From positions 256,001 through 320,000 of the forward strand of contig CAWALK010000012.1 of the NCBI GenBank assembly GCA_963782915.1: a stretch of DNA of 64,000 bases. The letters are read 5' to 3'. Made by a program: the position numbers and the translations under genes. This document shows positions 1 to 64,000 of this stretch, in pieces (the first letter of the stretch is position 1; each line of letters opens with the position of its first letter). The notes under the pieces are model-generated. The model saw nothing but the letters and a program-made list of their open reading frames with translations. It searched no databases and had not been told where the DNA came from. The DNA is from an uncultured archaeon (GTDB taxonomy: Archaea > Thermoproteota > Bathyarchaeia > Bathyarchaeales > Bathycorpusculaceae).

Positions 1-598
1 ATTCGTCGGCATCCAGTGGGCACTGCTGCTATACGCCGTGGATATAGCCGTTATCTTTGCAATGGGCAGAGTCGCCATGAAAGCCATTCCAGGCAAATCA
101 ACAGGGTTAATCATGGAGATGAGCAGCTTCAAGCGACCCTCAATGAAGGTTGTGCTAAAGCAGACATGGACACGCACTAAATCCATCATCTACGTCGTGT
201 TCCCAATCTACATCTTAGGCAGTGCACTCATCCAAGCCCTATACGCTTTAAACGTATTAACGCCGTTGGGCAACGCGTTGGCTCCAGTAACTGTTGGGTG
301 GCTAGGCTTGCCCGTGATTGCTGGGGTGCTGCTCATCTTGGGTACAATTCGCAAAGAATTCGTGCTCGTAGGCGCAGTGGCAATCCTTGGCACCACTAAC
401 TTACTGGTCGGCTTTACCCCCGTGCAGTTAGTTGTTATGGCGCTGGTTGCAATGCTCTATATCCCATGCGTATCCGCCGTGGCTATATTGGGTAAAGAAT
501 TCGGCTGGAAAGCCACGGCAGTGATAACTGCGGCAAACATAGGCGTGGCGCTGTTGGTGGGTGGCTTAGCGTTTCGGCTGCTTTCACTATTCGTTTAA
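1..598 (+). CDS. feoB: Ferrous iron transport protein B, C-terminal part (5' end outside window)
   Basis: Hydrophobic ORF with FeoB gate/C-terminal motifs: LIME..., G.IRKE, LYIPCVSA.A.L.KEFGWK. Confidence 0.85.
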   Translation, partial: FVGIQWALLLYAVDIAVIFAMGRVAMKAIPGKSTGLIMEMSSFKRPSMKVVLKQTWTRTKSIIYVVFPIYILGSALIQALYALNVLTPLGNALAPVTVGWLGLPVIAGVLLILGTIRKEFVLVGAVAILGTTNLLVGFTPVQLVVMALVAMLYIPCVSAVAILGKEFGWKATAVITAANIGVALLVGGLAFRLLSLFV

Positions 599-641
599 TT
601 ATCTTCTTTTTTAGCTTTGCAGCCCTCATTTGTCGACAAAA

Positions 642-917
642 TTATCGATTTGTGAGGCCCATTTTGTTCATAAAATCAAGGATTTGTTTGTACCCTTTTA
701 GGTACTGTTTTCCTTTTTCGGTAAGCCTAAGCGTAGTCTCGTTTTCAATTAAGCCGAGGCGATGAAGCTCAGAAATATAGTTTTTAAATCGGTCAAAAGG
801 CACGTTGATGCGGTTCTGAATCCGCGTTAGCACTATTTTTTCGCTGTTCGCTTCTTCGTTTAGCACTGCCAACAGGTCGCCGTATATTTCCATTTTACTG
901 CGCGGAATCTTTTTCAT
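642..917 (-). CDS. Small winged helix-turn-helix regulator (HTH_45/ArsR-like)
   Basis: RSKMEIY..LL N-terminus and GLI...LTEKG..YL wing motif typical of archaeal wHTH proteins. Confidence 0.8.
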   Translation of the reverse strand: MKKIPRSKMEIYGDLLAVLNEEANSEKIVLTRIQNRINVPFDRFKNYISELHRLGLIENETTLRLTEKGKQYLKGYKQILDFMNKMGLTNR

Positions 918-1616
918 CTATTGGTTTTCCTTTGGATTGTAAAAGGTTCGATAGGCAACTAAAAGAAAAACGGCTAGACCAGCTAAGCGAACAGCCAAGC
1001 CAAACCAACCCAAAAATGTGGTGCTACTTGTAACGAATACGGTCGGTAACACTGCTGTCACTAGCAAAAGACACTGGCTTATTGCAAGGAAAATGAATCC
1101 AATAGGTACCCATAGTTTTGTCAGTTCTGGGTGAGCTCTATAATTTCTTAGTGTGTGGACAATAATGTACGATAAGAATACTATTGTAAGACTTCGAATG
1201 AATAACAGGGCACCTGTATATTGCATCAAATCTGCTTGTGGAGTGTATATCAGTATTAGGGATGAAGCGACGAGAGCAACTATCAAGAGACTGAGGGTTA
1301 GATCCCATAGTAACCGATAAGTTTGTGTTGTTTTTGTAGAAAAATAATAGGTAAGTGCAAGGAATACAAATGCAAATACTCTCGTGAAGTGAGCAAGCCA
1401 TGATAATGCAGCATTATGCAGAAATGGTGTCGTTAACAACATGATAGTAAAAACATAATTTATACCGAGAATGCCAAATCCAAGAGGCAACCCCAGATAC
1501 CTGCCTTGTTTTGTGAGTTGGTATGGTTTTAGCATAAACCTGACAAGGATAAGGCAGGCAATTGCGGAAACGGCCTCAACTGTAATCCTCGCTAAATCGG
1601 TATCCATGCACAACAT
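918..1616 (-). CDS. Polytopic (~7 TM) membrane protein, possible sensor
   Basis: About seven hydrophobic segments; its stop codon directly abuts the ATG of the wHTH gene. Confidence 0.7.
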   Translation of the reverse strand: MLCMDTDLARITVEAVSAIACLILVRFMLKPYQLTKQGRYLGLPLGFGILGINYVFTIMLLTTPFLHNAALSWLAHFTRVFAFVFLALTYYFSTKTTQTYRLLWDLTLSLLIVALVASSLILIYTPQADLMQYTGALLFIRSLTIVFLSYIIVHTLRNYRAHPELTKLWVPIGFIFLAISQCLLLVTAVLPTVFVTSSTTFLGWFGLAVRLAGLAVFLLVAYRTFYNPKENQ

Positions 1617-1709
1617 TTATGCTGCCCTTTTTTTAGTGTTTGCCCTCGTTTTTCTACATCTTTTAGGCTTTATGGCTTAAACAAGCACGATAATTCCACA
1701 TTTTTTTGT

Positions 1710-1730
1710 CTTCACGCAGTGTGCATGAAG
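1710..1730. promoter_or_regulatory. Imperfect palindrome, candidate operator
   Basis: CTTCACGCA-gtg-TGCATGAAG (9-bp arms, 1 mismatch) between divergent genes, directly before a TTAATA TATA-like box. Confidence 0.35.
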
Positions 1731-1790
1731 CTTAATACGAAAAACTATCCACTATGAATTTATCAAATTTAGGAGAGAGAGAAAAAAAGA

Positions 1791-4278
1791 ATGAAATATT
1801 CAACAAAAACTATAGCGATTGTTATCATAACTGCTTTAGCAATCTCAATGTTCACGGGATTTGCAACAGCAGTAGCAGAACCAGAAAGACGCGTTACATA
1901 TGCATACATTGGAGCAACTCCAAATCCAATCGGAATCAACCAAGAAACCCTACTACACATAGGCATTACTCAACAGTACATGGGCGTATACGGCGGCTGG
2001 GATGGACTCACAGTGAAAGTAACAGACCCAGACGGCGAAGTTACAACATTGGGACCTTTCGAGACAGATCCAACTGGCGGAACAGGCAGTATATTTGTCC
2101 CAACCAAAGTAGGCAACTACACATTGCAGACATTCTTCCCTGAACAAATCAACGACATAGCAATCCCAGCAGGCTTCGGTAACCCATTACCCAAAGGCAC
2201 CATAATGCTAGCCAGCAACAGCACAATCCTAACCTTAGCAGTTCAACAGGAGCCAGTACCAATATACCAAGAACACGCATTACCAACAGAATACTGGAGC
2301 AGACCAATCGACACTCAACTGCGCACCTGGACTGTGCTCGCTGGCAACTGGCAGAGAAACCCAGATAACCTTGTGACACAGGGCAACCTTGATGCACCTG
2401 AAACTGCACACATTTTATGGGCAAAGCCACTTGTGCTCGGTGGAATCGTTGGTGCAGAAACAGGCGACAAAACTTGGACAACAGGTGACGCATATCAAGG
2501 ACAATTCAACAGCCCAGTAATCCTAAACGGAGTCTTATACTACAACACATACTCAGTTTCAGACGCAAAAGCCGGCAATCCGAACCAGGGCATCAAAGCA
2601 GTAGACCTACGGAACAGGTGAAGACATCTGGTACAGAAACGGTTCAAGACTAGCTTTTGGACAAATATTATACGTAAACACCATGAACATGCAGGGCGCG
2701 TACGGCTACATTTGGACAACAGAGGGCTCAACTTGGACAGCATACGATGCAGGAAACGGTGACTATGTCTACAAGATGGTAGGCGTACCAAGCGGTGTGA
2801 CAGTTATCGGACCTAACAATGAAATACTCATTTACACAGTCAACAACAAAGGATGGATGACCTGCTGGAACTCTACATCAGTGGTAAACCGAGGACACTG
2901 GAACAATGCATCACAAGCATGGGACTGGGAATTCGGACGCTACTGGAACCCACGCGGCATCACACCAACATTAAACAGCACATGGGATGCATCGAACGGA
3001 TACATGTGGAACGTTACAGTTCAAGCTGGCTTGTCTGGTGCAGCATACGCTAAAATCGGTGACAAACTAGTTGGGCAATCAATCAACCTGAAAAACGTAA
3101 CTACATGGGCAGTAAATCTACACAAAGGACAGGAAGGTCAACTGCTATTCAACGAAGTATGGAATGCACCAAGTGACTGGTTTGATGGCTACCAAACAAT
3201 CAGCCGCATAGCAGGAAGCATCGACAACGGATTAGTCGCTGTTTGGAGCAAAGAAACCCAAAGGGCTTGGGGCTTTAGCACAGACACTGGCAAACTCATG
3301 TGGGGACCAACAAAACCACAGGATTACCTTGACATGTTCGGAATACAATCACTGATAACTGACGGCAAACTGTTTACACAAGGCATGAGCGGCATACTCT
3401 ACGCATACGAGGCAAAGACAGGAAAGCTGCTATACACCTACAAAGCCGACGATACATACAACCAGAATCTCTGGGCAAACCAATGGAACATTAGACCACT
3501 TTTCGTAGCTGCCGGAAAACTATACATGGGCACAGCAGAGCACTCATCAAATGACCCAAGACCGAAAGGCGCAGCATTCTCAGCGATTAACATCACTGAC
3601 GGTACAGAAATTTTCGACGCAAACGGACTCTTCAAACAAACTGAATGGGGCGGCAGAGCTATCATCGGCGACAGCATCATCGCAGCACTAGACACCTATG
3701 ATCAACGTATCTATACCATCGGCAGAGGACCAACGGCCTTGACGGTTGATGCACCTGATGTTTCGATGGAATTAGGTAAGACAGTTGTCATCAGAGGATC
3801 AATAACCGACATTTCAGCAGGCACCAGCGACTACTCTATCGCAGCTCGATTCCCCAACGGTGTACCAGCAGTCTCTGACGAATCACAAACATCCTGGATG
3901 CTCTATGTCTACAAGAACTTTGAGCGACCATCAAACGCTTCAGGTGTACCTATCGAACTCAGCGTTCTAGACACAAACGGTAACTACCGAACAATTGGCA
4001 CAACAACAAGCAATGCAGACGGATTCTTCAACTACAACTGGAAACCAGACATCAACGGAGCCTACACACTCTACGCATCATTTGGCGGAAGCAAAGCATA
4101 CTGGCCATCACACGCAGTAACATCATTCGCAGTCGATCCAGCAGCAGCAACACCCACATCACAACCAGCAATTGAGCAAGCACCAGTAACCACATACATC
4201 GCAGCAGCCGCAGCAGCAATCATAATCGCAATCGTAATCATCGGCGCAATGCTCGCCTTGATGATAAGGAAACGTTAA
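1791..4278 (+). CDS. Secreted, C-terminally anchored PQQ-type beta-propeller surface protein (frameshift near 2615)
   Basis: Signal peptide; repeated A.D..TG..LW propeller motifs; Ig-like C-terminal domain; TM anchor ending RKR. ORFs 1791..2621 and 2683..4278 join at AVDLR/TGEDIW. Confidence 0.8.
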
Positions 4279-4411
4279 AATCGCAAAAAAGGGAAAATCC
4301 TTTTCCCACCCTTTTATTTTAAACCAAAAGTGCAGTATTCTGCGGCTTTAATTATTTAAGGAAAAACTATTGAGAAGCGGTAAATCCAACTTGTACTTTG
4401 ATATGGCATAA

Positions 4412-4486
4412 CTTGTAGAATTCGCCTCAACCCGCCTTCAACCTAAACCAATCGCAGAAGCAAAAAAGCAGTCAACAGCAAAGCCC
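4412..4486 (+). repeat. Dispersed intergenic repeat, partial body copy (G)
   Basis: cttgtagaattcgcctcaacccgccttcaacctaaaccaatcgcagaagcaaaaaagca aligns without gaps to the copies at 22281, 28262, 43421 and 56155. Confidence 0.6.
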
Positions 4487-4592
4487 CTAAGAAGATAATG
4501 AGGATAGGTGGTCAGTTTCTTATTCTTTATACTAAAAACAGAAAGCTACAGGCTAACCTGCAAGCTATTTGTGAAACCAGCTCCAAGCCGTC

Positions 4593-5018
4593 TTAGAGCA
4601 CGTACATTATTAGGTAGAAGATTTCTCCTGAGAGAAACGCAAACCACCAGACACCAAATAGAACCTTCGTTAACTTGCGGTGCCAAACGTTGGGTGCTTT
4701 ACGCTTAATCATCAAGATACCCATGGATAGTACCACAACCTCAAGTGCCATGACTATGACTGCGATTGCGCCATGAACTCCAAAATAAGCCGTTAAAACA
4801 GGCGTAAACTGGATGCCTGAACCCTCAACTTGCCCGCCAAATGAGCGGTAAAGCATGTAGCCAATCGACATTACTAAATCCCAAGTGATGGCTATTGCAC
4901 CTGTGACTGGGTGAAAACGGTTTTTGCCTCTGCCGCTGAGGAATGCGTGGACAAAGAAGAATGCGACTGGGATTAATCCGATTGCTACAACGGTGCTTGC
5001 TAAGGGTGCGAGTGTCAT
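4593..5018 (-). CDS. 4-TM membrane protein with conserved His residues (DUF420-like)
   Basis: Four hydrophobic helices; RFH, VHG and WH motifs. Confidence 0.6.
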   Translation of the reverse strand: MTLAPLASTVVAIGLIPVAFFFVHAFLSGRGKNRFHPVTGAIAITWDLVMSIGYMLYRSFGGQVEGSGIQFTPVLTAYFGVHGAIAVIVMALEVVVLSMGILMIKRKAPNVWHRKLTKVLFGVWWFAFLSGEIFYLIMYVL

Positions 5019-5061
5019 AGTTATGCCTTGTTGAAAGTTGGGGATGGACTAAAGCGGCATA

Positions 5062-5865
5062 TTAGGTTGGCGGTGTCTTCGACGCGATTTTTGCGACAAC
5101 CACGGCACCGGTGAATATGCTGTTATTGATGAATGTTATCTCTTTTCCTGAATCAAGCAGTATGGTTGTGTGGAAGCCTGTTACCTCTTTGATTATGCCC
5201 TCTTCGTTGCGAAATGAGGTAGCCACTCGGTCGCCGACGACATAGGGAAGCCGCGTCTCCAGCTTTGCCTCCGGAGGAAGGATTGCTGTTACGATGACGC
5301 CGCCTGAAGCAATAGCACTGTTAGGGATGGTGATTTGCCCCATATCAGTTCTAATGCGCATAACAAGGGCAGTCATATCCGAGACTTTGCCCGGCATGTT
5401 GTTAACCATGACGTCATCGCCGATTTTGAATTTGTAAGTAGTAAAGACAAGTGCGCCTGAAAGTATGCCGCCGACGAACGTGGAAATGATTATTCCTACT
5501 GTAACGGAGATTATGCCGGCGCTTGCTAGAAGAGCGGGGAGGGTAACGCCGAAGAAGCCTAAGACAACAAATGCTGTGACGGTAAGAGCAACCCCAACTA
5601 GTAAGTATTGGGCGATGGTTGCAGCTTGAACGCCGATATGTGGAGTTAAGAGCCTTTTTACGTGTGTTATTAAGTAAATGGCAACTATCATAAATGCAAA
5701 AACGATAGATATGTCACCCAAGAGGTTGAATGGGTCGGATAGATTTGTTGCTCCAACCACAAAGAGTTCAAAGAAAGCAACCGTGAGCCCTGCTAGCACA
5801 ACTACGGATACGATGAAAACAACCAGTTTCTTTAGCGAAGAAATAACGCCTGCCAACTTAGCCAA
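5062..5865 (-). CDS. MscS-family mechanosensitive channel protein
   Basis: TM helices followed by FKIGDDV.V....GKV..M......IRT.....TIPNS. Confidence 0.8.
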   Translation of the reverse strand: MAKLAGVISSLKKLVVFIVSVVVLAGLTVAFFELFVVGATNLSDPFNLLGDISIVFAFMIVAIYLITHVKRLLTPHIGVQAATIAQYLLVGVALTVTAFVVLGFFGVTLPALLASAGIISVTVGIIISTFVGGILSGALVFTTYKFKIGDDVMVNNMPGKVSDMTALVMRIRTDMGQITIPNSAIASGGVIVTAILPPEAKLETRLPYVVGDRVATSFRNEEGIIKEVTGFHTTILLDSGKEITFINNSIFTGAVVVAKIASKTPPT

Positions 5866-5952
5866 TCCTCAGCAATTAGGTAGCTATCATATTTCATATG
5901 GGTTTTCCCAAAAACGAGAACAATTATATCGAATGCATGTTTAATTTGAAGT

Positions 5953-6072
5953 ATGTCAACTAAAGCTCCGAATTGCCCCTGCCCAAAAAGAGACTGTGTG
6001 CGCCATGGCGACTGCACTGAATGTGTGCGGTATCATAAAGCGAAGAATGAAGACCCCTACTGCGCAAGGTAA
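5953..6072 (+). CDS. 39-aa Cys/His-rich metal-binding microprotein (DUF6485-like); absent from the ORF track
   Basis: Manual translation: MSTKAPNCPCPKRDCVRHGDCTECVRYHKAKNEDPYCAR*. Confidence 0.75.
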   Translation: MSTKAPNCPCPKRDCVRHGDCTECVRYHKAKNEDPYCAR

Positions 6073-6272
6073 TGGGTAAAACAACCTTCTACTTGATCAG
6101 TAACCATGCTATCAAATGAGTAGGTACGTTGCAATTTTTCAACAGCAATATGAGAAATAGCTAAAACGGGATCTCGACTGAAAAATCTACGCTTTGCGTA
6201 TGAGATTCTTGTTCAATTCTCAAAATTTAATAGTATTTGGAATGATTAAAAAGGGAACAGCCGCCAGTTGAA

Positions 6273-7334
6273 TTATTCAGCGTTTACTTGCGTAGCTTTA
6301 GTTTTGGCGGCGGTTTCAATTTTAAGAGTGGGCGGCAGCACAGTATTCACTGAATCCCTCACTGCAACATGTGTAGGTGACATGATTTCGACGCCTGCCC
6401 TCTTGAAGTCGGTAAGTATATTGTTGATGAGGTCACTTTTGATGTTAATGAGCCGGTTTGGTTCATCCGTGTAAGCGTTGATTTCATAAGTTATTGAGTA
6501 GTTGCCAAGGTCTCTAAATAGCACAAACGGTGTTTTGCCATCTGTTTGTACTATACCTTTTGTCTTCTTGGCACTTTCAATGAGCAGTCTTTGCGCTTGA
6601 TCCTTATCGATATCATAACCCAGCGTAACTGGAATATAGATTAGCACCTCTTTTAAGGCACTAAAGTTTCGAATTTCTTTACCCATTACGATTAAATTTG
6701 GAATACTGATGACTTCATCTTTTATGGTTTTTACTCTTGTGAAAAAAATACCTACTTCAATAATGTCGCCGTAGCTATCACCGATTTGTACACGGTCGCC
6801 AACTTTGAACTCGTTGGTTCCACCCAGAATAGCATAACCTAGCACGTTTCCTAGAACACTCGATGAGAAAAGCCCTAAGATGAAGGTTAAACCAATAACC
6901 AAACTATTTCCAAGAAGACCTGCAACCCATGTACCTATGGTGGCGTATGCCCAGATTAGAACAAGAGCTATACCACCTAAAACGTAAACCAAGTAGGTTA
7001 AGTATCTAACCAGGGATTTGTTTGTTTTTTGTACAGATTCTCGGCCGCGAACTATTTTTCCCAGTGCAGGAGAAAAAGAAATTATTGTTGCGGGGATAAT
7101 CATTTTTCTTGAAATCGCCAAAAAGAACCAGACAATGCCAGAAAAAATGATTTTCTGTATAACGCCATAAATAGTCAGTTGCATGGTTTCATCACCGAAG
7201 TACGCAAAAGAACCTAATCGGTAGGCTACTTCGAGTATGATAAAGAAAATGATTATTGCGCCAATTCGTACCGCTGCCCATCCGATGTATTCGCTAATGA
7301 TGGATGTGCGTGTTTTCTGCTGGGTCTTCTGCAA
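6273..7334 (-). CDS. MscS-family small-conductance mechanosensitive channel
   Basis: FKVGDRVQIG...GDI.EVG.F.TRVKT...EVISIPN plus C-terminal domain (F.DLGNYSITYE). Confidence 0.9.
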   Translation of the reverse strand: MQKTQQKTRTSIISEYIGWAAVRIGAIIIFFIILEVAYRLGSFAYFGDETMQLTIYGVIQKIIFSGIVWFFLAISRKMIIPATIISFSPALGKIVRGRESVQKTNKSLVRYLTYLVYVLGGIALVLIWAYATIGTWVAGLLGNSLVIGLTFILGLFSSSVLGNVLGYAILGGTNEFKVGDRVQIGDSYGDIIEVGIFFTRVKTIKDEVISIPNLIVMGKEIRNFSALKEVLIYIPVTLGYDIDKDQAQRLLIESAKKTKGIVQTDGKTPFVLFRDLGNYSITYEINAYTDEPNRLINIKSDLINNILTDFKRAGVEIMSPTHVAVRDSVNTVLPPTLKIETAAKTKATQVNAE

Positions 7335-7456
7335 TTGATTAGCCCTCGAACGGTTAGAGACTCAATGGTTTGGTTATATAAATTTTTCATCAATACTGGG
7401 CAAACGATTCCGGCTGGATTGTCTTATAGCAAATTTTATTTACTCGCCACCACTAA

Positions 7457-7858
7457 TTGTATAGTGGAGTTTTTGGTCACTTGTTTATCGCGAACAAGCC
7501 GTCCATTCTAATCATTGATGATGACCTAGCTATACTAAGAGTGTTCTCGCGGATTTTCCAGAAAAACGGCTACTCCGTTACAGTTGCAACTAAGGGTACA
7601 GAAGCATTAGAGAAGCTGAGCCTTAACCGTTTTGATGTGGCATTGATTGATTTCTGTTTGCCGGACATGGAAGGCACTGAGCTTTTTCCGGCAATCGAGC
7701 ATTCTTCGCCAGATGCAGTCAAAATTATGTTGACTGGCAAAACGTTTGGACAGGGATGTATTGAGGGTTTGGATGCCCTTTTGGGTAAGCCGATTCAACC
7801 TGATAAACTGTTAAGCCTAATCGATAGTAAATTGAAGAACAAGAACATAGAAAGTTAA
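7457..7858 (+). CDS. Stand-alone response regulator receiver protein
   Basis: ILIIDDD, LIDFCLPDMEG, MLTG and KP motifs. Confidence 0.85.
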   Translation: MYSGVFGHLFIANKPSILIIDDDLAILRVFSRIFQKNGYSVTVATKGTEALEKLSLNRFDVALIDFCLPDMEGTELFPAIEHSSPDAVKIMLTGKTFGQGCIEGLDALLGKPIQPDKLLSLIDSKLKNKNIES

Positions 7859-8148
7859 CGGTTCATTCTTTGGCGTTTTCGGGTTCTTTTTTGGGTTGTT
7901 TCTAGCAGTTGCTCCACAGTTGAGAACCCTGTTAAGTGGATTTGGCTTGTGCATTTGTTGCAGCGTAAGACGACTTCTTCTAAACCGATGCTGTTTATGT
8001 TTATGTCAAGTATGTTGTAGGCTTCGTTTGAGTTGTCGTCCGGTGAGATTTTTGATCCGCAGTGTGGGCATGGGAAAGCTCCTTTCGTATCCATTGCTGA
8101 TAGGCTGATTTTGTAGGCGGTTATTTGTTTGGCTTGTTTTGGTTTCAT
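7855..8148 (-). CDS. Zinc-ribbon protein (CPHCG...CNKC)
   Basis: Two CxxC pairs and ISPDD motif; likely start is the ATG at 8148 after a GGGG SD-like run. Confidence 0.7.
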   Translation of the reverse strand: MKPKQAKQITAYKISLSAMDTKGAFPCPHCGSKISPDDNSNEAYNILDININSIGLEEVVLRCNKCTSQIHLTGFSTVEQLLETTQKRTRKRQRMNR

Positions 8149-8420
8149 ATTGTTTCCCCCTTGTTTGGTTAGTTTTCTGCGGGAAAATATTAATCCCTTT
8201 ACCCAAATTAGACCAAGATTGGTTGAACCCATAGTGAAACCAAAAAGAGTCGAAGATTATTCAAGGCTTAATGGAAAATAAAGGAGAAAAGCCAGCTTAA
8301 TCAAAAACTAAAATTTATGAAAAACTCGTCAACATAAAAACCTCAGACCCCGACCCAGCAGTACCCAAAATAGATTGCTCCAGCACAGAGGACTGAAAGG
8401 GAACAGCCAAAATGGCGAAC

Positions 8421-8645
8421 TTACGATTGCTGAAGCTGCTTTTTACGAAGTTCCCGTTGCTGCTGCAGAATAGCAGTAGCTATAGTAGCCAAGAAAATCA
8501 CGGCAAACGCAAAGATAGCGATGCCAATTTTGTAGCTAAAATCAATATCTGCATAGAAAAGCGCAAGCATCGTAACCAGCATCAATGCTAAGACAAGTGC
8601 TTCTTGAATGGTGCCGAAGACTTTGTTGAGGTTTCCAAAACTCAA
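8421..8645 (-). CDS. Small 2-TM membrane protein
   Basis: Two hydrophobic helices and a polar C-terminal tail. Confidence 0.6.
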   Translation of the reverse strand: MSFGNLNKVFGTIQEALVLALMLVTMLALFYADIDFSYKIGIAIFAFAVIFLATIATAILQQQRELRKKQLQQS

Positions 8646-8836
8646 TTTTACACACCGTTATCTGGTTGTGCTCATGCGTGGGATATTAATTTTCTGTTAT
8701 AAAGCAGGGGTTAGTCAGGATATTTTCAAAACAGAAACCCAAAACACAAGAGATACTAATCGGTCCCCTTTGCGGTTTCGGGGTATTGATTTATGAAAAT
8801 TGTAAAATAATAGAAACTGGGGGTTTAGCAGCAGAT

Positions 8837-9289
8837 TTAGAGGCTGTTTGTAGATACTTCTTTCACTCGGCTCTCGATGAATTCGGCGACTTTCTCTTCA
8901 CTGAATTTCCGTTCGTTCTCTTGGTCATAGATTTGCTGTTTAACGGTAGCGAGTAGTTTTTCAACGTCAACTGGTTTAAGTAGGTATGCGTCTGCGTTCT
9001 TGTTTAAGGCTGATATGGCGTTTTGCATTGAGGGGTAACCTGTGACCATTATTTTGCGTGTTCTTGGGACGCTGTCTTTGAGGAGTTTTAACAGTTCGAC
9101 TCCTTCCATGTCGGGCAATCTGATGTCGAGTAATGCAACGTTATAGTTTTTCTCTGTCGTCTTCTGAATTGCCTCTTTACCTGTAGCTGCCAAATCAACT
9201 AGGTAACCTTCGTCCTGAAGGATAGCTTTCATTGTTGTGCGGATTGTTTCGTCGTCGTCGACAACGAGGATTCTGGGATGCTTATCCAT
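8837..9289 (-). CDS. Response regulator (receiver domain with short tail)
   Basis: ILVVDDD, LLDIRLPDMEG, MVTGY and LKP motifs. Confidence 0.9.
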   Translation of the reverse strand: MDKHPRILVVDDDETIRTTMKAILQDEGYLVDLAATGKEAIQKTTEKNYNVALLDIRLPDMEGVELLKLLKDSVPRTRKIMVTGYPSMQNAISALNKNADAYLLKPVDVEKLLATVKQQIYDQENERKFSEEKVAEFIESRVKEVSTNSL

Positions 9290-12200
9290 ACATTTTCACC
9301 TCCATTTTCATTCTCTAAATCAACTGGTAGAGTTATCGTGAAAGTTGTTCCTTGACCCTTAACGGTTTTAACAGATATTGAGCCTCTGTGTGCTTCAATG
9401 ATGCGTTTGCATATTGCTAAACCAAAGCCCATGCCCTGCGCCTTCGTGGTAAAGAGGGGCGAGAACAGTTTTGGCAGGATCTCATCGCCTATGCCTATTC
9501 CGGTATCTGCAAAAGATATCTCTAAGCCACCCTTAACTTCTTTGCCCTCAACGGTAATTTTGCCGCCGTCAGGCATAGCGTCAACCGCGTTTTTTATGAG
9601 GTTTGTGAAGACTCTTTTTGTCTTGTCAGGGTCGACTTTAATGATTGGCGTTTGGGATAGTTTATTTTTGACTTTTACGTTTTCGGGGATATTCATGATA
9701 ATTAATGAGTCATCGAGTAGCTTTTTGGGAGATTGACTTTCCAATGCCAGATGGATTTCTCGGGAGTAATCTAAGAGGTCATTTATGATTCGGTTAGAAT
9801 AATCTACGCATTTATCGATGGTTTCAAGCATTTCTCTTGCTTGACCGGGCGGTAGTTGACTGCCTTTTTTCTTCATGAAGTAGACTGAGTTTTTGATGCC
9901 GGTTAAGGGGTTTCTTAAGTCGTGCCCAATCATGCCGGCTAATTCGCCGATGGCTGCTAAACGCTCAGACTTAACAAGGTCTGCCTGTGTTTTTTTGAGT
10001 TCACCTGTTCTTTTCTGCACTATTTCTTCTAGTAACTGGGAATATTCAGCCAATTTGTTCTGCAGGCGTTTTCTTTCGTTAATGTCGATGGCAATCTCTA
10101 AGGCGGCAATGACTTTTCCATTTTTGTCTTTGATGGGTGTACTGATTAGTTCAGTCCACACGTCTCTGTCTTGGGTTTTTCTGTGGTAGTCACGTCGAAC
10201 GATGGCTTCGCCGTTTTCGAAGACTCTTTTAACGCCGCATCCTTCACAGACTTCTTTTGAGCCTCCGCCAAAGGTTTCATAGCAGTACTTGTTCTCGAGT
10301 TTACCACAACCGGTTAATTCTTGCGCTGTCCGGTTTGCCCAAATGATACGGTAATCTCGACTAACGATCGATAACACGACATTGGTGCTTGTTGTAACAC
10401 TCTCAAGAAGGTCTTTTTCTTGTCTGAGTGCTTCTTCCATTGCTTTCCATTCAGTGATATCCTTGATTATCGCAAGGAGGCAATTTTGGTTGTTTACCTT
10501 CACTGAGACGACTGAGAGGTCAATTGGGAATGAGGTACCGTCGCTTCTTAGCGCTGTTAATCCGAATTGCCGCTTTGATACAGAAGCCTTACTTAAATCA
10601 GCAAGGAATTCTAAATGTCTGCTGTGTGCTTGGGGCGGGATGACTAGTTCACTTAGTTTTTTACCTAAAGCTTGTTCTGATGAGAAGCCAAAGGTTTTCT
10701 CTGCAGCAGGATTCCAGTACAGAATATGGTCCTCTGCATCGCTCAACACTATCCCATCCATTGCAGAGGTACTTATAGCGCGAAAACGTTCTTCGCTAGA
10801 TCGCAGATCATCTTCTAACTGTTTGTGCTTTGTTATATCTTCTAATTCAACAACAAAAAGGACTGGTTTACCGTTGGAGTTTCTTATTGCATTTATAATG
10901 ACTCTTCCAATGATGGTAGTGCCGTCTTTTCTGATATAGCGTTTCTGATCTACGAATGAAGGGATTTCGCCTCTTTCAAGCATGGTAATGTTTTTGAAAC
11001 TTCTAGCTAACTCATCTGGGTGAGTAAGCTCCTTAAAAGTAAGCTTACGCAATTCGGTCTCGCTATATCCAAGAATTTTGCAGAATGCCTCGTTGGCAGT
11101 TAAGAAATTACGAGATTTGTCTGACGTAGCTATTCCGATGGGGGCATTAGCAACTACTGCTTTTGACAATTCCTCGCTTGCTTTAAGCGCCCTTTCTGCC
11201 TTTTTACGCTGAGAAATGTCAGAAATTACCGCTAAATAGCCTGTTTTCTTTTTTTGGTCATCGGTTATTATGGATATTGTGACAAGTGTATCGATGTGGC
11301 TTCCGTTTTTTTGGGGAAAAGCATATTCATACTGTCCCTTCGTATTTTCAGCTGTAAAACCAATGAGAATGCCCCTGATTTTCTCAACCCAATCAGCATC
11401 TAAAAAGTCGAAAAGCGTCTTACCAAGCATTTCACTTTCTTGGTACCCCAGCATCTGAGCCATACGTGGATTAACAAAGACACTAACATAGTCATTATCT
11501 ATTGCCCAGATGCCTTCTTCTGCAACTTTAACAAGCTGCCGATAGCGTGCTTCACTAGCCATTAGGGCGTTTTGGACTTTTTTGCCTTCCGTTACATCAT
11601 GCGCAATGCAGTGTAAGTAGGTTTTTCCCTGCGATTTGAAGGCTTTATTTGTAACCCCAACAGAACATATTTCACCTGTTTTTGTTCTATGTTTAGTTTC
11701 AAATTCTCCGCCACCATTTTTGACTAATTCCTTTAGGTGAGCTTTCACTTGCTCAGGGGTTTCTTCTGCTTGGATATCAAAAATTGTTATTTTTTCGAAT
11801 TCTTGTCGGGAATAACCCAACTGTAGGTGTGCAATATCGTTAAATTCAGCGAAACTTGCGGTTTCTGGGTCGATAACCATGACGCCGATTGGTGCTTGAC
11901 TAAAAAGTGCATGATACCTTTGTTCCGCCTCTTTGAGCTTTTGATTGGATAGTTTTCTTCGGGTAATGTCTTTCACCACTGCCACTGCATTCCATTTGCC
12001 GCCAGAACGCATAGAAGAGAGGGATAGTTCTGCGGGGAATTCGCTGCCATCTTTGCGGCATGCAGTAACCTCCACGTTTCCCACCGTGAAGTACCCTAAC
12101 CCTGTGTTACTGAAGCTTTTTACGCTCTGTTGAATGCGGTCTTTTCCTTCCTTGCACATCGTTTTTGGAACTACAAGTTCATGGATTACTTTGCCGAGTG

Positions 12201-12732
12201 CTTCATCGTTTGTATAGCCAAACGTTATTTCGGCAGCAGGATTCCAATAAGTAACTTTTGCGTCTTCATTGACTAAAATCAGGGGGTCTTTTATTGATCG
12301 TGCAATCCCGTTAAATCGTTCCTCGCTGGTCCGTAGGGCAGTACGCATCTTTTTGGTGTGTGTCACGTCATGGAAAACTACTACATCGAGCACTTGCCCA
12401 TTGTATTCGACTATTTTGGCGTTTACTTCAAGCAGAATCTCTTGTCCATTCCTGCCTCTCAAGGTTACTCTATATGGCTCAATGGAGTTGCCGCTTAGTC
12501 TCTTTTTGAGGTTTTCTTTGATAAGTATGGTCTGTTTTTCATTGAAGATCTTTAGCTCAAAAAAGTTTTTGTTAATAAAATCTTCCATTTTTACGTCTAT
12601 GATTTTCTCTACAATGGGGTTTGAAGCTATGATTCGTCCTGAAGAATCCATCACTACTACTGGATCGGCGATGAAACCTATTATTGCTGAAAAGGCATCA
12701 TCGGCTTTTTTGGTCAGGTTTCGCTCCGTCAT
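9229..12732 (-). CDS. Cytoplasmic multi-PAS sensor histidine kinase (~7 PAS domains)
   Basis: Repeated PAS/PAC units (N.AAE..FG, RKDG, DIT); HisKA GHDLRNPL; HATPase N, G1 (DTGIG), F and G2 (GMGFGL) boxes; no TM segment. Confidence 0.95.
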   Translation of the reverse strand: MTERNLTKKADDAFSAIIGFIADPVVVMDSSGRIIASNPIVEKIIDVKMEDFINKNFFELKIFNEKQTILIKENLKKRLSGNSIEPYRVTLRGRNGQEILLEVNAKIVEYNGQVLDVVVFHDVTHTKKMRTALRTSEERFNGIARSIKDPLILVNEDAKVTYWNPAAEITFGYTNDEALGKVIHELVVPKTMCKEGKDRIQQSVKSFSNTGLGYFTVGNVEVTACRKDGSEFPAELSLSSMRSGGKWNAVAVVKDITRRKLSNQKLKEAEQRYHALFSQAPIGVMVIDPETASFAEFNDIAHLQLGYSRQEFEKITIFDIQAEETPEQVKAHLKELVKNGGGEFETKHRTKTGEICSVGVTNKAFKSQGKTYLHCIAHDVTEGKKVQNALMASEARYRQLVKVAEEGIWAIDNDYVSVFVNPRMAQMLGYQESEMLGKTLFDFLDADWVEKIRGILIGFTAENTKGQYEYAFPQKNGSHIDTLVTISIITDDQKKKTGYLAVISDISQRKKAERALKASEELSKAVVANAPIGIATSDKSRNFLTANEAFCKILGYSETELRKLTFKELTHPDELARSFKNITMLERGEIPSFVDQKRYIRKDGTTIIGRVIINAIRNSNGKPVLFVVELEDITKHKQLEDDLRSSEERFRAISTSAMDGIVLSDAEDHILYWNPAAEKTFGFSSEQALGKKLSELVIPPQAHSRHLEFLADLSKASVSKRQFGLTALRSDGTSFPIDLSVVSVKVNNQNCLLAIIKDITEWKAMEEALRQEKDLLESVTTSTNVVLSIVSRDYRIIWANRTAQELTGCGKLENKYCYETFGGGSKEVCEGCGVKRVFENGEAIVRRDYHRKTQDRDVWTELISTPIKDKNGKVIAALEIAIDINERKRLQNKLAEYSQLLEEIVQKRTGELKKTQADLVKSERLAAIGELAGMIGHDLRNPLTGIKNSVYFMKKKGSQLPPGQAREMLETIDKCVDYSNRIINDLLDYSREIHLALESQSPKKLLDDSLIIMNIPENVKVKNKLSQTPIIKVDPDKTKRVFTNLIKNAVDAMPDGGKITVEGKEVKGGLEISFADTGIGIGDEILPKLFSPLFTTKAQGMGFGLAICKRIIEAHRGSISVKTVKGQGTTFTITLPVDLENENGGENVWISIPESSLSTTTKQSAQQ

Positions 12733-13141
12733 CCAGTAGAACCTCTATGTCACCAGTTTTGCCTTCACCCTCCATACATAACTTAACCAGCTTCAGGTAT
12801 TTTTCAAAGGTTAAATCGGGTACAAGCCATTTTGGTCCAACCCATTTATAATTGCAATTAACTTTCTCATTGAGATTTTTCATTATCAAAATCTCAAGCG
12901 GAGTTGAAGCTTGCCCAAAAATCCGATCAAGAGCATCTGTGAAATCTTCAACCCTATCAGGGATATCCTGCTTAGGCAATCCAAACTTGTTTTCTAAATG
13001 GAAATATATGGATGTTTTTACGTTTTGACCAAGCGCTGTAAAGGCTACATCTATGGCATCTAATAGTATCACTGCAAATTTCTTCTCAGTTTTTGTTTTA
13101 GCCAAATCCGTCAGCCCGATATAGTTGCTTGCTTCGCCCAT
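12698..13141 (-). CDS. Conserved archaeal protein often found beside signalling genes (DUF3227/NitrOD5-like)
   Basis: LLDAID.AF..LG......IYFHLE..FG...IP.....F..AL..IFG.....LE pattern; overlaps the kinase start. Confidence 0.6.
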   Translation of the reverse strand: MGEASNYIGLTDLAKTKTEKKFAVILLDAIDVAFTALGQNVKTSIYFHLENKFGLPKQDIPDRVEDFTDALDRIFGQASTPLEILIMKNLNEKVNCNYKWVGPKWLVPDLTFEKYLKLVKLCMEGEGKTGDIEVLLDDGAKPDQKSR

Positions 13142-13428
13142 TATTCGTCTCTGAATATACTGCTAAAGTGATATAAAAGAAAGTAAAGGCTTATGAAGCC
13201 AAAATCCACACTGCAAATTCATCACTTATCCAAATAGTAGATCAGCGTTTTTTCGCCAAAAATTGCTATGTTGGGAGTAAAAATTGTGTGTGTGTGTGAA
13301 CAACAGTAGTGTACAAATCCCTAGCAAACCCTATAAACGAAAAAGCAATAGTATAAGCTTTTATACGTATGTTGCTGAGAGATGTTAAAAAGAAGAGTAT
13401 CGCTTCCGCGAGAGGGGTAAAAGACTAA

Positions 13429-16400
13429 GTGCCGTACATCAAAAAAATTGAGTTGAAGGGCTTTAAGTCTTTTGGGCCACAAACAGTCAAGGTTAACTTT
13501 GACAAGGGTTTCACAGCGATTACTGGACCCAACGGAAGCGGCAAAACCAACATCATGGACGCATTACTCTTCTCACTGGGAGAACTTAGCACCAGAAGGC
13601 TCAGAGCAGAAAACTCTGCCAAACTAATTTTCCACGGCTCAGAAAAAGGCGGCTTAGAAAAAGCCAAAATGGCCAAAGTAGTCGTCCAATTCGACAACAC
13701 AGACGGCTTAATGCCCGTAGACACAACCACCGTCACCATCAGCCGTGAAGTCTACCGCAACGGCCAAAGCGTCTACCGCCTAAACGGACGCAGAATGAGC
13801 CGTACCCATATCACCGAAACCCTCTCTATGGCTGCCATTAGCAGCTTGAGTAATAACATTATCCCACAGGGCACAATCACCAGGTTAACAGACCTAAACG
13901 CTCTAGAACGCCGCAAAATCATTGAAGATCTCATCGGCATAGCCCAATATGACGCAGAAAAAACCGAAGCAGAAGAAAAACTCCGCGCCGCCGACATCTC
14001 CATCCGAACAGCCATGGGCAGAATCGACGAAGTCCAAAAACGCCTCGACGACTTAGAACGCGAACGCAACCAACTCCTCCGCTACAACTTCATACAAACC
14101 GAAACCCGCAAGTTCCAAGCAGTCAAAGTTTCAAGTGACATAGCCGCGCAGAACATCAAAATCGCTGAAAGCACCACCCAAGCCCTAACAGTCAAAGAAC
14201 GCGTAGACAAACTAAAAGAACAGCGTGATCTGCGCAGAAATAGACGACATGAAATTGAGGGTGACTGGCGCAAACTCAGCGGGGAAGGCTTAGAACAAGG
14301 CGGCTCCGAAGTCCTAAAAGTCCAAATTAAAGTCGGCGAATTAAAATCCAAATTAACTGAATTAAACTCCAGAATTAATTCTGGGCAATCAAGCCTTGAC
14401 AGTTTCAAACGAGTCAAAGAAAACAACATTGCCCAACATGACAGCTTACAAAAAGAAATCCGTGACAACCGACTTAAAATCCGCCAGTACCGCGCAGAAT
14501 TCGAAAAAATCAAAGCTGAATTAGCTGAAAAGCAGGCGCAGCATGAAACCTTAGCAAAAGAAACTGCACAGCTATGGGAAGGATTGGACGGCAACAATCA
14601 GCAGATACATCAGCTTGACGGCCAAACAGATGGCTATGTTAGGCGTTTGGCGTTTTTGCGTTCTGAATACAAACAGGACAAAGCCGCACTTGCGTTTATG
14701 TGTGGGTAGACTCAAGAACCTTAACGCTCGTAAAGAAAAATTCATCACAAGTCAAGCCGAAATCGAGAAATCACTCGGCGAACTCGAACAAGTGCAAAGG
14801 GACCAGAAAGCCCAACTCAAAAACCTCGAGCACATGATCGAGAAAAAGAAGCTGCAGAAAGAAATGGTGCAGAAAGAGATTGAAGACGCCGAAAAAATCG
14901 CTACCTCCGCAAAGGATGCTGTTATCGAATTCGCCACCCAACGCGACTTAGCCGCCACCATCGCAGCAGAAGAGAAAGCGCTTCGCGGCGTGGAAGAGAT
15001 GGGTAATGTTGGCGCCATCAATGGCATCCAGGGCAGACTGCGCAACTTGGTAAAAATCGATAAAAGCTTCAAGAAAGCCATCGACGCCGCCGCAACAGGT
15101 TGGCTAGATGCATTAGTAGTTAAAGACATTGAAGTCGCCTTCACCTGCACCGAATCGCTGCGTCGTATGAAGTTGGGCAGAATCAAAATCATTCCCCTCC
15201 AAGGCGCTATAAACCCCAAAAACAAGCCAGTGCCCAAACGCGAAGGCGTCATGGGACCATTGAGCAGCTTCATGAAGTACGAAAGCAGCTGTGAAATAGC
15301 GGTAAACTATGTTTTCGGCGATACCATCGTAGTCTCAAACGACAAAACAGGTTTTGCACTCTCAAACGAGGGTTACCGAGCCGTCACAGTCAGCGGCGAC
15401 GTTTTCGAACCAGGCGCATTTGAAAGCGGCTACTACCGAGCCCCAATAGATTTCTCAACGATTATTCCAAGCGAGAATGCACTCAAAAGCCTCGATGAAG
15501 CCGTCAAAGCCCTGCAAACCCATCTTACTCAACGGGGCACAGACATCATTGGCATCGAAGAAGAACTTGAGCACAACAAAATCGATATGACCCGCCTTGA
15601 AGAAGGCATCGCAACCTTAGAGCGCGAAATTATCCGTGTCCGCCGAGGCGTCAAACGCACACAATTCAACATACGCCACATCGACAAATACGGCAGCAAA
15701 CTGGAACGTGAAGCAGCCGCCTTCAAAGGCCGCATGAGCGTATACCGCAACGAACGCAACAACATCAAAATTAACCTCAAAAGAATCCACACCCAAGTCG
15801 CCGAACTCAGACTAAAAACCGATATTGGCCACATCCAAGAACTTGAGGTGCAGCGTGAAAAGTTCGGTGAAGAAGTCAACACCCTACGCCAACGCTTAGG
15901 CTCCATGCAAACGGAGATTAACACTAACCAATCCCAGTTTGACCGTGTCCTGCGTATCGGATACAAGAACACAAAGGTTCAGCTTTCAAAAATTGATCAG
16001 CAGCAGGAGAAGTTGCAAAAGGAACTCGCCGACGCCATCGTTGAGCGTGATGCAATCAAGATAGAAACCGATGGGTTGGAAAAGAGCCGGGTTGAATTAT
16101 CCAATGCGGTGCTCTCAGCCCGTGAGGAATCCAAAAAGTTTACTTCGCAAATTGACACTATCGACTCTGAGCTTCGACTTCTAGATACGGAGTATGAGCA
16201 GGCCGATAAACTTCAGAACCAATTGCATGTGAGCATGGAGACTGCTCAGCTTCGTCTTCAGCAACTGCAATCGCAACTCAAACTCTACGGTTACGAGCAA
16301 CCACTTGAAACCACGCAGCGACAGGTACAAGACGCTGAAACTACCGTCCGCATGATGCAGTTCGAAATGGACCGCATCGGCGCAGTCAACCAACTCGCCG

Positions 16401-16984
16401 CAGCCCACTACGCCGACCAAATCAGCCGCTACCGAGAACTCTCCGTGCGCCTAAACGAGTTGGAACGCGAAAAACAAGCTATAGTTGCGTTTATGGATGA
16501 AATCGAAGCTAAAAAACGCAAAGTCTTCATGACTGCATTCGAAAAAATCAATGCAAGCTTAACCGTTTACTTCGAAAAAATGACCGGCGGCGGCAGCGCC
16601 ACACTCAAACTCGAAAACCCAGAGGAGCCTTTCTCCGGGGGTATCGACATGATTGTGCAGTTCCCCAACAAACCCTCCATCACCGTCAGTGGAGCCAGCG
16701 GTGGCGAACGATCCATCTCAGCAGTCGCCTTCATATTCTCACTTAAAGAATTCTCGCCTGCGGCATTCTATATCCTCGACGAAGTTGACGCCCACTTAGA
16801 CGCTTACCACACTACCAAACTCGCCGAAACCATCCTCTCAGAAGCCGGTAAAACCCAGTTTATAATCATCAGCTTACGGCCTGAAATGGTTAACAAAGCC
16901 CAGAGAATCTACGGTGTCTACGAACGCAACGGTATATCAAGCGTTGTAACAGCGAAGTTCCCGCCGGAGGCGCCAGCAAGCTAA
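13429..16984 (+). CDS. smc: Chromosome segregation protein SMC (frameshift near 14700)
   Basis: N-terminal GFKSF and Walker A GPNGSGKT; coiled coils; hinge; C-terminal SGGERS signature and ILDEVDAHLD Walker B/D-loop. Confidence 0.95.
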
Positions 16985-17712
16985 TGTCGTCAACAACAGC
17001 CTCGACCGCTCCGATGCGTAGGCCGTTTTATCTGCGTCCACCCTGGAACATCCTCTTTGAAATTAGCAAGCTTGAGAAGCTTACTCCATGGAACGTTAAC
17101 ATAGCTTATTTGTTGCGCACTTTTCTCTCTGAGATGGAGAAGAGCGGTCCTGAAAAAGTTGATTTCAGAGCTTCAGGCGTCGCATTGGATTCTTCTGCAT
17201 TAATCTATTTGATGAAGTCAAAGCTGTTGCTTACTCTCCAAGAGCCGCCTGCGCCGATTCTGAAGGTTCCGACGGATTTTGTTCCGCCGCCGCTATTTCT
17301 GCCACTGCGACATGAACTGACTTCTACGACTATTCAGCATCTGCTTGAAGTCCTTGACGATGTTTTAAAGGGTGAAAAACTGCTTAGCCTCAATCATGTG
17401 ATCGAGCAGCACCCCATTCTGCCAGCAGTAACCGACTTGCTGCCAAAATTCGACAGATTCATCGCTGAATTAGAATTTGAAGTTGACAAACTCTTCGCCA
17501 TCCTAATGGAGAAAACCGGTGGACAGGGCATCGTCGACTTCTCAAGCCTCTCCAAAGGCGCGACGCGTATAGAAGCGCTGAGAATGTTTATTTATCTGCT
17601 ATTCCTTGCCCAGGATGGCATGGTTAGCCTGTGGCAGAATGAAGAAACCGAAGAACTCTACATAGCTGTGGGGAAATTAAACGTTGGAAAAGCCGAACGA
17701 CCAACCAATTAA
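16984..17712 (+). CDS. scpA: Segregation/condensation protein A (kleisin)
   Basis: PWNVNI motif, SG.AL..SALIY.MKS, C-terminal FIYLLFLA..G.V.L.Q; lies between smc and scpB. Confidence 0.85.
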   Translation: MSSTTASTAPMRRPFYLRPPWNILFEISKLEKLTPWNVNIAYLLRTFLSEMEKSGPEKVDFRASGVALDSSALIYLMKSKLLLTLQEPPAPILKVPTDFVPPPLFLPLRHELTSTTIQHLLEVLDDVLKGEKLLSLNHVIEQHPILPAVTDLLPKFDRFIAELEFEVDKLFAILMEKTGGQGIVDFSSLSKGATRIEALRMFIYLLFLAQDGMVSLWQNEETEELYIAVGKLNVGKAERPTN

Positions 17713-18433
17713 TCAAGACAAACCGATTCAGGTAGCTCCGGCTCCTGAACCAGTGCAAACTACACTTCCTGAACCGGAACCCGCAGTGGATACTAACGAA
17801 CGCAAAACCCATGTGCTACGACTGCTTGAAGCCGCCCTCTATGTTGCCGGACGCCCCCTTGACTTAAACGAGTTATGCCAAGTTGTAGGCAGCCGCAGCA
17901 AAAAACGGGTCATCAGCTATGCTGAGATGCTAATGGAGCAATACAAAGCCCGCAACAGCCCCATGGAGGTACTGGCACTAAAAGATGAACGCTACGTTTT
18001 GCAGGTTAAAGCCGAATTCACGCCTCTAATCAAAAAACTTGTCAACCGCCCATTGTTATCGGCGGGTCCACTAAAAACGCTCTCATACATTGCTTATCGC
18101 CAACCCATCAGCCAAAAAAGAGTCGTTGAAGTTCGTGGGCAACACGCTTACGGACATGTTAAGATGCTCAAGGACATGGGTTTGATTATGACGGAACGCA
18201 TGGGGCGCTCATTGGCGTTGAAGACGACTGATTACTTTGCTGATTACTTTGGCTTAACTCAGGATATGTCTGTTCTTAAGAGGGATTTGCGTAAGATTTT
18301 CGGTGAAGCCATCAAAGAAGACATGGCTGAGCGGGAAAAGAAGGAAGCTGAGGAAGAGAAACAGGCGATGGCTGAAATAGAGGAACCGAAAGAAAACCGC
18401 GGCTCCCAAGAAAACAAAGCTAAACAAGCATAA
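17684..18433 (+). CDS. scpB: Segregation/condensation protein B
   Basis: LEAALYVAG.PL, LS...LKTLSYIAYRQPI, RG, TT..F.DYFGL motifs. Confidence 0.92.
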   Translation: MEKPNDQPINQDKPIQVAPAPEPVQTTLPEPEPAVDTNERKTHVLRLLEAALYVAGRPLDLNELCQVVGSRSKKRVISYAEMLMEQYKARNSPMEVLALKDERYVLQVKAEFTPLIKKLVNRPLLSAGPLKTLSYIAYRQPISQKRVVEVRGQHAYGHVKMLKDMGLIMTERMGRSLALKTTDYFADYFGLTQDMSVLKRDLRKIFGEAIKEDMAEREKKEAEEEKQAMAEIEEPKENRGSQENKAKQA

Positions 18434-18468
18434 GAAAAAAGGAAAAGAGGCAAATAATTTTGCCTTTG

Positions 18469-19243
18469 TTACCTCATCATTTTCCTGAATTGATGCATCG
18501 TCACGCCTATACTCAAAAGTGCGATAAGCAGCAGCACTCCGCCGGCAGCGAATATGGTTCCCCATTCAAATCCTGTAAGGGTTAACCCCCGCAAGGCGTT
18601 TGTCGTGAAGGTAATGGGGTTGATGTTTGCGAGTGTTTGCATCCAATCAGGCAGTAAGGCAAGCGGCATGAAGGCGGTGCTTATGAAGATCAGCGGGAAC
18701 GTTAGGAACATGCTTAATCCAGTGACTGTTTCGGCGCTTTTTGTTGTTAACCCTAATGCTAGCGAGAAGCCTGAGCCTGCAATTGCGAAGATAGCCATTG
18801 TTATGAGGATCAATATTATGCCGGGTGCTCCTGTTATGAAGTTAGCACCCATCAGAGCTGATAGTACTGAGTAGTATGGCGGATTGAATGACTATTCTGA
18901 CTGCATCGCTAAGTAGTCGCCCAAGCAGAATGGCTGGTCTGCTAACGGGTGTTACGAGTAGCTTGGAGAGGTATTCTGAATCATAGTCTTCGACTAACGC
19001 TGATCCGGACTGCATAGCAGTGCTAAACGCCATCATCAGCAGGATGCCCGCGACTGCAAATTCAAGGTAGCCCCCGGTTGGGAAACCCGGCATGTTTCCT
19101 AAAGAACTAAACAACTGAGTAAATATCGCAAGAAACATCACCGGCGTCAAAAGCGAGAGCAGAAACAGCGTTGGCGAACGTAGGAACTTCTTCATTGACC
19201 TAGTAAACATGTACCAAACATCATAACCAAAATCGTTTGTCAT
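18469..19243 (-). CDS. ABC-2 type transporter permease (frameshift near 18850)
   Basis: L.KLLVTPVSR..ILLGR and PL.F.STAF.P...LPDW...LA..NP motifs split over two ORFs. Confidence 0.85.
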
Positions 19244-19255
19244 CTCTTTAGCCTC

Positions 19256-20278
19256 CTAATGGAAGGGTATCTTCCGCTTTTTGGGCATCTTCTCAAAAGC
19301 ATGGATAGGCTTTTTCTGAAGCTCTTCAGGCCGAATCCTTCTACCCGTGTGCTGAAGAAAGACATCATCTAACGAGGGCGAGGAGAAGCTTACTGAAGCT
19401 AGTGGAATCTTGTTAAGATCAAAGGCTCGCACGATTTCGGGGATAATTTGTCCCGCATTCTGTGCAATAACGGCTAGTCCCTCATCAGTGTCGATTACTT
19501 TTGTAACGCCGCCGATGTTGCCTGCGATTTTTCTCGGTTTCTCTTTACTTTCAGGGCTGTTCTCAGTTAGTTTGATAGCGATGGTGTCTCCGCCGATCTG
19601 CTGTTTCAACTCTGCAGGAGACCCGCTTATGATCAGTTGACCATGGTCGATTATGAAGAGGCGCTTGCAGAGTTTGTCAGCCTCGTCCAAATACTGCGTT
19701 GTTAGGAAAACTGTAACGCCCTGAGTTTTGTTTATTTCTTCGAGGTAGCGCCATATTGCCGCACGAGACTGCGGGTCTAATCCCAACGTGGGTTCGTCTA
19801 GGAAGAGCAGTTTTGGCTTATGAACCAAAGCGGATGCCAAATCGAGTCGCCGCTTCATTCCTCCCGAGTACTGGGAAGCTTTCTTGTCTGCTACTTCCAC
19901 AAGACCAACTAAGCTGAGCAGTTCATTGACGCGTTGCTCGAGGGCTGCTCCGTGCATTCTTTGCAGGTGCCCTTGTAGCATCAGGTTTTCTCTTCCTGTC
20001 AAGTCATCGTCAACTATGGTGTATTGGCTTTGGACACCGATTAATCGGCGGATTTCTTTTGCATTGGTTTTTACATCGTAGCCTGCTATGGTTACTTGCC
20101 CGGAGGTTTTCTCCAAGAGGGTTGTTAGGACTTTTATGGTGGTGGTTTTTCCTGCGCCGTTTGGGCCTAGGAAACCGAAGAATTCCCCTTCTTTGATTGA
20201 GAAGGAGATATCGTTAACGGCTTTTGTGCCATCAGGATACACTTCCACGAGGTTTTCTACTTTTATGATATCTGACAT
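19256..20278 (-). CDS. ABC transporter ATP-binding protein (DrrA-like)
   Basis: GPNGAGKTT, YSGGM and LFLDEPT motifs; C-terminal PSLDDVFL.HTG. Confidence 0.92.
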   Translation of the reverse strand: MSDIIKVENLVEVYPDGTKAVNDISFSIKEGEFFGFLGPNGAGKTTTIKVLTTLLEKTSGQVTIAGYDVKTNAKEIRRLIGVQSQYTIVDDDLTGRENLMLQGHLQRMHGAALEQRVNELLSLVGLVEVADKKASQYSGGMKRRLDLASALVHKPKLLFLDEPTLGLDPQSRAAIWRYLEEINKTQGVTVFLTTQYLDEADKLCKRLFIIDHGQLIISGSPAELKQQIGGDTIAIKLTENSPESKEKPRKIAGNIGGVTKVIDTDEGLAVIAQNAGQIIPEIVRAFDLNKIPLASVSFSSPSLDDVFLQHTGRRIRPEELQKKPIHAFEKMPKKRKIPFH

Positions 20279-20368
20279 TTAATCGCCGGATACCCTGAGG
20301 TGGGACTATGCGGATTAGTTTTATAGCGGATATATCCTCTCCAAAATCTTTATGGCTCCACCCAACTA

Positions 20369-21040
20369 TTGCAGGGTATGCGAAGACTGATACTAGAGTT
20401 CCAAAAACAAGAAGTCGAAAAACTCCATGGCGCCATTCCCCTGCATGACATAAAAACGTTTGAAATCATCCAACTGCTCAGACATGACGAGGAAGAGTTC
20501 GCTGCAATCTGCAGAATAGAACCGACAAACGCAGACATGGACTTCTCAAATTTGACTTCAGATGAGGGGCTTGAGAACTTTTCAGGAGCCCAAATTCTTG
20601 AAAAAGAAAAAAGCGGAGCCTACATCATCTTCGTAAAACATAAACCCGTACCTGTAGACCTGACCAGTTCCTTGTTTAAAGGTGAAGGCGGCTATGTTGT
20701 TTCAACCGAAATCCATGAAGACAGAGTTAAAATGACCTATTTGGGAACCGCCAAACAAATAAAAGACATCCTCGACGCAATCAATCAGCATGGCGTGCGC
20801 TACAAGATTTTGTCTCTTACTGACGCAAAATTCTCGCTTAATTCCCCGCTTAACGGTTTGACCGAGAAGCAGAGAAAAGTCTTGATCGCAGCCTATGACT
20901 TGGGGTATTATAGCCTCCCAAGGCGCATCAGCACTGAGCAACTGGCGAAGAGGCTTAATTTGCATAAGTCGGCGCTGCAGGTGCATAGGCGGAAGGCGGA
21001 GATGCGTTTGATTGCTGAAGTGCTTAAAGAGCGAGCATAG
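20369..21040 (+). CDS. Transcriptional regulator with C-terminal HTH_10 (bacterio-opsin activator-type) domain
   Basis: LTEKQR.VL.AAY..GYY..PRRIST..LA..L...KS....H.RKAE. Confidence 0.85.
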   Translation: MQGMRRLILEFQKQEVEKLHGAIPLHDIKTFEIIQLLRHDEEEFAAICRIEPTNADMDFSNLTSDEGLENFSGAQILEKEKSGAYIIFVKHKPVPVDLTSSLFKGEGGYVVSTEIHEDRVKMTYLGTAKQIKDILDAINQHGVRYKILSLTDAKFSLNSPLNGLTEKQRKVLIAAYDLGYYSLPRRISTEQLAKRLNLHKSALQVHRRKAEMRLIAEVLKERA

Positions 21041-21211
21041 GATTTGGTCCAAAGTGAGATTCGGTGATTCGTCAAAAGAGATATTGCTGAACAGGAAAAG
21101 AAGATAACTAAGCAAGCAAGACAAGCATTACCGAGGCAAGTGTACTCTAAGAGAGCATCAAAATCAAAGAGCTAACAAACAGGACTGAACTGATAGACTG
21201 CTCTTGCTTCA

Positions 21212-21679
21212 TTAAAACGGTGCAGTTGTTGGATTAATCATGCTGACGTTGTAGTCTTCAAGTTTTCTAAAATGTTCTTCATCGGCTGTGTAAATTAGCT
21301 TTGTGTTCTCCGTCATGCATGCGGCTATTAGGGCATCGTTTACTGGGATGTTTGTTTTCTTTGCCCATTGAACAGCTTTTTGGCATGCTTCCTTTGTTAT
21401 TGATAAGTATCCGAGTCGTCTTGAACTTAGAAGAGTGCTCATTCTTGATTCGGCTTCGCTGCAACTGAGCAGTTTTCTTAGAACCGTAAAAACTTCAACT
21501 ATAATGATGGGATTAACCGCTAAAATGTAGTTTAGCTCGCCTTTTAGCCCGTTCTCCAGCAGGTTTAAGCATTTTTCGTGCCTTGTCTTGTCGGGGTAGT
21601 CTTTCAGCATTGCGTAAACTATAATGTTAGAGTCAACTATCGCAAGCGGTTTCGATTCGGCGTTGTTTATTCTTGCCAA
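21212..21679 (-). CDS. vapC: PIN-domain toxin (VapC family)
   Basis: IVDSNIIV, E, NDALIAA and IYTAD.HF acidic PIN motifs; likely TTG start at 21679 overlapping the antitoxin 3' end. Confidence 0.88.
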   Translation of the reverse strand: MARINNAESKPLAIVDSNIIVYAMLKDYPDKTRHEKCLNLLENGLKGELNYILAVNPIIIVEVFTVLRKLLSCSEAESRMSTLLSSRRLGYLSITKEACQKAVQWAKKTNIPVNDALIAACMTENTKLIYTADEEHFRKLEDYNVSMINPTTAPF

Positions 21680-21930
21680 GTTGTTTCTTCCATTATTTCT
21701 TGGAGTTTTTCGGGTGTCACATATTTTTTGAGTTTCGCTGGTTTTTGTAGCATTTGCCATACGGGGTCGTCTTCAAGTTTTTCGTTGGTAAAGTCTAGAA
21801 CGTTTACTTTGAAGCTATGGTCGTCGAGGGGTTCGATGATTACGGTAGTGCCTGGCTTTAGGTGTGTTTGGGCTCTGGTTTTTTTGTCTATTAGTATTCT
21901 GTGTTTTTGGTCAACTTTGGATGTTGACAT
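21667..21930 (-). CDS. AbrB/MazE/SpoVT-family antitoxin
   Basis: SKVDQKHRILI.K..R....LKPG..V swapped-hairpin motif, directly upstream of the PIN gene. Confidence 0.8.
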   Translation of the reverse strand: MSTSKVDQKHRILIDKKTRAQTHLKPGTTVIIEPLDDHSFKVNVLDFTNEKLEDDPVWQMLQKPAKLKKYVTPEKLQEIMEETTWQE

Positions 21931-22029
21931 ATTTTTTCCCACGTTTATTTCCCACTCAGTCCTAAATAAAACTTTTGCCAATACCAACCTCCCCAAAATT
22001 TCATATAATTCGAAGGCACCCTAAGCACA

Positions 22030-22187
22030 GTGCCTACGGCCTCATCGCAGTAAACAAGGCGTACCTCATTCTGGCGAACTCGAGCAATCGATAAAGAAGC
22101 CACAGTGCAACTCGACCATTACAGGGAAGGATACAATTACGCGGGTTTAGTCACGGCGTTGGTCTACTCGTAGGACGGGACACTTTT
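22030..22187 (+). ncRNA. Candidate structured ncRNA (~155 nt, rod-like, GCAA tetraloop)
   Basis: TATA-like ATATAA at 22003-22008; nested stems CCTACG/CGTAGG, TAAAC/GTTTA, GCGTA/TACGC, TGGC/GCCA and TCGA-GCAA-TCGA; T-tract end; no ORF. Confidence 0.45.
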
Positions 22188-22280
22188 GTTCTGGTATGCT
22201 AATAGAAGGCAGATATCGAGTTTTAACAGGGCAATAGATAACGAAGAGTAAGAACTGGATTATCTTGGGAGTTAGACCTT

Positions 22281-22472
22281 TTTGTCTTTATATAGGGGAT
22301 AGGGTGTCCTTTGAGAGTAACAAACCTTCGATGCAGCTTTGCATCTGCTTGCTAAAGTCTCCACAACCAGCCAGCAATGTGAATCAGACGCAGACACAAA
22401 AAAGCAACCGACGGCGCAGTCTACTGGTTGTTGTTGTGTATAGGAGATTTTCACCAACAACACACTGTAGAA
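22281..22472 (+). repeat. Dispersed intergenic repeat, full copy (A)
   Basis: TTTATATAGGGGATAGGG head plus ~130-bp body ending GTTGTTG...CAACAACACACTGTAGAA. Confidence 0.8.
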
Positions 22473-22570
22473 GAAGAGGTCAAGAAACACTGAACAGTAA
22501 CCTTTAAACGGATACGTTTATATTGAAATCTACAGTTTTAGTGACTACTCGAATCAAGGAAATGTAGAAT

Positions 22571-22963
22571 ATGTCTACCCATAGCAGTCTATACAAAAGA
22601 AAACTCACAGGCGGCAAAAAACGAGCTTACCGCAGCAAGAAACTCTACGAAGCAGGCGGATACCCAGCAGAGACAACTCTTGGTGAGCCAAGAAGAAAAT
22701 GCAAAAGAGCTATTGGCGGTAACGTAAGAATCAAAGCATTAAGTGACAAATTCGCTTCAGTAACAGACCCAAAAAGCGGCAAAACAGAGAAATCTGAAAT
22801 AGTTCGTGTTGTCAAAAACGGAGCAAACGTTGACTATAACCGCAGAGGAGTCATCACAAAAGGCGCAGAAATCGAAACTGAATTGGGCTTAGCTAAAGTT
22901 ACAAGTCGTCCAGGCTGCGACGGCGTAATCAGCGCAGTCCTAATCACTAAAGAAAAAGCCTAA
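22571..22963 (+). CDS. rps8e: 30S ribosomal protein S8e
   Basis: KRK.TGGK, R.K..YE.G, N.DY.RRGVITKGA.IET..G.A.VTSRPG.DG. Confidence 0.97.
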   Translation: MSTHSSLYKRKLTGGKKRAYRSKKLYEAGGYPAETTLGEPRRKCKRAIGGNVRIKALSDKFASVTDPKSGKTEKSEIVRVVKNGANVDYNRRGVITKGAEIETELGLAKVTSRPGCDGVISAVLITKEKA

Positions 22964-23009
22964 TTTTCCCTTTTAAAATATAAAAAAATATTTTTATTTG
23001 TTTAATGTT

Positions 23010-23321
23010 TTAGCGTTTAGTCTGCACGGGTTGCTGCTGATTCTTAATTTTCACAAGCTGCTTAGCTAACTTTTTAATTATGGCTTCTTTAGCTTCGTTC
23101 TTCTCAACCAGCAACATACCGCTCTTAGACCAGTGCATCTTGGGGAAATGGGCTTCAAGATTAATTTCGTTCTCTAAACCCAACTTATCAGCCGCTTCTT
23201 TAATTTCAACAATCTTGGGGGAAATCACCGCTTGACTCTTAGGCACACGGCGCCCTTCCTCTCTAGACTTGTTAATATCGAAGTATACTGGCCAAATGAT
23301 GGCTTTGTCAAGTTTCCGCAT
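23010..23321 (-). CDS. srp19: Signal recognition particle protein SRP19
   Basis: IIWPVYFD..KSR.EGRRVPK..A...P...EI..AA..LGL. Confidence 0.95.
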   Translation of the reverse strand: MRKLDKAIIWPVYFDINKSREEGRRVPKSQAVISPKIVEIKEAADKLGLENEINLEAHFPKMHWSKSGMLLVEKNEAKEAIIKKLAKQLVKIKNQQQPVQTKR

Positions 23322-23330
23322 TCATGTCAC

Positions 23331-25083
23331 CTATTTTTGGGCAAAGTAAACAGTTAGTTTTTCGCCGACTTCGTTTACCCGCACAAAGCCGAACCGTTCA
23401 AACTGTATGATGTCGTCTGGCTTTAACTTTTTGCAGGCATCCTCAGCAAAGCCTTCGATGACTGTGGCGTCTTGCTGGACTACGTCTGTTTTGTATTCTG
23501 CGCCTTTAGGGATCCACTGGATGAGTTGGGCCTTGAGTTTACGCACATCGTCATAGGATTCGCTCGCATACGATGCGGTTACGCAGTTGTCGGTTACTGT
23601 TTGGATTTGTATGTTGAATAGTTCCATGAGGCGCATGGTTTGCTGGGGCTGCATGGCTTGAGCGTCTTTTTGGGCAATCCACAAACTGGCCGTACACTCA
23701 TCACCTTCGGGTTTAACGGTGTATTCGCGGAAGCCCCGTTCAGGGTGCTCCGAATGCAGCGGCAGCTTTGCCTGGAAAATCTTGGGTAACCCAGACACTT
23801 TGAGTTCGACTGGTGATGCTACGAAGAAGTAGCGGTTGCTGGTGGAGTCAAGAATTTTACGGTTGTAAGAATTCAGGTTCTCCCAGCTCAAGGTTACATC
23901 GTTGGGTTTGATGCCTACGTCAACGATCATTTTCTTGATAGCTTCAGGGGTAATGCCGCGTTTTCTCAGCGCCGCAAAAGTGCCGAGTCGTGGGTCGTCG
24001 AAGTCTGCGTAGTCACCCTCTTTGATGCCTGCAACAATCTTGGATTTGGATAAGTGCTGCGCCCGTGATTTTTAGTCTGCCGTAATGGATGGCTTCGGGG
24101 TATTCCCAGCCGAGGTGCTGGTACATGTATTTCTGGCGCACCATGTTGGTGAAGTGTTCTTTGCCTCGGATGATATGGGTCATGCCCATCAGGTGGTCAT
24201 CTAAGCCTGCTGCCAAGTTGTATAGTGGCCAAAGGATGTATTTGCTGCCGACCCGTGGGTGAGGATACTTTTTGGTATCGATTATGCGCAGTGCTGGCCA
24301 ATCGCGGATGGCTGGGTTTGGATGGTCCAGTTCGGTTTTTATGCGGACTACTGCTTGTCCTTCTTGGTATCCGCCTGCGAGCATTTTGTGCCAACGCTCC
24401 AGCTGCTCATTGGCGGGTAGGTTTCGGCATGGGCAAGCCTCTTTCAACAAAGTTCGGTTATGGAATTCTTCAGCGGGGCATTCGCAGACATATGCGTTGC
24501 CGTCCCCGACCATCTTCTCAACATATCCGTAGTAGATTTCGAGGCGGTCGCTTTGGATGTATTCTTCGTCCCATGTGCAGCCGAGCCATTTGAGGTCTCT
24601 GCGGATGGCTTCATAATATTCCAGGGATGGCTTCTTGGTTTTGGGGTCGGTGTCTTCGAAGCGTAGGATGAATTTGCCGCTGTACATGCGGGCGTATTCG
24701 TGGCTTAGCACTATAGCGCGTGCGGAGCCCAAGTGCAGTACGCAGTCTGGGTTAGGTGAAAATCTGGTTACGATTTGCTTGTATTTGTCCGCGTTTGGCA
24801 GCGGAGGCAGTTTTTTCTCTTCTGCCTCATGCTTCTTTTGGGTATCGGGCCAATTCGCCTCAACAATAGCTTTCTGTTCAGCTAATGATAAACTGTTAAC
24901 TTCAGCTACAACCGCGTTGATAACGCCTGAAAGTTCCTTGATTTTGCTGCGGTACTCTGCTTTTTCGCCGAGAACTTTGCCTACCATTGCGCCTGCTTGC
25001 GCTTTACCATCATGACTAACCGCGTTCAACAATGCGGCTTTACGGATAAACTCACGTAATTCATTATCGTTTTCTAATGCCAA
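23331..25083 (-). CDS. gltX: Glutamate--tRNA ligase (frameshift near 24050)
   Basis: TRFSPNP, HLGS (HIGH), RFEDTDP, THIIRGKEH, split LSKS motif, DPRLGT, QFERFGF. Confidence 0.95.
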
Positions 25084-25100
25084 ACCTGATACGCTCGCAT

Positions 25101-26172
25101 TTACTTGTTTCGTGTTATCAAGAATTCAGCGAACGCTTTTAATTTTTCCTTAGCTTCGGGCGTAGGAAGAAGCTTATCTACCTCACTCCAGCTGTCCACA
25201 ACCATCTTTTCCGCGACTGCTTTGACATGCTCAAACGCGCCATATTTTTTGATGATGGCGATTGCTTCGTCGCGTAGGTTTTGGTCAAACGTGTGCATGT
25301 TGAGGATTTCGATTAAGCGTTGTTTGTCTGCAGCGTTGGCTTTTTGGAGTGTGTAGATGACTAGTAGGGAGCGTTTGCCTTCGCTTATGTCGCCGCCTGC
25401 GCCGCCTTTCTTTTTAGCGAATTCCTCGCCGATTAAATCTAAGTACGTCATCTTGCATCTGGAATGCGACGCCTATGCATTCGGCTAATCGCCCAAGCTT
25501 CTCAACCAGTTTGCCATCGGCATCTGAGAGAACCGCAGCCATTTTTGCAGCCATACGCGCCAGCGTGCCTGTTTTGTAGGCGCACATCTGCAAGTAATCC
25601 TGCTCACTCAGGTTGTCAGCGTTGGCTAAACTTCGGTGCCAAGCTATATCCATGGCTTGCCCCATACTGAGGTTAATCATTTCCTGCACGTAAATCTCAT
25701 AAACATCCCGCTGCGCCTCAGCAGAGAGCTTGTCTCTGTTTGCCATTATGGGTAAAAGCGGCAGGTAATACATGGCGTTGCCTGCGTTTACGGAGATGTC
25801 GAGTTGGAAGATTTTGTAGGTGCAGGGTTTGCCTCTGCGCATCTCACTGGAGTCTTCGATGTCGTCGATAACTAAGGTGCCGTTGTGGATGACTTCGGGG
25901 ATAACTGCGAAGTCAAGGCAGTAATCAGCCTGTTTGCCCAGTGCTTCACAGATAAGTAGGAAAAGTGCGGGTCTCCACCGTTTTCCGCCTCTGTCAAGCA
26001 TATCCCAGATTGGGTCAGCTATAGCTTTGTTGAGTGGTTCAAGGTTATAGCTATAGAGGGGAGGATTTACTTTGAAGAGAACTGCTTCTTTGGTGAATTT
26101 TCTTGGGAGATATTTTTCTATTGCTTTGTCGACTTTTGGTGCTGTTTCTTCAAGATACTTTTCGATGTCCAT
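25101..26172 (-). CDS. idsA: Geranylgeranyl diphosphate synthase / polyprenyl synthetase (frameshift near 25440)
   Basis: GGKRWRP, first DDxxD (DDIED), RRG, GQAMD, KTG, FQMQDD motifs. Confidence 0.9.
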
Positions 26173-26173
26173 G

Positions 26174-27279
26174 TTAGTATGCTCCTCGTTTTGCATATTT
26201 TTGGAGGTTGAAACCTCGGGCAGTTAACCATTCGGCTGTTTTGCCAGTGATGACAACTGGTGTGTTTGCTAAATCTGTGATTTTTTCTACGCCGACAAGG
26301 AACATAACGTTGCGGAGTTCCTCTATTAGGCATTGGAGTTTCTGTTCGGTTTCTTTTGTGCCTTTAACGGCTGTTTGGAGAATAGGCTGGACTATGCTGG
26401 CTAAGCTGGCGTTTAATGACTAGGGCTTTGGCGATGTCTGTGCCGCTGCGAACTCCGCCAGATGCGATTAATGGGAGTTTAACGGTTTGGGCTGACTCAA
26501 TCAGGCTTACAGCGGTGGTTATGCCCCAATCCCATAGTGCTTCACCCAAGAAATGCTGGATTTCGCCTTCTTTCTTTGAGACACGGTGGTATTCGACTGC
26601 TGCAAAGCTTGTTCCGCCGACTCCGCCGATGTCGATGGCTTTTACGCCTGCGTTTTCGAGGGCTTTGGCGTCTTCGGCTGAGATGCCTGCGCCCGTTTCT
26701 TTTACGATGACTGGTTGGTCTATTGCGCCTGCGATTTCCTCTATTTTGGCGAGGACACCTTTGAAGTTAGTTTGACCTTCTGGCTGCACAGCTTCCTGCA
26801 ACGCATTCAAGTGTACTGCAACTGCGTCGGCATCTATCATTTCAACGATGCGTTTGACTTCTTTCACGCCATAACCATGGACAAGTTGGACTCCGCCGAC
26901 GTTAGCGATTAAGAATGCGTGGGGTGCTTTTTCACGTGCAACCCTGTAAGTGCGTTCTAGGGTGCTGTTTTCTATGGCGGCTCTTTGGCTACCAACACCC
27001 ATGCCTAACCCAAGTTTTTCTACCGCTTCGGCTATGGCTGTGTTGATTTTGATGGCTTCTTCGGTGCCGCCAGTCATAGCGCCAACAATAATTGGGGCAG
27101 AGAATTTTTTGCCTAAAAAAGAAGTTGAAAGATTAATTTTGGCTTTATCGGTTTCTGGCAATGCTCGGTGAACCAAGTTGGATGTCTTCAAAGCCTGCTG
27201 TGGCTTTCTTAGCTTGCGCTTTATCATCCAAACAGATACGAATATGGTCTACTTTGCGTTTGCCAGTTTCCTCAGCCAT
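26174..27279 (-). CDS. fni: Type 2 isopentenyl-diphosphate delta-isomerase (two frameshifts)
   Basis: RK.DHI N-terminus from ATG 27279; MTGG, GSQR, HLN.LQE.VQPEG, KETG.G, GGTS, ASGG motifs. Confidence 0.92.
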
Positions 27280-27280
27280 T

Positions 27281-28084
27281 CTACGCCTTCTCTATTTCAG
27301 TGCCTAACACACTTTGGTCTGTTAAGGCTCTAAAGATAGATAACCCTTTTGTGGCGCCTGTGATGGTTACTTTAACGCCTGCTTCGACGGCTGGGATTAA
27401 CTCGGCGATTTTGCCTGCCATGCCGCCTGTAATGTCGGTGCCTTGGGCTTTTCCGATTTTGGGTTGTATCTCTTTTAGTTCTTGTAGGTTTAGTTTTTTG
27501 TAGGCTTTGGCGTTTGGGTTAAGTTTGGGGTCTGAGTCGAATAATCCGTCTGTGTCGGTTCCGACTACGATTTTTGAGGCTTTGTATTTGATGGCGAGCC
27601 ATGATACGAGTGAGTCTCCTGAGAGGACTGTGAAACCCATTTTTTCGTCGAGAACAACATCGCCGTACATGACTGGTATGAAATTCATTTTTTGGTACGC
27701 TTTTAGGAGGGTTTCGTCGAAGTATTTGACTTTGCCATTTTCGGTTATGAAGGAGCCTGATGGTGCGATGCTGACCGCTGGGATTTCATGCCAAATCAAT
27801 GCGTCCATGACTAAGCCGTTTAGCACTGTCATGACGTGGTGTGTTTCGGCGAATCCCAGTTTCTGGGTTGGGTCTTCTTTGTAACCGTCTTTTATGCCGT
27901 ATTTGGCTGCTGTTGGGTGACCGAAGCTTCCGCCGCCGTGAACTATGATTAGGTTATCTAGGTCTGCCCGCTTGATTTCTTCTGCTAAGCGGTTGATGAT
28001 TTCTGTTTTTGCGGCTAATTCTCCAGTCTTGTCAGTGATGGCTGAACCGCCGATTTTTAGAATGATTGGTCTTGCATCGCTCAT
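27281..28084 (-). CDS. ipk: Isopentenyl phosphate kinase
   Basis: KIGGS.ITDK, HGGGSFGH, SGD and DITGGM.GK motifs; lies upstream of fni. Confidence 0.93.
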   Translation of the reverse strand: MSDARPIILKIGGSAITDKTGELAAKTEIINRLAEEIKRADLDNLIIVHGGGSFGHPTAAKYGIKDGYKEDPTQKLGFAETHHVMTVLNGLVMDALIWHEIPAVSIAPSGSFITENGKVKYFDETLLKAYQKMNFIPVMYGDVVLDEKMGFTVLSGDSLVSWLAIKYKASKIVVGTDTDGLFDSDPKLNPNAKAYKKLNLQELKEIQPKIGKAQGTDITGGMAGKIAELIPAVEAGVKVTITGATKGLSIFRALTDQSVLGTEIEKA

Positions 28085-28261
28085 CGTAAATCGTACCTTA
28101 ACTATGAGTATTTATGTTCTGGTAATTTAACGTTGCAGTTGGTTTGCTGTGCCGTCTTGAAGGGTTATGGGGTTGTTTGTTTTATTTTTGGAGGCGTCTG
28201 TTTTGGTATGCACAGGTTTTTGGTAAGTATTGCGGGTTTTGATATGTTTGCTGTGCGGTTT

Positions 28262-28460
28262 TTTCTACAGTGTGTTGTTGCCGAAAATGCCCTATACACA
28301 ACAACAACCAGCGGATTGTGGAAATGCTTGCTTTTTTTGTTCTGCGGCTGGTGTGGGTTGCAGGTTGGTTGCGGCGGTTTCTGTAAGCAACTCGGTTTTA
28401 GGTGCTGGTGGACCTACCTACCTCAGAGGTACCTACCCCTCCCTTATTTAAAGAATAAAT
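28262..28460 (-). repeat. Dispersed intergenic repeat, full copy (B)
   Basis: Reverse complement has a TTTAAATAAGGGAGGGGTAGG head and a body colinear with copy A. Confidence 0.8.
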
Positions 28461-28472
28461 AGAGTAGGCTGC

Positions 28473-28508
28473 TGTTGCTCTGCCGACCTACCCCTCCCCT
28501 ATATATAG
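28473..28508 (-). repeat. Repeat head module (short form)
   Basis: Reverse complement TATATATAGGGGAGGGGTAGGTCGGCAGAGCAACA matches the modules at 45835 and 61887. Confidence 0.7.
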
Positions 28509-28896
28509 ATTCAACCGTAGGTTCAATTATCCAGTGAAGCGGGGATCAGAACAATCACACAACCAACCAAACGCTGTACGTTTGCTGAAGAACACCCAGG
28601 AAAAGCATGCGTTTGCGGGTTACCACCTGCTGGATCTAATGCTATTGTTAAGCAGCTGCTTCAGCTGTCGAGATGTTTTGTCTATGGAGTCACTGGTTTC
28701 TTCTAACTGGGGAAAATCTGCACTTAAAAATTCGTAATGTTCTAGCGGGATCAATTCGGCAATGTTTCGTAGGGTGTTTTCGCTTGATAACTGGCGCTGT
28801 TTTGAAGAAGGGGTATTTTGAACAAAGAGAAGTCATTTAAGTCAGCTTGTTTTTGGAAAAAAGGGAGAGAGCTCTAAAGCTCACCCATATCTAGGT

Positions 28897-29715
28897 CTAT
28901 TCCTCGGGTTCTCGGTCCTTGACGAAAGCCATGACGGCGACGATTGCGGCTATGACGCTGATAATTATGGCTGCATAGACCAATATGCTGTCTGCGTTTT
29001 CTCCCGCTGGGCCGGTTGAGCCTTTTGCGCCTTTGTCTCCTGTTTGGCCTGTGTCTCCTTTGGGTCCTGTTAGGTCTGGGACGATTATGGCTGTGTTTGC
29101 CATTGCGCCTGTTCTGGTTTGAGCCATTAAAGTGTAGTTGCCGCTGATGCTTGTTGGGATGATCAGTGTTACGGAGAAGTTGCCGAGATTATCGGTTACT
29201 CCGATGTCAGTGAAGTTGAATACTGGACCAGTAGCGCCTGCCAGTACGAAGCCGACGCCATCCATTTGGCCAAAACCGCTGCCGGTTACTTTGATGAGGT
29301 TGCTGTTGGCGGGTGAAGCAGTGATTTTTGGTGTTGCTGAGTTTGTGATGGTGTATACTGTGCTTGCAGTTACTGTGGAGGTTTTAGCGTATATGATGTA
29401 GGTTCCAGGGGCGGCGGATGGTAAGGTGACACTGTTTGCGAATTGACCGATGCTGCTGGTTGTTATATGTTCAGTGAAGTTATACACGACTACGCCGGTG
29501 GTTGCATTTGCCAGAGCAAGGTAAACGGTTTCGTTTGCGTTGAACATGTTGCCGATTACATTGATTACGTTGCTATTGCTGGTTGGAGCAACTGTTAAGG
29601 TTGCCACAGTGTTTGCGCTTGCAGTTGCCAATATGGGCGTAGCCAGCATGATGCAAAGCGCCACCAAGATTGCAAAGATATGTTTTCTATTCTTTTGTGG
29701 TTGTTTTTGGTTCAT
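28897..29715 (-). CDS. Surface protein with two Ig-like repeats, short collagen (Gly-X-Y) stalk and C-terminal TM anchor
   Basis: Signal peptide; duplicated SN.I.V.G..F...FNFTD...G.F....P....G.Y unit; GPKGDTGQTGDKGAKGSTGPAGEN. Confidence 0.8.
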   Translation of the reverse strand: MNQKQPQKNRKHIFAILVALCIMLATPILATASANTVATLTVAPTSNSNVINVIGNMFNANETVYLALANATTGVVVYNFTEHITTSSIGQFANSVTLPSAAPGTYIIYAKTSTVTASTVYTITNSATPKITASPANSNLIKVTGSGFGQMDGVGFVLAGATGPVFNFTDIGVTDNLGNFSVTLIIPTSISGNYTLMAQTRTGAMANTAIIVPDLTGPKGDTGQTGDKGAKGSTGPAGENADSILVYAAIIISVIAAIVAVMAFVKDREPEE

Positions 29716-29726
29716 TCATATTCCTC

Positions 29727-31038
29727 CTATTCGTATCTCAAGGCTTCTACAGGTCTAAGCTTAGATGCTCTCCATGATGGATACAGGGCAAAGATAACGC
29801 TAATACCAACACCGAAACCAAACGCGCCTACGAGCACTAACGGAGTTAATACTGGCGTTAAAGTTATCCCGCCGGCTGACCCGAGCAACCCTGAACCTAA
29901 GATGTTGGCGACGACAATTGCTAAGCCATAGCCAGCAACTATACCGATGACTGCACCCAGTACGCCAATGATTGCTGCTTCGCCTATGAAAATTGACAGT
30001 ACAGTTCTGCGTTTCATGCCTAATGCTTTCAGGATGCCTATTTCGCGAGTGCGCTCAATCATCGAGACAAGCATGATGTTCATTATGCCAACGCCTGCGA
30101 CTAGTAGCGAGATGCCTGCGATGCCAACGAGGAACAATTGTATAATGCTAAAGATTGAATTAATCGTGGCAAGCATGGATGTAGATGACATAACAGAGAC
30201 GTCGGAGCCATATTCGTCTTTGATTGCTTTAGTTACTGCGTCGATGGTGGCGGAGTCGCTGTTTGTGAGTTTCACGATGATCATGCTGCATTTAGTGGTG
30301 CCAAAGAAGTTTTCTGCTTCCTTGATAGGCATGTAGACGCCTGTATCAGATGGACCAGATAGGCTTAAGCCGCCGACTTCTTCAAGTACACCGGTAACAG
30401 TGACGCTGCTAAGTTTCATTTGTAAGCGGATATGTTGTGGAGTTAGTCCAACTGACGTTGATATGGTCGCCTGTGTTGAAGTAGATTGTACCGTTATCGC
30501 CGGGATCGTTCACGTGGGCGCCTATAACAACCTCGTTGTTGTCGGGGTTATTTGGGATGCTGCCGTCTTTTGCTACAAACGTGGAGCTGTACACTTCGGG
30601 GTAGGTTTCAAAATCAACGCCGTATAGAGTGACAGACCCATTGAGGTTCTCACTTACGATGTATCCACTACGACTGATAACCGGAGTTACCGTTTCAATA
30701 TCGGTAGACAACGAGCTAATTATCTCGGTATCGTTGAGGTAGAGTGCAAACCCTGAATCACCACTTGAAGTACTAGCGCCTCCGCCAAACCCTTGATTGG
30801 GACTTGGAGGTCCGCTAATACCGCCAAGAGCGCCGCCACCCGCAGTCAAAACTAGAGTGTCAGCAGACAAGCCATCATTTAACTGGCTTGTTAACGATGT
30901 CTGCAACCCTTGAGTGATTGATAGAAGCGCCACAATAGCCGCGATACCAATCACTACACCTAGAGTTGTTAATGCTGCTTTCAGCTTGCGAAGCCTAATG
31001 GCATTGAAAGAAAAACCGAAAATATCAGATGTTCGCAT
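29727..31038 (-). CDS. MacB/FtsX-type ABC transporter permease (frameshift near 30415)
   Basis: RKL.A.LT.LGVVIGIAA; GI.NIM.VS..ERTREIG.LKALG; YP.WRASKL.PVEALRYE. Confidence 0.9.
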
Positions 31039-31039
31039 T

Positions 31040-31724
31040 TTAATTCACAACTTCCTCGGCTATATTGCCATCAACCATTCGCACAGTTCTTGAAGCCTCA
31101 TGGGCTAATTTTTCATCGTGCGTAACCATGATGATGCTGACTTTTTTTTCCACATTTAGCATATGGATTAAATCCATCACTTCCCGTGCCGTCTTGGAGT
31201 CAACGTTTCCAGTCGGCTCGTCTAAGCAAAAGGAATTTGGGATTGTTAGCTAATGCGCGTGCAACAGCTACACGTTGCTGTTGTCCACCACTCAATTCAG
31301 CAGGTTTATGCTTCATTCTATCCTTTAGACCTACAGTTTCAAGAAGCTCAACTGCGCGTTTGCGTCTTTTCCGTTTACTCATGTTAGCTATTGACATGGA
31401 TAATTCGACGTTGTCACGGGCGCTTAATCTTGGGATTAGGTTAAAGAATTGGAAAACAAAGCCTATTTTGAGTCTTAGTTCCGAAAGTTGGTTATCGTTA
31501 AGCATTGCGATGTCCATGCCATCTATCAGAAGCCTTCCCGATGTGGGTTTATCTAGTGCTCCGATAAGATTGAGCATTGTTGACTTGCCGCTTCCAGACG
31601 GTCCAAGTATTGATACGAATTCGCCGTCGCCAACATGAAGGTTTACTCCTCGTAGGGCTTCGACGGGCACTTTTCCAAGCATATAGGTTTTCTTCAAATC
31701 TATAGCTTCAACTATTGCTACCAT
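31040..31724 (-). CDS. ABC transporter ATP-binding protein, LolD/MacB-type (frameshift near 31225)
   Basis: GPSGSGKST and LSGGQQQRVA; DEPTGNVD and VTHD recovered in the shifted frame. Confidence 0.9.
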
Positions 31725-31894
31725 TTTTTTACCTCGTTCCTGGATATATTTGAATGCAATATATTGGGGCGGCTTAAAAGGCGGACTCATTCGGAGGGAG
31801 TACTAAGGTGAATTCGATCATGGAATAATGAATACCCAATTCATCAGATGAGAGAAAAAAGGAAAAGGAAATCAAGAAATGATTCAGAATTAAA

Positions 31895-32192
31895 TTAGGT
31901 ATGAACTTTTAGTCGAGGAAATTTAAGTTGCCCAACATACTTCATTATCCAGTTTACAAGATCATCATATGCTTGGTGAACCCTCTTTAGTTAAACATAC
32001 CAAATTGTCCTCATTAACTACGATAAAACCCCGTTCAGACATCCAAGCTAAATATTTCACCAATTTATCATATGCCAAACCCGTGGAAGTGGCTAGAGCA
32101 GTTTTGTTCATTTTATTTTTTTCTTTCAACGCCTTTATTATGCGGGCGATGACGTAGAGGTCGGGTTTAGAACTCTGCTCGCTCAAGCTCAT
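31895..32192 (-). CDS. Small winged-HTH regulator (HTH_45-like; C-terminal frameshift)
   Basis: KT.LA..TGL.YD...KYL.W....GFI......LT.EG, continuing in the shifted frame as YDDLVNWI. Confidence 0.75.
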
Positions 32193-32859
32193 TGCTAAAC
32201 CACCGCAACTCCCAAAGTAGCTTATCTAAAGCACGAATTTCTGCATAACGTCTTGACAGATCACGTCTCAACAAAAGGTAAACCAGTGGAAAAGAGAGTA
32301 GGAACAAAATTGGTCCACCAAAAAAGACATGCCCTAGGTCAAATATGAAAGAAATACTGCTAACAACAAGACCAATCGCAAACAGAGTTATTACCCAATA
32401 AGCAGCCGCCTTCAATAGCCCATAAGCTGCATAACCGACTCGACCTAAGGAGATTTCATCAAATGTCGCAGACCAATCAATTTCTAACAATATCTTAACT
32501 GCTGAGGGAAAACCCTGTGTAAGCTCCTCTTTCCATTCGCCTTTTTTTACGGATCGAATTTTTCTTCGAATATAGAGTACACCGACGATTACCCCTGAAA
32601 TTGGAAGAAGTAACAGAAGAAGAGAGAATGTAAAGAAGAGAGAGTTATCGGGAGCCGCTGTCAGGTTTAAGAAGTTTAAGTATCCGCCGATTGCCAGAAA
32701 AACCATTAGAGCACTAAGAACAATCAAAGCGAATGGCTTAAGTGATCGGTATAGAGCGTTGTATTCTTTGACGTGATCAAGAGTCTCCATTAGCTCAGCT
32801 ACTTTTTTTACTACTGTTTGTTCTGTTAACTGTGAGGTTTGGGCGGTTTTTTCTTCCAT
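32167..32859 (-). CDS. 4-TM membrane protein of unknown function
   Basis: Two pairs of hydrophobic helices; its 3' end overlaps the wHTH start. Confidence 0.7.
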   Translation of the reverse strand: MEEKTAQTSQLTEQTVVKKVAELMETLDHVKEYNALYRSLKPFALIVLSALMVFLAIGGYLNFLNLTAAPDNSLFFTFSLLLLLLPISGVIVGVLYIRRKIRSVKKGEWKEELTQGFPSAVKILLEIDWSATFDEISLGRVGYAAYGLLKAAAYWVITLFAIGLVVSSISFIFDLGHVFFGGPILFLLSFPLVYLLLRRDLSRRYAEIRALDKLLWELRWFSNELERAEF

Positions 32860-33004
32860 TTTTTACATCGGAGACTCCAGAAGGAGGCTTGTATCAAAGC
32901 ACTAAGGTTAATTTCAGGGGATATAAATTGAACTCCCTCCGAATGAGCAGCGCAGCTACACACTGCCAAAAAAAGAATAGGGTTTGCTTAGCAAACAAAC
33001 CTCA

Positions 33005-34249
33005 TCAAAGAATGAATGGCAAGATAGCCCCTGCCAATACCAAGCCCAAGCAAGCAACAGCCACAATTACCGTTACTTGGTAAACGCGGTTCTCACTCAT
33101 TCGTTTGCCCGCAAGCTTCTTCAGCGTTATGTTGAAGATTCTGCCGCCGTCCATTGGGTAAATCGGCAATGCATTAAAGATTGCCAAATTGAAGTTAACG
33201 AACCATATCCAGAAGAGCAAGTTTGCAACAATCGCCCAACCAGAACCCAGCGGACTCGTATAGAATGGTGCCAATGTGTCTGAGAAGGGAATGTAGCCTG
33301 CGGCAAGTGTTGGAGGAACCATGTACATGGCGAGGCGTTCTATGGAGAATGTCTGGTAATTAGCTAACCGCTCCTGAGTTGCTAAGTCAAAGATTGAAAC
33401 GCCCATAACTGTGCGGTTATCCGATACAGTTACGTTTACGATGGTTGTGAATGTATCCTGCCAACTGTCGCCCCTTGCCACAGTTACCTGTATTGTGTCG
33501 CCTGCGGTTTTGTTATCCATAATCGCCTTAAGCATAGTAGAATTGGTAACAGACATGTTATCGATGGAAACAAGGACATCTTTAGGCAGCAAACCAGCAG
33601 TTTGAGCAGGCATACCAGCCGTAACATCGTTAATGTAAACACCGTTAACCATCGGAGTCAAACCGCCCACCAAAACGATAAGGCATAGCAAGCAAGCTGC
33701 ACCTACTAGCATGTTTCCGCCGACGCCTGCAGCCATAACTTTGAGGGATGGTCGGGGTTTTGCAGTTTTCAGTTGCTCTTCATCGACATCCACGAAGGCG
33801 CCTATGGGGATAATTAGGAAGAATAGTAAACCGCTGGATTTTACGTTGAAGCCGTTGTTTCGGGCGACGATTCCGTGTGCTCCTTCGTGTAATGCAATTG
33901 CTAGCACGATAGCTACCCATCCGTAAACTATGGGGAGCATTGGGTTGATTCCAGGGAGCATCAACAAGGCACCTGGGCCCATTTCTTTTACAACTTGACC
34001 AACCGCGGGGTTGTTTATCAAACTGATTAAGCTGCCCACTATGAGGTAGAGTGCAATCCCAGCTACAAGGGGCACCATGGCAAGGAACAGCCATGAAATG
34101 TAGCGTGCACCACGCATGGAGCCTAACTTGTCGAAGATAAATGAGAAACGTTTAGTCCTCACGGTTAGCATTGGAAACTTGAAATCAACTGTTTTCTCTT
34201 CAGATTGTTGTTCAGTTGGCTGATTTTCGCCTTCGCTGTCTTGTGTCAA
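33005..34249 (-). CDS. Site-2 protease (M50) with PDZ domain
   Basis: HEGAH (HExxH), AAGVGGN, PDZ segment (PA..AGL...DV..SID), FNALPIYPMDGG. Confidence 0.93.
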   Translation of the reverse strand: MTQDSEGENQPTEQQSEEKTVDFKFPMLTVRTKRFSFIFDKLGSMRGARYISWLFLAMVPLVAGIALYLIVGSLISLINNPAVGQVVKEMGPGALLMLPGINPMLPIVYGWVAIVLAIALHEGAHGIVARNNGFNVKSSGLLFFLIIPIGAFVDVDEEQLKTAKPRPSLKVMAAGVGGNMLVGAACLLCLIVLVGGLTPMVNGVYINDVTAGMPAQTAGLLPKDVLVSIDNMSVTNSTMLKAIMDNKTAGDTIQVTVARGDSWQDTFTTIVNVTVSDNRTVMGVSIFDLATQERLANYQTFSIERLAMYMVPPTLAAGYIPFSDTLAPFYTSPLGSGWAIVANLLFWIWFVNFNLAIFNALPIYPMDGGRIFNITLKKLAGKRMSENRVYQVTVIVAVACLGLVLAGAILPFIL

Positions 34250-34382
34250 TGCCTAAATCGCTCAACTAAAAACAGGTTTTCAACAACATAAACCTAGCGC
34301 AAATTCCGCCCCATTACTGTTTTGGCTCGTAATATATCGATTTTAGAAATCTGCTTCTTAAGCAAAGTCAGCAAATTACTGT

Positions 34383-34763
34383 TTGAGAAGGAAAAGAGAA
34401 GGAAGGAGAAGGCTTACGTACCACCTTAAGACAGCGGTGCTTCCGAGTTTCGTACTAGTGCTCATGGGCTCAATCGACTGTATAACTACGGTTATCGGCA
34501 TTCTGTACTTTGGCGCAGTTGAGCTTAATCCAGTGTTAGCAGGAGTAGTCAGCAACATTCCGCTGTTTATGGTGCTTAAGCTTTCAGCGACATTCTGCAT
34601 TGGGGGCACCTACATTTTAGCCAGAAAAATATTGAATACTGCCCACGATAAATCGACCAAAAGCTTCCGATACTCAAACATCCTAATGAAAGCTGTTTAC
34701 GCAGGCTTAGTTATCTTCTTAGTTACAGTTGTAGTTAACAATTTCACGGTCCTCTTAGCCTAA
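34383..34763 (+). CDS. Small membrane protein (DUF5658-like)
   Basis: D..TT..G...GA.E.NP and K...V.NN motifs. Confidence 0.7.
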   Translation: MRRKREGRRRLTYHLKTAVLPSFVLVLMGSIDCITTVIGILYFGAVELNPVLAGVVSNIPLFMVLKLSATFCIGGTYILARKILNTAHDKSTKSFRYSNILMKAVYAGLVIFLVTVVVNNFTVLLA

Positions 34764-34936
34764 ACCATTTTTTATTAGTCTGAACCTTCCCGTCGAAGAC
34801 AGACTACAGTGCTTTTGAGCATAAATCAAATATTGGTCTACCTACAACTCTAAAATAGTCAAGCACCAAGAGCAAAAAATAAAGAAACGCTTAACTGTAA
34901 AAGCACACGATATATGAAGCTTGAGAGGACGAAATA

Positions 34937-35575
34937 ATGCCGTTCAATCTATTCCGCAAAAAGAAAGAAACAGAACAGAAAACTCTAGCAACGCCAACGC
35001 AAGAACCACCACAAGAAACGCCAACTCAAGAAGCACCACCTCAGGTTACACCCGAAGATGCGCCTGAACATATCGTCCCAGAAGAGGAACCAACCCCTGA
35101 AGCGGCACCCCAACCGGCAGAGGCTGTTGAGGAGCAACCGCAGGAACCCGAAACAGTAGTAGCTGCTGAGGAACAACCACAAGAAACACCCGCACTGGCG
35201 CCAGTCCAAGAACCGCCACAAGAGCAACCATCAGAAGCACAGCCAACGGAACAGAAACCAACCCCAGTTGAACCGGCAAACAAAACCTACCTAAAAGCTA
35301 TGCCACTAAAAGAATTAGCGGACATAGACAACGTCAAAAACGAAGTTAGAAACGGCAACATCATAATTCTACGAGTCACACCTCTTGCAGGAAAAAGCAT
35401 CGAGGACGTAAAAACCGCAGTTAACGAGTTATTCTCATTTGCCGAATCAATCGGCGGCGACATCGCACGCCTCGGAGAGGAACGTGTAGTTGTTTGTCCT
35501 AAACAAATTAGAATTTGGCGGGAGAAAACTCCAGCGCCAGTAAGGGATAATCAACCGGTTCCTACAGTAGCCTAA
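34937..35575 (+). CDS. sepF: Cell division protein SepF with long Pro/Glu/Gln-rich linker
   Basis: C-terminal ..GNIIIL........EL.......GGDIARLG...VVVCP core; N-terminal FNLFRKKK. Confidence 0.8.
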   Translation: MPFNLFRKKKETEQKTLATPTQEPPQETPTQEAPPQVTPEDAPEHIVPEEEPTPEAAPQPAEAVEEQPQEPETVVAAEEQPQETPALAPVQEPPQEQPSEAQPTEQKPTPVEPANKTYLKAMPLKELADIDNVKNEVRNGNIIILRVTPLAGKSIEDVKTAVNELFSFAESIGGDIARLGEERVVVCPKQIRIWREKTPAPVRDNQPVPTVA

Positions 35576-37487
35576 AGGTTTCCAGTGTAGCTGGAACTAC
35601 TGTATTTATTCCGGCTTTTTGGTCTAAGAAGTTGCCGAAGTTTAATGTTTTCTGTTTTTCGCCGTGGACTACGAAGATGCGTTCTGGTTTTGGTGTTAAA
35701 TGTGTTAGGTAGTTTACGAGTTGTCTGCGGTCGCTGTGCCCTGAGAAGCCTTCGATGGTGTTTGTGCCCATTTTGACGCTGAGTGCACCCATTTTGCCTT
35801 CGTTATCCATCATGGTTACTTCGCCGACGCCTTTCTGTACGCGTCTGCCCATGGTGCCTTCAATTTGGTAGCTTACGAAGATGATTGAGTTGCGTTCGTC
35901 TGCTGCCCAATTCTTGAAGTACTCGATAACTGGTCCGCCTTCAAGCATACCTGAGGTTGCCAAGACAATGCATGGTTCGCCTTCCATTATGCTGCTGCGT
36001 TGGCTTGGGTGATCAACAATGGTGAAGTAGTCGGATTGGAATGGGTTGACTTCTTCGTGTAGGATGCTGTGGCGTACTTCTCTGCCGAGGTATTCTGGGT
36101 AAGCGGTGTGGATGGCTGTGGCTTCGCTGATCATGCCTTCGATGAATACTGGGGCTTCCTTCATCATGCCGCGTTTCATGTAGCCGTCGATGACAAGCAT
36201 AATTTCTTGTGCACGTCCGACTGCGGGGACGGGGATGAGGACTTTGCCTTTGCGTTCAAGAGTGGTGTTGATGACTTTGGTTAATGCCTCTTCTGCTTCT
36301 ACACGGCTAGGGACGATGTCGTCTGGGCCGCTGTAGGTGGATTCGGTGATGACTGTTTCGATGCGTGGAAACTCTGTTGCGGCTGCTTCGAGTAGCATGG
36401 TTCTGCCGAATTTGTAGTCGCCTGTGTAGACGATGTTGTGTAAGCCTTCGCCTATGTGTAAGTGAACCATTGCGCCGCCTAAGATGTGCCCTGAATTGTG
36501 CAGGGTTAATCTGATGTCTGGGGCAATGTCGGTGACAACGCCGAAGCGCAGTGGAATAGTGTGTAAGACGCATTCGCGGACGTCTTTTGAGTCATAGAAT
36601 GGTGTTACACCCTGCTTGTTAGCGACATCCAAGTAGTCCAACTGGAGCATAGTCATTAAGTTGGATGTTGGAGCTGAACAGTAGATTGGTCCGTCATAGC
36701 CGTATTTGTAGAGGAATGGGACTAAGCCGCAGTGGTCAAGGTGGGCGTGGCTGATGACGACGGCGTCTAATTGGTCAATCTGGAATTCGGGTGAATCGAA
36801 CCTTGGGAAAGACTCGAAAGGTCGATTGGTGCCCGGGTGAATACCGCAGTCCAACATTACGCTGCTTTCGCGGGTTTTAAGCAGGAAGCATGAGCGACCT
36901 ACTTCTTGTGCGCCGCCCAAAACGGTTAATCGTATGTCTCCGACATCATAGGTTTTTGGTCGGAAGATACGTTCGCCGACGTTTCGCAGGATACGTTCCC
37001 GTTCTTTGCTCTCTGAGTGGAGGTAGTGGCGCATGTGAGTGATAATTTTGGATTTAATCGGCGGACTCCTAAGTACGTGGGGGCGCCATTTTGTTTTCTT
37101 AATGATTTCTTGGAGGACTGCACCGTTTCTGCCGATGACTAAGCCTGGCTTTTTGGTTTCAATGATGATTTCGCCTAGGCTGGGATCAAAGTTTATGTCC
37201 GTTATTTCGGCTTCAGGTGCGATTAATTCACGTGTGATTCTTTCCGCTTCAGCTTCTGGGATACGTACGGATGGGTCGGGGCGGATGACGATTCTTTTTC
37301 TGATAACACCGACTATCTCCGCTACGATGCTGCTTTGATCAACCAAAATTTCGGGTCGTTTAGTATAAACCGCAAGCATAGGTCCCTCGTATTCGATACG
37401 GGTGACTTCAGCTTCACGGGGAACTTTTTCTAGAATATATTGACTTATTTCTATCTTATCTCTATCTTTTTCTTGTGTTCGCGCCAC
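35562..37487 (-). CDS. KH-domain beta-CASP ribonuclease aCPSF1 (FttA)
   Basis: N-terminal KH domains (KPGLVIG.NG); GG..EVGRS, SHAHLDH, GHILG, TSGML.GG and FSGHSD motifs. Confidence 0.95.
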   Translation of the reverse strand: MARTQEKDRDKIEISQYILEKVPREAEVTRIEYEGPMLAVYTKRPEILVDQSSIVAEIVGVIRKRIVIRPDPSVRIPEAEAERITRELIAPEAEITDINFDPSLGEIIIETKKPGLVIGRNGAVLQEIIKKTKWRPHVLRSPPIKSKIITHMRHYLHSESKERERILRNVGERIFRPKTYDVGDIRLTVLGGAQEVGRSCFLLKTRESSVMLDCGIHPGTNRPFESFPRFDSPEFQIDQLDAVVISHAHLDHCGLVPFLYKYGYDGPIYCSAPTSNLMTMLQLDYLDVANKQGVTPFYDSKDVRECVLHTIPLRFGVVTDIAPDIRLTLHNSGHILGGAMVHLHIGEGLHNIVYTGDYKFGRTMLLEAAATEFPRIETVITESTYSGPDDIVPSRVEAEEALTKVINTTLERKGKVLIPVPAVGRAQEIMLVIDGYMKRGMMKEAPVFIEGMISEATAIHTAYPEYLGREVRHSILHEEVNPFQSDYFTIVDHPSQRSSIMEGEPCIVLATSGMLEGGPVIEYFKNWAADERNSIIFVSYQIEGTMGRRVQKGVGEVTMMDNEGKMGALSVKMGTNTIEGFSGHSDRRQLVNYLTHLTPKPERIFVVHGEKQKTLNFGNFLDQKAGINTVVPATLETFRLL

Positions 37488-37492
37488 AGTAA

Positions 37493-38137
37493 TTAACTTC
37501 CTGCTTTAAGCAGATTAGATTTCTCTTCGTCGGTCAATTCCTTGTAACCATGCTCGTTAATGACGATGATGTTGTAGCTGTTGCCAGATGCGACATCGCG
37601 TTTCATGGCTGCGTTGACGGCTCTAGCGATTATGGGTAATATCTCGCTTATGGGCTTGTCTTCCTTGAATTTGTCTTCGAGGACACCGTAAGCAACCGGT
37701 GAACCGGAACCTGTGGAAACCATCTTTTCCTCAGTTAAGCTGCCATATGGATCCAAGTTGTAAACGTGTGGTCCGGTGTCGTCTATGCCTCCGACTAGGA
37801 CCTGAGTTGCTAATGGAATATAGCGTGCTTGGAATAGCAGGTTAGCGACTAATCTTGCCGCTGAAGAAACTGGGATGGGACGGTTCATGTTAATTTTGTA
37901 TAAGTGAGCGTTTGCGATTAGGATGTCTACGACGCGTTGGGCGTCAGCGACGGTTCCGGCGATGGTCATGCCGATGTGGTCGTCGATTTTGTAGACTTTT
38001 TTGCCTGCTTTGTGAGCAACATAATAGCCCATGGTTACACGTGTGTCTGATGCTAAGATTACACCGTCTTTGCAGACGACGCCGATTGTTGTGGTTCCTT
38101 TAAGGACTAGTTGGCTAGCTACATTATTTTGTGACAT
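37493..38137 (-). CDS. psmB: Proteasome subunit beta
   Basis: Propeptide ending G/TTTIG; TGSGS; RDVASG. Confidence 0.95.
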   Translation of the reverse strand: MSQNNVASQLVLKGTTTIGVVCKDGVILASDTRVTMGYYVAHKAGKKVYKIDDHIGMTIAGTVADAQRVVDILIANAHLYKINMNRPIPVSSAARLVANLLFQARYIPLATQVLVGGIDDTGPHVYNLDPYGSLTEEKMVSTGSGSPVAYGVLEDKFKEDKPISEILPIIARAVNAAMKRDVASGNSYNIIVINEHGYKELTDEEKSNLLKAGS

Positions 38138-38302
38138 AGTTTGATGCTCCCTAAAACTCCGTTTTGCGGAATGCCCATCCACTAGGAAGTAGCATGATTT
38201 AATCTTTCTAAGGCATTAATTAAAGATTTCGCCAACTCTGATACAGTCATGTGGAGACGTGGGCTAAAGGTTTTTAGGAAAGTTGATGATTTTTAGTGCG
38301 CA

Positions 38303-38369
38303 TTGGCGGGTGAGTGGTTCTCCTACCCGTTCCGCCAAAGAAAATAAAACCCGGGAGTAGGGAGAAATG
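38303..38369 (+). ncRNA. Candidate preQ1-I-like riboswitch in the queT leader
   Basis: Stems TTGGCGG/CCGCCAA and AGTGG/CCGTT; loop TTCTCCTAC; A-rich tail; loop complementary to the GGAG/GGAGA SD before ATG 38367. Confidence 0.55.
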
Positions 38370-38923
38370 CATTTGAAAATAGGATCAAAAAACTTAGCTT
38401 TAATTGCAATGTATGCTGCGTTGTATGCAGCGCTTAGTTATCGGTTTAGGACTTCTTGTCTTATGGGCCGCTTCAAGTTCGAGTGGCAGATTCAATGGTT
38501 GCTGCGGTGCCGATTTTTGGCTTAGCAGGCGTTTTAGGCCACACACTTGGAGTGTTCATCGCTAATCTTGTTCTCCACTGCAGGGTTACTTGACTTGTTA
38601 AACACAATACCCTCCTTTGTCATGGCTTACTTGTGTATATTATACTTACAACGAAAACAAGCAATGACTACACAGTAATCGTAACCTGCATCGCTTATTC
38701 AGCGGTTCTGGGTATAACAGTCGGCTGGATGCTATCTTACCTCTATGGGTACCCATTGCTTGTAACCATCGGCTATGTAATCATTGGAAACATTATTGCC
38801 AGCGTACTCATTGGATGGCCACTGTTTAAGGTCCTAAAAAAAGCGGGGATTCAGAGATGGTTTGAGAATGGACGGGGCAAATATGCTCATCCTCCCCAAA
38901 GTCAAAAGGAAAGTGAACAATGA
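38367..38923 (+). CDS. queT: QueT-family queuosine-precursor transporter (frameshifted; N-terminus absent from ORF track)
   Basis: Manual translation MHLKIGSKNLALIAMYAALYAAL, then SYGPLQVRVADS...GVFIANL, matches the QueT pattern; directly upstream of queC. Confidence 0.8.
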
Positions 38924-39579
38924 TGAATCAGGCAAAGAAATGTGTAATCGTTCTTAGCGGCGGACCAGACTCAGCCACCGTCGCTTATTGGGCAAAAGCA
39001 GAAGGCTACCAAATCTACCCCATCACATTCAACTACGGACAAATCGCCGTCAAAGAAACCCAATCCGCCCAGCAAATCGCAGAGAAACTCGGCACCACCA
39101 CCAAAATCATCGACCTCTCAAACCTCAAAACTATCTTCAGCGGCGCCACCTCACTCGTCAACCGAGACATCCCCCTAACAGCCGAATTCAGCAGCCCCAT
39201 CATCGTACCCTTCCGCAACGCCATCTTCCTCTCAGCCGCCGTCGCATACGCAGTCACCGTAGGCGCAACCCACATCTTCTATGGCGCACAAGGCAGCGAT
39301 GAACCCAACTACCCCGATTGCAGGCGCGAATTCTATGAAGCCTTCGAAAAAGCTGCACGACTAGGAACAGAGCAGGAAATAACTATTGAAGCACCCTTTA
39401 ACGGATACAAAAAATCGGAATTGCTCAAGGAAGCCGTTAAGTTGGGAGTGCCGCTTGAGCTCACATGGTCCTGCTACCGTGATGGCGAAAAGCATTGCGG
39501 AAAATGCGAGTCCTGTGTTAACCGCAAAAAAGCGTTTGCTGAAGCAGACTTAGCTGACCCCACAACGTATGAAACTTAA
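38920..39579 (+). CDS. queC: 7-cyano-7-deazaguanine (preQ0) synthase
   Basis: SGGPDS, YGQ, VPFRN, YPDCR and TWSCY...HCG.C.SC motifs. Confidence 0.96.
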   Translation: MMNQAKKCVIVLSGGPDSATVAYWAKAEGYQIYPITFNYGQIAVKETQSAQQIAEKLGTTTKIIDLSNLKTIFSGATSLVNRDIPLTAEFSSPIIVPFRNAIFLSAAVAYAVTVGATHIFYGAQGSDEPNYPDCRREFYEAFEKAARLGTEQEITIEAPFNGYKKSELLKEAVKLGVPLELTWSCYRDGEKHCGKCESCVNRKKAFAEADLADPTTYET

Positions 39580-39669
39580 CTCTTATTTTTCAGTAAATTA
39601 AATATCAAGCTCCAAACCTTTGGTAGCATATGGCATTGAGTAAGCTCAAGACTGAGCCTAGCAATAATA

Positions 39670-40980
39670 TTGCTTTTGCTGTTCGCCTTCCAACCTATAC
39701 TTTCAGCTCAAGGGGAGATAACGGCATCCAGCCAACTAGTTGATGCACGGGGTACTGGTGGCCAACTGTTCCTTGATTCACGGAATATCCCACACATTTT
39801 TTATCTACATGAAACTCAGGACGTAAGAGACCCTCCAAGCCCATTGTATTACGCTGTTTGGACAGGCCAAAACTGGAGTATAAACGTTGTAAAAGAAGCC
39901 AGCGGAAACAAACTATTAGTAGACTCAAACAACAAACCCCACCTAATTAACATCATCAATGGCTCATTCGAAGACTACCCTTTAATTGGCGACAATTGGG
40001 AAATCGCTAATCTTGGGTTATCTCCTGTGTCAGGCAAAACGCTGGCATTAGATTCAAATGGTAAACTGTACCAGCTTTATGCTAATTATACCCACATCAA
40101 TAGCACTTATACGTCTACGGTGAGCGTTGCCATTTGGACTAAGTCAGGCATGACACATGAGAAAGTAGATGAAAAAATAAGCAACTCGCCTCTAGAGACT
40201 TTGACCCCTGATTCCTTAGTTCTTGACTCCATGGGAAGACCGCATGTCACCTATACGGAGACAGCACTGAATACAATTGAGGGAAACCAACAAACATTTA
40301 CGGTTAACAATATCAAATATGCGATCTTAATAGGCCAAAATTGGATAACCCAAACTGCCGCTACAAATATGGTCTCGCTTTATCCGCGAATGAGCGATAC
40401 TGTTCTTGATTCGCAAGGGCTGCCTCACTTATGCTTTGTTTACGATAATTCAACCTATCTTCCTGATGGCTACTCCACAGATAGGAGAGTTCTTGAATAC
40501 CTTTACTGGAACGGTTTCTCATGGATCCAGCAAGTTGTTAACCCAGAGGCTCAGTATATCACTTCCATGAATCCAGTTGTTCATTTGGACAGCTTGGGCA
40601 AACCGCAAATATATTACTATAATCAAAACTATCAGGACGAAAACAAGTCGGGTTTGATGGTCGCGTATTGGACAGGGGCAGCATGGGAGAATCAAAAGAT
40701 TTGGCAATTACCGCATAATGATTACGGCTCTCAATCCCAATATATCTCCAACCTAGAATTCGATTCTAATGGAAACTTATACTTTACCTACCGTTCAGCA
40801 ATGGGGACTTACCACAGTGCATTGAGGTACGGCAACTTAACCTATGTCTCCTTAGAAGCACCCAATTTCATTGAAGTACCATCAACGCAAATAGTACTGC
40901 CGGTTCTCATTATATTCACAGCAATTTTACTGGTTGTCTGTGTCCTTGGAAGAAAAAGGCTATTATCAAAGAAAAGATGA
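39670..40980 (+). CDS. Secreted, C-terminally anchored repeat (beta-propeller-like) protein
   Basis: Repeated LDS.G.PH units and W.G..W motifs; C-terminal TM with basic tail. Confidence 0.75.
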   Translation: MLLLFAFQPILSAQGEITASSQLVDARGTGGQLFLDSRNIPHIFYLHETQDVRDPPSPLYYAVWTGQNWSINVVKEASGNKLLVDSNNKPHLINIINGSFEDYPLIGDNWEIANLGLSPVSGKTLALDSNGKLYQLYANYTHINSTYTSTVSVAIWTKSGMTHEKVDEKISNSPLETLTPDSLVLDSMGRPHVTYTETALNTIEGNQQTFTVNNIKYAILIGQNWITQTAATNMVSLYPRMSDTVLDSQGLPHLCFVYDNSTYLPDGYSTDRRVLEYLYWNGFSWIQQVVNPEAQYITSMNPVVHLDSLGKPQIYYYNQNYQDENKSGLMVAYWTGAAWENQKIWQLPHNDYGSQSQYISNLEFDSNGNLYFTYRSAMGTYHSALRYGNLTYVSLEAPNFIEVPSTQIVLPVLIIFTAILLVVCVLGRKRLLSKKR

Positions 40981-40982
40981 TT

Positions 40983-42044
40983 TTAGAAGAGGGTTTTCTG
41001 TTTTTCACAGGATACCAAACTGGAAACCCTAACACCAATCAACCTCATTTTCCGCTCCGTATACAGATAGGGCAGCAGTAGTTCTTTGGCGGTTTTCTTT
41101 AGGTCTTCAACTCGATTAGTTAGGCGGGGTAGGGTTTTGCTTTTTGTGTGGGTTTCGAAGCCTTGGTAGCGGATTTTGACGGTTACTGTTTTGAAAAGCA
41201 GTTTTTGGTCGGTGGTTTCTTTGGCTACGTTTTCGCAGAGTGCGTCGAGGGCTTGAAGTATAGCGGCTGGGTCGGCTGTGTCTTCTTCGAAGGTTGTTTC
41301 GTGGCTGACGCTTTTGACGCCCTCACGTTCCTCCACTTCGCTACGATCCAAACCTTTAGCCATTAAATGCATCTGCATCCCCATCACCCCAAACATGGAA
41401 CTCAAAACGGAGGGGTCGTATCGGGCTAAGTCGCCGATGGTGTTTATGCCTAAGGCTTTTAGTTTAGGCTCAGTTTTCTTTCCTACCCACAGCAGCTTGC
41501 GCACTGGCAAGGGGTCGAGGAATTTTTGGGCGTCCTCTTCTTTGACGATTGTTAAGCCGTCGGGTTTTTGGAAGTCGCTGGCGACTTTGGCGATTAACTT
41601 GTTGGGTCCTACTCCGATTGAGGCGGTAAGGTGCTCAGTGTTTTTTATGTCCTGTTTTATCTGGCGTGCCAGTGTTTCAGCTTCTGTCCAATCCTTCACT
41701 CTATCAGTTACGTCCATGAAGGCTTCGTCGATGCCCCATTGCTCAAATTTGCCGGCGTATTTGCGGGCTATCGCCATGATTTCACCCGAGACTTTGATGT
41801 AGAGTGGAAAGTTGGGCGGCAGATACACAGCTTTTGGGCAGAGCCGCCAAGCCTGCGAAATAGGCATTCCTGAACGTATGCCTGAGGCGCGGGCTTCATA
41901 GTTGCTTGTGCTCACTACTCCTCTGCCTTTGCCCTCTTTAGGGTCTGAACCGACTATGACTGGGTTGCCTTTGATTGTGGGGTTTTCCCTTTCTTCGACT
42001 GCGGTGTAGAAGTGGTCCATATCTAAGTGGAAAATTATCCTCAT
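40983..42044 (-). CDS. dinB: DNA polymerase IV (Y-family)
   Basis: FHLDMD.FY.AVE, ST.NYEAR..G..SGMP, IDEAF.D, AK.ASD..KPDG, RLIGV motifs. Confidence 0.95.
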   Translation of the reverse strand: MRIIFHLDMDHFYTAVEERENPTIKGNPVIVGSDPKEGKGRGVVSTSNYEARASGIRSGMPISQAWRLCPKAVYLPPNFPLYIKVSGEIMAIARKYAGKFEQWGIDEAFMDVTDRVKDWTEAETLARQIKQDIKNTEHLTASIGVGPNKLIAKVASDFQKPDGLTIVKEEDAQKFLDPLPVRKLLWVGKKTEPKLKALGINTIGDLARYDPSVLSSMFGVMGMQMHLMAKGLDRSEVEEREGVKSVSHETTFEEDTADPAAILQALDALCENVAKETTDQKLLFKTVTVKIRYQGFETHTKSKTLPRLTNRVEDLKKTAKELLLPYLYTERKMRLIGVRVSSLVSCEKQKTLF

Positions 42045-42534
42045 GCCGATGTCACCCGCACCTTACTTTCCCTTTTTCTTGCTTGACTATTAGGCTTTTC
42101 TACCCTCGGTCTATGGCTACTCAATCAAGGTTTTCTCCAAGAGTCCAAACAAACCAGCTTGCCAGTTCCTCAGAACTCGCGTCTCGATCCCGAATTACCG
42201 CAAGTTATTACGCTTAAACGCTTACGCAAAAGTTCTCTATAATAAAGAAACAACTCGAGAAGTAGCCGAGCACTGTACTTGTAGTATTATTGGGTAAGTC
42301 AGATTTTTTTTGGCTTGTTAACTTAAACTATATCTCTAAACTCAAGAAAACTTTTTCTATTTTCTCGGGAAAACAAAGGAAAGATAAGCAAACCATTTGA
42401 TCATAAGATGCGATTTTGCCGCCGCCATAGAAGCGCTGACTTACCTGTTAATTCTAAATTTTAGGGAATGCGCTGTTGAGACACACAAAGGGTAATTATA
42501 TACAAGCGGTATTTGTCGGTATGAGTTCGTTCAG

Positions 42535-43059
42535 ATGGCTGAAACGCTAACGCTTGATGTAGGCTGTGGTAAATTTCCCAAAGGCGATGTGAATGCAGAT
42601 ATATCCAGAACAAAGGAAGTTAAAATCCCAAATTTTGTTATTGCTGACACACGTTATTTACCCTTCAAAGATCGCTGTTTTGTTACGGTTTTCTCCAGCC
42701 ATACGATTGAGCATGTGGAAAATCCTCATAAGATGCTTGATGAGTTATGGCGAGTTTCCATGTCGAAAGTTATTGTTAAGTGTCCATATAGATTTGGGAG
42801 TGGGGCAAAGAGACCGTCGCATATTAATTTTTTTGATAAAAAATGGTTTAAGCAAGAATTTGATAGACGAGGGGTTGGGCATTGTGAGCGTATTAGTGTG
42901 TTTGATTTTCCTTTGACAAATAGGCTCTCAAACGATTTTAACGATTATGCTATAAGAGTTGACAAGGGTTTTGGTTGGAGAATTGTTCGCCACATTGAAT
43001 TTGTCTTTAGTCATTTGTTTAATATTGGTTTTGAGGTTGAATGTGAAGTAACAAAGTAA
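42535..43059 (+). CDS. Class I SAM-dependent methyltransferase-domain protein in an AT-rich islet
   Basis: LDVGCG, LPFKD..F and SH.IEHV.NP motifs; T-rich codon usage unlike neighbouring genes. Confidence 0.8.
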   Translation: MAETLTLDVGCGKFPKGDVNADISRTKEVKIPNFVIADTRYLPFKDRCFVTVFSSHTIEHVENPHKMLDELWRVSMSKVIVKCPYRFGSGAKRPSHINFFDKKWFKQEFDRRGVGHCERISVFDFPLTNRLSNDFNDYAIRVDKGFGWRIVRHIEFVFSHLFNIGFEVECEVTK

Positions 43060-43265
43060 GCCCTTTGCATAGTCCTCGTTACCCTTATTAGGTAACTTCA
43101 GATTTTGTTTTTATCATAATGACTTTGACGGATCATTTCTGAGTGTTAATTAGAGTCGTGAAGCTTTTTTTAGTTTTTCCAATAATGTGTCAAGTGTAAC
43201 ATCAAATAAGGTAATTTTTAGCTCAGAGTCTCCATTTACAGGAAAAGGAAATTGTAAGAAAGGGT

Positions 43266-43322
43266 CTATTTCCAAAGAAAAGCATGCATGTCTAAGTGGA
43301 AGATGAAGCGTTTAGGGTGCAT
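43266..43322 (-). pseudogene. Remnant duplicate of a dinB 5' end
   Basis: Encodes MHPKRFIFHLDMHAFLWK* versus DinB MRIIFHLDMDHFY; 16/18-nt direct repeat with 42018-42035. Confidence 0.55.
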
Positions 43323-43420
43323 TTCGTTCAAGAAGCCTTGTGCTTGTTGGGGATTTGAACTTATCGAAGGAAAGGATGCTTTGTTGTTTAGTGTAACAGA
43401 AGACTGTAGGTTTCTTGTTT

Positions 43421-43548
43421 TTCTCAGAGTGTTGTTGCCGAAAACTCCCAATATACATCAACAATCAGCAGATTGTGCGGTAGATTGCTTTTTGGCTTCT
43501 GCATTGGGTTTGGGTTGCAGGTTGGTTGTGGAGACTTCTGCAAGCAGA
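43421..43548 (-). repeat. Dispersed intergenic repeat, body-only copy (C)
   Basis: Gap-free alignment to copies A and B over ~130 nt. Confidence 0.8.
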
Positions 43549-43599
43549 CCAGACTTTTCATGCATGATAAGGGAGAGGGTAACGCAAGAAACGTTCGAT

Positions 43600-44517
43600 C
43601 TACGGCTTACCTATGTATTGATCCATAGTTTGTGAATTTTCATCCTGAATTTTGGCAGGCTCAACAATCACATTCATTTCAATAATATCACTGTATTCTT
43701 TCATGGTTTTAGCTTCGATTTCTGCCGAAAGTTTCGCCGCTTCCTTCACAGTCATGTTACTATCAACGGTAATGTGCAAGTCGCCGATAATGTATGAGCC
43801 AACCTTACGCAAGCGTATATTGTGCACGCTCTTCACCTGTTCGAACGTATTAGCTATGGATTCTACCGCTGCGACGGTTTCTGGTGAATGGAAAGCGTCG
43901 AGCAGTACAAGCGAGGCTTCCTTGATTATGGTGTAGACCATGGTGAAGACGAATAGGGAAATGATTATACCCGCGATGGCGTCGGTTTGGGCTATGCCAA
44001 AATATGTGCCTAATGCAATGCCGACGAACGCGGTTATTGAGGTGAGTACGTCTTTGATGGAGTTGGTTGCGTCTGTTTTAAGCGCCATTGAATCGTATTT
44101 TTTGGCTGCTCTGCGCTTGTAAACCAATAAAACGGCAGATACAGAGGCGGCGGCAAGTGCTACAATCATGGCTACTTCGGGGTTCGCTACGGGTTTAGGG
44201 TTGGATAAATTCTGATATGACTCGAATAATACGACTATACCCAGTGATGCCATGAATACGGCTGCGATTATGCTGCTTAGGGTTTCAAAGCGGTAGTAGC
44301 CGAAATGGAAGCTTCGGTCAGGCGCTTTTCTTGAGATGCGCAATCCAATCCAGACGATGAGTGAGACGCCTGCATCAGCGAATGATTGGGTACCGTCAGC
44401 GATAAGGGCAATGCTTAACGTGAATATGCCCATAACTACTTCGACTAAACCCACCATTAATTGAACTAAAAACGATTTTTTTGCTACTTTTCCGCCTTGA
44501 ACAAGGTTCGATGCCAA
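43600..44517 (-). CDS. Cation diffusion facilitator (FieF/CDF) transporter
   Basis: S.ALIADG..S..D, FGY.RFE, S.AL..DA.....D motifs; C-terminal LHI.V domain. Confidence 0.9.
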   Translation of the reverse strand: MASNLVQGGKVAKKSFLVQLMVGLVEVVMGIFTLSIALIADGTQSFADAGVSLIVWIGLRISRKAPDRSFHFGYYRFETLSSIIAAVFMASLGIVVLFESYQNLSNPKPVANPEVAMIVALAAASVSAVLLVYKRRAAKKYDSMALKTDATNSIKDVLTSITAFVGIALGTYFGIAQTDAIAGIIISLFVFTMVYTIIKEASLVLLDAFHSPETVAAVESIANTFEQVKSVHNIRLRKVGSYIIGDLHITVDSNMTVKEAAKLSAEIEAKTMKEYSDIIEMNVIVEPAKIQDENSQTMDQYIGKP

Positions 44518-44592
44518 CTATTTTCAACTGTGAATCTCTTATGTGAACTACGCTAAAAAGATTGACCTACAATAAAGTGAGCAGTTATGTTG

Positions 44593-45757
44593 TTAAGTTA
44601 TTGTTTGGTTCCAATAGAAAACATGGCTGTAATTGCTTAGCAGGGGTGCCGTGACTTCCTGTTCGTCATAGAGAATGTCCAATTGGGCGCCATACTGATT
44701 TGTCAGTGCCTCTACGTCATGGTAGATTTTTGCCGATAAAGTATCATTGGCGAATAAGCCCCAGATGCGGTCGTCTGCAGTTCGGAAGCCAAACCCATAA
44801 TCCTTCGGCACTACATAGGCGACTTGGGGCTGGTTTAAGCCGAAACTATCGGGGTCAGCGTGAAGTGCATTCCAGAAGTTTTGGAGAGCCACAAAATGCT
44901 CCTCTTCAAGGATGCCGTATTGGTTGCCAGTTAAGTTGGGGTAGCTAAAAACGAAGGCGTATTTGGCGCCCGAACTGTAAGATAATGCTAAATCATTATA
45001 CAACTCTTGTCCGCTTTCAAGATAATGCGGTTCCTGATTGTATTTCCAGTTGATTATCACACCCCAATCTCTGTTGAACGCTGATGCGGCACCCCGATTC
45101 AAGGCGATGATGCGTTGCCTGCTTTCGTTTCCAACGAATTCAGCGAAGACTGCGGTATAATTTGCTTTGTAATCAAACCAGTTAAGCGCGTAGTCGGCAG
45201 TGAAAACTCTTGGCGTATAGGGATAGTAGTAGTTGGTCATTTGTGAGAGGTTACCGACGTAGCTTTGTGAGGCTTCACTGTAGCTTGTGGCGTTATGGAT
45301 TATTGCGGATAAGCCTTGGTCGAGTTGGTTTCCGCCTGGTTCATCGATTTTATAGATTCCTAAGAATTTTTCGCCATATTTTTGTTGTGCGTCAACCATC
45401 CAATTGGTGATATTGTAGTTGTCTGACCAATTGTACTGGTCTAAGCCAGTGAAGAGGACAATAAAGTTTAGGTCCGACTGGGTAATGTAGTCGCATGATT
45501 CGATCCAAAGCAGTTCGGTTAAACGAAATAGCAGGTGAACCTATGACGAAGAGGTTTGTGTAATCCTTGACTTTGTCAACTAACGCCTTGAGTGGGGCTG
45601 TGTCGTTTGCATAAGCGTATTCAACCCCCACGTAGAATGGTCTATGCTGAGTTGGGGGACTAAAATAGCCGTTGGCAAAGAATACGGATAGCGAAACTGC
45701 TGCTATGAGTAGAATGGTGGTTGCGATGGCAAGTTTTCGTTTCAACTTTTCAGCCAA
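44593..45757 (-). CDS. Membrane-anchored extracellular protein of unknown function (frameshift near 45500)
   Basis: N-terminal TM; FYVGVEY, DEPGG.QLD and DYAL.WFDY segments across two consecutive ORFs. Confidence 0.7.
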
Positions 45758-45834
45758 CCGTGAATACTATTGAATTCGCTGTGTATTTAACATTAAACCT
45801 TCTTCGCCATAAGCATCGGCATTTTTTGGGTTGA

Positions 45835-45880
45835 TTTGTTCTTTATATAAGGGGAGGGGAGGTAGCGCAGAGCAACAAAG
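45835..45880 (+). repeat. Repeat head module (short form)
   Basis: CTTTATATAAGGGGAGGGGAGGTAGCGCAGAGCAACA. Confidence 0.7.
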
Positions 45881-45967
45881 CCCATCTGCGACGCCTTATC
45901 GCTATACCTTTAAGGCTCAAACTAATATCTCACAAACGAATTTACTATCATAGGGAAGCAACCGAAC

Positions 45968-46520
45968 ATGGATGTTTTTGAAGCAGTCCAAGAACGAAAA
46001 TCAATCCGCGCCTACCAAGACAAACCCATTCCAAGAGAGAAACTTGAGCGGATACTTGAAGCAGGAAGATTAGCACCCTCAGCGATCAATAGGGAACCAT
46101 GGCATTTCATTGTGGTAACAAACAGTGAAAAACGCAAGGCACTCTCAAAAGGGCTCTATGCCAAATTCGTAGCTGGGGCACCGCTTGTGATTGTTGTTTG
46201 CGGCGACAAAAAAGCTTCACCAGAATGGTACGCCGTCGATGCTTCTTTGGCAGTGGAAAATATGGTTTTAACTGCTGTAAGCGAAGGTTTCGGTACATGC
46301 TGTGTGGGAAGCTTCAACGAAGCCGACGTCAAAGCCCTGCTAAAGATTCCTGAGAATTTTGAAGTTATAGTTATGATTCCAATCGGTTACCCACAGGGAA
46401 AAACTGGATTTATCCAGCAAACTCTTGCATTTGGTGAGGTCAAGAAAAGTAATCAGCGACGTTGCAAGCGAAGAAGAATTCGGCAAACCGTTTGTGCCAC
46501 AAAAAATCTTTGAATCCTAA
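45968..46520 (+). CDS. Nitroreductase family protein (C-terminal frameshift)
   Basis: R.SIR.Y, APSA.N..PW.F, GTC, IPIGYP; RSRK motif recovered in the shifted frame. Confidence 0.9.
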
Positions 46521-46621
46521 CTTTTCACCCCCACCTTTGGAAACCCAATCCACACTTAGTAACGGCTAAATACAACAAAGCCCAATTCCGTTGATATTCA
46601 GAAGCGTGGGAAGATCCTAAA

Positions 46622-47953
46622 ATGACTGATTTGCCCGATATAGTTGCACATTTAATTGAAGCATCCAAAAAACACGAGCAGTACCGCGACAAAGAATGCA
46701 TAAACATGATTGCCAGCGAAGGCATAAAATCCCCAGCTGTTTGCCAAATGCTCGACATGAGCCATGACCTTGCCACTCGTTATGCAGAAGGCGAAAACGA
46801 TGCGGTTGGCCATGTTAAGAAGCGGTATTATCAAGGGCAAAAATACATGTCCCAAATAGAGGACCTCGCCACAGACTCAATTAAAAGCTTATTTGGCGCC
46901 TCTTGGGCGGATGTCCGCTTAATCTCAGGCACCCACGCCAACACAGCCACCTTCAAAGGCTTATCCTTAGCATCAAAAAACAACAAAATGGTCGTCACAC
47001 CACTGAGCTGCGGCGCACACATAAGCCATGACTACACAGGCTTAGCAGGCAGCATCCTTGGCATCGACAACATAAACCACGTTTACAACATAGACGAATT
47101 CAACATAGACGCAGAAAAATCAGCCTATGTCATCCGCGCAGCTAAACCAGGCATCGTCACGTTTGGCGGCAGCCTATTCTTGTTCCCACATCCAATTAAA
47201 GAACTCAAAGAAGTCTGCAACGAAGTAGGCGCATACATAGCCTACGACGCAGCCCACGTTTTGGGTTTGATTGCAGGCGGCCAATTCCAGGATCCACTCC
47301 GCGAAGGCGCAGACTTCATCACCGCATCCACCCACAAAACGTTCCCAGGTCCACAGGGAGGAGTCATAATGGGCAACCCAGACACCCCCGCAAAAGAGAA
47401 AGCTGTGCGAAAAATCCAGCACTCAGTGTTCCCATTAACTGCATCCAGCACCCACCTCGGCAGACTACCCGCATTGGGCATTGCCTGCTTGGAAATGAAG
47501 GTGTTTGGCAAAGACTTAGCATTCCAAATCGTCAAAAACGCTCAAACCGCAGGTCAGTACCTCTGCGAAAACGGCGTTAAAGTGCTTGCTGAAAAGAAAG
47601 GCTTCACACGCAGCCACCAAATCGGACTCGACGTAAGAGGCTTCGGCGGCGGCAACCGTGTCGCACAAGAACTCGAAGACGCCAACATTATCCTCAACAA
47701 GAACCTGCTGCCATATGATGATCAAGCAAGCAAAGAAAACCCATCGGGCTTGCGCGTTGGTTTCCAAGATATTACAAGGCGCGGCATGAAAGAAGGTGAC
47801 ATAAAACACCTCTGCGACTTAATGATGGACATCATCAAGAGCAAACGCAAGCCATCTGAAGTTAAGGTAGATGTTTTAGCGCTTAAGAAGGAGTTCTGCG
47901 GCGTTAAGTATGGCTTCCAAAGTGTTGAAGAAGCTCTCAAATACGTAAAGTAG
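46622..47953 (+). CDS. glyA: Serine hydroxymethyltransferase (archaeal type)
   Basis: IASE, RYAEG, R.Y.G, GAHISH, YDAAH, STHKTFPGPQGG (PLP lysine). Confidence 0.95.
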   Translation: MTDLPDIVAHLIEASKKHEQYRDKECINMIASEGIKSPAVCQMLDMSHDLATRYAEGENDAVGHVKKRYYQGQKYMSQIEDLATDSIKSLFGASWADVRLISGTHANTATFKGLSLASKNNKMVVTPLSCGAHISHDYTGLAGSILGIDNINHVYNIDEFNIDAEKSAYVIRAAKPGIVTFGGSLFLFPHPIKELKEVCNEVGAYIAYDAAHVLGLIAGGQFQDPLREGADFITASTHKTFPGPQGGVIMGNPDTPAKEKAVRKIQHSVFPLTASSTHLGRLPALGIACLEMKVFGKDLAFQIVKNAQTAGQYLCENGVKVLAEKKGFTRSHQIGLDVRGFGGGNRVAQELEDANIILNKNLLPYDDQASKENPSGLRVGFQDITRRGMKEGDIKHLCDLMMDIIKSKRKPSEVKVDVLALKKEFCGVKYGFQSVEEALKYVK

Positions 47954-48172
47954 TCACGGCCCTTTTTTTGGGGGTCTTTCAAAGATTTATTTTATTTTTT
48001 AAGCGCAACAACGTTTGAGCAGTTAGATGCCGATATTATCAAATTTATTAAGTGAAATCATCAGACTTCAAAGAGAAAGAATAGACAGCTACCTCTTTGC
48101 TTTGGGCAACCGAATCTGCAGGTTTTTCCTAAAGATTAATTAGTTGACAGCATCAATTTAGCTCTGAAAACT

Positions 48173-48460
48173 ATGTCACTGGATTTCCTAACAGGGCTAT
48201 TCTTGGTCGTAGCAATAGGCTTCCTAATCCTCATGATTTTGCTGCCAAGGTATGGTCCACACTACACATCCAAGCTGACTTGCCCCAGTTGCCGCAAAAG
48301 CTTCAATTTCCACTGGATACCAGGGGCCACCATAGCCTCACTAATACGCCGCAACTACCGAGTCCTCAAATGCCCCTACTGCCACAATAAATCCACCTTT
48401 GACATTATGGCAACAAGAGTTGCATCAGCAAAAAAGCCCAAAGTTAAGCAGAAAGCGTAA
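48173..48460 (+). CDS. Membrane-anchored zinc-ribbon protein
   Basis: N-terminal TM helix; CPSC and CPYC motifs. Confidence 0.7.
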   Translation: MSLDFLTGLFLVVAIGFLILMILLPRYGPHYTSKLTCPSCRKSFNFHWIPGATIASLIRRNYRVLKCPYCHNKSTFDIMATRVASAKKPKVKQKA

Positions 48461-48541
48461 GTAGCAAGCGTTTAGGGCAGAGAACTTTATTATCAAGCTA
48501 AGCAATCACTTTTTCAATTAGAATTCAAGGTGAATCTTGGC

Positions 48542-49726
48542 ATGAAGGTATTACTTAATGATGGTTTAGAGAAAGAGGGCTTAGCGATTTTCCAGCAAGC
48601 TGGCATAGAAACAGACACTAAAAAACGTGATCCAGCACAGCTTGTAGCTGAAATAGGCCAATTTGACGCCCTAGTTGTTAGAAGCGCCACAAAAGTTACC
48701 CGCGAAATCATAGAAGCAGGCGCAAAGGGAAAACTCAAAATCATCGGACGCGCAGGCGTCGGATTCGACAATATCGACGCAGTTGCAGCCTCCGAAAACG
48801 GCATCGTCGTAAAGATTGCACCGTTCGGAAGCACAAACGCTGTTGCCGAATTAGCATTAGACTTAATGTTATCCATCTCACGTAATACACCCCAAGCACA
48901 CCATTCGCTGAAGAATGGGGTTTGGATAAAAAAGAAGCTTGAAGGCAGAGAACTCGCCTACAAAACGCTAGGCTTAATTGGGTGCGGCAGAATCGGCCAA
49001 AAAGTCGCTAACATTGCCAAACGCGGCTTTGAAATGGAAGTTATCGGCTATGACATTAAACCCTGCCCAGAAAGTGGAATCAAATTCTTAGCAACCAAAG
49101 AGGATGTGTTGGCTAAAGCGGATTACATCAGTGTCCACACAGGCGGCAAAGACGTCATCATCGGCGCAAAAGAACTCGCAATAATGAAGCCAACAGCCTA
49201 TATCATCAACACATCCAGAGGCAACAACATCGACCAACAAGCCCTCTACACCGCGTTAAAAGACGGCAAAATCGGCGGCTACGCAACAGACGTCTACAAA
49301 GAAGAACCCAAAGCAGAAAACGACCCCTTCACAGACAAACTAAAAGAACTCGACAACGTCGTATTAAGCAGCCACCTCGGCGCCTCTACAGTTGAAGCGC
49401 AAAGGGAAACCTCAACTGAAATGGCACGCGTCCTCACCAGTTACCTCTTAGGCGGAGACTTCACAAACGCAGTAAACGCAGGCGAATCCATTGAAGTCGA
49501 AGAAAAACAGGTCTTCACACTCTTCATCCATCACAAAGACGTCCCAGGCGTATTCGCAAATATCGACAAAGTCCTCGCAGATTGCAACATAAACATCCGC
49601 GCAAACTACAGCCGCCAAATCAACACAGGCTACGCAATCTCAGTCTACGTACTCCACCAAACCGCTACACCAGAAATCGTTGCTAAACTCAAAGCAGTCC
49701 CCAACGTCTGCAACGTTAAATTCTAA
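48542..49726 (+). CDS. serA: D-3-phosphoglycerate dehydrogenase with ACT domain
   Basis: VRSATKV, GRAGVG.DNID, G.GRIG, N.SRG, HLGAST.EAQ motifs; C-terminal ACT (H.DVPGV). Confidence 0.9.
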   Translation: MKVLLNDGLEKEGLAIFQQAGIETDTKKRDPAQLVAEIGQFDALVVRSATKVTREIIEAGAKGKLKIIGRAGVGFDNIDAVAASENGIVVKIAPFGSTNAVAELALDLMLSISRNTPQAHHSLKNGVWIKKKLEGRELAYKTLGLIGCGRIGQKVANIAKRGFEMEVIGYDIKPCPESGIKFLATKEDVLAKADYISVHTGGKDVIIGAKELAIMKPTAYIINTSRGNNIDQQALYTALKDGKIGGYATDVYKEEPKAENDPFTDKLKELDNVVLSSHLGASTVEAQRETSTEMARVLTSYLLGGDFTNAVNAGESIEVEEKQVFTLFIHHKDVPGVFANIDKVLADCNINIRANYSRQINTGYAISVYVLHQTATPEIVAKLKAVPNVCNVKF

Positions 49727-49749
49727 GGGATTTTTTCCCTTTCTATTTC

Positions 49750-50415
49750 TTAGGGTCTGTCGCGTAGCTTCTTTTGATTACCATACGGTTTAGCCATACT
49801 TTTCCAGCCCATATTAGCAAACATAGTTAACAGAAACTTAGGCATGACTGTTTTCGCAATCAACTCCGTGGCTTCTTTAGACACAGTTGAGCCCTCCAAG
49901 AGGTTCTGTGCGGTTAAGTCAAGGGCTCTTTTAACGTTTTTCATCATCGGTGCTTTCTCGAGTGGCAAGCCATTTATCATGGCTCCAGCGCCTAGCGTTA
50001 ATCCCCCAGCCCACTCATACCCCGCCTCTTTGGAAAATTGTTTGCAGATTGATATGGCGGTGGCGTTTTGTTTGCTATCTGGAAAACCGTTGTTAACGAT
50101 TGCTAAAATTCGTGTGAGTTTAGTTAATGCCGTTTTTTTGCGGTTTTCAGCTATTTTTTCTAAGGCTAAAATTAGGCCTGCAGGGGGCGAGTCTACGTAG
50201 AGGGGAAACGCTAAAATTAAAAGATCGCTGTCAGCGACTTGTGATAACATTTCTGCTTGTTTTTCTTGATTGTGTATTGCGGCTTGAGCATGTATTTTGC
50301 TGATTTCGTACCCGCCATTTTGCAGCTTGTCAAGCAGGTATGTACCTAAAGAGTTAGAAGTGCTGTTAAAACCGTGCGGGCTGCCTATGAATAGTAATGC
50401 TTTTTTTGAACTCAA
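49750..50415 (-). CDS. Flavodoxin-like / NAD(P)H-dependent FMN oxidoreductase
   Basis: GSP....TS, AFPLYVD..P and NNGFP motifs. Confidence 0.8.
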   Translation of the reverse strand: MSSKKALLFIGSPHGFNSTSNSLGTYLLDKLQNGGYEISKIHAQAAIHNQEKQAEMLSQVADSDLLILAFPLYVDSPPAGLILALEKIAENRKKTALTKLTRILAIVNNGFPDSKQNATAISICKQFSKEAGYEWAGGLTLGAGAMINGLPLEKAPMMKNVKRALDLTAQNLLEGSTVSKEATELIAKTVMPKFLLTMFANMGWKSMAKPYGNQKKLRDRP

Positions 50416-50984
50416 CTTTTTACCTCCAGATTGGTAAGTAAGCCGCTGATTTTGCTTGCTACGGTTGCGTGGTTGTCTGATTCGTATATTATTGTCGTAG
50501 CCTGTTTTGGTGCTTGCCAGTTAAGCGAATTCCGATAAAGGAGCGTTTTGAAGATGGTTTCGCTTTCTGGGTCAGGTTGAGGCAAGACGCCGATTGCTGC
50601 GATATTATGCTTTTTATCGTACCGTTGCGGATGATGAATTTCGCCTTTGTATTTTTCCATAAATGGCAATATTGTGGGGATTTGGCGGTCAAGTACCTTT
50701 TTGAGTTCATACGAGTAACCGCCGAAAACTATTGGTGTCACATAAATAAGTAAATCCGCATGGGGTAACTTGGATGCTATTTCTCTAGCTGGGTCATCTA
50801 TTACGCATTGACCGGGGGTTTTAACCCAGCAACCGAAGCAACCTAAGCAATCCGAGACTTTAAGGTCACGCAGCCTATAGGTTGAAACGTTGCCGACCTT
50901 TTGCAGAGCTAATAGTAGCGTTTCGTTTGATTCGTCAACTTTTCGGTCATTGGTTCTTGCTCCGTTTAGCACCACTACATCCAA
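50412..50984 (-). CDS. Iron-sulfur flavoprotein-like flavodoxin family protein
   Basis: CLGCFGCW.KTPG.C motif; TPI.FGGYS.LK..LDR. Confidence 0.82.
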   Translation of the reverse strand: MDVVVLNGARTNDRKVDESNETLLLALQKVGNVSTYRLRDLKVSDCLGCFGCWVKTPGQCVIDDPAREIASKLPHADLLIYVTPIVFGGYSYELKKVLDRQIPTILPFMEKYKGEIHHPQRYDKKHNIAAIGVLPQPDPESETIFKTLLYRNSLNWQAPKQATTIIYESDNHATVASKISGLLTNLEVKS

Positions 50985-51080
50985 GTGAATACACTCACCG
51001 AATTGGCTTTTTTAACGCAAGTTGTAGATAGATTTTTGCCCCATCGATATATAAGCTGGATTAGGGCTAAAAGGTAACCT

Positions 51081-51763
51081 ATGAAATTAGGCGTGTTGTT
51101 TTCAGGCGGCAAGGATTCCACTCTTGCCCTACATTTAGCGGCAGAAAAAGAGCAGGTAGCATGCCTAATCACGCTTGTTTCCCGCAACCCTGAAAGTTAC
51201 ATGTTTCACACGCCAAACATCGAAGTAACAGTTTTGCAGGCTGAGGCGTTGGGGTTGCCGATGGTTTCAGTGGAAACGGAGGGTAAAAAAGAGGAGGAAC
51301 TCGCCGATCTGGAACGCGCTATCGCCGAAGCTAAAAGCAAAATTTGGTATCGAAGGCGTCGTGACTGGAGCGGTGGAATCTGTGTATCAGGCGTCGCGGG
51401 TTCAACGCATCTGCAACAATTTAGACCTCTGGTGCTTTAACCCCCTTTGGAAGCATGACCAAAAAGCACTCCTCGAAACACTAATCACTAAACAGTTCCA
51501 AGTTATCATTTCAGGTGTCTTCGCTTATCCGTTGGATGAGAAATGGCTGGGCAAACCACTCGATATCCAAATGATAGCGAAGTTAGTTGAGCTTCAGGGC
51601 AGATACGGCATCAGCCCCTCAGGAGAAGGCGGCGAAATCGAAACAACAGTACTCGACGCACCGATGTTTAAACAAAAAATCATAATCACTGAGTTCAGCG
51701 GTTGAGTGGCGGGGTAGCTCTGGAGTTTACGTTATCAAAGATGCTCGTCTGGTGCCAAAATGA
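51081..51763 (+). CDS. dph6: Diphthine--ammonia ligase / PP-loop ATPase, Dph6 family (two frameshifts)
   Basis: LFSGGKDS, SYMFH, GAV.S.YQ..R, PLW, GEGGE.ET.V.DAP motifs. Confidence 0.85.
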
Positions 51764-52305
51764 TACTGGTCATAGACATGAATTACAAGCGGGATTCGCT
51801 GGGGTATAACGAATTCGTTTTGCCCATTGTTTCAGTCCTTGAACCGCTTGAGAAGTGTGTTGCGAAGCACTTCTTGGATGTTGACCCTTCGGACCTGGAT
51901 GGTTACAGTAGAATCATCCTGTCTGGAACCACGCTCAAGGACTTCGAGGCCCAAAGACACCTCGACACCTTGCAGTGGATAAAAAATTGCAACAAACCCA
52001 TCTTAGGAGTTTGCGCAGGCATGCAAATCACAAGCCTCATCTACGGTGTGCCCTTAACGCCATGCCTGCAGGTGGGAATGACGGAGATCACCACACAAAA
52101 AGCCAACCCGCTATTCGAAGGTACCTTCCAAGCCTACACTCTCCACAGCCTCTCAGTTAAGCCATCGGAAACCTTTGAGGTCTTGGCAAATTCAGCAAAA
52201 TGCATCCAAGCCGTTAAACATAAACAAAAACCAATCTATGGAGTCTTATTCCACCCCGAAGTGCGAAACCAAGGGATTTTAAAAAAATTCTTGCAGGTTC
52301 AATAA
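51760..52305 (+). CDS. Stand-alone class I glutamine amidotransferase
   Basis: ILSG, PILGVCAGMQ (nucleophile Cys) and FHPE (His-Glu) complete the triad. Confidence 0.88.
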   Translation: MILVIDMNYKRDSLGYNEFVLPIVSVLEPLEKCVAKHFLDVDPSDLDGYSRIILSGTTLKDFEAQRHLDTLQWIKNCNKPILGVCAGMQITSLIYGVPLTPCLQVGMTEITTQKANPLFEGTFQAYTLHSLSVKPSETFEVLANSAKCIQAVKHKQKPIYGVLFHPEVRNQGILKKFLQVQ

Positions 52306-52327
52306 AAAAGAGGGAAAAGTAGGGAAA

Positions 52328-53452
52328 TTAGGGCTGTTTTAAGTTGCGGCTAAACCAGTCGTTGATGCAGGTAATCCTGCTATGTTCGTTACTTGCCAGA
52401 GACCGCCGTCGGTTGGGTACACTTTGAACCCTGTGATGTTGTTGCCGTTTAAGTGCATATAGAAATTCACTGTTGTTGCTTAATGCCAAATCGAGCGCTG
52501 GAGAACTGACTTTTGCTGCGATTGAGCTGGATAGGAGTAGAATGCCGTTAGATGCGATTGCATAGGTTGAGATTGTTCCGCTTGCAGCGTTAGTTGTGAA
52601 AGCCCAATCACCAGCGGTTGTTGTTAATAGCCAGCAGGGAGCCATTTGGAAGTCTGGCAATGCGCCGCTGATTGTTCGCAGTGAACCGTTAGGAGTCCAA
52701 GTGAACGAGGACACAGTGTTGGATGCTGCTTCACTCATAACCAGAAAGCCGTTTGGTGTGAATGCGAATCCGAAGGGTCCGTTGCCTACTGAAGTCATCA
52801 TGTTAGGTGCGCTTGCTACTCCTGTGCTTGAAACAGCGTAGATGTCGGTCATGTTGGCGGCTTTTTCAGTGACGACCAGCATTGTTCCAGTGGGGTTGAA
52901 TCCGATTTGTTCTGGTGAACTATTCTTGACTCCGCTTAAGGGTTGAGTTGATCCCGCAATGAAGGTTAACTTTCCAGTCTGGTTAACCATGAATCCTGCG
53001 ATGTTGCCAGCTACGGTTGCTGAACCATTATTGAGGACATAGACCCAGTTGCCGTTGACTGTAATGCTTATTGGTGCCATGCCATGCGAACTAACAACGT
53101 CTGTAAGTGTTAATGCTGTGTTGTTGACTTGGAACACGGATATGTTGTCGCTGCCTGCGTTGACGACAAAAAGCCATTTGCCATCCTGACTAAGGGTGAC
53201 TGCGCCTTGACTGTCAAGTTTACTGCCAGTGCCATTGCCCATTGTTGGGGTACTGCCAGAAACCACCAATGTACCGTCGGACATGCGGTTGAATTGCCAA
53301 ACATTATTCGCCATTGCATTGTCGATTGTGTAGACTTTGCCGACCACTGTTACCGTTGTTGCATTAATCATTGTTGCTGCAGAGACCATCGCTAAAACAG
53401 CTACTAAAATTGTTGCGATTGCTAAAAGTTTCTTTCTCATGCTTTGTTTCAT
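52328..53452 (-). CDS. Secreted lactonase-family 7-bladed beta-propeller protein (frameshift near C-terminus)
   Basis: Signal peptide; SQG..LS.DG..LF.VNAGS, P..I, GPFGFAF and APCW motifs. Confidence 0.85.
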   Translation of the reverse strand: MKQSMRKKLLAIATILVAVLAMVSAATMINATTVTVVGKVYTIDNAMANNVWQFNRMSDGTLVVSGSTPTMGNGTGSKLDSQGAVTLSQDGKWLFVVNAGSDNISVFQVNNTALTLTDVVSSHGMAPISITVNGNWVYVLNNGSATVAGNIAGFMVNQTGKLTFIAGSTQPLSGVKNSSPEQIGFNPTGTMLVVTEKAANMTDIYAVSSTGVASAPNMMTSVGNGPFGFAFTPNGFLVMSEAASNTVSSFTWTPNGSLRTISGALPDFQMAPCWLLTTTAGDWAFTTNAASGTISTYAIASNGILLLSSSIAAKVSSPALDLALSNNSEFLYALKRQQHHRVQSVPNRRRSLASNEHSRITCINDWFSRNLKQP

Positions 53453-53649
53453 CCTCTTTTACTAGTTGAGGATACCTTCATCGGAGGAAAACCGTGTTTA
53501 TACGATTATGTGGGTTGGATTGATTCAATTGCGGGAAGCCGCAGCTACAAGAAGATAGTCACAGGCGCACGCATGTTACCGTTTGGCAAAAAAGGTTAAA
53601 AGTTAAGACATCATTCCTTTTGTAGTGAAGTTTTAGGAGGATTTTTGTT

Positions 53650-56070
53650 TTGGTTAACAAGTTACCAGTAGAGAAACTTAGGAATGTCTGTGACGCTAAT
53701 TTTATGCATTGCGAATCAACAAAGGATTTGGTGCCACTAGCTGAAATTATTGGGCAAGAACGCGCTGTCCGTGCCCTCAAGTTTGGGTTAGGCATCAAAA
53801 ATCACGGCTTCAACATGTATGTAGCTGGGTATCCAGGGACAGGGCGAAAAACTGCGGTCAAAAGCTTCGTGGAAGCCCAAGCTAAAACGCAACCTGTACC
53901 CGCTGACTGGTGCTACGTGAACAATTTCGGCAACCAATATGAACCCAAAGCGATCCAGTTGCCGCCAGGTAAGGGCAAAGAATTCCGCGAAGACACCAAA
54001 AGCTTCATCGAAAACGTCAAAACCGCACTTCCGAAAGCTTTTGAAAGCGAAGATTACGTGGCAAGAAGAGAAGCAACCCTGCGGGGCTTAGAGAATAATC
54101 GAAAACAACTCATCGATGCCCTAAACGCAAAAGCACAAAGCGAAGGCTTCGTAATCCAAACAACCCCCGTTGGCTTGCTGCTCATTCCAGTTTTAGACGG
54201 CAAACCACTCAGCGAAGAAGAAATACTTGCGTTACCACAGAAAACGAAAGATAAGTTAGCTGAGAAGCGGGAGAAACTTGAGAAAGAATTCACCAACACA
54301 ATGCGTCAACTCATCGATATGGAACGGCAGATTCATGAGGCCTTAAAGAAGCTCAACAAAGAAGTGGCTCTGTATGCTCTTGGTAGCCAAATGCAGAATC
54401 TACTGGAAAAGTATCAGGCTACTTCCGAAGTTACGGGTTTCCTCAAAGCCGTCGAGAATGATATTTTGGATAATTTAGCCCAGTTCGTCCGAAGAGGCGG
54501 CGCAGAAGCCCAACAGCAGCTGCCCTTTGCGATGCCATGGATGAAAGAGGAACCATACAAAAAATATGAAGTCAACGTCGTCATCGACAACTCTGAAACC
54601 AAAGGTGCACCCGTAGTCGTGGAAACCAACCCAACCTACCATAACCTGCTGGGCAGAACCGAGAAGGAAGCTCAATTCGGCGCGTTAACCACCGATTTTA
54701 GCATGATCCGAGGAGGCTCCATCCACAAAGCCAACGGCGGCTACCTTATCATACCAGTCGAGGATTTGCTGCGCAACCCCTTCAGCTACGACGGCTTAAA
54801 ACGGGACCTAAGAGACGGTAACATGGCTATCGAGGAACCCGAAGAACGCTATGGATTTTTGAGCGTTAAAACCCTCAAACCCCAACCTATCCCATTAACA
54901 GCCAAAGTCATACTCATCGGAGACCCCAACATATACCAGATGATGTTCAGCTTAGACCCAGACTTCCGTGAACTCTTCAAAATCAAAGCTGAATTCGATA
55001 CCACAATGCCTCGTACCGAGGAGAAAGTCAGACAGTACGGAGCCTTTGTATGCGGCTTATGCGAGAAAGAAAACCTAAAACATCTCGATGGTGGCGGATT
55101 AGCCAAACTAATCGAATACAGCTCAAGAATCATAGAGGACCAGTATAAACTCTCTACACAATTCTCCCATATCGCTGATGTCGTAAGAGAAGCGAACTTC
55201 TACGCGGAACTGGACAAGTCTGAATTTATCACAGCGGATCATGTCAAAAGAGCGATAGAAGAAAAGATCTATCGCAGCAAACTCATTCAAGAAAAAATCC
55301 AAGAAATGATAGCCCGAGGCTTCTTCCTCATCGATACCCATGAACAGACGGTGGGGCAAGTCAACGGCTTATCCGTTATGGGCTTGGGTGACTTTGCGTT
55401 TGGCATGCCTTCACGTGTCACTGTTAGCATCGGATTGGGCAGAGAAGGCGTAATCGACATTGAAAGAGAAGCCAAAATGGGTGGACCCATCCACACCAAA
55501 GGTGTACTGATCTTAAGCGGTTACATGAACGACAAATACGCACGCGACAAACCACTAAGCCTCAACGCCAGATTGGTTTTTGAGCAGAACTATGAGGGCG
55601 TCGAAGGCGACAGCGCATCCAGCACCGAACTCTACAGCATCCTCTCCTCACTCAGCGGACTGCCAATAAAACAGAACCTCGCCGTTACGGGCTCAGTGAA
55701 CCAGAAGGGCGAAGTGCAAGCTATCGGTGGCGTCAACGAGAAAATCGAGGGTTTCTTTGAAGTCTGCAAAGCCAAAGGACTCAGCGGCGAGCAGGGCGTC
55801 ATGATTCCTGAGAGCAACGTGCAGAATCTGATGCTAAAAGAAGAAGTCTTGGATGCGGTGAAGGCTGGGCAATTCAATATCTACTCGGTGAAGTCGATTG
55901 ATGAGGGCATCGAAGTTTTAACTGGCACAAAGGCTGGGCAACGGAAAGTAGACGGCACCTATGAAGAGGGCACAGTGAATTTCTTGGTGGATAAGGCGTT
56001 GCGGGAGATGGCGGATAAACTCAAAGAGTACCCAGCTGTTGAGATGAAACCCAGAAAAACCGAAGAGTAA
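53650..56070 (+). CDS. LonC-like Lon protease family protein
   Basis: IIGQ.RA, degenerate Walker A GYPGTGRKT, H.ANGGYL, GQVNGL, EGDSAS (catalytic Ser), GGVNEK (Lys); no TM insert. Confidence 0.9.
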   Translation: MVNKLPVEKLRNVCDANFMHCESTKDLVPLAEIIGQERAVRALKFGLGIKNHGFNMYVAGYPGTGRKTAVKSFVEAQAKTQPVPADWCYVNNFGNQYEPKAIQLPPGKGKEFREDTKSFIENVKTALPKAFESEDYVARREATLRGLENNRKQLIDALNAKAQSEGFVIQTTPVGLLLIPVLDGKPLSEEEILALPQKTKDKLAEKREKLEKEFTNTMRQLIDMERQIHEALKKLNKEVALYALGSQMQNLLEKYQATSEVTGFLKAVENDILDNLAQFVRRGGAEAQQQLPFAMPWMKEEPYKKYEVNVVIDNSETKGAPVVVETNPTYHNLLGRTEKEAQFGALTTDFSMIRGGSIHKANGGYLIIPVEDLLRNPFSYDGLKRDLRDGNMAIEEPEERYGFLSVKTLKPQPIPLTAKVILIGDPNIYQMMFSLDPDFRELFKIKAEFDTTMPRTEEKVRQYGAFVCGLCEKENLKHLDGGGLAKLIEYSSRIIEDQYKLSTQFSHIADVVREANFYAELDKSEFITADHVKRAIEEKIYRSKLIQEKIQEMIARGFFLIDTHEQTVGQVNGLSVMGLGDFAFGMPSRVTVSIGLGREGVIDIEREAKMGGPIHTKGVLILSGYMNDKYARDKPLSLNARLVFEQNYEGVEGDSASSTELYSILSSLSGLPIKQNLAVTGSVNQKGEVQAIGGVNEKIEGFFEVCKAKGLSGEQGVMIPESNVQNLMLKEEVLDAVKAGQFNIYSVKSIDEGIEVLTGTKAGQRKVDGTYEEGTVNFLVDKALREMADKLKEYPAVEMKPRKTEE

Positions 56071-56154
56071 TCTTATCCTCTTCTTTTTATTTTTGTGATT
56101 GTTGCACTCGCTGTTGTTTTGGTTGCTGCGTTTTAGCGAAGAAAATAGCCTTGC

Positions 56155-56290
56155 CTATTTATCCTTTAAATAAGGGAGGGGGTAGGTGCTTTGAGGTAGG
56201 TAGGCCAGTGTGTTTTGCCAACCGTATCTGCTTGTGGAAATCTCCATAACCAACCTGCAATCTCCATTTAACGCAGAAACCACTAAGCAG
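56155..56290 (+). repeat. Dispersed intergenic repeat, head plus partial body (D)
   Basis: ctatttatcctttaaataagggagggggtaggtgctttgaggtaggtagg is nearly identical to the copy B head; body motif TCTGCTTG...TCTCCA.AACCAACCTGCAA. Confidence 0.8.
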
Positions 56291-56545
56291 CCGCCAGCAA
56301 AGCCTACAGAAAAAAGAAGGGTAAAGGAGCGCTCTACCTTATTCTAACAATAAAAACCCTCTGCCAAAAAAAACAAGCAATCAACCGATTAAAAACGGGC
56401 ATAGGCAGATTTGCATGTGTATATCTGTTCTTCAGTAACAAGAAACTGGCGCAAAACCAAAAGAATTAAGACTACTGATACCGATTTCTGCTCAAGATTG
56501 TAGCTAATCAAAGCTTAACTACCCAACCTTAGAATAATTTGTCAG

Positions 56546-56782
56546 GTGCAAGCGGTGTCAAAGAGAAGAATTCAGCGTAAACGAAGCAAAGGCTTAGTAT
56601 TATTACTGCTTCCCGCGCTTATCTTCATCGGCGTCATCGGTTGGCTAGCTTATACGTTGGAACTGCCAAGTCGAAAAGCCCCAAAACACCAGCCTAAGAC
56701 ACTCCGAACCCAAACTGGCGACGACGGCGTAACATTATTCCCAGCAATCTACGAAGAAAACCAAGAATTACCCAATCAATAA
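56546..56782 (+). CDS. Small single-TM protein
   Basis: Basic N-terminus, one hydrophobic helix, polar tail. Confidence 0.55.
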   Translation: MQAVSKRRIQRKRSKGLVLLLLPALIFIGVIGWLAYTLELPSRKAPKHQPKTLRTQTGDDGVTLFPAIYEENQELPNQ

Positions 56783-56878
56783 CCCGTTTGCGCCACAAAA
56801 ACCTGGGTTAATCGCTTACTTGTTGTACACCTGACACAGTCACAACACCATTTATAGTCGGTAAAATAATATTTTTTT

Positions 56879-57045
56879 GCGAGAAATAGCCATCCAAGAG
56901 GTACACCCAAGCTTGGCGGGTCAGCAGGTTAAAACGGACGCATCATCCCCCAAGACCCATAAGAAGGATATGGGATCTACTTTTGATGTGCGCTGCGGGT
57001 TAACAGTGGCGATCCGTCCAGGCATACTTTTGGATACTCACTTTT
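56879..57045 (+). ncRNA. Candidate rod-shaped ncRNA (~165 nt) with central bubble
   Basis: TTTATA at 56851; four nested stems (see findings); CTTTT end; no ORF. Confidence 0.5.
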
Positions 57046-57132
57046 AGTCACCTCTCCCCTCTACAGGCATGTCGTTTCTGCATCGGTACTTATTAGCGCT
57101 ATGAAGCAAATGCTAACTTCCGTGAAACTACA

Positions 57133-57513
57133 TTGAGTTACAAAGAACGTATGCACCCAAAAGTAAGCAAAGCAGAAATCGACCTCTTCAAAGCATTAAG
57201 CCAAGCTAACCTAACAACCGGCATGGTTACACAGCAACAAATCATCCTAAAATCCACCCTACCCGACTTCTGCTGGATGGAGAAACGCAAAATCGTCTAC
57301 CTCGACGGCAACCCGGTGCATAAAAAAGACAAACAACTAGAACACGACGAAGAAATCGACAATCTCCTAACAAAACAAGGTTGGGATGTGTTGCGCATAA
57401 AGTATGATCCGCCATTAACCGAGAAGGGCTTGGCAAAGATTATGGCGCAGGTTAAAGAGTTTTTAAACGCGGACGAGGAACCTGTCAGGTACGAGCCTGA
57501 GCTTTTTCCGTAA
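57133..57513 (+). CDS. Vsr/DUF559-like endonuclease-fold protein
   Basis: PDF......IVYLDG...H, D...D..L...GW.VLRI motifs. Confidence 0.75.
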   Translation: MSYKERMHPKVSKAEIDLFKALSQANLTTGMVTQQQIILKSTLPDFCWMEKRKIVYLDGNPVHKKDKQLEHDEEIDNLLTKQGWDVLRIKYDPPLTEKGLAKIMAQVKEFLNADEEPVRYEPELFP

Positions 57514-57569
57514 CGTTTTAGTTAACCAACAAATTTCTAGTGGTACAGCAATTTTTTGAGGTTTAAATT

Positions 57570-58497
57570 ATGAGTCAAAAGGCAGACGTAGTCATCATCG
57601 GCGCCGGACCGGCCGGATTGAGTGCAGCCATCTACACATCATGGCTTGGACTAAAAACAACCGTTTTAGAGTCAGGGATTTCAGGCGGCAGAGCATATTT
57701 AGCGCCGAAAATCGAGAATTACCCCGGTTTCCCCGAAGGAATCAAAGGCAGCGAACTCACCGAAAAAATGAGAATGCAGGCAGAACGCTTCAAAGCCCAA
57801 TTGCAAAGCGACGAAGAGGTTGTAGGAATCGAAATCAAGGACTCAAAGAAACAAGTGATTTCGCGTAAGCAAACCTATGAAGCCTCCGCAATCATCATAG
57901 CCACCGGAACACAGAGACGAAAACTCCGCGTTGAGGGCGAAACAGAATTTTTGGGCAGAGGTGTAAGTTACTGCGCCACCTGCGACGGACCCTTCTTCCG
58001 CAAAAAAGCGGTGGCGGTGGTTGGTAATAGTGAGGAAGCAGCGATTGATGCGTTGGCACTCTGCGACTTAGCCTCCAAAGTTACTATCGTTAGTCAAGAG
58101 GAGAGGCTTGAAATGGAGGGTGCACTGCTTGATAGGTTGAGGACTAAAACTAACGTTGAATTTGTTATGGGTAAAGTTACCCAAATCGAGGGCGACCAAG
58201 TGGTGAGTGCCATAAAAATCGAGGATTTCCAAACCAAACAGGAACTAGAGCGTGAAGTTAAAGGGGTCTTTGTTGCTTTGGGCGGGGTTCCACTTAACGG
58301 CGATAGTACAGAAAGCCGGTATAGCTACGGATAGGACAGGATGTTTAACGGTTGATAGGCGTCAGCAAACCAATGTTGCCGGTGTCTTCGCTGCGGGAGA
58401 CTGCACCTGCGGAGGTATGCAGGTTGTTACGGCTGCCGGTGAGGGCGCAATAGCAGGGATGAGGGCTTCGGCGTATATCAGAAGAGGCACCGCTTAA
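57570..58497 (+). CDS. trxB: Thioredoxin reductase-like FAD oxidoreductase (frameshift near 58290)
   Basis: GAGPAG, ENYPG, GRGVSYCATCDG and GVFAAGD motifs. Confidence 0.9.
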
Positions 58498-58543
58498 CCT
58501 CTTCGTTTGATTGCTTCCTTTTTAAAAATTAATCCAAATAGTA

Positions 58544-59734
58544 TCATTTTACGTTTCGGAATAAATACCAAAACAGAACAATCGAAACAAGATAGATTAT
58601 CCCTGATAAAATAAAAGGCGCTGCCAAAAGCCCCAAACTCAACAGGTAAGCACCCAAAAAAGTGCTCAAAGCATTAGGCAAACTCCACAACGCCGAACTT
58701 ATCCCTGAAGCTACACCCCGCTCATCCTCAACTACAATACCCATAATCAGCGACTGCTCCAGTGGAGTGGACAGATTTATCAGAAAACTTCGAACTGTAT
58801 ATGTAAACCCAGCCAAAATAAAACCTGGCGCAAAAGGAGTTGCAAACATGAAGATTGTTGAGACCCCCTGAGTAATCGTGATAGCTTTAACGATACCGAC
58901 TCTTTTTGCTAGCCAGGGTCCAGTTAACGTTGCTGCTCCAGTTACCATGGCAGATAACCCCAGTATGGGGCCGCTGACTGTATCTAAGATGCCATATTGT
59001 AACCCCAGCCATGCAGTCATCAATGGAACCACCAAGCCTGCGCCCACAGCAACCAAGGCACTAGTGAAGATATATCGCAATAACGGATCAGTCGATTTAT
59101 GAGGCAAAAGATTCCGCCAGGCGACTCCATGTCTTTTGACTCTTCGGGGTTCACTGACGCCTAACATGAACAAGGTTGAGCTTAGGCTCAGGATTGCTAA
59201 AATGATGTAGAGTAGAATGTGCCCTTCTTGGTTGTTAAACCCATAACTCTCAAAAATGAGTATTACAGGAATAATCAAGCTGCCTACACCAAACGCTAAA
59301 CTTTGCACAAAACCAAACAACGAGTAGGCGCTGGTTCGCCGTTTTTCCTGTGCTTTCTCGGCAAGCAATGCGTTGGCAGAAGCCGCAAAAGCCGCTTCAG
59401 AAACTCCTTCTATAACTGCTGCTGCCAGCAAAACTGCAACGTTGGTGGTTAATGCGAAGACTGCGATTATGGCGCTTGCCATTATGTTTCCGACTATGTA
59501 GAGCCTTTTTCTTCCGTATTTGTCAGCGGCAGCGCCCAAGGGGATGCTTGCAACAAAAGTCGATATCCCCATAACCGTTATAATTAAACCCATTATTGGA
59601 ATTGATAAGCCCTGAACTGCAGTTAGGAAGAAAGCGATGTCAGTGTAGAACATGCCGTAGGCAACAAAAGGCAATGCAGCTGAGTAAATCAGGTATTTAG
59701 CCTCTCGGGGCAATCCACGGTAACTGCTGAACAA
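58544..59734 (-). CDS. MFS transporter
   Basis: 12-TM pattern; G..ADKYGRK motif A. Confidence 0.9.
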   Translation of the reverse strand: MFSSYRGLPREAKYLIYSAALPFVAYGMFYTDIAFFLTAVQGLSIPIMGLIITVMGISTFVASIPLGAAADKYGRKRLYIVGNIMASAIIAVFALTTNVAVLLAAAVIEGVSEAAFAASANALLAEKAQEKRRTSAYSLFGFVQSLAFGVGSLIIPVILIFESYGFNNQEGHILLYIILAILSLSSTLFMLGVSEPRRVKRHGVAWRNLLPHKSTDPLLRYIFTSALVAVGAGLVVPLMTAWLGLQYGILDTVSGPILGLSAMVTGAATLTGPWLAKRVGIVKAITITQGVSTIFMFATPFAPGFILAGFTYTVRSFLINLSTPLEQSLIMGIVVEDERGVASGISSALWSLPNALSTFLGAYLLSLGLLAAPFILSGIIYLVSIVLFWYLFRNVK

Positions 59735-59906
59735 AATATATTCATCTGCTAAAAATTAGCTTATCTATAGGATAATGTGGCGTTTTCTGACTTATCCTTT
59801 GCTATACCAAAAACAGCTAAACCCCACAAAGAGCATTAATCGTCCAAAAAAGCGTAAAACAATGGAAAAAACATCAGCTTTTTGAGTATCTAACCTATAT
59901 AGGGAA

Positions 59907-60650
59907 ATGTACAATGTAGGATGTCGGTTTTCAAGAAAGAGTCCAACCCAGTTGGGGGTCCTCGCTTTTTCAAGACAGCTCTGGCAAACAAAAATCGGAA
60001 GAGAAAAGAGTTTGAACCACAAAAAACCTGCAGTAATGGAGTATCTCGCATTCCTATCGATAAAGAACGGCATGTACCTCAGCGAAATCTACCAAGCCTT
60101 AGTTGTAGCCAGAGAAAAACAGAAAACCACCTGCAAAGACCTAACGGTTGAGTACCGAGGCAGCGTAAAAAGAGAGGCTATTTTCCTAATTACCAAAGGT
60201 CCAACCATGATTGGGCAATTCCGAGTGGCAGAAGAACTACTGCGCAAAACAGACATCTGTTTCGAAAGCTGGCTAGACACCGACAAAATACGCAAACAAC
60301 TGAATAGGCGCACACCGAAAATGGCAGTTATGGTTCAAGACATGCGCCATGGAATGAAAAAAGTCAACTTAGAAGCAAAAGTCATTGAAACCCCAGAAGC
60401 GTCAATAGTGCAGACACGTTATGGAAACAGCGCCAAATTAACCAACGCTATGGTTGCTGACGAGACAGGAAAAATTAAGCTTTGCCTCTGGAATGAACAA
60501 GCTGACCAAATAGCGGTTGGGGATACCGTGCAGATTAAAGATGCGTCAGTCGCTACTTTTAAGGGTGAGAGGCAGTTGCGTCTTGGCAAAAATGGGACAA
60601 TTACGGTCATGCCCAAAATAGTGGAAATCAAGCCAGTTCAGAAGAGCTAA
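59907..60650 (+). CDS. OB-fold single-stranded nucleic acid-binding (SSB/RPA-like) protein with extra N-terminal domain; real start probably TTG 60012 or ATG 60036
   Basis: C-terminal VN..AKV, DETG.I.L.LWN and GD.V.I OB-fold motifs. Confidence 0.8.
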   Translation: MYNVGCRFSRKSPTQLGVLAFSRQLWQTKIGREKSLNHKKPAVMEYLAFLSIKNGMYLSEIYQALVVAREKQKTTCKDLTVEYRGSVKREAIFLITKGPTMIGQFRVAEELLRKTDICFESWLDTDKIRKQLNRRTPKMAVMVQDMRHGMKKVNLEAKVIETPEASIVQTRYGNSAKLTNAMVADETGKIKLCLWNEQADQIAVGDTVQIKDASVATFKGERQLRLGKNGTITVMPKIVEIKPVQKS

Positions 60651-60786
60651 AAAAGCTTCATTTATCCTTTTTAGATAACACGCAAAAAGCAACAGTGCCA
60701 ACTGGGCAAATTTACGATGACTTTAGCTGCTGGACTATAAGAAAAATTTAGATGCAATCAACGCATAACATGCCTGCAAGGTGTGA

Positions 60787-61467
60787 CTGAAAATAAACGA
60801 TTTTCCGCCCGTAACCTTCAAACTCGGAAACGGCGAAACAAAAAGCGACCGCGAATGGCTAAAAAAGAAAAAAGAGTACCTTGACAAACTATGGGGTACA
60901 AGCGGCCCAAAAATACTGCGGAAAATCGAAGAAGCCTGCGGTGACACCTTCACAAACACCTCCAAACAAGACGGAATCATAGTTCTACTGCACAAGAAAA
61001 CGCCAAAAAGCGAAATCAGCGGTTTCCTCAACGAGGAGAATCCCCTTGAAATCAACTTGTTTCTAACAAAAAGTGATGCCACCGATTCTTTAAAGGAACT
61101 TTTGGTCCGTACGCTTGCTCATTCGTTTATTCAGCAACAGTATGAGTTTCATTTTAGGATGAGGGAGCAAACATTGTTTGAGGACATTTTGGCGGATGAA
61201 CTGGTTACTTCGATGGTTAGTTTTACGGTGTTGGGAAGAAAGCTTGGAAAAGCAAACTGCGCCGAAGCACTTGACCAAGCTATAGAGCAGACAGTTTATA
61301 GGTTATCACAGAAGACAGCGCGAACTAAACTGGTGGATACCCTGTACGGTTTCTTTCAAGAGCAACCTGCAAACGGTAAGAACCAGAAAAGGGATGTTTT
61401 AGCAAGCCGAGAAGAGTTAATATCCAAACTACTTGAATTCTTACCCAAAACCGATAACATCAATTAA
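60787..61467 (+). CDS. Hypothetical 226-aa protein, probable CTG start; degenerate zincin-like motif
   Basis: Frame stays open 90 codons upstream of the track ORF, back to CTG 60787, preceded by AAGGTG and an in-frame TGA; LVRTLAH where HExxH would be. Confidence 0.6.
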   Translation: MKINDFPPVTFKLGNGETKSDREWLKKKKEYLDKLWGTSGPKILRKIEEACGDTFTNTSKQDGIIVLLHKKTPKSEISGFLNEENPLEINLFLTKSDATDSLKELLVRTLAHSFIQQQYEFHFRMREQTLFEDILADELVTSMVSFTVLGRKLGKANCAEALDQAIEQTVYRLSQKTARTKLVDTLYGFFQEQPANGKNQKRDVLASREELISKLLEFLPKTDNIN

Positions 61468-61479
61468 TTATTAAGAATT

Positions 61480-61595
61480 TGGCGCCGAGAGGGGGATTCG
61501 AACCCCCGTGGCCCCGAAAGGCCACAAGCTATCAGGTAACCTCCTGAAGAGGTGAATCTCCAGGCTTGCTCCCTGCCTGGCTAGGAGACCTCGGC
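61480..61595 (-). tRNA. tRNA-Ser(GGA) with ~27-nt canonical-position intron (about 61531-61557) and encoded CCA
   Basis: Reverse complement folds as a cloverleaf: GCCGAGG acceptor, CAAGC/GCTTG anticodon stem with CT-GGA-G, long variable arm GGCC-TTTCGG-GGCC, GGTTCGAATCC T-arm, GCCA end. Confidence 0.93.
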
Positions 61596-61886
61596 ATACA
61601 ATGTACCAGTAGCCAGTGGCTGGTTTGCACAAGTTCTCTGACTTTTGCAGAATTTAAAGCTTTATCGAAGTTAAGCTATGCTGAATCGTTGAGCAACTGT
61701 TATTAAAACAATCAAGCAGAAAGAACGGCCTTCAAAGAGAGGAAAAGCCGTCAATTGGCTGTATCGGTAAAGAGATGGATGCACCTGCCCAATCAAGTCT
61801 GAGTATATTCAGGTTAATCACGAAGCTATGCATAGGATTATTGAGGGATAGGTAACTATTTGGGATTATCCAGCCAAAAATTAGTG

Positions 61887-61924
61887 CTATATATAAGGGA
61901 GGGGGGTCTGTGCAGAGCAACAAA
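61887..61924 (+). repeat. Repeat head module (short form)
   Basis: CTATATATAAGGGAGGGGGGTCTGTGCAGAGCAACA. Confidence 0.7.
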
Positions 61925-61936
61925 ATCGGTGGCATG

Positions 61937-62392
61937 TTAGTTTATGGGTTTTTTCCATCCGCCATTGCTAAACCGTGCAATGCAACCAAACGGAAGTGCC
62001 AGTACAACCACATCAATCACGGCTATAAACGTAAACGACAGCCCCAACGCCGTCTGTAACACGATATTCGCCGTAGAGAATGCCAAGAGCAGGAATATGC
62101 CGTTTAACCAGAACCCAACTTGCCAACCCTTCGTTCCAAACAGCAAGTTAATGATGAAAATGTTTAGCACCCCCACAATTATCGGTTGAATCAGGTAGGT
62201 TGTGAACATTAAAAAGAAGAAACCCAGCGGCGGCATATACGTCATGAAAGAATCTCTTGCACCCTCCAACGCCACCTGAATCGCAATCAGTATGACTGCT
62301 AAGGTTAAGCCTTGAAGCAGCAACTTCTCTATCAAGCGTAAACTCTGCAATCTGTTACACAGTTTATTTAGCATTGGCAGCAATCCATTCAC
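61937..62392 (-). CDS. 4-TM membrane protein
   Basis: Hydrophobic ORF overlapping the 3' end of the upstream glycoside hydrolase-like gene. Confidence 0.65.
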   Translation of the reverse strand: MNGLLPMLNKLCNRLQSLRLIEKLLLQGLTLAVILIAIQVALEGARDSFMTYMPPLGFFFLMFTTYLIQPIIVGVLNIFIINLLFGTKGWQVGFWLNGIFLLLAFSTANIVLQTALGLSFTFIAVIDVVVLALPFGCIARFSNGGWKKPIN

Positions 62393-63299
62393 CTACCGCA
62401 GTTTCTGTTGGAGTATCCCTTATACCGTAACTATCATAGGCACTGTTCCAGTAAACAAGCCAGCATCCCTTAAGACCCATATTCTTGTAGAGTTCCAGTC
62501 CTTTAATCATGAAGTCGCTTTGGGCTTGATGATTAGTTGTTGACATGCCAAACTCTGTAATCACCACGTCTCGGTCTGTTATTTTTTGGAGGTTAGTAAC
62601 GAAATGAGGGGACAGTACCACGAAGGCATCCATGAAAACGTCCAAGCCCACAAAATTCAGTTTCGGGGCTAACTCAATGGGTACATTGCTTCTTAGGATG
62701 TAGCCTATTCCAAAGTTAGTGTAGTATTCGACTGAGAGATGATGTGCCTCAATGGTGTTGTACATGAGGTTAAATTTGGAGGTTATTTCATCGTCGGTAA
62801 ACATGGAACCAAGAGACCAAGTCGAGGATAGTTCTGGTTCATTGAAGATTTGGATGTACTTGAGGTGTCCACCCCAGCGGTCAAGGTAGTAATCTACTTT
62901 CGAAGCTTCATCAAGGTTTTTGACAACCAATGCAACGGCTAAACCATAACTATCCGTCGCTGAAAAGAAAGCGTCATTCTTTCGGTTCTGGATGTTGTTG
63001 ATGTCGGTTGGGTTGCATTCAAGAGTAATCCTGATCACTTTAAAGCCCAAATCATGGATGCGACCGACCTGCCCATAAATCTGGTCTAACTCGTCCTGCT
63101 CATACACGTAGTGTATGCCGACTTGGAACTCAGAGTTCCCTTTCTGGGCTGAAGCAAAATATTGATAGGGGAAAAACACTTGGACAAAGAAGAACAATAT
63201 ACACATCGTAATAACGATTAAGTTTTTGATTAAGCTCCTGTTTGTGAAGCCTACAAAACCGTGAACGATACCCGAAACGATTTTGCTCATAGCCACCAT
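62364..63299 (-). CDS. Membrane-anchored clan GH-A-like glycoside hydrolase
   Basis: LGF..IRI, FNEPE (acid/base) and ITEFG (nucleophile) TIM-barrel motifs; N-terminal TM. Confidence 0.65.
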   Translation of the reverse strand: MVAMSKIVSGIVHGFVGFTNRSLIKNLIVITMCILFFFVQVFFPYQYFASAQKGNSEFQVGIHYVYEQDELDQIYGQVGRIHDLGFKVIRITLECNPTDINNIQNRKNDAFFSATDSYGLAVALVVKNLDEASKVDYYLDRWGGHLKYIQIFNEPELSSTWSLGSMFTDDEITSKFNLMYNTIEAHHLSVEYYTNFGIGYILRSNVPIELAPKLNFVGLDVFMDAFVVLSPHFVTNLQKITDRDVVITEFGMSTTNHQAQSDFMIKGLELYKNMGLKGCWLVYWNSAYDSYGIRDTPTETAVGEWIAANAK

Positions 63300-63383
63300 A
63301 ATGGAGGCAAGCGCTTTTATATTTAATCAAAAGAAAGGTGCTAAAACAAGAAAACGAAATTAAAAAATAAAGAAAAAATTTGT

Positions 63384-64000
63384 TTAGAAGAAGCCCTGAA
63401 TTGGGGAATCTTCTTTGGCAATTGCGCCCTTGATTTCTTCGATTTTGGTCTTTGTCAAATGTTTAATGTCGTTAAAGCTTGACATTTCACCATAGCTAAC
63501 CAAAGTAATAGCGGTGCCTTCTTCGCCTTTGCGTGCTGTTCTGCCGATGCGGTGGAAGTACACTGGTGGGTCGTTGGGTACGTCATAGTTGATGATGTGT
63601 GTGATGCCTTCGATGTCTAAGCCTCTTGCTGCAACGTCAGTTGCTACGAGTATGTTGCGTCTGCCATGTTTGAATTCCATGATTGAGCGGTCGCGTTGTG
63701 CTTGTGTGAAGCCTGCGTGGAGGACGTGTGTGTGGAAGCCGTGTTTGTAGAGTTGATCAGCTAAGCGGCTGGTTTCGTGGCGTGTTCTGCAGAATACAAT
63801 GACTTTTTCGACGCGGTCATCTTGTAGTAAGTCGCAGAGGGCGTTTAGTTTGCCGCCTTGATTTACTACGGCATAGTATTGTTTCATTTGGGTTAGGGCG
63901 ATTTCGTCTTTGCTTACGAGGATTTTCTGTGGGTTCTTCATGTACTTGTTGGATATGCGCATGACGCTTTCGTCCATGGTTGCGCTGAAGAGGGCGGTTT
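63384..64000 (-). CDS. DEAD/DEAH-box RNA helicase, C-terminal part (5' end outside window)
   Basis: FSAT, IVFC.T, ATDVAARGLDI and HRIGRT.R motifs. Confidence 0.93.
   Translation of the reverse strand, partial: TALFSATMDESVMRISNKYMKNPQKILVSKDEIALTQMKQYYAVVNQGGKLNALCDLLQDDRVEKVIVFCRTRHETSRLADQLYKHGFHTHVLHAGFTQAQRDRSIMEFKHGRRNILVATDVAARGLDIEGITHIINYDVPNDPPVYFHRIGRTARKGEEGTAITLVSYGEMSSFNDIKHLTKTKIEEIKGAIAKEDSPIQGFF

What the first reader, a model, noticed from the sequence alone, without database searches (positions are those of the whole stretch)
38271..39579. Candidate archaeal preQ0/preQ1 riboswitch controlling a queT-queC operon
Seen in sequence: a TATA-like TTTTTAG at 38271 puts the transcription start near 38300, so the ~67-nt leader is almost entirely one structure. 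TTGGCGG (38303-09) pairs with CCGCCAA (38332-38) and stacks on AGTGG/CCGTT (38313-17/38327-31). These close the loop UUCUCCUAC. An A-rich strand AGAAAAUAAAAC follows, then GGGAG-UA-GGGAGAA directly before ATG 38367. The loop UCUCC is complementary to this SD, giving an H-type pseudoknot that would hide the RBS. Established knowledge: bacterial preQ1-I riboswitches have this architecture (P1, UUC-initiated loop, A-rich tail, loop-SD pairing) and sit upstream of queC/queT. The core GGUUCU..CUAC.CC closely resembles the B. subtilis queC aptamer as I recall it. Inference: archaea use QueC to make preQ0 for archaeosine, and very few archaeal riboswitches are known. This may be a translational preQ0-sensing variant with an extended P1.
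Basis: partly seen in the sequence, partly recalled or inferred. Interest (0 to 1): 0.9.

Follow-up and report, generated by a model that had tools for sequence, protein, structure and literature searches.

The report
Archaeal queT leader pseudoknot, riboswitch candidate
A 65-base RNA leader ahead of a 7-deazaguanine transporter gene is conserved across many archaea and folds into a knot that hides the ribosome-binding site, which makes it a strong candidate for a new riboswitch class specific to archaea.

Summary
Taken alone, the window's leader folds no better than shuffled sequence (z -0.64). Comparison shows the element is real. The same 62-70-nt element lies directly upstream of queT in at least 110 archaeal species, mostly Bathyarchaeia, plus Methanomethylicia, Nitrososphaerota and Caldarchaeum. 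It was found in 28 of 151 sampled genomes of the phylum, once per genome.

Two helices carry compensatory changes. One is the outer stem GGCGS/SCGCC. The other is the pairing between the loop anti-SD and the Shine-Dalgarno sequence, which forms an H-type pseudoknot. About 30 unpaired bases are nearly invariant. In Caldarchaeum the element precedes queC-queE instead of queT.

No Rfam 15 family, preQ1 classes I-III included, matches three representatives at E<=10. My paper searches found no description of it.

Its "GGUUCU" resemblance to the B. subtilis aptamer lies in a variable segment. queT is frame-broken in this assembly, probably by assembly errors.

Best reading, about 0.65: a translational OFF riboswitch for preQ0 or a related 7-deazaguanine. 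It resembles preQ1-I in architecture but is not a demonstrable member. Ligand binding and the transcription start are untested.

The parts
38271..38278 (+). TATA-like box TTTTTAGG (promoter, inferred)
   Evidence: Coincides with the A/T peak at -34..-29 from the stem core in 107 distinct upstream regions. Aligned in 21 orthologous leaders. It implies a start near 38298-38302, which was not measured.
38303..38309 (+). P1 5' strand UUGGCGG
   Evidence: Pairs with 38332-38338. Core GGCGS/SCGCC: G-C to C-G in 21 of 113 sequences. The closing pair occurs as G-C, G.U, A-U, C-G and U-A.
38310..38314 (+). Nearly invariant GUGAG (loop/junction)
   Evidence: Fixed by my search pattern in A1/A2. In the unbiased A4 set the variants are GUAGG (1), GUGGG (2) and GUGGU (2), 5 of 28 sequences in all.
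38315..38318 (+). Variable segment (UGGU here; 0-9 nt elsewhere)
Evidence: Length and sequence vary and the UGG is absent in about 13 of 113 sequences.
38319..38324 (+). Anti-SD UCUCCU (pseudoknot 5' strand)
   Evidence: Pairs with 38360-38365. Covaries with the SD.
38325..38331 (+). Nearly invariant ACCCGUU
   Evidence: CCCGUU is invariant in A1/A2, where the pattern fixed it. Variants in A4 are AACCGUU, AUCCGUU and CCGAU.
38332..38338 (+). P1 3' strand CCGCCAA
   Evidence: Same evidence as the P1 5' strand.
38339..38349 (+). A-rich linker AGAAAAUAAAA
   Evidence: The AUAAA core is invariant or nearly so and the length varies.
38350..38354 (+). Conserved CCCGG
   Evidence: CCC is present in every A4 sequence. 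GG is replaced by A-rich sequence in 2 of 28. Its partner is unknown.
38360..38365 (+). Shine-Dalgarno GGGAGA (pseudoknot 3' strand)
   Evidence: 1 nt upstream of the ATG at 38367. Own loop/SD duplex energy averages -13.0 kcal/mol against -11.74 +/- 0.16 for swapped partners, with 0 of 300 permutations as low.
38367..38923 (+). queT, frame-broken in this assembly
   Evidence: Six-frame QueT match of 52.9 bits with 1 TGA and 1 TAG inside. About 5 single-base insertions relative to L007. At 3 of these sites, contigs 90-99% alike from other metagenomes lack the base.
38920..39579 (+). queC, start overlapping the queT stop (ATGA)
   Evidence: Pfam QueC, E 3.4e-63, 213.4 bits. Orthologues are 63-86% identical in 20 relatives' loci.

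Best explanation
Positions 38303-38366 are this genome's copy of a 62-70-nt mRNA leader found at the head of queT mRNAs, and in one lineage queC-queE mRNAs, in Bathyarchaeia and other Thermoproteota.

Shown here:
- A 5-7-bp stem (GGCGS/SCGCC) closes a 20-27-nt loop.
- That loop holds an anti-SD (CCUCCC; UCUCCU in the window).
- The anti-SD pairs with the whole Shine-Dalgarno sequence (GGGAGG; GGGAGA in the window) to form an H-type pseudoknot.
- The segments GUGAG, ACCCGUU and AUAAAMCCCGG are almost invariant.

Inferred:
- The invariant segments build a pocket for a free 7-deazaguanine base. preQ0 is the most likely ligand because it is the base archaea insert into tRNA.
- Ligand binding locks the pseudoknot, so the small ribosomal subunit cannot reach the SD.
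- Translation of queT is then shut off, along with queC, whose start overlaps the queT stop. This would be feedback repression.
- Without ligand, the 3' half of the anti-SD is probably held by the GUGG(G) segment, or P1 is replaced by GCGGGUG/CACCCGU. Either leaves the SD free.

The element works like a preQ1 riboswitch, but I could not show it to be a member of class I, II or III.
For: - 110 have the full element and 8 are chance hits without P1.
- CM R1: one strong hit in the own genome (69.6 bits). It hit 28 of 151 sampled genomes at 26 bits or more, one per genome. All 28 hits lie 20-240 nt upstream of, and on the same strand as, a QueT match.
- Gene link: 104 of 110 downstream genes form one QueT-like cluster. 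Pfam QueT scores above its cut-off in 7 of 8 sampled. queC follows in at least 52 of 136 loci. In Caldarchaeum (L108) the element precedes QueC (121.8 bits) and a radical-SAM QueE-like gene.
- Covariation in A1 (113 sequences): 96.3% of cells paired against 92.1% shuffled, and 71 cells changed on both sides against 14.5 shuffled, with 0 of 500 shuffles as high. Slid controls pair 45-57% of cells.
- Covariation in the unbiased A4 (28 genomes): pseudoknot 5 of 7 pairs with changes on both sides, P1 100% paired.
- Distinct loop/SD combinations: CCUCCC/GGGAGG, UCUCCU/GGGAGA, CCUCCU/AGGAGG, GCUCCC/GGGAGC, CCACC/GGUGG (twice), UUCACC/GGUGAA, UUCCG/CGGAA, CACCUCC/GGAGGUG, UUGCCUCC/GGGGGCAA.
- G.U pairs are tolerated in both helices. 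That points to RNA pairing rather than a DNA palindrome.
- One-nucleotide indels in the loop and linker exclude a coding reading.
- The conserved A/T box puts the start about 5 nt before P1.
- Alternative fold: GUGGN/CCYAC has probability above 0.5 in 40 of 60 distinct hairpins.
- The Weinberg et al. 2017 criterion, a pseudoknot plus many highly conserved nucleotides, is met (passages).
Against: - No ligand binding, no transcript 5' end and no expression data were obtained. No RNA run was listed.
- The pseudoknot helix is 6-8 bp and GC-rich, averaging -13 kcal/mol. It might form without any ligand.
- The apo-state alternatives are thermodynamic predictions only. The GCGGGUG/CACCCGU alternative is broken in the 21 of 113 sequences that carry GGCGC.
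- The partners of GUGAG, ACCCGUU and CCCGG could not be assigned. Three inner registers were tried without decisive covariation.
- 46 of 74 QueT-bearing genomes in the phylum sample have no detectable element. 20 of their upstream regions, read by eye, show short leaders instead.
- The sequences are related to each other, so the shuffle controls overstate significance.
- The pattern-derived set fixes several 'invariant' positions by construction.
Confidence: 0.65

Rival explanations
1. The element is a true, diverged member of the bacterial preQ1-I family with an extended P1. This is the first reader's version: the inner stem AGUGG/CCGUU is the canonical P1, the 'AC' before its 3' strand holds the specificity cytosine, and the outer stem is an add-on.
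For: - It is an H-type pseudoknot with an A-rich strand and aSD-SD pairing, as the review describes for class I (section 4).
- 'AC' precedes CCGUU in 111 of 113 pattern-derived sequences.
- A-U changes to G.U at the lowest inner pair in 5 of 28 sequences. One G.U to U-A double change (L177) fits the inner stem.
- L023 and L170 (GUAGG) fit this register.
Against: - RF00522 does not match at E<=10 in three representatives.
- The A-rich strand follows the outer stem, not the inner one, so the topology differs.
- The upper inner pairs are absent in about 13 of 113 sequences.
- The inner stem has pair probability about 0.01.
- 'AC' is AA, AU, missing or U- in 7 of 28 unbiased sequences.
- P2 is 6-8 bp, against 3-4 steps in class I.
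- The 'UU' atop P1 occurs only in the window's own clade.
Confidence: 0.12
2. The leader is an operator for an RNA-binding protein that represses translation, not a metabolite sensor. The invariant single-stranded blocks, including the repeated ACCCG at 38325-29 and 38349-53, would be protein contacts.
For: - Long invariant unpaired blocks with no assignable RNA partner.
- ACCCG appears twice, about 20 nt apart.
- The pseudoknot is stable enough to need no ligand.
Against: - No candidate protein gene is linked. Beyond queT and queC the operon varies.
- The element accompanies both transport and biosynthesis genes of one pathway across classes. That is the usual signature of a metabolite sensor.
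- I did not test for co-occurrence with any protein family.
Confidence: 0.13
3. The leader is a ligand-independent structure that sets a low, fixed or temperature-dependent level of translation by masking the SD.
For: - SD masking by a 6-8-bp helix is shown by covariation.
- Hosts range from soils to hot springs by record titles.
Against: - About 30 nearly invariant unpaired nucleotides are far more than SD masking requires.
- The element occurs once per genome and only at 7-deazaguanine genes.
Confidence: 0.07
4. The leader is a substrate or decoy of archaeosine tRNA-guanine transglycosylase. A guanine in GAGUGG would be exchanged for preQ0, coupling mRNA structure to preQ0 supply.
For: [quoted passage not shown]
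- My impression that AGUGG and GUUC resemble D-loop and T-loop motifs is recalled, not tested.
Against: - No tRNA model matches at E<=10.
- The UGG is dispensable in about 13 of 113 sequences.
- There is no direct evidence of any kind.
Confidence: 0.03

Closest known systems
preQ1-I riboswitch (Rfam RF00522; types I-III)
   Same: Both are small H-type pseudoknots in the 5' leader of 7-deazaguanine genes. Both have an A-rich strand 3' of a stem and a loop anti-SD pairing with the SD for translational control (review PMC11625349, section 4).
   Different: - No covariance-model match.
- About 62-70 nt, against about 34 nt (recalled size) for class I.
- The supported stem's 3' strand is preceded by GUU, not UC or AC.
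- The linker to the SD is about 17-25 nt and includes a conserved CCCGG.
- P2 is 6-8 bp and buries the whole SD.
- The conserved loop sequences differ.
- It is found in archaea.
preQ1-II riboswitch (Rfam RF01054)
   Same: Both lie upstream of queT-type transporter genes and bury the SD inside a pseudoknot (review outline and abstract; PMC5372724 passages).
   Different: No model match at E<=10. There is no sign of the embedded extra hairpin that I recall for class II. By recall, class II is confined to Lactobacillales.
Riboswitches known in archaea (TPP, fluoride)
   Same: Both are cis-acting metabolite or ion sensors in archaeal mRNAs (PMC5473149 passages).
   Different: Those classes are shared with bacteria. 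With my pattern, this element was found only in archaeal-type contigs and not in viral contigs.

Membership tests
preQ1-I riboswitch (RF00522) | Matches the Rfam covariance model at its gathering score | tested here: not met
   0 families at gathering over the whole window. No PreQ1 family at E<=10 in the window leader, L033 or L108.
preQ1-I riboswitch (RF00522) | H-type pseudoknot whose P2 contains anti-SD/SD pairs | tested here: met
   5 of 7 pseudoknot pairs change on both sides in both A1 and A4. Own loop/SD duplex is better than swapped partners in 300 of 300 permutations.
preQ1-I riboswitch (RF00522) | A-rich L3 directly follows the 3' strand of P1 | tested here: met
   An A-rich block with an invariant AUAAA-type core follows SCGCC in all aligned sequences. 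Docking into the groove is not testable here.
preQ1-I riboswitch (RF00522) | 3' strand of P1 preceded by UC or AC, with the C as specificity base | tested here: not met
   The covariation-supported P1 is preceded by GUU. 'AC' precedes only the unproven inner stem, and it is altered or absent in 7 of 28 unbiased sequences.
preQ1-I riboswitch (RF00522) | Binds preQ1 or preQ0 | not testable with these tools
preQ1-II / preQ1-III riboswitches (RF01054, RF02680) | Matches the Rfam covariance models | tested here: not met
   No hit at E<=10 in three representatives.
Riboswitch (general kind) | Conserved structured 5' leader with covariation, tied to the genes of one pathway | tested here: met
Riboswitch (general kind) | Expression platform overlaps the aptamer (SD inside a helix) | tested here: met
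   The SD at 38360-65 pairs with the loop at 38319-24. This is conserved with compensatory changes.
Riboswitch (general kind) | Direct, selective ligand binding that changes structure | not testable with these tools
   Needs in-line probing or ITC.

The most novel reading that the evidence does not exclude
This is an independently evolved riboswitch class confined to Archaea. It senses preQ0, the archaeosine precursor. It switches by register slippage: the GUGAGUGG(G) strand either holds the 3' half of the anti-SD (translation ON) or releases it to form the SD-burying pseudoknot around the ligand (translation OFF). It would be the first metabolite riboswitch class known only from archaea.
Probability: 0.45. 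Interest if true: 0.9.

Novelty: new variant of a known kind. Interest (0 to 1): 0.82.

Why it matters
[quoted passage not shown] This is a compact element supported by covariation, with a predictable ligand. It is present in over a hundred uncultured species of Bathyarchaeia, Methanomethylicia and relatives.

If confirmed, it would do four things:
- Show that archaea evolved, or kept, their own metabolite-sensing RNAs.
- Give a first handle on how archaeosine precursor supply is regulated.
- Mark queT-queC as a salvage module. The own genome shows no QueD and no convincing QueE.
- Provide a small ligand-responsive part for archaeal genetics.

The RNA is only about 65 nt and the candidate ligands can be obtained, so the hypothesis can be tested directly.

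Tried and rejected
- Single-sequence folding of the window's leader was uninformative: z -0.64.
- Its MFE pairs GCAUU (38300-04) with AAUGC (38365-69) over the start codon. Read by eye, other leaders of the genus do not keep this pairing, so I dropped it.
- P1 length against linker length gave Spearman rho 0.15, p 0.12 over 110 sequences. This gives no support for a groove-spanning length rule.
- Three inner registers were counted. AGUGG/CCGUU has 0 compensatory changes in 113 sequences and 1 in 28. GUGGN/CCYAC has one pair with a single change on both sides and is 89.4% paired. GUG/YAC has one-sided changes only. A fourth register, GUG/CGU with an AGU bulge, fits L172/L173 by eye but is broken in L023/L170. 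None is decisive.
- Pairing of CCCGG with UGGGG was considered by eye. I rejected it as a general feature because UGG is absent in about 13 sequences and GG is absent in L176/L177.
- K-turn and tRNA-like readings were considered from memory. No Rfam support appeared.
- Expression: no RNA holder was listed. The laid runs were DNA contigs only.
- Viral contigs: 0 pattern matches.
- Own-genome QueE: the partial L108 protein found nothing. TIGR03365 gave only generic radical-SAM matches of 29.4 bits or less against a cut-off of 206.1. The genome is 93.5% complete, so absence is not proven.
- Literature searches found no archaeal preQ0/preQ1 riboswitch and no description of this motif. About 1.7 million PMC articles are not searchable. 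Supplements are closed, including the motif lists of Weinberg et al. 2017, which could bear on novelty. McCown et al. 2014 (PMC4145258) is not held.
- Rows dropped: L142 was left out of the alignments because it contains N. Exact duplicates were removed before A1 and A2 (107 and 105 references kept out of 110). In one search, six of the 110 downstream products were outside the QueT cluster. L043, L076, L088 and L129 look like wrong-frame picks by eye. L108 is QueC. L128 is cut by the locus end.
Full report
**1. The observation**

These are TTTTTAG at 38271, TTGGCGG/CCGCCAA at 38303-09/38332-38, AGTGG/CCGTT at 38313-17/38327-31, the loop TTCTCCTAC, the A-rich strand, GGGAG-TA-GGGAGAA, and the ATG at 38367. 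Loop UCUCCU (38319-24) is complementary to GGGAGA (38360-65).

On its own the leader is not unusual. Its MFE is -21.0 kcal/mol against -19.1 +/- 2.98 for shuffles, z -0.64.

Downstream, queC (38920-39579) is intact (Pfam QueC, 213.4 bits). queT (38367-38923) is spread over three frames. A six-frame QueT match of 52.9 bits contains one TGA and one TAG.

**2. Is it a known RNA family?**

It matches none. Rfam 15 gives no hit at gathering score over the 64-kb window. At E<=10 on the leader alone, five weak unrelated matches appear and none is a preQ1 class. The same holds for a short-type representative (L033) and for the Caldarchaeum copy (L108).

**3. Conservation**

QueC orthologues were found in 23 of 41 related genomes. 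In 18 of 21 loci, queT upstream of queC is one open frame of 157-253 codons. It is broken in the own genome, in L005 and in L027. The 21 leaders align with strong conservation, including a TATA-like box.

I then scanned one genome per species (185,579 species) for the conserved unpaired blocks. Of these, 110 carry the whole element and 8 are bacterial chance matches without the stem.

By record title the 110 break down as follows:
- about 95 Bathyarchaeota, Bathyarchaeia or Bathycorpusculum
- 5 Methanomethylicia or Methanosuratincola
- 2 Nitrososphaerota
- 1 Caldarchaeum
- 2 'Thermoproteota'
- 1 'uncultured archaeon'
- 4 labelled as bacteria or Methanocella that nevertheless carry the full element

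A covariance model (R1) finds one strong copy in the own genome. It finds 28 copies of 26 bits or more in 151 evenly drawn genomes of the phylum, one per genome. Two further hits of about 21 bits are not next to queT and I treat them as false.

All 28 lie just upstream of a QueT match on the same strand. QueT itself is in 74 of the 151 genomes. So 46 QueT-bearing genomes lack a detectable element. Twenty of their upstream regions, read by eye, show short leaders instead.

**4. Gene association**

Of 110 downstream genes, 104 fall in one QueT-like cluster. Pfam QueT is above its cut-off in 7 of 8 sampled first genes. The exception (L037) stands for five loci with a 230-250-aa membrane protein that has no Pfam hit.

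queC follows in at least 52 of 136 loci in a crude operon call. In Caldarchaeum the element precedes QueC (121.8 bits) and a radical-SAM, QueE-like gene. So the link is to the 7-deazaguanine pathway, not only to one transporter.

The own genome has TGT but no PTPS/QueD match and no convincing QueE. It is 93.5% complete. This fits a salvage role for queT-queC, but it is tentative.

**5. Structure**

On 113 sequences (A1), the outer stem has 4 of 7 pairs with changes on both sides and 98.1% of cells paired. One position is G-C in 92 and C-G in 21. The closing pair occurs as G-C, G.U, A-U, C-G and U-A.

The loop-SD pseudoknot has 5 of 7 such pairs and 94.5% of cells paired. For the whole structure, 0 of 500 shuffles reach the observed values, and slid controls pair only 45-57% of cells.

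That set was collected with a pattern that fixes several loop bases, so I repeated the count on the 28 CM-derived sequences (A4). There P1 is 100% paired, and the pseudoknot has 5 of 7 pairs with changes on both sides.

At least ten distinct loop/SD combinations occur, for example UUCCG/CGGAA, CCACC/GGUGG, UUCACC/GGUGAA, GCUCCC/GGGAGC and UUGCCUCC/GGGGGCAA. A sequence's own loop and SD form a better duplex than swapped partners: -13.0 against -11.74 +/- 0.16 kcal/mol, with 0 of 300 permutations as low.

Wobble pairs are accepted in both helices, and one-base indels occur in the loop and linker. This indicates an RNA structure, not a DNA palindrome or a coding sequence. The sequences are kin, so all these controls overstate independence.

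**6.

AGUGG/CCGUU can form in most sequences. It has no compensatory change in A1 and is lost where the UGG is missing, in about 13 of 113. In A4 there are five A-U to G.U changes and one G.U to U-A double change (L177), so it cannot be dismissed.

Thermodynamically it is disfavoured, with mean pair probability 0.01. The isolated hairpin prefers GUGGN/CCYAC, with probability above 0.5 in 40 of 60 distinct sequences. That fold ties up half of the anti-SD. In 14 of 60 it prefers GCGGGUG/CACCCGU instead.

These are candidates for the ligand-free state, and they are inference only. The partners of GUGAG, ACCCGUU and CCCGG remain unassigned.

**7. Promoter**

In 107 distinct upstream regions, A/T content peaks at 83-91% at -34..-29 from the stem core. 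In the window this is TTTTTAGG at 38271-78. With the usual archaeal spacing (established knowledge), the transcript would start about 5 nt before P1. No RNA data could be found.

**8. queT in this assembly**

Relative to an intact orthologue, the window has about five single-base insertions. Contigs 90-99% alike from other public metagenomes lack one base at 38434, at 38451/52 and at 38566. They have the same leader except for one A>C at 38339.

The breaks are therefore assembly errors or very recent strain-specific changes. TGT also lies in two frames in this genome.

**9. Comparison with known systems**

The review of preQ1 riboswitches defines class I by four features (section 4): an H-type pseudoknot, an A-rich L3, UC or AC before the 3' strand of P1 with the C as specificity base, and aSD-SD pairs in P2.

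The archaeal element shares the first, second and fourth. It fails the model match. For the supported stem it also fails the UC/AC rule. The 'AC' before the unproven inner stem varies in 7 of 28 unbiased sequences.

So the element works like a preQ1 riboswitch, but I cannot file it as a member of that family. Seven paper searches found no archaeal preQ0/preQ1 riboswitch. Supplements and many subscription papers could not be seen.

**10. Verdict**

This is a real, widespread cis-regulatory RNA pseudoknot that masks the SD of 7-deazaguanine genes in archaea (confidence about 0.9). Most likely it is a preQ0-type translational OFF riboswitch of a new class or a very diverged variant (about 0.65). 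Ligand binding, the transcription start and the switching mechanism remain to be shown.

Noticed in passing
window 38430-38670: queT carries about five single-base insertions relative to intact orthologues. Contigs 90-99% alike from other metagenomes lack the extra base at 38434, 38451/52 and 38566. This points to assembly errors or strain-specific decay.
   Followed up: partly
G000:C3:3865-4840 (outside the window): The only TGT match in the genome lies in two adjacent frames, 187 and 76.9 bits. This is another possible frameshift or assembly error in the same pathway.
   Followed up: no
window 38290-38296: A second TTTTTAG lies 19 nt after the first. It does not coincide with the conserved A/T box.
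   Followed up: partly
L108:988-2138: In a Caldarchaeum contig the element precedes queC and a radical-SAM, QueE-like gene. No queT lies between them.
   Followed up: partly
L037, L055, L062, L063, L092: In five Bathyarchaeota loci the element precedes a 230-250-aa membrane protein with no Pfam match. It is linked to QueT only by weak BLAST.
   Followed up: partly
L031 and L104: Two different copies of the element sit on two contigs of one MAG record set. Elsewhere one copy per genome was seen. This could be a second copy or a mixed bin.
   Followed up: no
L073, L080, L082, L127: Contigs labelled Methylomirabilota, Krumholzibacteriaceae, Methanocella and Acidoferrum carry the full archaeal element with queT. 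They are probably mis-binned archaeal contigs.
   Followed up: no
L188 (G084:C3:86090-86450): A GGCGG-GUUGAGCU-CCGCC hairpin followed by UUUACCCC lies about 130 nt upstream of a queT that lacks the full element. It may be a remnant or a variant.
   Followed up: no
window 38300-38304 with 38365-38369: In the window's MFE, GCAUU pairs with AAUGC across the start codon. Read by eye, other leaders of the genus do not keep this pairing.
   Followed up: partly
G000:C15:309669-310870 (outside the window): Two further weak QueT-like genes (36.5 and 33.4 bits) lie side by side. No copy of the element was found there.
   Followed up: partly
window 39586-39590: A run of five T lies 7 nt after the queC stop. 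It may be an archaeal oligo-T terminator closing the operon.
   Followed up: no
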